29,155 nucleotides of DNA from NCBI GenBank assembly GCA_001179505.1, contig CDMY01000699.1, positions 1 to 29,155 of the forward strand. Reading direction: 5' to 3'. Source of the DNA: Vitrella brassicaformis CCMP3155 (taxonomy: Eukaryota; Protista; Chromerida). Of this stretch, positions 1 through 29,155 are shown piece by piece (within the stretch, counting starts at the first letter, position 1; every line of letters begins with the position of its first letter). Below the pieces are notes generated by a model. The model did not search any database, was not told the origin of the DNA, and saw only the letters and a list, made by a program, of their open reading frames with translations. The position numbers and the translations under genes are program-made.

Positions 1-569
1 TGTTCTCATCGGATGAGTGAGCGTGCCCTTTGTGCATAGGCATATGTGGATAGATTCATGGAGGCGATGTGGACAAGCGAGTGCATGGATGCCATCTGTC
101 AATTATCTCTCCTCGGATTGCCCCTAAGTTGGTTGGTTATTGTGCCTAAACTTTGCTTGACCTGTCTAAGCTCGCCCACACCTGCCAGCATCATATCCAG
201 CTCGAGCAGCTCTGCAGAATGACCGCAGAATCGACCCCAATCTCAGCAGACTCAGCCCAACCGCCCCACCGTGACGGTCGATCTCAGGAGGGCGTCTCTG
301 CAGTGCTGGGAGACGATACCTCGCCCTTGCAGCCAGCCGCTGGTCCTGTGCGGTGTTGCTCATGCAACACAGACCGGAACAGTACCACTGGATCCGAGGT
401 GCAAGAGGAAGGGGAAGAAGCGTGCCGCGAGAAGCGCTGGTGCGTAGTGCGAGTATGTGTGTGGTGGGCGCCGCCGCTGGAAGATACGCCAGGCGGGCGC
501 CGAGGATGGTGCTGGCATGGGCGGAAATTGTATAGCACTCCTTCGCCAATCCGCCCTTCGTCCCACCCC

Positions 570-845
570 ATACGCTCCACCGAATATCACCTCAGAACTC
601 ACAAGGTATTCTTTTGCTGGTCCGTCCTTCTTCCCATCCTTGTATATCCCCACAAACATCACAGACATCCGTCTGAATCGAAGCATCTTTGTGCTCTCTC
701 GCTATCCCGTCCTTTTTGCCGTGCTTAATAAGAACGCCAACCGACCACTGGCACAGAAGTATGTCTTGACTGGACCAGTATTGTAGTACTCTTTTGCAGG
801 TCCATCCTTGATATCATCCTTGTACGCTCCCTCAAACAACAATGA
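570..845 (+). repeat. Degenerate dispersed repeat (YSFAGPS..SLY.P.N-like unit)
   Basis: 606-660 (gtattcttttgctggtccgtccttcttcccatccttgtatatccccacaaac) aligns with 786-840 (gtactcttttgcaggtccatccttgatatcatccttgtacgctccctcaaac). A partial third copy starts at ~570 (tacgctccaccgaatatcac). Confidence 0.5.
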
Positions 846-1568
846 ACCTGATCTCAGGCAATGAAGCGCTCTGCAGACAGCTCGCTCGAAGAGGAGGATT
901 CCATGAAACCACCTCGGTCAGGTGAGCCTGCAGAGAGAAGTGCTGGCGCTTTGTGCGTATCGATGTTGATGTGTCTGTCTCTTCATATCATCCATCCGTC
1001 CATTCGTCCATGTTCACCTGTCTAAATCGTCCCACGACCGACAGCAGGCATATGATCGCAGAGACAGACCGCTACCAGTTAGTTAGTTAGTGCTTACCTA
1101 ACACACACAGACACTACCGAAGAGAGAAAGAATCATACAGAGGGAGAGGGAGAGAGGCAGGGTATTGCATGTGTGTGTGTACGTATCTATCTATCTATTC
1201 ACAAGTTGGCCAGTGGGGAGGGTGGCAGGCAGTGGGGGAAAAGAAGGCGCCAGCCACTCCGAAACAATAACAACTCCTGCACTTGCGCTTAATTACCGCC
1301 GCCCATTCCCACCGCACCCCATACCCATCCGCCCTCACTTCCTGACCGACTGACTGACTGACTGACCGACTTGTTTGTCACGCCCATCCATCCATCCATT
1401 CACACCCCCCCAGCCCCCATCACTGGCTGTTGCACAATGCGTACGCACGTACAGCATATGATTACGCATGTCGGCACCGACGAAGAACAAACGCACTGCT
1501 CTGTCGCCTATCTATATCCCTATCGTATCGTGAGTGTCATGCAGTCAGTCTGTCAGTCAGTGAGTGAG

Positions 1569-4500
1569 CTAGTAGTAGACAGTGCCCCGGCCGTGCGTGT
1601 GGTGGTGTTGCGGCCCCATCCCGCCCTCCTGCACCCCGCCACCACCACCAGGATGGTGGTAGGGCTGCTGGGGGTACCCGAACTGGCCACACTGCATGCC
1701 ATACTCGTGCCAGGGCCCCTCCTCGCCCCACTCGCCATGGCCTGTGGAGGGGCCGTACGGCTGCCACCCCGCATGGCCGGGATGATGGGGGTGGCCCACC
1801 CCCCCACCGTCCTGCCACTCTGGGACGCCCATGCCGAAATACCCACCCTGATGATGCGACGCATACGGGTCCGCCATGCCGTTGTCGGCGTATCCGTGGT
1901 GGTAGCCGTTGTAGCCCTGGAAGGGCGAGGGGCTCATCATGTCCGCCTCGTCACCATAGGGCGATGACTGCCCGTCGAAGCCGCCAGCGTCGTCCTGCAT
2001 GAAGTCGCTCGCCAGGCCGTTCTCGCGCGGGGGCCAGTCGAAGGTGTCATCGAAGAGCAGACTGTTGGCGAGTGCGGGCTGTGAGAGTGCAGCGGAGAAG
2101 CTGATGGGCGGGGGGGCGCGGGGTGGGCGGCCCAGGATGGATCGTGGGCGGGGAGGGGAGGCGTCGGTGGAGGGGAGGGCCCACAGGGGCGTCTCGGTGT
2201 CCTCATCCTCATTGTCGCCTTCCGTCTCGCTGTGGTTCCTGGGCGATGCGTCGTGGCTGCCCTGGTGGCTGTTACTGGTGCCCTCCCTCTCCCTCTCACC
2301 CTCCCCCTGTGACGACAGCTTCTCCGACATCCGGCCACTGCCGATGACCCCCGCCTCCCGCTTCGCCCCCTGGGCCTGAATGGCCTCCAAACTGATCTCC
2401 TCAAACCCTGGCGGCACTGACGGACCACCACCGCTACTGCCAGGTGCCTTGCCCGCCTTGCCACTCCAGTCTCCCCCTGTGGGCCGGCCCTTGCCCTGCG
2501 CAGCAGTGGGTGTATCGTCCCACCCCGCACTGCCCGCAGCAGACCCCGTGACCGACGCAGACGGCGCCGCGTTGTGATAGAAGAGCCCGCCGGGACTGAA
2601 GATTGCGCCGTAGTCGAGTGCCGTGACAACGGACGTGTTGCGCTCCTCCTCGCTCCTGCCCTCGGTGACATTACCGTTGGACGTGTCCGTCATGGTGGCC
2701 AGGGACGAGTTGGCCGGGGGCGACGAGTCGTCAAAGTCATCGAGGTCGGGCAGCAGGGAGGCCAGAGGGGGAAGGTCCAGGGGTTGAGAGCGGTGGCTCT
2801 GCTCGGCAAAGGTGGGTGCCTTGTTGCCCACGGGAGGGGGCTGCATGTCGGGAGGGGGCTGTGGGGGGGCGGAGGACGGCTTGGACAGCGACGGGTCGCT
2901 CAGCAGAGTCTGCAGTAGCTCCATGAGCTGCTCTGTAGTGCTCGTTGTTGCCCCCTGCCCACCGCTGCCACTTTGCGACCCACCGGGTCCCGACGCGCGA
3001 GACGACGCGCCATTGACATTGCCGCTACTACTGCTGCTGTTGGTGGTGGCATGTCTGAGAATGGACTCGGGAATCTGCTGTTGGATGGACGGCAGTTGGG
3101 GGCTGGCGCGTGGGACGGCCATGGGCGGCATGGTGGGGCGGCCTGGGATGCCCGCAGTGAGGGGTGAGGACCGGGGAGGGGAACTGCTCAACGATGCCAT
3201 GGAAGGGGCGGACGTGGGCGCACTCACTGGAGACACGCCTGAATGGATCGATGATCACCACATCATGAGATGACATTCATGAAGGCAGGGTTGTGGGGAT
3301 GTCTCGTGGCGTGGTCCCCACCCACCCACCTGTTGGTCCCTCTTGCTCCTGGTTATTGTTCTTGTCGCTCTGCAAAAAGTCCGCAAACGACTCGAGGAAC
3401 CGCATGATGTCTGAACTCATACGCACAGGCGACTCGTCGCCCCCGCCCTTCTGACCATCACCACCACCACCACCACCCACGGCTTGCCTCCCTTCAGCCG
3501 CCCCGTTGTGCACCGCACCCGATGGCCCGCTGCCGTATGACGATGGGGAGATGGATTGCGGCACGGTGGGCTTGGTGGCCGCCGCTGCCTTGCCCGCCTG
3601 GCTGGCGTCCTTGGTGGGAGAGGACGACAGAATGCCGACCAGTGTGTCGACCAGGGAGGCCACCAGCCCGTCGCTGGTCCCCGACTGGGACCCTGGGGCG
3701 GTCGATGACGCCGACGCCCTGGCGATGCCGCTCGCGCCAGTCAGTTGAGACATGGCGCTGAGCGACGGGTTCTGGGTCTGGGGCTGCACGATGGGCTTGG
3801 CAGCCTGCGTCTGGGGGTGGGGGTGAGCCTGCTGGACAGAGCTGAGGGCATTGCCTATAGGATTCCAGTCGGTGGGTGGCGCCGAGCCGCTGGCTGTGGC
3901 GGTGGCATGGCGCATGTGTGGCGGAGGGGGCTGCTGGGGATGTTTGGGGATGGGCGAGAGTGATGGTGGCGAGAAGGGAGGGGGCGGGGGCATCACCACC
4001 ACTCGGGGAGGCACGTAGGGCGCCAGGGTCATCATGTTGGTCGTGCTGCTGCCGTTGGTGGGGGTGAGGGAGGCCAGGAGGCTCTGCAGCTCGGGTGAGA
4101 GGGGAGGGGGGCCGCCTGACGGCATCTTGACCTGATTCGTTGTTGTGGGGGATGGCTTTGGGGCTGCATTCTGCTTGGTGGTACGGTTGGCAGGTGCTCC
4201 GAGGGAAGCGAGCAGATCCATCACCTCCTGCACGCGACGCTGCGTACCTGAACAAGGAAGGCAATCAAACCAGAAATCAGACAATCGAAGCGTTCGAGAG
4301 AAATGGTAGGCACGGTTGTTCGCTGTTTGTTGTTGAGTAATGCTGTCTTGTGTTGTGTGGTGCTGTTTACTTTGCAGTGTGAGGTCGAGTTGCATCTGCA
4401 TTTGGTCGAACTGGTGTATGGTGTTGTTGGTGCTCTCTTCCAGCTTGTTGAGCCGCCCCCCCCACTCACCACCCCACACCTCCAACTCGCGAAGGAACCC

Positions 4501-5250
4501 ATTCAGCGCACCACCACTCGACTGACAACACACACAAAGGGCAGAAGGGAGTGGAGGGAGGAAGGAACATGTGCTGTGCACAAGCCGCAGTGGTGTTTGG
4601 GGGTGTCTGTATGTCTGAGTACGGTACCTGCTGAGTAGGGTGGTGTTCTGTAGTGTTGGGCTTGGATCTGCTGGTGTCCGCAGCGGACTTGAGGGCGTCA
4701 CTGTCACCCCTGACATCGGCCTCTTTCTCATCAGCACCCTCACCTGCACGTCACATACATAGACCACAGCCAACAGCGCAAATGAGGGAAAAGATATACC
4801 CTTGCCCTGTGTCCCCATCCTCTCTCGTCCCATCCCCCGCCTCTCGACTTGCTCACCATCTGTGGCCTTCGCCTCCTTCCCATTGGTCGTTTTGACCGCC
4901 CCACCGCCCCCCTCCCCACCCTCGCTCCACTCTCCCTCACCCACTCCACTTTCCGACACGCCATGCACCTCTTTCGCAGCATTGGCACCGCTGCCCGCAT
5001 CGACGCCCTTGCTGTCGTCACACATGTCTCCATCAGCCAGTGGGTGAGGGAGGGGGAGTGGTTCGGGTCCAGTGCCGAGGTCGTTGGCGCCTTCATCCCG
5101 GCTCTCGGGGGTCGTGTGGGTCTCCTCCTTGGCCGCATCGCCTCCCTCCTCATGACTCACCACCGCCCCATCGCCTTCGAGCGTCTTGACGCAGCCCTTG
5201 GCCATCGGATCGACATGAGCATCCTCCGACATCGCCGTGGGCTCGCTCAT
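1569..5250 (-). CDS. Hypothetical low-complexity (Pro/Ser/Gly-rich) protein, ~1082 aa, 5 exons
   Basis: GT-AG splicing gives exons 5250-4857, 4743-4628, 4521-4371, 4247-3330 and 3238-1569. All phases are compatible and join the long ORFs 3277..5250 and 1569..3236. There is one short helical/coiled-coil-like segment (RLNKLEESTNNTIHQFDQMQMQLDLTLQSTQRRVQEVMDLL); the rest looks disordered. No recognised domain. Confidence 0.75.
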
Positions 5251-5440
5251 TGGGCCTCACCAGCCTCCAACAAACATGGGCGTCGGCAACTGCTATGAAT
5301 ATGCTGACGTCGACAAAGGCTATGCAGAGCACCCGAAAGAGGAGCTCGGGGAAGGAGGGTTTAGGTGCGCGTAAAACAGGAGCGGTTTCAGGAAGCACCC
5401 TAGACGGACTTGGCCGCTTACGTCAAAAGATCTCCCTACC

Positions 5441-7333
5441 ATGGCACTCAGGCTGCCCATGCGGCTTTGTCTTCTGTTTCTGGCTGCTTGTCTTGTATTG
5501 CCTCACTGTGGTGCACTTGAGCCCGTCAGCGGGTCTGCCGGGGTCTTGTTGCAGGTCAGACCCTCCAACCAGAGTCCATGAGGGCGGTGCTGATGCATCT
5601 GTGTATTCTCTGCATCAGGGCCTGGGCGCGTTGACTCTTCTCAAAGGTGAACAACACGACGACTTGATCTGTTCTGTGTCAGGCAGTCTGTCTGTCTGGA
5701 TGTGTTACTCAACGCTCTGCGCTACACAGGGGGGCGGCGCTTGACCAAACTGCTCGGCAGGTATGTGCCCACCAGAGGCTTCGATTGGCGGCCATATGCA
5801 GGTCAGCTGACTCCTGAACACCGCAACTCATGGTATTGACTGTCTTGGCTTGTCTTCTCCTGTCACGCATGTCGGCGTCACGCAGGCGATTGGGCCGTCA
5901 TCACAGGTGCGACACTCGCTCGTCAGGCTGTCTAAACAGATTCATCCACACCATTCCAACTCTGTCTGTCTGCTTGTGGTCAGGTGCGTCCTATGGCATC
6001 GGGCGGAGTTATGCGTTGGCGCTGGCCCGTCGCGGGGTGAACGTGGTGCTGATAGCGCGGTCGCGTGACAAGTTGCAGCAGGTGGCCCGTGAGTGCGAGC
6101 ACTACGGCGTGCAGGCAAGGGTGGTGGTGCTCGACCTCTTCGAAACCTCCGCTCTCGAAATGCACAAAAAGGTCAGACACCAATCCATCCCTCCATTCTT
6201 TGAACGGCAACTGCACGAGTGTTGATGTGTATTTCCTTCGTTGGTCGTATGTCTGCAGGTGGAGAGGGCGTTGCGTTCGCTGCCTCACCGCAAGGGCGAC
6301 AATCCGCGAGTGACCATCCTCATCAACAACGTTGGTACGCACACTCAGCCCGCGACGAAAACACATCTGCGCGGGGAATGCGTGGACGTCTGTTTGCTTG
6401 CCTTTGTCTGCCTGTCTGTCTGTGTGGGTGTGTATGCAGGTGGTATCGGTCCGTCCACGAAGCGGTGGCTGGACGCCAACAGTCAGATCTCCGCATCGGG
6501 GGGAGTCAAGTTCGGCTTCCTCGACCTGCCAGTCACATTCCCTCTCGAGACCATACAGGTGGGTGGGTCGGGATGCGTTCACGTCACGGCAAAGGATCAC
6601 GGTCGTTTATTGCCCTGCTATCGTGTCAGATGAATATCGAGCCGATGGTAGGATCCTGCCTTGCCAGGCAGACGTTCCTCCACCCCGTGGTGTGCTTTGC
6701 AGGTAACCCTTACCCATGCAGTGCTGCCGATCATCAAGGAGTCCATCTGCGACCAGCAAGGAGACCCATCAGACACGGCTCCCGCCACGCGGAGGAAGAA
6801 AGGCATCGTCCTCAACGTCAGCAGCATCGCCGCACTCATCTACCTGCCCTTCAGTCGGCTACACACGGCACAACACAACACAACATCGGCCATTGTGTGA
6901 TGTGGTGCTTTCCTTTGTAGTTCCGGAGTACTGTGCATCCAAGGCCTTCGTCAACGCGTGGACGGGCAACCTGGCCTGGATGTTCAACCGCGATGACATC
7001 CTGATGGAGGCGGCGATGCCTGGAACAGTCGCCACCCCGCTCACACGCGGCCAGGGCGTTGACGCCGACGAATACGCAGAATAGTGAGCACAACGGACGC
7101 ACGCGGACAGACAGACATGCACATCCCATGCACCTACCTTTGGCGATCCCCATATTGTCAGTTCCCTGAAGCGCCTTGGTTTGGAGGGCGCCATCTCAGT
7201 GCCCCACCCCACCCATGCGCGAGGTGCGGCCATCATCCGCGCGCTCGGACCGGCCGGGGCAGTCAGCACCATGCAGCGAATGCGCCGGATCAGCGACAGC
7301 GCCAAGCGCCTTCTCGGGTGTCACAAGCAGTGA
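5441..7333 (+). CDS. Short-chain dehydrogenase/reductase, very-long-chain 3-oxoacyl-CoA reductase (KCR)/17beta-HSD12-like
   Basis: The spliced product has a Rossmann motif (DWAVITG|ASYGIGRSYALALARRGVNVVLIARS), LINNVG, GIVLNVSS, the catalytic YCASK (YxxxK) and AMPGTVATPL. The N-terminus is hydrophobic (MALRLPMRLCLLFLAACLVL). The last exon ends ...RLLGCHKQ* at 7333. One 5' exon junction (~5650-5700) is unresolved. Confidence 0.85.
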
Positions 7334-8754
7334 GAGGGGGTGTGACTGACGTGTGCAGACAGACAGACAGGTGTGGTCGGATGACAGAAGTTTGGCTAGT
7401 ATACGTATGTAGCGGTATGTGTAGCGGTGTATCGGTGTAGCGGTAGGAGTTTCTTACTGGGGGAGGTCGGGCGGTTTTGATGGATGGATGGATGGATGGG
7501 TAGGTAGGTAGGTGAGAGAGACGAATATTGGCTGTCTCTCTCGTGTACAGTGGTGGGACTTTTACACAGTTGCAGCAAGTGGGTGAGTGGGTGAATGAGA
7601 GAGTGAGCAAGTGGAATGGCATCAATCGTTCCGTCGTGTATCCTACTAGCTAGTACGTGTCCCGTTTGCCTAGTCCATGTCACTCGTGTGTTTGCCCCTC
7701 TCTGGTGCGTCAAGCGCAGACAGACAGATAAGCTCATTGTCCGTTAAGTGTATATCGTCTTGTGAGAGTGAACTCGTCCGCGTGCACACCACACAAGAGA
7801 CAGACAGACAGATAAAGGGAGCTGGCTGGCTGCAGAGATGGCGAGAGTCGGAAGTGCCCCGGCACACAGAGTGAGTTGAAACGAGCGAGCATTGCACTGC
7901 TGGCGCCTGGCTGACCGCCATGGGGCAGCAAGAAAACATGAGATAAAGAGCAATAGCACTGCCTGCCTGCCTGCCTGCGGGATCGATCGGCCATTCGGGG
8001 TGACTTGCATGACTTGTGGGGACCGAAGCAACAACAACAAAGAGAAATCAAAGGGGCCACACGTCAACAGCGTATACGCACAGCAATCCACAACGGTATC
8101 TCACCAACACAGGCGAGCATTATACACACATACACACACTGCACACATACGTATCTACACAACAAACAGTCAGTAGCACGGGTGAGCACCACCCATCGGT
8201 CAGCACGCCGTGTCACCGGGTCACAGCAGGCAAGCGATGTCATTCATTGATTCACTCGTGTGTTGACTCATCTTCTTAAGTGCGGCCCACGTGTGCGGAT
8301 GTGATAAAGGGATAGAGAGAGGGTGACCACTGAAAAAGAGGCGTGCAATCGCTCCTGATTCCCCCGTGCACCCACCCCACCCGATCCCCACCCCATCGCC
8401 ACCCTCCTGTGTTAGTCGTATTGTATTGTATTGTATTGCACTGCACACATTGGCCCCCTCCCTCCCCCACACAGACAGACAGACAGACAGGTGGCATGTT
8501 ACGTCTAGATGCGAGCCAATGAGAAGCACGCAGGCAGGTAGGTCGGTATGTGTGCGGGCAATCGGATAAAGGCAGGCCAACGGGTGGTGTCCCTCCCCGA
8601 CCCACCCTGCCCCGCCCCAAGTACAACAACTCAGGCACCTCTTATACCCCCGGCCACGCACACAGACAAAGCACTCTCAACACGTTCACCGCTCATTCAT
8701 CGACCAGTCCATTTCCCATCCAGCCATCCCCCCCCCATCCCTCTATCCCTTCTA

Positions 8755-10721
8755 TCACGCGCGTCCGCTTCGGTTGAAAGTGTTCTCGCGTCTGCCGCCC
8801 CACAGTTGCTCGTCCGCCACCCCCTTGGGGCCCATGTGGGTGCCGCTGGCGGCATGTGGGTGTGGAGTGGTGTCGGTGGCGGCCTGGCCGTTGTTGCCGT
8901 CGAGGAAGTCGAGGAGCGATGCGGTGAGTCGGGAGGCCACGATGGCCGATGGGTCTGCGTGTGCGATGGTGGCATTGCTGGTGGAGTAGTCTGCTGTGGT
9001 GGTGTTGGTGGAAGGCGACGTGCAGTTGCCGATGCTGTCCTTGAGTTGCTCCTGCAACATGATCGCCTGACAGACAGACAGACAGACAGGTGTCTTGGTC
9101 TGTAGAGGGGGATCTGTGTGGATATGCCTCTCTGACCTTTGTGCTAGGGTGGTTTGGAAACGTGATGGGCGTGGAGGGCAGCACATCCTCCAGCCAGTAC
9201 GGGGGCGGCACGTCGTCAGGCATGTACCTGCACAACACAACAGCACCACTCCCAACAATACAAAGAGCTGTCTCCATTTCCCCTCTCTCCCCTGTTACCG
9301 TGGTGGCAACGTCAAGTTGGTCTGCATCATCACGCGCCCCTCAGCAGCGTCGTTGTCGTCCGACTTGGACCGTGTACTCGACTCACCCACGTCCACACCC
9401 CCCATCCCCACGCCCATACCCATCCCAACACCCATCCCCACCCCCAGACCAGTCCCGCCAAACAGCGCTCTCATGTCCGCCGCCCCCATGACTCCACTGC
9501 CCCCATCGACCACCGACTGAAACAGTGAAGGTGCCTCCAGCTCGATCTCCACCCCACTGTTGGGCAACACTAGCCCCCCGTTCTCCCGCAGGTAGTCGGC
9601 GAGCGTCTGCACGGCCGGGAACACCAGCTGGTGCTGCTCAGCAGGGGGCGGGGGTGGAGGGGGAGGAGGGGGTGGAGGTGGTGGGGGCGGTGGAGGGGGC
9701 GAGTCGACGGCGACAGCGGCATTGTCGCGGATGAAGAGTGTGCGTGCTGCTTCGGCGGCCCGCTCGGATGGTGAGAGCTCCGCGTTGCCGTGGGCGTGGC
9801 GGCACTCGGTGGACGAGAACTTGCACTGACCTGAGCATTAACAAGGCATGGGTCGGCTTGATGATCGCCCATAGCACAAATGTGACATGGTTCTCACCCC
9901 GAATCCACTGCGGACAGACTGCACACGGGAACAAGACGCAGACGCAATAAACAGACACCGGTAGACATAGATGGCAAATGGATCCTGTGGGGTCACCTTT
10001 GGTCTTTCTGAAGAGTCCGGTAGCTCTGAGTTCCGACTCAGAGTGCGCAACTGCAGACAACCACAGCCACCACAGAATGGATACACGTACGCGGATCGCA
10101 TGACACGTGCTCTCGTCAACTTACATGGACACAAAGGTCCCCGCGGACACGTCGTCCCCTGCACGCACCCATCCATCCGTTCATTCATTCATGCCACCGC
10201 ATTTTGACAAATCCGTCCGCTGTCCCTCTTGATCAGTGCTGGACCGACCTCTTTTACAGTGCGGCAGAGTGACGTGAAGTTCAGATCAGGCCCCTCACGC
10301 TGCGCAAAGAGAGAGAAAGCACACATGACCATATACGAGGAGGGTTGAGTTGAGTGTGGGTTGGGTGCGCACTGAACTGACCAGGTCGTGTATGCCGTGT
10401 GCGAATCTGCATTGGCTGGGGTGGTTCATAAAGCGACACTCGCCCTTCGCATGCCACGGACACAAACTGCAACCACAACCACATAAATGCATGGGCGTCC
10501 CTTCCTGTGTCCCTGTGCTTCTAGCTAGAGATGGTTGCACCAACCGGCTCTTGAAGAACTGAGAAAAGAATACCGACAGAGGCCATGACGCATTGTGCAT
10601 TCCTTCTCCTGTGCTGTGTCTGTCTGTCTGTCTGTCTGTTTGTTCCTTCCCCCCTCACCTGTTCTCTGAACTTGAATCGTGACTGAGGCAGCGTCAGGGA
10701 GGTCTTACGATCAGCCATCAT
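8755..10721 (-). CDS. CCCH zinc-finger protein (3 fingers) with poly-Pro and disordered C-terminus
   Basis: Spliced: REQ|FFKSR|LCPWHAKGECRFMNHPSQCRFAHGIHDL|REGPDLNFTSLCRTVKE|GTTCPRGPLCP|FAHSESELRATGLFRKTK|VCPQWIRG|QCKFSSTECRHAH. The fingers are C-x7-C-x8-C-x3-H, C-x8-C-x5-C-x3-H and C-x7-C-x6-C-x3-H. The downstream exons end at TGA 8755. Confidence 0.85.
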
Positions 10722-11227
10722 CCCCGGAGTGGGTAGGTAGGCAGGTTGATCTCAACCAAACAACCACACGACTCAATAAAGAGGCGGGAGCCCAGCCCTT
10801 CCCTCACCACCAATCAGCCTGACGCACACACAGACGACCACGACAGACGCATGCATACACAAACCAGCCAGCCCTCACGCCACCCCCCCTCATGGGCGGA
10901 CCCCCCAAGAAATACATACCCGTGGCTATTTTGGTCGGGCGACAAGAGCGATGATGGGTTCTCACGGACTGGTGTTGTGTCGTGTGGGCGTCAGGCCAAA
11001 GCTCCTCACCAAGTGGTCCATAGCGTGACAGGGACACCTCGGACAGACACGCGGACAGACAGCGCGACAGGGACTAAAGCCTACGTCTGTGTGTTGTGTG
11101 GGTCACATGCGGAGCCTGAGGGGGCTTCCTGAAGCAGGGCCCTCTTTTCCCTCCTTGAGCGCGCAGGAAGATCAGATCGCAGGTTCTTCCCTTTGTCCCC
11201 CTTTTTCAAAAAAGCAAGCCCAGCAGG

Positions 11228-12433
11228 ATGCACCAGAGGCCCAAGACTGTGCTGAAGGGGTCAAACCTGGCGAAATTCAGGTAGATCACTGCGTGGGGAC
11301 GCATGTGCCTTGTGGAGCACGCCATTGCCATTTTTCAGGACGCTTGAGTGCAAGCACGGCGCCTCATGTCCCTTCGGTCGGGGCTGTGTGTTCTCGGTAG
11401 GCGACGAGTGGTGAGGGAGGGGAGACGCACAATGGTTGTTGAGCTGGGCAGTGAGGGTCGGATCTGACCCCTCGTCTGTGTATGGTGTGTGTTGTCTGTC
11501 TGTCGGGTGCAGCACAACCATGAGGAGGGGTTAGACGTGCGCAGACGACCATACAGGACGAATGTGGACGAGACGCCCATCAGGCTCGAGTATGGCCCTG
11601 AGCGCTGTGCCTACATCGATGACCCCGAAAGGTGCCCTCGGGGGCCTCACTGCCCATTCGCACACTCCGTTGGTACGTGAAGTGCACAACACCTCAGAAC
11701 AGCAGAGGCAGCCACGAGCCATCGATGCACCGCATATATATGTTTGTACTCATGATGTGTCAGAGGAGCTACGTTTCCACCCGCTGACGTACAAGACCAT
11801 CGTCTGCGAGGCTTATCAGGCGGGCGCCTGCCGGGACCCATACTGCCCCGAGTGAGCGAGTCACCCTAGACAAAACACCCACTGTGTCCTCAAATATGCA
11901 ACACCTTCCTTGTTGTCTCTACCTAATCTCATTGCTGCAGCATCCACAACCCGAGTGAGCGTCGCCATGTCGCGGTGGGGCGTGAGTACCTGATGCCGTC
12001 CCGCCGCGTCACGCTCAACCAGCCCCCCGCACCAGCCGTCGTAGTCCAGCAGAACCCTCTGCTGACCGGTCGCCGCGTGGCCCTCAACCAACCCGCACCC
12101 ATGCCCGCGGTCATGCATCCCAGCGACGACCAGCAGCAGGAGCCACAGGAGCAGCCCGAGCAGCAGGGCCATCAGGAGGAAGACCAACAGGAGCTGCCCG
12201 AGGGCCAGATGCGCGGCGAGGACAAGCGCCAGCAGACCCACGACCAGACAGAGCAGGAGCAGAGCATGGTCAGGGGGAGACCGAAGAGGACGAGGAGGGC
12301 GACAAGGAAGAGGAGGATATCGCTGAAGTCCACTCGCCGAATCCGTTCAACGAGCTCCTCGCCAGGACCTTGCTCGCTCTGGGACGCATGCTCACACGTG
12401 CTGGGATGGGCGCCTCGGGGGGCAAGTGAGTGA
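11228..12433 (+). CDS. Unkempt/RR-TZF-like CCCH zinc-finger RNA-binding protein (3 fingers)
   Basis: Spliced: MHQRPKTVLKGSNLAKFR|TLECKHGASCPFGRGCVFS|HNHEEGLDVRRRPY...YGPERCAYIDDPERCPRGPHCPFAHSV|EELRFHPLTYKTIVCEAYQAGACRDPYCP|DIH. The RRRP..Y...CP.G..CP.AH..E..FHP..YKT..C pattern is typical of Unkempt/TZF proteins. A Q/E-rich then basic tail follows. The start codon is uncertain and an upstream exon is possible. Confidence 0.8.
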
Positions 12434-13490
12434 ACCCCGACCACAGACAGACAGACAGACAGACAGACAGGAGAGAGAGGGAGGGAGGGAGGGAGGGCAG
12501 CAACGGGGGGCGACCAGATGCATGTTTCTGTGGGGGGTTGTGCGACTCTTGTGTGAGTGTGGCGTGTGGGTTGGGTTGGGTTGGGGTATGCCGACTGAGG
12601 GATGGTCGTGGCTACTTTCTTTCTTTTCGTGTGCACGTGTGCAACCTAGTCAATGGTTTTTCCATTCATGCACTTCGTCTGCACACTTTTGCATGTGTGT
12701 GTGTGCGTGTGTACGTATAAGTTCCATCCAGATCGTCTGCTCGCCTAAAGCCAACAAGGGAGGCGACCAAGTGTCTGTCCGGTGACTCCGGTGCGTACCA
12801 AGTGCACATGGGGTACAAAGAACGTTGGGTTGACTTTTGCTTTCCCGTTCGCATTTCGAGGAGGCCTTTTTTTGAGGCTTTTCCATGATGGTCATGAGTT
12901 GTCGTAATCAGCTGGACGTGCGCCGAGGAGATGTCTCGTACTCGCTGCCTCGCTGCCTGCCATTTCTTCCTTCCTACGTATCGGGGCGTTTTGTCCAGTG
13001 GGTACTCTGGCTGCTCGTCTCGTTGCCGCGTGCGTGACGCTTGAGGGACTACTGCATCCAGTGTTGCTACCCGTGTATGTGCGTGGTGTGTGCATGGGTC
13101 GGGTTCTTGTCCTGTGAGCCCCGTGCAAACGCGTCGAGACGGCGACACACACAGTCAGTGCTGTTTCAAAGGATGGTGCCCGCACTCGGACTGGGCGGGA
13201 GTGGGCCGCTGGATGGGTGGGTGGGTGGGTGGGTGTTAACGATGGAATTGTTTCTGTGTAAGCGAGACGGGAGAGGTGTTCATCACCGCCCAGTGAGTGC
13301 ATCGCAGCCACCCACCCACCCACCCAGTCACCCTGATGTGCATGTGTGCGTCGTGTGTGTGGTGCATATGGGGCGGGAGCATTCATTCTCCGCTTTGTAC
13401 GTATTTATCCGTTGACGCTCTTTCTGTTGCATGTCCATGTGTGTGTTTGGTATGCATGTGGGCGTGCACGTATGTATGTGTGGCAGGCAC

Positions 13491-13529
<39 letters not shown>
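13491..13529. repeat. Compound microsatellite (GT)n(GA)n
   Basis: About 10 GT units followed directly by about 9 GA units. Confidence 0.9.
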
Positions 13530-13893
13530 CCTGCCTGCGCGTTCCCTCTCTCCCTGCCCGTTGCGTGTTCATGTCCTCTTTACGCAGGACGACACGACTG
13601 GTGCCAAGTCAATTGATTCATCTGAGAAGGCAATGCCATGGATGTTTGACGGGGTGCCAACCGTGCGAAGGCGATGAACAACGCGAACGAAATTCAATTC
13701 GCGCCGTACACTACAAATCCAGATCCGCACCTACACTGTACTGCATACAGACTTTTCTGATTTGTACGGGAAGACAGCCCCTTAGGGGCTTCCAAATACT
13801 CAGCAACACTGCAGTGCAATACTATACTGGGTCTGGGGCCCCCGCGATCGGCACCCGCTCCACCGATATTTGGGGGTCTCCTTTGTCTGCGTC

Positions 13894-16349
13894 ATGAGGG
13901 GTTTTTCTGAGCTCCTATGCCTCATCGGATGCCTTACTATCCTTCGAGTGCAAGCAAGCACAGAGTGCACGGCGGCTTGCAAAGAGGCAGTGCCGTACGC
14001 AAAGGAAATGGACAAGGACGGAAATGGGCTGCTGTGCTGGGAGGAGGTGCAGGACTATCTGCAACGTAAGTCCCGAATGGTGCAGCTTTGGCCTTTACTG
14101 TCGCTTTCCTTTATTGTCGCTCCCTTATTGCGCAGCCGCCGAGGACTTGGCGAAGACGGCCCACGTCCAGGAACTCATTCGCCAAGTGGAAGTCATGCTC
14201 AAGGAGACCGCCACGGCCGCCACAGTGGAGCAAGCCGACATCTTGATCAAGAAGTACGCGCAAAGTGTCGCCGTGCGAGCAGAGAGACACACTAATTGAA
14301 CGCTGCCTTAACTTCAGACCCAGTGCAAAGAATCTGACGGAGGAGGCTGAGAAGGTGCTTGACGCTCCAGAGATCATGGAATTGGTGGATTCCGCATCCG
14401 CTGTCTTGAAGAGACAGTCAGCGACCAATTTGACAGTCGAAGTACGCAAGTACCTCCACGGTGAAAGCACGGGCCAAGACGTCGAGAACAGCTATGACAT
14501 TCTCATGGCGGAGGAAGCGGGCAAAAACCTTTCGTCCGCCTTCGAAGCCCTGATCGACAGCGAGACGGTCGACAACTTTGTGAAAATTGCCGAGGACATC
14601 ATCGAGAACCCTTCGGCTGAGCTCGAGAACGCGACGCAGAGCCTGGAAAGCAAGGCTGACAAAGTCACGTATGCGAACTCGACGGATGCTGTCGGTGACG
14701 GCTGGGAACACGTCGTCAAAGAGGAGAAGAAACTGCGCACCGGCATCTACAAGGAAATAGAGGACCTCGGAAATGATCTAGATAACGAGACTGCGGTCAG
14801 AGACGGTGTTCTGGTGGCAGACGAGCTTCTGACGAGGGAGAACATCAACGACCTGATCGATCATGCCAAGGGGCACCTGCGCGACAGCAGACTCAAGGAC
14901 AATATCCTGCAGAATTACTATGGTACGCGGTCCGGACATGATCCTGCGGTATCCTGCGGATGACATGATCCTCCCTCTGTTCCTCGTCCTGCAGAGGACT
15001 TGAAGAAAGACGCTGCGAATGCGCGCCTCCAAGACAGCAAGCCTGTGGGTGACTACGCCAAAATCTATTACGACGACATCAAAAACAAGTATAGTCTGGT
15101 GTCGGGGTGCCTTCTTGTGAGCGACGCAATCAAGGGCCTTGGGTAGGCGGCGGATGAATCCGATTTGGCTCCGACTACCTTTCGTGTGATTGCAGCGCGA
15201 CCACCTCCGATTGCACGGACTGTCCCGACTTTCCTCTCTATTCCAAGGAGGGCACGAAGGTGCAGACACAGATACACAAATACAGCAGTCATTTGAGGGT
15301 CCGGGCTGATGATTGCAGCCAACGCCTCCTCCGCCTCGTGCGGACTGGGACGGGATACAGAAAGGATTTGACCAGGTAAGCAGGCTCAGATCTCTGTGTG
15401 TGCTTACCTAAAGTGCCATGTCTCTACTGCCATCCTGTATATTCTATCACAGTTTCGTGACCAGGGGGAGCACCTTCCCTCCGAGGCTGACGGGTGCAAG
15501 CAGGAGGCGGGAGTGCTCAAGTGCGAAGAGGCCACGGCACCAACCTTCGTCAAGCTGTCACCCAACTCTCCGGTGCAGAACGTGAAGGGTACCTCACAGC
15601 CGGATGAGATTATCGGGAGTACATCCGATAACGAGCTCGACGGAGGAGAGGGCACTGATATTCTCAGTCGGTGACAGACACAGGCACTCAGAGCCGTCGA
15701 TTAAGATATCATGCCTCTCTCTGTATGTGTTCCCTGTCCGCCGGCTGAGCAGATGGCGGCGGAGGCAATGATAAGCTTACCGGTATGTGATAGAGGAATG
15801 GCGGCGAGCGTCGCCTGTTACGTGTCTGTGGGCACGTGTACACTGTTCAGGAGGAGCAGGCAATGACCTGTTTGTGATGAGCGACCTGCCAGGCACATCC
15901 ACGGTCACTGAATTCACACAGCGCACCTGCGACCAATCACATATCCTGTCATGTGTTAATTAGGTCACCGACTTCACCCCTGGCACGGACCAGCTTGACC
16001 TCCGCGGCTTCCAGATCTCTGACCCTAATGACCTGGATTTCGCGGAAGGCAGTGTGATCATCAAGATAGACGAGGAGCACCAGATGGTCCTAGAGGGTGT
16101 CTCCCGTGATCAGCTGTCACTTGGTGACTACATGCTGGTGGCAGCGGACCCCACGGCCAGGTAGGCACACTTAGATGCAGATCGGCTCTCGCTTCTCTAA
16201 ACTGCCATGTGTCTGCTTAACCTGATCTCAGCACACAGGCACCTGAAGAATCGAAGGACAGTGGTGCACACGCACACCAGAGTGCTACAGAGGTGGCTGT
16301 GATCACAGCAGCCACCTGGCTGCTCGCAGCCCACTACATAGCTGCCTGA
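13894..16349 (+). CDS. Secreted, possibly GPI-anchored Ca2+-binding protein: signal peptide + EF-hand + helical region + RTX (GGxGxD) repeats + T1SS-target-like beta domain
   Basis: The N-terminus is MRGFSELLCLIGCLTILRVQA. An EF-hand loop DKDGNGLLCWEE lies at 14011-14046. Splicing at 15666/15753, 15782/15851 and 15903/15964 gives GTSQPDEIIGSTSDNELDGGEGTDILNGGGGNDKLTGGAGNDLFVMSDLPGTSTVTDFTPGTDQLDLRGF...MVLEGVSRDQLSLGDY. The C-terminus is SKDSGAHAHQSATEVAVITAATWLLAAHYIAA*. Confidence 0.8.
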
Positions 16350-16557
16350 CACGATCTCATCTTTGGCCGTCTTCTCATGTGTCTGAGTCTTAAAGTGGGT
16401 GGGCCGTGTGACATTTTCAATTTAGCGATTAGTCATGGGCGTCCCTTGTGTATTATGTGTGTCTTTGTTCCGAACAATCCTGGGAACTGTTCGGGTGTGG
16501 GGGCCCGAACTGGGCACATGCCCCGAGTCCAGAAGTTTCCTCGTGTTCTGAACCAAA

Positions 16558-17638
16558 ATGGCCAATGCCACTCCCTCGCTCGGCGAGATTGGCACCTCGG
16601 CGCTTCGGCCGAAGCCCCACCAGGAAGACTTGACCGTCGCCGCAACAGGACGCGCCCTGAAGGGCTCGAATTCGCTGTATCAGAGCATGACGGCTATCCT
16701 GTTGCACATCCTTCTCATTGTCGTCGTGGAGACCGTCTTTTTCTTTGCCTACGTCAGCCGGCGAGAGACGGCAAGTTTTAATCGTGATTTGCACAGCACG
16801 GCGTTCGTCGCAGCAAGGACAATTGTGAAAGAGCTCAACCAAACAGCGACAGGTCAGCATCTGCTCTGGGCGGCCCAGTACGCCCTCACAGATGCTGCAC
16901 GGCGCCAGCAGATTGAACAGGTCAGGGAGGGAATCTGCATTGGGGGGAATCTGGATTTGCATGTCATTACTGCAGCAAGTCTTGCTAGGAATTGTCCGGC
17001 GCGATGGTTCAGGAAATGCCTCATCAGGCCTTTGGCAAGGGCTGTTCGAGAATTCAAACGAGACTTTGGAAGGCAAAGACCGCGTGGGCTCTTTCCTGAG
17101 AGAGTTCCTCCTGGACAAGCGAGAAAAGGGTACGTCTCGGTGAATGTCGATGGTGTGTTCTGTGTGGCTACTCTGTGCTGCTCCATCTATCTGCTTGTGA
17201 ACAGCAATCGCACATGGTCGTCGGCGCCTTGATGCCAATAGTCGGCTGCTTCATCAGGCCATCTGGTTTAACGTCATTTCGGCTCTCGTCGTTTTGTCCT
17301 GGACCTTCGGGACACCTCGCCTGTGGGCCAAAGCACGTCCCCAAGACCTCGACTGGGCTTCCATCTTGAGAGACAACACTCTGCTGCTGCTGCTGCTTTC
17401 CATCTTTGAGTTTGCCTTCTTCCTTCTGTTCGTGTCCCAGTACAAAGTCACGAGCAATGACGAAAGTGCTCACTTTCTCATGGAAACGATGCTCGTGTAC
17501 CTGGCGCAAAGTCCAGTAGCAGATCGGCCGACGGAGATCAGGATAAGGATCGGAGGAGGTGAGCGGGAAATACCACTGGGGAAAGCGATTGAGGCGGTGT
17601 ATGCACATCTGTCGAAAGGGAAGCACGACAGCAGTTGA
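16558..17638 (+). CDS. Three-TM membrane protein, ~316 aa, resembling a giant-virus (NCLDV) hypothetical membrane protein family
   Basis: Exons 16558-16920, 16976-17129 and 17205-17638 are in phase. TM1 is AILLHILLIVVVETVFFFAYVS, TM2 is AIWFNVISALVVLSWTF, and TM3 follows DWASILRDN (TLLLLLLSIFEFAFFLLFVSQY). The family resemblance is from memory only. Confidence 0.7.
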
Positions 17639-17845
17639 AGGACCGATCTCAGCTGCAACTCGGAGCAGCCTTTCATGGTCATGCATGCGTCCATTTGAAG
17701 ACCGACAGACGGAATAGGGCAAGTCGCCTTTTTTGTGCTTGTTCGCGCCATACAAAATAGCGCTTAACCACCACCAATAGCGCTTGCTCGATGCGTCTCA
17801 GACACCTATTCATGAGAAACACTCACGATTCATCAACTGACGCAC

Positions 17846-17904
17846 AACACACACACACACACACAGACACAGACACAGACACAGACACAGACACACACAG
17901 ACAC
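17846..17904. repeat. Microsatellite (CA)n/(GACACA)n
   Basis: acacacacacacacacacagacacagacacagacacagacacagacacacacagacac. Confidence 0.9.
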
Positions 17905-18947
17905 GAGTAAGGCCTCACAACGTCACAAAGAGTTCACAGCAACGGAAGGCTGGAAATGGAAGGAATTGGACGAAATGAGGAGCCCGTGGCCAACCAGTAT
18001 CCTCCGCGGCCAAGCATTCTCCTCCAGAAGACAAGCAAACGTGCTGTATGGCTTGTGAGTGTCTGTCCAGCTTTCTGAGTGGAGGGCCAGCTTGCCGGCC
18101 GAAGCACCAGCTTTTCGCCCCACCACTTCAAGTTCTCATCGCTCAATACCCGAGGGGGACACTTCACCCCACGTCGAAAACACCATCGATTAAGAACGAA
18201 ACAAGATCTTATCTGCACATCCACGTGCAAGCATCAGTCCACACCGAGCAAGCACAAAACACAGCCATGCAAAGCCAACGAAAAACGCAAACAATTGCAC
18301 GCCACACAGTGGCACACACTGCAAACAAGCGTGAGACATCATGATGCATCACGATACACACGACACACACACTCACAACATCCAGACCCAGCCAGCCACC
18401 TCACAGCCCCCCTGCCATCTACACGCCACACAATACCTTCTACACACCGCCTCACCGTGAGACAACGCGATGGAAAACAGCTCCATATGTGTGCAGACTT
18501 TGTGCGCCGAGATCTGTGCATGGCCGAGCGTGAGCAGGCGAGGGCTCCCTCTCGCACTCGCAGCTAGCAAGCGCTTGCTCGCGAGTGCGAGCCGCCGGGC
18601 GATCCTGGCCCAGGTGGGGCTCGCCTTGATGGCGCGTCCACGTCAGCGTGTGGACGCGCATTGTAGTGTTGATGATGTTTTGGTTTTTCACGGTGATCTC
18701 ACGGTGATATGTCGCAAGGCGAGGTGAGAGTTACTCACCATCGCATTACCCGGCATTCGGCATTCGGCGTTCGGCATCCGCATCCCCGGGACCAGCAGGA
18801 GACGGCCAACCCGGGGAGCGGACGCGCAGCGATCGGGGATGCCCCTTGCCACCCCCGTAAAACAAGGCTCCTTTTGGTTTGGTTGAAGTAACGGAAAGCG
18901 ACCAGTCCTTTCCCTCCCTCCCCGCCCTTCTTGCAGCAGAACTACTT

Positions 18948-21900
18948 ATGGCGAGTGCTGCTTTCGAGAGTCAAGCTGCAGACCTTCCCGACTCTGAGGA
19001 GAATCACAATGGTGTGACGTCATCTGCCTCCACGGCTTCCACCCCGCCCAATCACGACCACACCGATGGGCCAGGGCCTCGTGTTGTGGATGCCCTCGTG
19101 GACCTTGACCACAAGGACCAGCAGCACCGCTTCCCCCCCTCCGCGCACCAGTGGAGGACACGACGCCGAGCCTACTCAGTAAGAAAGTGATTCTTGTGCT
19201 TGCAAACACTTGTCTGCCTGGTCTCATGCGTTTAGCTCACTGATGCCGATCGAGAGCGAATGGCCGAGGTCCGGGCTGCACAGTGGCAGCAGGCGTACAT
19301 GGAGGAAAACAAGCATCTCGCCCTACTACCTGCTTTCAACCGCCTGAGCACCATCGCCATGATGGTCGAGGCCAAGGAGGGCACCGGCAGACACCGCAAA
19401 CGGCCCAAATGGTCATCCAAAACCGAGTATATGCTCAGCTGCATTTCGTTGTCAGTGAAGAAGCCGACCAAAGAAGAACAAACAAGGCGAGAGAGGTGAC
19501 TGCAATGTGTCCCGTCCCATGTGTTTGTTGTGTATAGTGCTGTCGGTCTTGGCAATTTGTGGCGATTCCCGTACCTCTGTTATGAGGTATCGTTACGGAC
19601 TGCGAGCGGGATAAGGATCGCGTCTTTGTGATTCTGTCTGTCTGCGTGTATATTTGCCTTTTTTTGATGATCCCATCACAGAATGGCGGGGGTGCCTTCT
19701 TGGTGCCGTACTTCGTCGCGCTGCTGCTCCTGGGTATGCCCATGTTCCTGCTCGAGCTCGCGATGGGGCAGAAGCTACAGATGGGGCATGTCCGTGTAAG
19801 CTTTGCAAAGCATTGGATCGGTTCAAAGCTGACATCTGCTGCTTTCTGCAGGTGTGGCGAAGTGTCCACTCGAAGCTGAGTGGCCTGGGTGTGGCCTCTG
19901 CGATCCTTAGTGGCATCTGCGCGCTCTACTACAAGTGATTCATACACAACAAGGAATGCTGAAACGCACATGTCCCACATGGCGAATTATCGTGTCGTTT
20001 CAGCATCATAATCACTTGGGCGATTTACTTTTTTATCCACTCCTTTTCCCCCGTGCTGCCATGGACTGAAGGGGGCGTGGACGCAGCGGATTCTGCGAAA
20101 AAGTCAGAAGAACGGGTCCACGACCAAAGAGGAAGCGCCGTCAGTGCACATGTCGTTTGATAGGTTCTGGCTAGAGGAGGCACTTCGACAAGCACCAGAC
20201 ATGAATGGAGGAGGTGGCTGGGGCATCTCTCCGCTGATGATTGCATGCCTCACAATCGCGTGGCTGATGGTTTACTTCTGCATATTCCGCGGCATCAGCA
20301 GCACAGGCAAGGTGGTCTACTTCACTGCCCTCTTTCCCTACGTTGTCTTGGCCATCCTCTTCGTGAGGGGCGTCACACTGCCTGGGGCCGTGGAAGGGAT
20401 CAAGTAAGGAAGGAAGGGCCCAACAAAGCAAATACACAAGACAAACGCGCCAAACATTTGTACTAATGCGACGGCTTCAGGTACTACCTGAAACCCGATC
20501 TCACCCGTCTGGCGAACTTTCGTGTGTGGAGTATAGCCGGCAGTCAGATCTTCTTTTCCATCGGTATCTCGTGGGGGTCGCTGATCAACTTTGCGTCATT
20601 CAACAGTCAGGTGCGTCAGGTAGAGATATCGCGTCTCACTGGTGCGACCTGTTGGTTTGTTCTGTGTTCCAGAAAAATAACATCTTCATGGACACGTTGA
20701 TCGTCTGTATCGTCAATTGCGGCACATCGCTTTTTGCGGGGTTCGTCGTCTTTTCTGTGTTGGGATACATGGCCTTCAAGGTGACCAGGAAGACCGCAGC
20801 TGAGCACAGCTGCCATCACCTGCTGATTCGTGTATGGTAGACTGGGCTGCCGATTGACGAGGTGGCTCGTGCGGGCAGCGGCTTGGCGTTCGTGGTGTAC
20901 CCCGCTGGCCTGGGCACCATGAACCACGCCTTCGTCTTCTCCATCCTCTTCTTCCTGATGTAGGTGATTATCTGCAGACGACACGCAAGGCTGTCCTGAT
21001 TTCCTCTCATGTGTGTGCAGGTTAATCTGCTTGGTGAGGATATGATACCAGCTTGACGTTGAAAAATATTGCACTGAGAAGTATTGCATTTGCACCAAGG
21101 GCTTGGGTTCTGAGTTCTGTATGGTGGAGGTGGTGATGACCAGCATCGTCGAAGCCAGCCTCTTTCAGGTGGATGAAGGCCTCATTTGACAGCACGCAAC
21201 AAGTAGATGAGATCCTTGCACACCACTTTCTTCAATCAGGGAATCAAGAAATGGAAAGTGGCTGCGGCGATATGCGCCGTCATGTGGGCCGTCGGTTTGC
21301 TCCTGATAAGCCCTGTTGGGAAGTATTGGGTCGACCTGCTGGATGACTTTACTGGCGCATTTGCCTTGTTTGTCGTCGCATTGGTCGAGGTGCTGGCGGT
21401 CGTGCACATCTACAAACTGGGTCGATTCAGCGAGGACGTAGCCGAAATGACAGGTGAGCTCACATCCATGGGACATCGACGCAGCCACATCAACCCATTC
21501 CTCTGTCGTGTGTCCGTTGAGTGCAGGCATGCGCATAAGCAAGGCCATGAGGTTGGTCTACCGTTACGTCACTCCTATCGGCATAGCCATCCTCCTCCTT
21601 TCCTCGGTGATGGTGTTTGCCGTGGAGAGACGCAGCAACTTTCAACACTCACGGCAGCCTTCGGTGGGCAAAGGCTGCGTCGGCACCTGTGGCGCCGACG
21701 CAAACCCGCCACGCGGCGTGTGTGAGACGCGCAATATGTTCTGTCGGTGCAAGCGCGGGTGGGGCGGCGCCGACTGCACGACGAAGATCGACACGCGAGT
21801 GTATTCCTGCCCAGAGGACTGTAATGGACAGGGCGTGTGCGACGAGACCACTCAGCAATGTACGTGCTTTGCTGAGTTCGAGGGCGAATCGTGCAGAGGA

Positions 21901-22402
21901 GACAAGTACGCAAAGGGGTTTCCGCCATGGGCACTATTCGTCGGATTCATGGTACAACGCACACAAGTGCACAGCGTACACTATAGCCACTCGTTTCTGG
22001 TTTCTTTGGTTTCAGGTCGCCATAGTGTCGGTTCTGCCGATCCCTCTTGTGGCGTTCTGGAAGCACTTGAGGAAGCGGGTGAAGCAGAAGATCGACGAGA
22101 ACCCTGAGGCCACCCAGACGGCCATGTACCCGTCGTCCTCGCGGCCGCCCGCCACACCATCCAACTCCACTGAGGACAACGCATCAAGCGACAGTGACGA
22201 TGATGACGATGGTCCGCCGCCGTCAGCGCTGACAAGCCTGCTGTCCTGCATGCCTGGCAAGCGCAAGACCGGCCGTCAGTCGGCCAGGGGGGTGGAGATG
22301 AGTCAACAGAATGGCAGGGGTGGTGGGAGGGAAGATAGGAAGCATCTGCCGTCATCACAGCCCCAGTTTGATGACGACGACAGTGACGATGAACGGTTCT
22401 GA
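18948..22402 (+). CDS. SLC6/NSS (sodium:neurotransmitter symporter family) transporter with two EGF-like domains in the last extracellular loop
   Basis: Spliced hallmarks: [17 protein letters not shown]|[16 protein letters not shown]|[54 protein letters not shown] and LICL|GLGSEF. A Cys-rich insert at 21676-21894 precedes the [13 protein letters not shown]12. An acidic tail ends at 22402. Confidence 0.93.
21676..21894 (+). other. Two tandem EGF-like (tenascin/EGF_2-type) domains within SLC6
   Basis: [34 protein letters not shown] and [29 protein letters not shown]. Each has 6 Cys with the C-x-C-x2-G-aromatic-x-G-x2-C ending (F-A-E-F-E-G variant in the second). Confidence 0.88.
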
Positions 22403-22602
22403 CGATGCCGTCCTCACAAAAACGATCGTGAGGAACGAGGGAGGGGGGAGCCTTTTGTGGCGTCTTTATTCGTATTTTGAGTCGGCTCTGCGTGGGCGAT
22501 CAACGTGAATTCATGTGACAATTCGCTCGTGCGTTCATGTGTTTTTTTCGACAAGTCTTCATGGATCAGGGGGACCTGGGCATGTGTGCCTGTTTCTCGA
22601 GC

Positions 22603-25600
22603 TCATTCCTCTGGCTGCTCTATGGCATCCTCCAAGTTGCCGCCTCCTCTCTCGGCAGTGTACTCGACGTCCACCATGGCGTCCGATGCCTCCCTTGACT
22701 TCTGTCGCTTCCGTTTGGCCTCATTGCCCTGGTTTGCGTCGATATCCTGCTCGGCTGCTGCCTCTGCTTCAGCGCTCTGCTCCTGCTCGGCGAGGGCACT
22801 GCGGTCACATCAACAGGGCATGCACACAGACGTGCCTGCAGGTATAGCAGATCCACCTTCGTCCTTTCCTGGCCGCACCTTTCCGTCAGGCGTTTCCACA
22901 CATCGTCAGGTTCGATTTCCTCTGCACCGTCGCGCAGGTCGTTCCCCTCATCCTCTTCGCGGAACCGCTGAAGCACCGCCTGAATGTCAAACCTGTCCAC
23001 GAGACAACAGAGGTGGCATGATGGACCTGCTTACACTGTCTCTGGTGGTGTGATTGATGGGGGGTGGCTTACTCTTTGCGTGCTTCTTCGAGTATCTTAT
23101 CGTCCTCCCCCTCATCGAGCTGGCGGAGAAAACTCACATCAGACGGCCGCCAGGGCGCATCCTGATGATGCCACAGAGAGGGAACAAGGCAGAGGGAAGG
23201 AGCAAAGAAAGGAAAGCTCATGAGCGGCCGGCCACGCACATCCGTCCGTCTTTGCCTTACCGGTGTGCGTTTGTACCAGCCCCTGATGTACTTTGCGAGG
23301 AACTTCTCGCTGGGTGGTGTGACGCGCAGGAACCTGCCCTGGTTCTGCTGCGTCCTGATGAATGTCCGCCAGTGTGGGTTGATGACGAGCGTCTCGGCGT
23401 TGGCCACGACCCACAAGTTGAAGCGCGCGCGAGTGAGGGCGACGTTCATGCGCCGCGTGTCGGCCACGAAGCCGATGGTCTTCTTCTTGCTGTGCCCGCG
23501 GACGGCGCTGAAGATCACGCAGTCTTTCTCGCGACCCTGACAGGCAGGCAGGCAGACAGACAGAGGGAATGCGGGAGAGGGGGGCGAGAGGCCATCCATG
23601 GATAGTGCATCTTTTGAGTGTGGGATTTCCCTTACTTGGAAGCCGTCCACAGTGTTGACCTCAATCGGCAGGGGCGCAGTCGAACGAGTCTGACACGTTG
23701 TACAGACATGCAGCGGCGACCATTCGATGTGCCGTTCCGGATTGGCTGTTCATCTGTTTACCCCCAGGACATCTCTGAATTTCTGTCTGATGAGCCGCAC
23801 TTGCTCGGCGTAGGGCGTCACAACAGCCAGCTTCTTTCGCCAATCGAACTCGGATATCTGAAAAGGAAACGACACATCTACATGTATGCCGTCATCTGTT
23901 GCTTTCCGCCTTGCTGACCATCTGCGTGAGGGTGAGAAATATCTGCACGACGAAATCAGCTTCCTCCGGATTGACAAGAGATGACCCCTCAGCCTGACGA
24001 CCACACCCATATGCACGCAACAGCACATGCGCACAACACGCAGGGCTCCCTTTTCCGTCTGTGTGTCTGACGTGCCTGTTCCCTGGTCTTGACGTGGAAG
24101 AACACAACGGGCTGCAGGGCTGGCACACAGTACCAGGGAGGAGCCTTGACCAGCTCGTCGATGTTGGGCGCGTTGTTCAGCTGCTCGTCGTAAAACCTGT
24201 CACACGGCAAGGGAAGGCACGTGTGCGGAATGCGTTGAGTCACTGGTGCGCGAGTTCTCACTCTTTGGATGGGAATTCGGCAATGGTGGGGTGCATCCGG
24301 TACTGCACAGACAGCAATGTCACAGGATAGTGGCCCTCGAGCAACCGCTGAAACAGCGACCGGTTGTATCCCTGTTGTTGCCACACAACGTACATACACG
24401 CATACGTTTGCTGTTCGCTCGGAGCTCCTATGATTTGGTGTTTTGCGGCAATTCTGTTACGTGTTCTTCGCATATCTTGGAGAAGACTGTGGCGGGGAGC
24501 TGCCTGTGATCGCCCACCAAGATGACCCGCCTGGCGCCGAGCTTGAATGGAATCAACACAGACATCTCCACACCCTGCATGCACATCCATCCACTCCAGA
24601 CAACACCACACACATGGGAGTGCACGCCTTGCATGAGCGTGTTTCTCTCCTCTGCCTTGCTTGCCTGTGAGGCCTCGTCGATGATGACCGTGTCGAATCC
24701 GTCTGCGAAGGAGGTCAGATCTCGACCGCCGCAGACAGACAGGGTGGCACACACCACACGCGCCTCAGACAGGATGCCCATACGCACAGCCTGGTAAGAC
24801 AAAAGACGAAAGATAGTCCGGTATGAGGCGGGTCCGTGTATGTGTGTTGTCGCAGCTTTGCCCACATCTCTCTGGGAGAATGATGTGTCCGCTTTGGCCT
24901 TGAGTCGCAGGTTGGTCAGATGCTCAAGCCCATGCTCAAGAATGTCCGGATGGCTGTTCGGACCCACACGAACCACCTGCACTGACAGATCCAAGCACCT
25001 CCGTGTGCCGTCCCATCTCATCTTCTCCCTAGTCTTCTCTTGGCTCACCTGTGGTATGACTCGTTTGCCCTCTTTGTTGTACACGCCCTTGTGCACCAGC
25101 CGCCTCACGATCTCGTCGATCGCCGCATTGGACGGGGCACACACCAACACCTTCCTGAGGGGAGAGAGAGGGAAAGGACGGTTCTGCATGCATGAAGCAG
25201 ACACCGTCTGAGCTCTTATTTTGGCGTACTTTGGTTGTGATCCTTCGCTTATCTTTGACATGTTGATGACGCGATCCGTCTGTTGAGCCGTGGGATACTG
25301 GAAGCATACACACGTATGGCAGCAACTCTCAGCCGGGGCTTTCTCGACTGGTGTTTACCTGGTTGGGCTTTGCGAGGTCTTCAGGCCGCCACGTGACCTT
25401 GTCGTACCTTCATAGACAAGGGGATGTACGGTCACGAGCCTTCATCCCTCCCGCTGTCTACCCCTTACCCCCTCACCAGCACTTGTAGTCCCGTTCGAAC
25501 AGCCACGGCTGTGCCCTTCGCAGCCGCCGACATTCCTCCTTCCTCACCACATCAGGATCGTCAGGGCGCAGGACAGACACCAGCTTGCCTGTGTCGAGCC

Positions 25601-27067
25601 ACTCTATGTGCCGCAACGCCCCACGGATGCGCCTCGGAGGGCTGGTGGACGAGCGGTGGGGGGCTGCCTTGTCCTGAGAAGAAGGGGCGTCCGTCGACTG
25701 AGGAGCAAGCAAGGAGGGATGGAGTGCACTGTCCACCGAGGCAGTGCTAGGTGTCGTACCTTCTTCCCCTGTCGTGTCTGGTTGGCACCGCTCCTCCGCA
25801 CAGATGCGTGCAAGATGACGCTGAGCACGCCCAAGATGGTTGTCGTCTTGCCAGTACCTAAACAGAAACTCGACAACACAAATCACGTTCTTTCGGTGTT
25901 GCCCTGCTCCGTCTAACCAGGGGGGCCCTGCACGAGGGTGATGCCCTTGGTCCTCATGCACGCCTGGATGGCCTCGTACTGCGATTCATTGTACTCCTCA
26001 CGAAGCGTGTCCAGCAGGCGCCCTGGAACTACAAGCCGCAGGTCGTCCTCATCACTTGCGGCAGCCCCGTTCGGTCCAGCTTTCCTCTTATCATCCTCTG
26101 CTGGTGTCTGCCCGTCTGGCGGGATCTCGTCGAGGGAACGTGGGTTGAGGACGAAGTCCTTCAGAAGCAGGTCCGGGACGGCACAAAGGGCCTAAGGGAG
26201 AAGACACCAAATGGGAAAGAAGCGCCTCTTGACGAGCGACGCATCTAGGGAAGTGTCCTTGTACTTCCCACCTGGAACTCTCTGTGTATGGTGGTGAGTC
26301 CCGTGATGCGGGTGACGTGCCATGTCTTGAATCCGTTGATGGTCTCCGCCACAATGTGCCCCCTGGGCGTGTCGCAGTCCAGACACACCTTGACCGTCAG
26401 CACCTCCCGCACAGAGCTCTCCACCATACCCAGCGTGTGAATCTTGGCAAGGTCATCGAGGTCGGGGTTCGCCGCTGCCTCATGATTCTCCTTGGGGTCA
26501 GGGGGAGCGGACGGGGGGGATTGGGAGGGAGGGGCGAAGTTGGCCGTTGGATGCTGAGAAAGGAGCACTAGGTCGGCGTGGCTGTACATGAGATGCGACC
26601 GGAAGGGACGCTCCAGCTCCAGGCGAACGAAGTCGCCCACCATCTGCGCCTTAGTCTGGACGGACATGCAACCAATAACATACATGCATGGCTTCGCCCG
26701 TTCTGTGAGTAGGGACCTGTTTGCATGGTTCGGTAGTGACAGCCTCGAGTGTCTTGGCTCGCTCGATAGTCGCCTTGGTCTCGACGAGGAACAGAGGCAG
26801 GAACACGTCGCTGTACTCCTTGGCACTGCCGAAGTGGACGGGCACAGACTTGAGGTCATCAATGGGGCTCTTGGTAGAGGTCTCCTGCTGCGCCTCAGCA
26901 TCCACTTGCTTGTCGGCGTCTGCGGCGCTCTCTCTCTTTCTGGACGCCCGTTGCCTCTGTTGCATGAGTATATGGTCATCCACGATGTCTTCGTAGTAGT
27001 CCCATTTGAGCACATTCTGGTGCAGCTCGTCTAAGATCTGCTCAGTGTTCCCTGCTGAATCCACCAT
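22603..27067 (-). CDS. Sen1/senataxin-like SF1B RNA/DNA helicase (Upf1-like; helicase core only)
   Basis: Spliced motifs: VLKWDYY, EYSDVFLPLFLVETKA, YNESQYEAI, ITLVQGPPG|TGKTTTI (Walker A), VLVCAPSNAAIDEI, VVCATLS, FDTVIIDEASQ|GVEMSVLIP, LVGDHRQLPATVFS, SLFQRL, LSVQYRMHPTIAEFPS, TVDGFQ|GREKDCVIFSAVR and GFVADTRRMNVALTRAR. The acidic C-terminus ends ...EQPEE* at 22603. An in-frame upstream ATG also exists at 27193. Confidence 0.93.
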
Positions 27068-27179
27068 GCCGGGGCAAAAAGAAGGAGAAAGGAACGGTTC
27101 CTGGGCGGCCTGCCAGTGTTTTGCCAGTGTTTTACAACTATGCGTCTCTAACCCGGAATACAGGGAATTGGCTTTCACA

Positions 27180-27644
27180 CAGTGGGCTTTCATGTTTCGC
27201 TTGCTTCCTCTGGCTTCTGTACACTTGCCAGGGCTTCTTGCTGTCGGGCGATATCGCCCGTTCTTGTGTATGTAGCCAGGGGAAGTGTTCGTGAACGTTC
27301 TACCAGGCAGTCAGTGCCTGTTGTCATCTGTGTGTCGGCCGGGTGACAGTGCCTTTCCTTTCGTGGTGGACCATAGGGATGCCTTGTGCATGCTTCGTGC
27401 GTGTGCATCACCTTGCCGCCCGGCCCCCCGAAGGGGTACGCAAGAACGAGTCTGTGTGATGCAGGCCTGTCTACCCACCCGGCGGACACACAGATGACAG
27501 CAGAGGGCACTGACTGCATGGTAGAAAGTTCACGAACACTTCCCCTGGCTACATACACAAGAACGGGCGATATCGCCCGACAGCAAGAAGCCCTGGCAAG
27601 TGTACAGAAGCCAGAGGAAGCAAGCGAAACATGGACGCCCACTG
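27180..27644. repeat. Long inverted repeat (arms ~27180-27345 and ~27476-27644, ~130-bp spacer)
   Basis: 27191-27296 is the exact reverse complement of 27528-27633 (106 bp), with imperfect extensions on both sides. The ORF track shows the same peptide (SRTLPLATYTRTGDIARQQEALASVQKPEEASET) on opposite strands. Confidence 0.95.
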
Positions 27645-28363
27645 AGCCATCAAATGCAACAAACAACTTGAACAATCAAGTGAATACACCACCCATGTGC
27701 AAGGAAGGCAGGAAGACAACAGAAGGAGAGAAAGAAGGATAGCCAAGCAGGCCATAACGCCCTACAACATGCAGACCGACGATGCCGAAGGTGCACTCCT
27801 ACCCTCCTACCTTGGTCGTTGTGGTGAGTTAGCTAGAAAGGCTCTGTCAGAAGCCCAATCTGCTTATACGTCCGCGGCCGATCAGATACCATCACACAGG
27901 CGAGAAGGAGCTCAAGCGCTACCAACACACCATGCAGCCCAACACGCTCCGGTCCTGGCATGCAAGCATGCGGGTTTGCGCCCGTTTCAGCGGATATACA
28001 GCGAATCGTGTCTCTCTCAGTCTCCCTCCTTTCTCTTATCTTTCTTTCTCCTTCCTTCCTTCCTTCCTCTTCCTTCCTTCCTCTTCCTTCTCTGTGTGTG
28101 CGTGTGTGGCGTGACATCTGAATGACTCGCTCGCTGGTTTTTGAAATGCATTTCCAAGTGTCCATTCAGACTACAGGAAGCTGAACAGGACCGGTTTGCG
28201 CTTCCTCCCTGGTTCTGTTCGGCTTCATTATACATGACATTGAACTCATGGCATCGACTTGCAGCCCATCCCAACCAGCACGAAAGGACTCTGGCTCACG
28301 CGAAACCACCCATCAGTTGTAAAATGCGCATTTCGCCTCCATTGCATCCGACTCTGTCAACAA

Positions 28364-28604
28364 CTAATCATCCTCTGTCGGCACCTCCTGCTCCCTTTTC
28401 CTCTTCCCTGCCCTCGTGCCCCTGGCCGGACCCCCCTCATCCGCCCTGTCCTTGGCCTTGGCCTCCTTGGCCTCGAGCTTTAACGAACGCACCTTCTCCC
28501 GCGCCCACTCCCTATACTCCACTGCCATCTCAAGGTTTACCTGCATACATTTACATACTGCGTACAAGTAATTAGCTTCTGTGTGGTCCACGTCTCGCAG
28601 TAGC
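28364..28604 (-). CDS. 3'-terminal exon(s) of an unidentified gene (charged, K/E/R-rich C-terminus)
   Basis: An acceptor cgtcttgcag lies at 28605. The frame reads LLRDVDHTEANYLYAVCKCMQVNLEMAVEYREWAREKVRSLKLEAKEAKAKDRADEGG...KRKREQEVPTEDD*. Upstream exons were not found in the window. Confidence 0.45.
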
Positions 28605-28624
28605 CTGCAAGACGTGAGGAGGGG

Positions 28625-29155
28625 TGTTGGGATTTGCCATGTGTTTTACAAGTCATAGCGCTCTACCTACTGTTTTGGCACACTTGAGCGTTGACTGACT
28701 TTGCTGCCTGTTTCCTGCCTCTGCCTTCATGTAAGTGGGTCGCCGATAAGCCCAGCCAGCCTGCATGTCATCGTGGGTCGCCGATAGCCCAGCTCGCCAA
28801 GGCCACGTGCCTTTTCGTGTTCGCCTTCGTGTTTGCCTGCCTGCTTGTTTATGTTGGACCTCTCTGCCGCTCTTTTATCAACGCTCGTGATCTGTGGGAC
28901 TCTGCTATCCACACAACAACTTCAACATGGGCGCAGCAAAAACTGGACTACAGCGATGACCGAGAGTCAGCTTCTCGCCGCTACTCAACGCCTCTGCGAG
29001 GTCACTCTCGATGACGTCAAGCTCTCTGTGCCCGTCCTCGATGGAGATGAGCTCGACTACTACCGCTGGCAGCTTCGTGTGAGCAGCCTGCTCTCAGAAG
29101 ACTACGCAAACCTCCTGCCCGAGACAGAACCTGCAGCAGACGCCATCAAGAAACC
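28625..29155 (+). mobile_element. Probable Ty1/copia-type LTR retrotransposon 5' end (candidate LTR 28625-28927, PBS-like site, gag start)
   Basis: TGTTG (28625) and CAACA (28927) form terminal inverted ends, followed immediately by TGG (TGGGCGCAGC). An intronless frame from ATG 28956 runs to the window edge: MTESQLLAATQRLCEVTLDDVKLSVPVLDGDELDYYRWQLRVSSLLSEDYANLLPETEP. It resembles the copia Gag N-terminal motif P.LDG.NY..W...M...L. The candidate LTR contains internal ~21-bp direct repeats (28735-28756, 28773-28793). Confidence 0.5.

Follow-up and report, generated by a model that had tools for sequence, protein, structure and literature searches.

Results

Structure and expression of the SLC6 gene

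The SLC6 locus on contig CDMY01000699.1 of Vitrella brassicaformis, analysed here within a window comprising the whole stretch of 29,155 nucleotides, is one expressed gene of 15 exons, as read from spliced, transcript-like contigs of three studies (Table 1). Thirteen joints were found in these contigs, twelve of which correspond to GT..AG introns, while the remaining one contains a micro-exon with a GT..AG intron on either side, recognised by ten extra letters at joint 20961/21099 in contigs X1, X7 and X8. One of the 13 joints is absent from contig X1. Exon boundaries and the open phase of each exon were worked out by arithmetic on the spliced-contig joints, and in the resulting gene all 14 introns (56–95 nt each) are GT..AG and the reading phase stays open across 15 of 15 exons. 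The encoded protein has predicted cytosolic tails of about 140 aa at the N-terminus and about 110 aa, acidic in character, at the C-terminus, and the second half of TM12 is encoded at 22016–22060.

Table 1. Coordinates of the gene, its exons and the features of the TM11–TM12 region, numbered from the first letter of the window.
Feature	Position	Strand	Basis or remarks
Complete coding span	18948..22402	+	2496 nt, 831 codons; joints in X1, X7, X8
Exon 1: start codon, cytosolic N-terminal tail	18948..19178	+	Spliced-contig joints; agrees with start of P0001
Exon 2: N-terminal tail to TM1 onset	19236..19450	+	Spliced-contig joints, translation
Exon 3: TM1 motif GLGN-WRFPY	19538..19586	+	SNF match, E 2.4e-6
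Exon 4: TM2	19682..19795	+	SNF match, E 2.2e-11
Exon 5: TM3, first part	19852..19934	+	Spliced-contig joints, translation
Exon 6: TM3 end and onset of short Cys-free EL2	20004..20102	+	Joints, translation, EL2 comparison
Exon 7: remainder of EL2, TM4, TM5	20164..20403	+	SNF match, E 1.8e-24
Exon 8: TM6, QIFFS motif	20481..20610	+	SNF match
Exon 9: TM7, N-C-G-T-S	20673..20780	+	SNF match, E 2.2e-11
Exon 10: EL4 and TM8 onset	20841..20959	+	Spliced-contig joints
Exon 11: 13-nt micro-exon within TM8	21021..21033	+	Extra letters at joint; AG/GT flanks
Exon 12: remainder of TM8 (GLGSEF)	21100..21168	+	Translation
Exon 13: TM9, TM10, IL5	21240..21453	+	SNF match, E 3.3e-11; model helices 20-39, 41-87
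Exon 14: TM11, linker, EGF 1, linker, EGF 2, TM12 first half	21527..21951	+	One piece in X1, X7, X8
TM11 hydrophobic core	21553..21624	+	Profile positions 505-523; SIT1 to residue 521; model helix 93-127
EGF-like module 1, Cys 1-6	21676..21777	+	Second EGF_Teneurin stretch; EGF_TEN 63-124; pLDDT ~82
Inter-EGF linker, 10 residues	21778..21807	+	Alignment
EGF-like module 2, Cys 7-12	21808..21894	+	EGF_Teneurin and EGF_2 above cut-offs; pLDDT 87-91
TM12 first half, from PPW motif	21925..21951	+	SIT1 from residue 540; model helix 221-256
Intron 14, 64 nt, GT..AG, interrupts TM12	21952..22015	+	Spliced-contig joints
Exon 15: TM12 second half, basic stretch, acidic Ser/Asp-rich cytosolic tail, stop	22016..22402	+	Translation

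A preliminary description of this DNA had placed the region of interest in one uninterrupted exon at about 21527–21952 and proposed that it is spliced into the SLC6 mRNA. Both points hold, as the segment 21524–21950 is a single uncut piece between GT..AG joints in X1, X7 and X8, that is, in transcript-like contigs of three studies. Keeping in mind that such contigs drop rare variants, low-level skipping of exon 14 could still occur. Further, genomic contigs from other runs are colinear with the locus, X6 spanning 21314–21693 and X3–X5 containing every sampled word.

In the public annotation the two halves of this gene stand as separate entries (CEM30635.1 and CEM30637.1), modelled as a 470-aa 'Transporter' and a 357-aa 'EGF-like domain-containing protein', and the split falls at the 13-nt micro-exon. 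The donor site of the micro-exon was missed by the public model, with P0001, which is tagged PF00209, running into the intron and then stopping, and with the 357-aa model beginning at an internal Met at 21121, inside exon 12. The 357-aa half-model carries automatic database tags for both SNF and EGF_Teneurin. As a consequence of the split at the micro-exon, the combined SLC6 and EGF architecture was hidden.

The transporter core

The gene encodes a full-length SLC6/NSS transporter with 12 predicted TM helices, which belongs to the eukaryotic Na+/Cl- amino-acid/osmolyte type. Besides exon 14, seven exons, including exons 3, 4, 7, 8, 9 and 13 (E 2.4e-6 to 1.8e-24 for these six), gave matches to Pfam SNF (PF00209), and P0267 matched SNF over profile positions 367–493 with an E value of 5e-23. 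The exon translations and an alignment with GlyT1 revealed the conserved motifs of TM1 (GLGN-WRFPY), TM6 (QIFFS), TM7 (N-x-x-T-S) and TM8, whose residues we take to be those of the Na1, Na2 and Cl- sites; the TM8 motif reads GLGSEF here, as compared with GLDSQF in many SLC6 members. Since TM1 has a Gly and not an Asp, the substrate would be an amino acid or a carboxylate rather than a monoamine.

Among solved structures, P0001 matched GlyT1 best (322 bits), and the scores of BGT1, CreaT and GAT1 differed from this by only a few bits. A model whose folded part comprises TM8–12 was superimposed on residues 426–589 of hDAT with a Z-score of 10.2 (162 residues aligned, rmsd 2.8), the SLC6 likeness of the N-terminal half being drawn from sequence, through the GlyT1 alignment. 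The protein shares the full SNF profile and the TM1, TM6, TM7 and TM8 motifs with GlyT1/SLC6A9, BGT1, CreaT and GAT1, its C-terminal half being closest to SIT1 and PROT, but departs from them in two loops, as its EL6 is about 92 residues longer and contains two EGF modules, and its Cys-free EL2 is only half as long as usual. Based on these similarities, the transport core would be expected to operate like that of other SLC6 proteins.

Two EGF-like modules between TM11 and TM12

Two EGF modules of the tenascin/teneurin type are inserted in the TM11–TM12 loop. Read in the exon 14 frame, Cys codon 1 lies at 21676–21678 and Cys codon 12 at 21892–21894, which makes the interval originally given for the insert (21676–21894) exact, and the two six-Cys EGF-like modules recognised there are borne out by both Cys spacing and profile matches. 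The spacing is C-x3-C-x10-C-x6-C-x-C-x8-C in module 1 and C-x3-C-x5-C-x6-C-x-C-x8-C in module 2, and exon 14 matched EGF_Teneurin (PF23106; E 7.7e-7, 29.5 bits against a cut-off of 24.3, in two stretches) as well as EGF_2 (PF07974; E 2.5e-5, 25.0 bits against a cut-off of 22.1). The scores above the cut-offs belong to module 2, whereas module 1 is covered by the second EGF_Teneurin stretch and a sub-threshold EGF_TEN match and by itself falls below the Pfam cut-offs.

All 12 Cys are invariant in alignments with the Polyplicarium sequence described below and with 18 environmental tandem EGFs. Tandem EGF_2/tenascin-teneurin repeats share with the insert the Cys spacing and the GW-G-DC and CP--C motifs, and the 18 environmental pairs align with it column by column. 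Compared with ordinary tandem EGF repeats, however, the Vitrella insert comprises two modules only, has a long linker and is anchored in the membrane at both ends. As counted by eye in the printed alignment, the linker between the modules has 10–11 residues in the two transporters vs. about 3–8 in the 18 environmental pairs. An AF2 model of the insert on its own (pLDDT 75.5) has short paired strands in each module, and the best 50 listed PDB matches obtained for it with Foldseek were all EGF proteins, with SCARF1, integrin beta I-EGF, WIF-1 and Notch ligands among the structural matches (best E 2.3e-3, TM-scores of about 0.3). Inside the transporter model, the insert has a pLDDT below 50. Inspection of the insert by eye yielded no N-glycosylation sequons, no O-fucose/O-glucose consensus and no calcium-binding EGF signature. 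An RGD follows Cys 12 and, being absent in Polyplicarium, is treated as chance.

The distance from C1 to C12 is 73 residues, but the net lengthening of EL6 relative to solved SLC6 structures is larger than this and than the roughly 75 extra residues of the preliminary description, at about 78–92 residues. The loop measures 96 residues vs. 18 in human SIT1 (8p2w), about 91 model residues remain unaligned against hDAT, and the EL6 segment exceeds the 25-residue norm of 114 relatives by about 92. The latter measurement employed a profile built from 81 sequences, which replaced an alignment of 133 full-length matches too ragged for use. Among the 114 relatives in which both helices are covered, the segment is 25–26 residues long in 100, and the longest other one is extended by 24 residues.

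Homology to solved SLC6 structures, namely SIT1 and hDAT, assigns the loop to extracellular EL6, the location first suggested for it within an otherwise canonical SLC6 protein. The TM11 and TM12 strings quoted in that suggestion are present, and the 64-nt intron splits TM12 exactly at the point marked in it. The 20 residues after TM12 contain five K/R, a basic stretch that fits a cytosolic C-terminus. Both EGF modules are predicted to be disulfide-bonded and to lie outside the cell.

An ortholog with the same insert

Polyplicarium translucidae DN3298_c0_g1_i2.p1 (P0268) likewise has a pair of EGF modules inserted between TM11 and TM12. The sequence derives from a transcriptome filed in EukProt as Polyplicarium and may belong to another organism in the sample. 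The two proteins are 43% identical over 262 aa, with 41% identity within C1–C12 and 30–40% in the flanking TM segments; 12 of 12 Cys are aligned, and several non-Cys positions are kept too. P0268 differs from the Vitrella protein in its incomplete N-terminus, which begins in TM2, in deletions of three and two residues in the modules and in having no RGD. In a tree calculated without the insert columns, the two sequences are sisters with an SH-aLRT support of 100. An intron position common to Vitrella and the truncated Polyplicarium isoform P0004 was also considered and was rejected, since P0004 diverges from P0268 later, inside TM11.

The alignment and the tree together place the insert already in the common ancestor of the Vitrella gene and its gregarine ortholog. 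As the insert is shared, with 12 aligned Cys and 41% identity, the insertion appears to be old and under constraint, although with two known members this constraint is read from one pairwise comparison.

Rarity of the architecture

The EGF pattern occurred in none of the 266 other relatives fetched. Feature searches of the ESM Atlas with exon 14 and with P0268 returned EGF-only or SNF-only clusters with scores below 0.9 and no SNF+EGF cluster, and a scan of JGI metagenome contigs, started from the two motifs of the insert that are best conserved, gave 15 loci, all of which local tblastn identified as coding for multi-EGF repeat proteins without SNF. A word search with exon 14 gave no match within a length window of 78–248 aa, which leaves out the 357-aa model and full-length proteins; when the 217-aa ORF over exon 14 was used, the sole match was the Vitrella 357-aa model. 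Because a two-EGF query would probably be swamped by multi-EGF proteins, the representative search used the conserved exon 7 as query and was in that sense not a direct search for the architecture; it gave P0001 and the Polyplicarium cluster. The carriers known so far are thus one chromerid (Vitrella) and one gregarine (Polyplicarium).

No paper on an SLC6-EGF architecture or on the accessions of the locus was found in the literature. The earlier statement that no SLC6-EGF fusion had been described therefore stands with respect to the publications searched, but is to be qualified in that the 357-aa half-model had been tagged automatically and the gregarine ortholog shares the architecture. The observations that had been named as counting against the proposal, i.e. 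skipping of the exon, a cytosolic topology or an architecture already widespread and annotated, were not made. New here are the split of the annotation at the micro-exon, the gregarine ortholog with the same insert and the absence of an EGF pattern from the other 266 relatives fetched.

Discussion

Adhesion, a built-in accessory subunit and a transceptor had been put forward as candidate roles of the insert, and at the level of sequence none of them stands above the others. The SLC6 family is one of the most thoroughly studied groups of membrane proteins, and in B0AT1 and SIT1 a folded extracellular module, ACE2 or collectrin, controls surface expression. PDB entries 6m17 and 8p2w were among the listed structure matches. 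The ectodomain of B0AT1 and SIT1 is a separate single-pass partner that is neither EGF nor joined to EL6, whereas in Vitrella module and loop form one polypeptide chain. We consider the best explanation of the data as a whole, with a probability of about one half, to be an SLC6 transporter in which an EGF hairpin in EL6 would serve as a permanent docking or stabilising ectodomain. As the insert is held at either end by an adjacent helix and the linker is unusually long, the EGF modules probably fold back on each other into an up-and-down hairpin that would project from the outer face by a few nanometres. The putative hairpin would stand beside the EL2/EL4/EL6 rim of the vestibule, outside the substrate path, and could dock a partner or the wall/pellicle matrix, or self-associate at the TM11/12 edge.

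It is also possible, though rather unlikely in our estimation, that the hairpin is a structural cap which acts with no external partner and replaces the stabilising role of the long, disulfide-bonded, glycosylated EL2 of animal SLC6 proteins. In SLC6 structures EL6 lies at the vestibule with EL2 and EL4 as its neighbours, EL2 is packed against both of the other loops, and dDAT loses transport when its EL2 is shortened too far (PMC6742698). In keeping with a cap, EL2 counts 33 aa in Vitrella and 32 aa in Polyplicarium and is Cys-free in both, compared with a median of 67 aa in 153 other relatives, 147 of which have at least two Cys in this loop. Further, P0014, the nearest EGF-less relative, pairs a short Cys-free EL2 with a 15-residue, 2-Cys extension of EL6. 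However, in jgi P0250, a member of the same protist clade, EL2 is Cys-free and 33 aa long, and this sequence was absent from the set of relatives whose EL6 segment is extended, so that a short EL2 does not require the insert; the correlation between EL2 and EL6 is drawn from three related sequences.

By analogy with apicomplexan EGF-bearing membrane proteins, the EGF modules might instead act as a sorting handle that binds a lumenal escorter or cargo receptor and directs the transporter to a surface domain or to microneme-like organelles, which we regard as unlikely; to our knowledge, no solute carrier is sorted via EGF modules to microneme-like organelles. The known distribution, one chromerid and one gregarine, is compatible with such a role, and proteins with EGF, TSP1, Sushi and vWA domains in microneme-like architectures are expanded in chromerids (PMC4501334). 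The cysteine-repeat modular proteins (CRMPs) of apicomplexans, which belong to the same wider lineage, resemble the Vitrella protein in that they are multi-pass proteins combining transmembrane helices with EGF-like domains, two of which form part of the conserved CRMP core (PMC9815656). The analogy is nevertheless one of domain type alone, as the CRMPs are not LeuT-fold solute carriers and are not known to be related in sequence to the Vitrella protein beyond the EGF type.

A transceptor or ligand-gated transporter, in which a ligand bound to the EGF hairpin would alter EL4/EL6 packing and thereby gate transport or signal the nutrient state, seems improbable to us. EL6 contacts EL4, which moves in gating, and contributes to the allosteric vestibule site of SERT (PMC6742698), and the long cytosolic tails could couple to signalling. 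On the other hand, this reasoning is purely positional, the EGF_2 modules are without a known ligand motif, and the RGD is not kept in Polyplicarium. Equally speculative would be a receptor-transporter hybrid of ancient origin, older than the separation of chromerids and gregarines, with a hairpin that binds a ligand, a wall component or a host molecule and gates, or reports on, the outer vestibule via EL4/EL2. That the insert is an artefact or a neutral passenger, i.e. an assembly error, a wrongly spliced model or an insertion tolerated without any function, is very improbable and largely refuted already: although the public annotation is indeed wrong in splitting the gene and two carriers are known, the genomic contigs of other runs are colinear, the exon is kept in the spliced contigs of three studies, and the ortholog of another lineage keeps the 12 Cys at an identity equal to that of the flanking TM segments.

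Cumulatively, our findings favour the docking or stabilising ectodomain, and the product is most likely a functional Na+/Cl- importer of amino acids whose disulfide-rich ectodomain would serve for docking or as a cap. At the level of the locus, the public gene model is corrected, with one SLC6 gene in place of two. If the receptor-transporter hybrid were true, it would be the first LeuT-fold solute carrier with a built-in ligand-binding ectodomain. For the SLC6 family, this conserved natural variant shows that EL6 tolerates a large module, predicted to be folded and disulfide-rich, and represents a natural experiment on decoration of the LeuT-fold outer face; the insert may be the covalent counterpart of the separate ectodomain partners needed by B0AT1 and SIT1. 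For the biology of Vitrella and its relatives, a nutrient transporter joins the list of EGF-bearing surface proteins common to chromerids and apicomplexans.

Two EGF-like modules are inserted in EL6 of an SLC6 transporter

The preliminary description had placed a cysteine-rich segment between TM11 and TM12 of an SLC6 transporter, on the extracellular side, and comparisons with a family profile, SIT1 and hDAT indeed locate it in EL6, the extracellular loop joining these helices. In a profile of 81 relatives, the start of exon 14 aligns to the TM11 positions. The stretch running from where TM11 ends into TM12 measures 25–26 residues in 100 of 114 relatives covering both helices (maximum 49) vs. 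about 117 residues in the Vitrella transporter. Against human SIT1 (8p2w), alignment of the query breaks off after residue 111 and resumes at residue 208, while the SIT1 chain moves only from 521 to 540. The AF2 model of residues 1–275 of the C-terminal half-protein shows confident helices TM9, TM10, TM11 (93–127) and TM12 (221–256); superposed on hDAT 426–589 (Z 10.2, rmsd 2.8, 162 residues aligned), it leaves about 91 residues, corresponding to the insert, unmatched. Because every solved SLC6 structure has EL6 on the extracellular side and a strongly basic stretch follows TM12, a cytosolic location of the insert is not supported. We conclude that the two-module segment is an insertion in EL6 of an SLC6 transporter.

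The interval first proposed for the modules, 21676–21894, runs exactly from Cys 1 to Cys 12, and TM12 is interrupted by a 64-nt intron, downstream of which it resumes. The suggested Pfam search for SNF plus EGF was positive on both counts: exon 14 matched EGF_Teneurin (E 7.7e-7, two stretches) and EGF_2 (E 2.5e-5), each with a score above the curated cut-off, and SNF was matched by seven other exons.

Layout of exon 14 around the two modules
Feature	Position	Strand	Source
TM11, then 17-residue linker	within exon 14	+	translation
6-Cys module 1	21676–21777	+	translation of exon 14
10-residue inter-module linker	between 21777 and 21808	+	translation of exon 14
6-Cys module 2	21808–21894	+	translation of exon 14
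Six residues, then G-F-P-P-W opening TM12	after 21894, exon 14	+	translation

In a column-by-column alignment, both modules match 18 tandem EGF pairs encoded on environmental contigs of eukaryotes; every cysteine stays in register, as do the G-W-G-DC and C-P motifs. Folded with this alignment, the insert reached a mean pLDDT of 75.5 (87–91 in module 2), and each module contains short paired strands. All 50 matches listed by Foldseek against the PDB were EGF-domain proteins, including SCARF1, integrin beta I-EGF, WIF-1, Notch, DLL and Jagged; the scores were weak (best E 2.3e-3), as expected for small flexible tandems. The modules are thus EGF-like.

The cytosolic C-terminal tail (22061–22399), in which no Pfam match was found, begins strongly basic, continues Ser/Asp-rich with two runs of 4–5 Asp and ends in D-E-R-F.

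Transcript support and the split public annotation

An exact protein match places the window on contig CDMY01000699.1 of the Vitrella brassicaformis CCMP3155 assembly GCA_001179505.1. The locus is present in eight public runs. Relative to the window, 13 short segments are absent from contigs X1, X7 and X8, which come from runs of three studies: 12 are GT..AG introns (X1 is without one of the joints), and the thirteenth comprises two GT..AG introns flanking a 13-nt micro-exon (21021–21033; region 20960–21168) that lies within TM8 and is backed by all three contigs. Run type as given in the records is a guess; since the contigs are intron-less precisely at canonical splice sites, spliced RNA is their only possible origin. 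Run X6 holds unspliced genomic pieces colinear with the locus. The 15 exons, with exact boundaries, sum to 2496 nt, and the reading phase, checked exon by exon and by arithmetic, is open between the ATG start codon (18948) and the stop codon (22400–22402). Exon 14 (21527–21951) is a single piece in X1, X7 and X8, confirming that both modules lie in one uninterrupted exon and that these transcripts keep the Cys-rich segment, with no skipping seen there. An artefact as explanation of the insert is essentially excluded.

A representative search with exon 7 gave P0001 (CEM30635.1, 'Transporter'), a 100% match of just 470 aa, the end of which reads into the intron after the micro-exon. A second model in the contig gene table (P0267, 357 aa, CEM30637.1, A0A0G4GKW5) starts at internal Met 21121, is named 'EGF-like domain-containing protein' and is tagged SNF and EGF_Teneurin in databases. 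The spliced contigs X1, X7 and X8 join the two models: a single gene appears as two protein entries because the annotation misses the micro-exon donor site, and the SNF+EGF architecture is hidden by the public annotation.

For an annotated + strand gene upstream (14008–16349, 553 aa), a weak precomputed match to HemolysinCabind (RTX repeat) is recorded. The convergent neighbour (22603–27045, − strand) is a large AAA_11/AAA_12 (UPF1/SEN1-like) helicase gene, with its annotated end ~200 nt from the transporter stop codon; as the X7 contig (6012 nt) extends well beyond 22700, transcripts of the two genes may overlap at their 3' ends.

A second carrier and the rarity of the architecture

P0001 has its closest relative in a transcript of the eugregarine Polyplicarium translucidae. 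P0268, a 622-aa isoform from the same 90% cluster, likewise has both modules between TM11 and TM12 and matches SNF plus EGF_TEN/EGF_2 in Pfam. It is 43% identical to the Vitrella protein over 262 aa, with 12 of 12 cysteines aligned and deletions limited to one of 3 residues and one of 2; within C1–C12 the identity is 41% (29% without cysteines), in the flanking TM11 segment 30% and in that of TM12 40%. The inter-module linker has 10–11 residues in the two transporters vs. about 3–8 in the environmental EGF pairs, as read from the printed alignment, a length that would fit a fold-back of the modules, as needed when both ends of an insert are anchored. In Vitrella, Cys 12 is immediately followed by R-G-D (21895–21903), probably by chance because Polyplicarium reads A-G-Q at that place. 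Another isoform, P0004 (i10.p2), departs from P0268 (i2.p1) inside TM11 and stops 10 residues later, probably through a retained intron or alternative 3' end giving a transporter that ends before the EGF insert.

In a 51-row tree computed with the insert columns left out, the Vitrella and Polyplicarium transporters are sisters (SH-aLRT 100), nested, apart from animal SLC6, in a protist clade with P0014 (a Logan transcript), Prymnesium and three environmental sequences, from all of which the insert is absent. The best 120 word-search matches bore PF00209 only, with no EGF tag, and ten long matches scanned with Pfam gave SNF only. The 6-Cys EGF pattern occurred in 2 of 268 fetched proteins, namely the two carriers; feature searches of the ESM Atlas found no SNF+EGF cluster, and scanning JGI metagenomes with the insert as seed returned multi-EGF proteins only. 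Within the proteins, clusters and contigs covered by these searches, the architecture is not widespread, and the earlier statement that no SLC6-EGF fusion has been described agrees with the literature searched, where we found none.

Transport core and possible role of the insert

The TM1 GLGN-WRFPY, TM6 QIFFS and TM7 N-x-x-T-S motifs, whose residues are assigned to sites as established for the family, are intact, and the TM1 position that is Asp in monoamine carriers is Gly. Among solved structures, the best relatives are GlyT1, BGT1, CreaT and GAT1. Judged from sequence, the core looks like that of a working Na+/Cl- amino-acid/osmolyte transporter.

The insert lies at the site where EL6 adjoins EL2 and EL4, by the rim of the outer vestibule (PMC6742698). 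We prefer to regard it as a putative ectodomain, permanent and disulfide-stabilised, for docking or stabilisation. In a more specific version of this reading, the insert would stand in for the usual EL2 cap; this is consistent with an EL2 of 32–33 residues, Cys-free, in both carriers (median 67 residues in 153 relatives, with at least two Cys in 147), and with P0014, the nearest EGF-less relative, in which a short EL2 occurs together with a small 2-Cys EL6 extension; however, the relatives with extended EL6 do not include one clade member whose EL2 is short. The EL2-coding stretch lies at 20080–20250 (exons 6–7, ~33 residues), and, besides Vitrella, a short EL2 occurs in its Polyplicarium ortholog and in two protist relatives that lack EGF modules. 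The EL6 extension of P0014 (L017, Logan SRR30176336 contig) has 15 residues with two cysteines; at this site it might form a small hairpin closed by a disulfide, as a precursor or remnant of a larger insert. Less probably, the insert could be a sorting handle, or the transporter a transceptor. This docking or stabilising ectodomain, as we prefer to read it, belongs to an SLC6 variant known so far from one chromerid and one gregarine.
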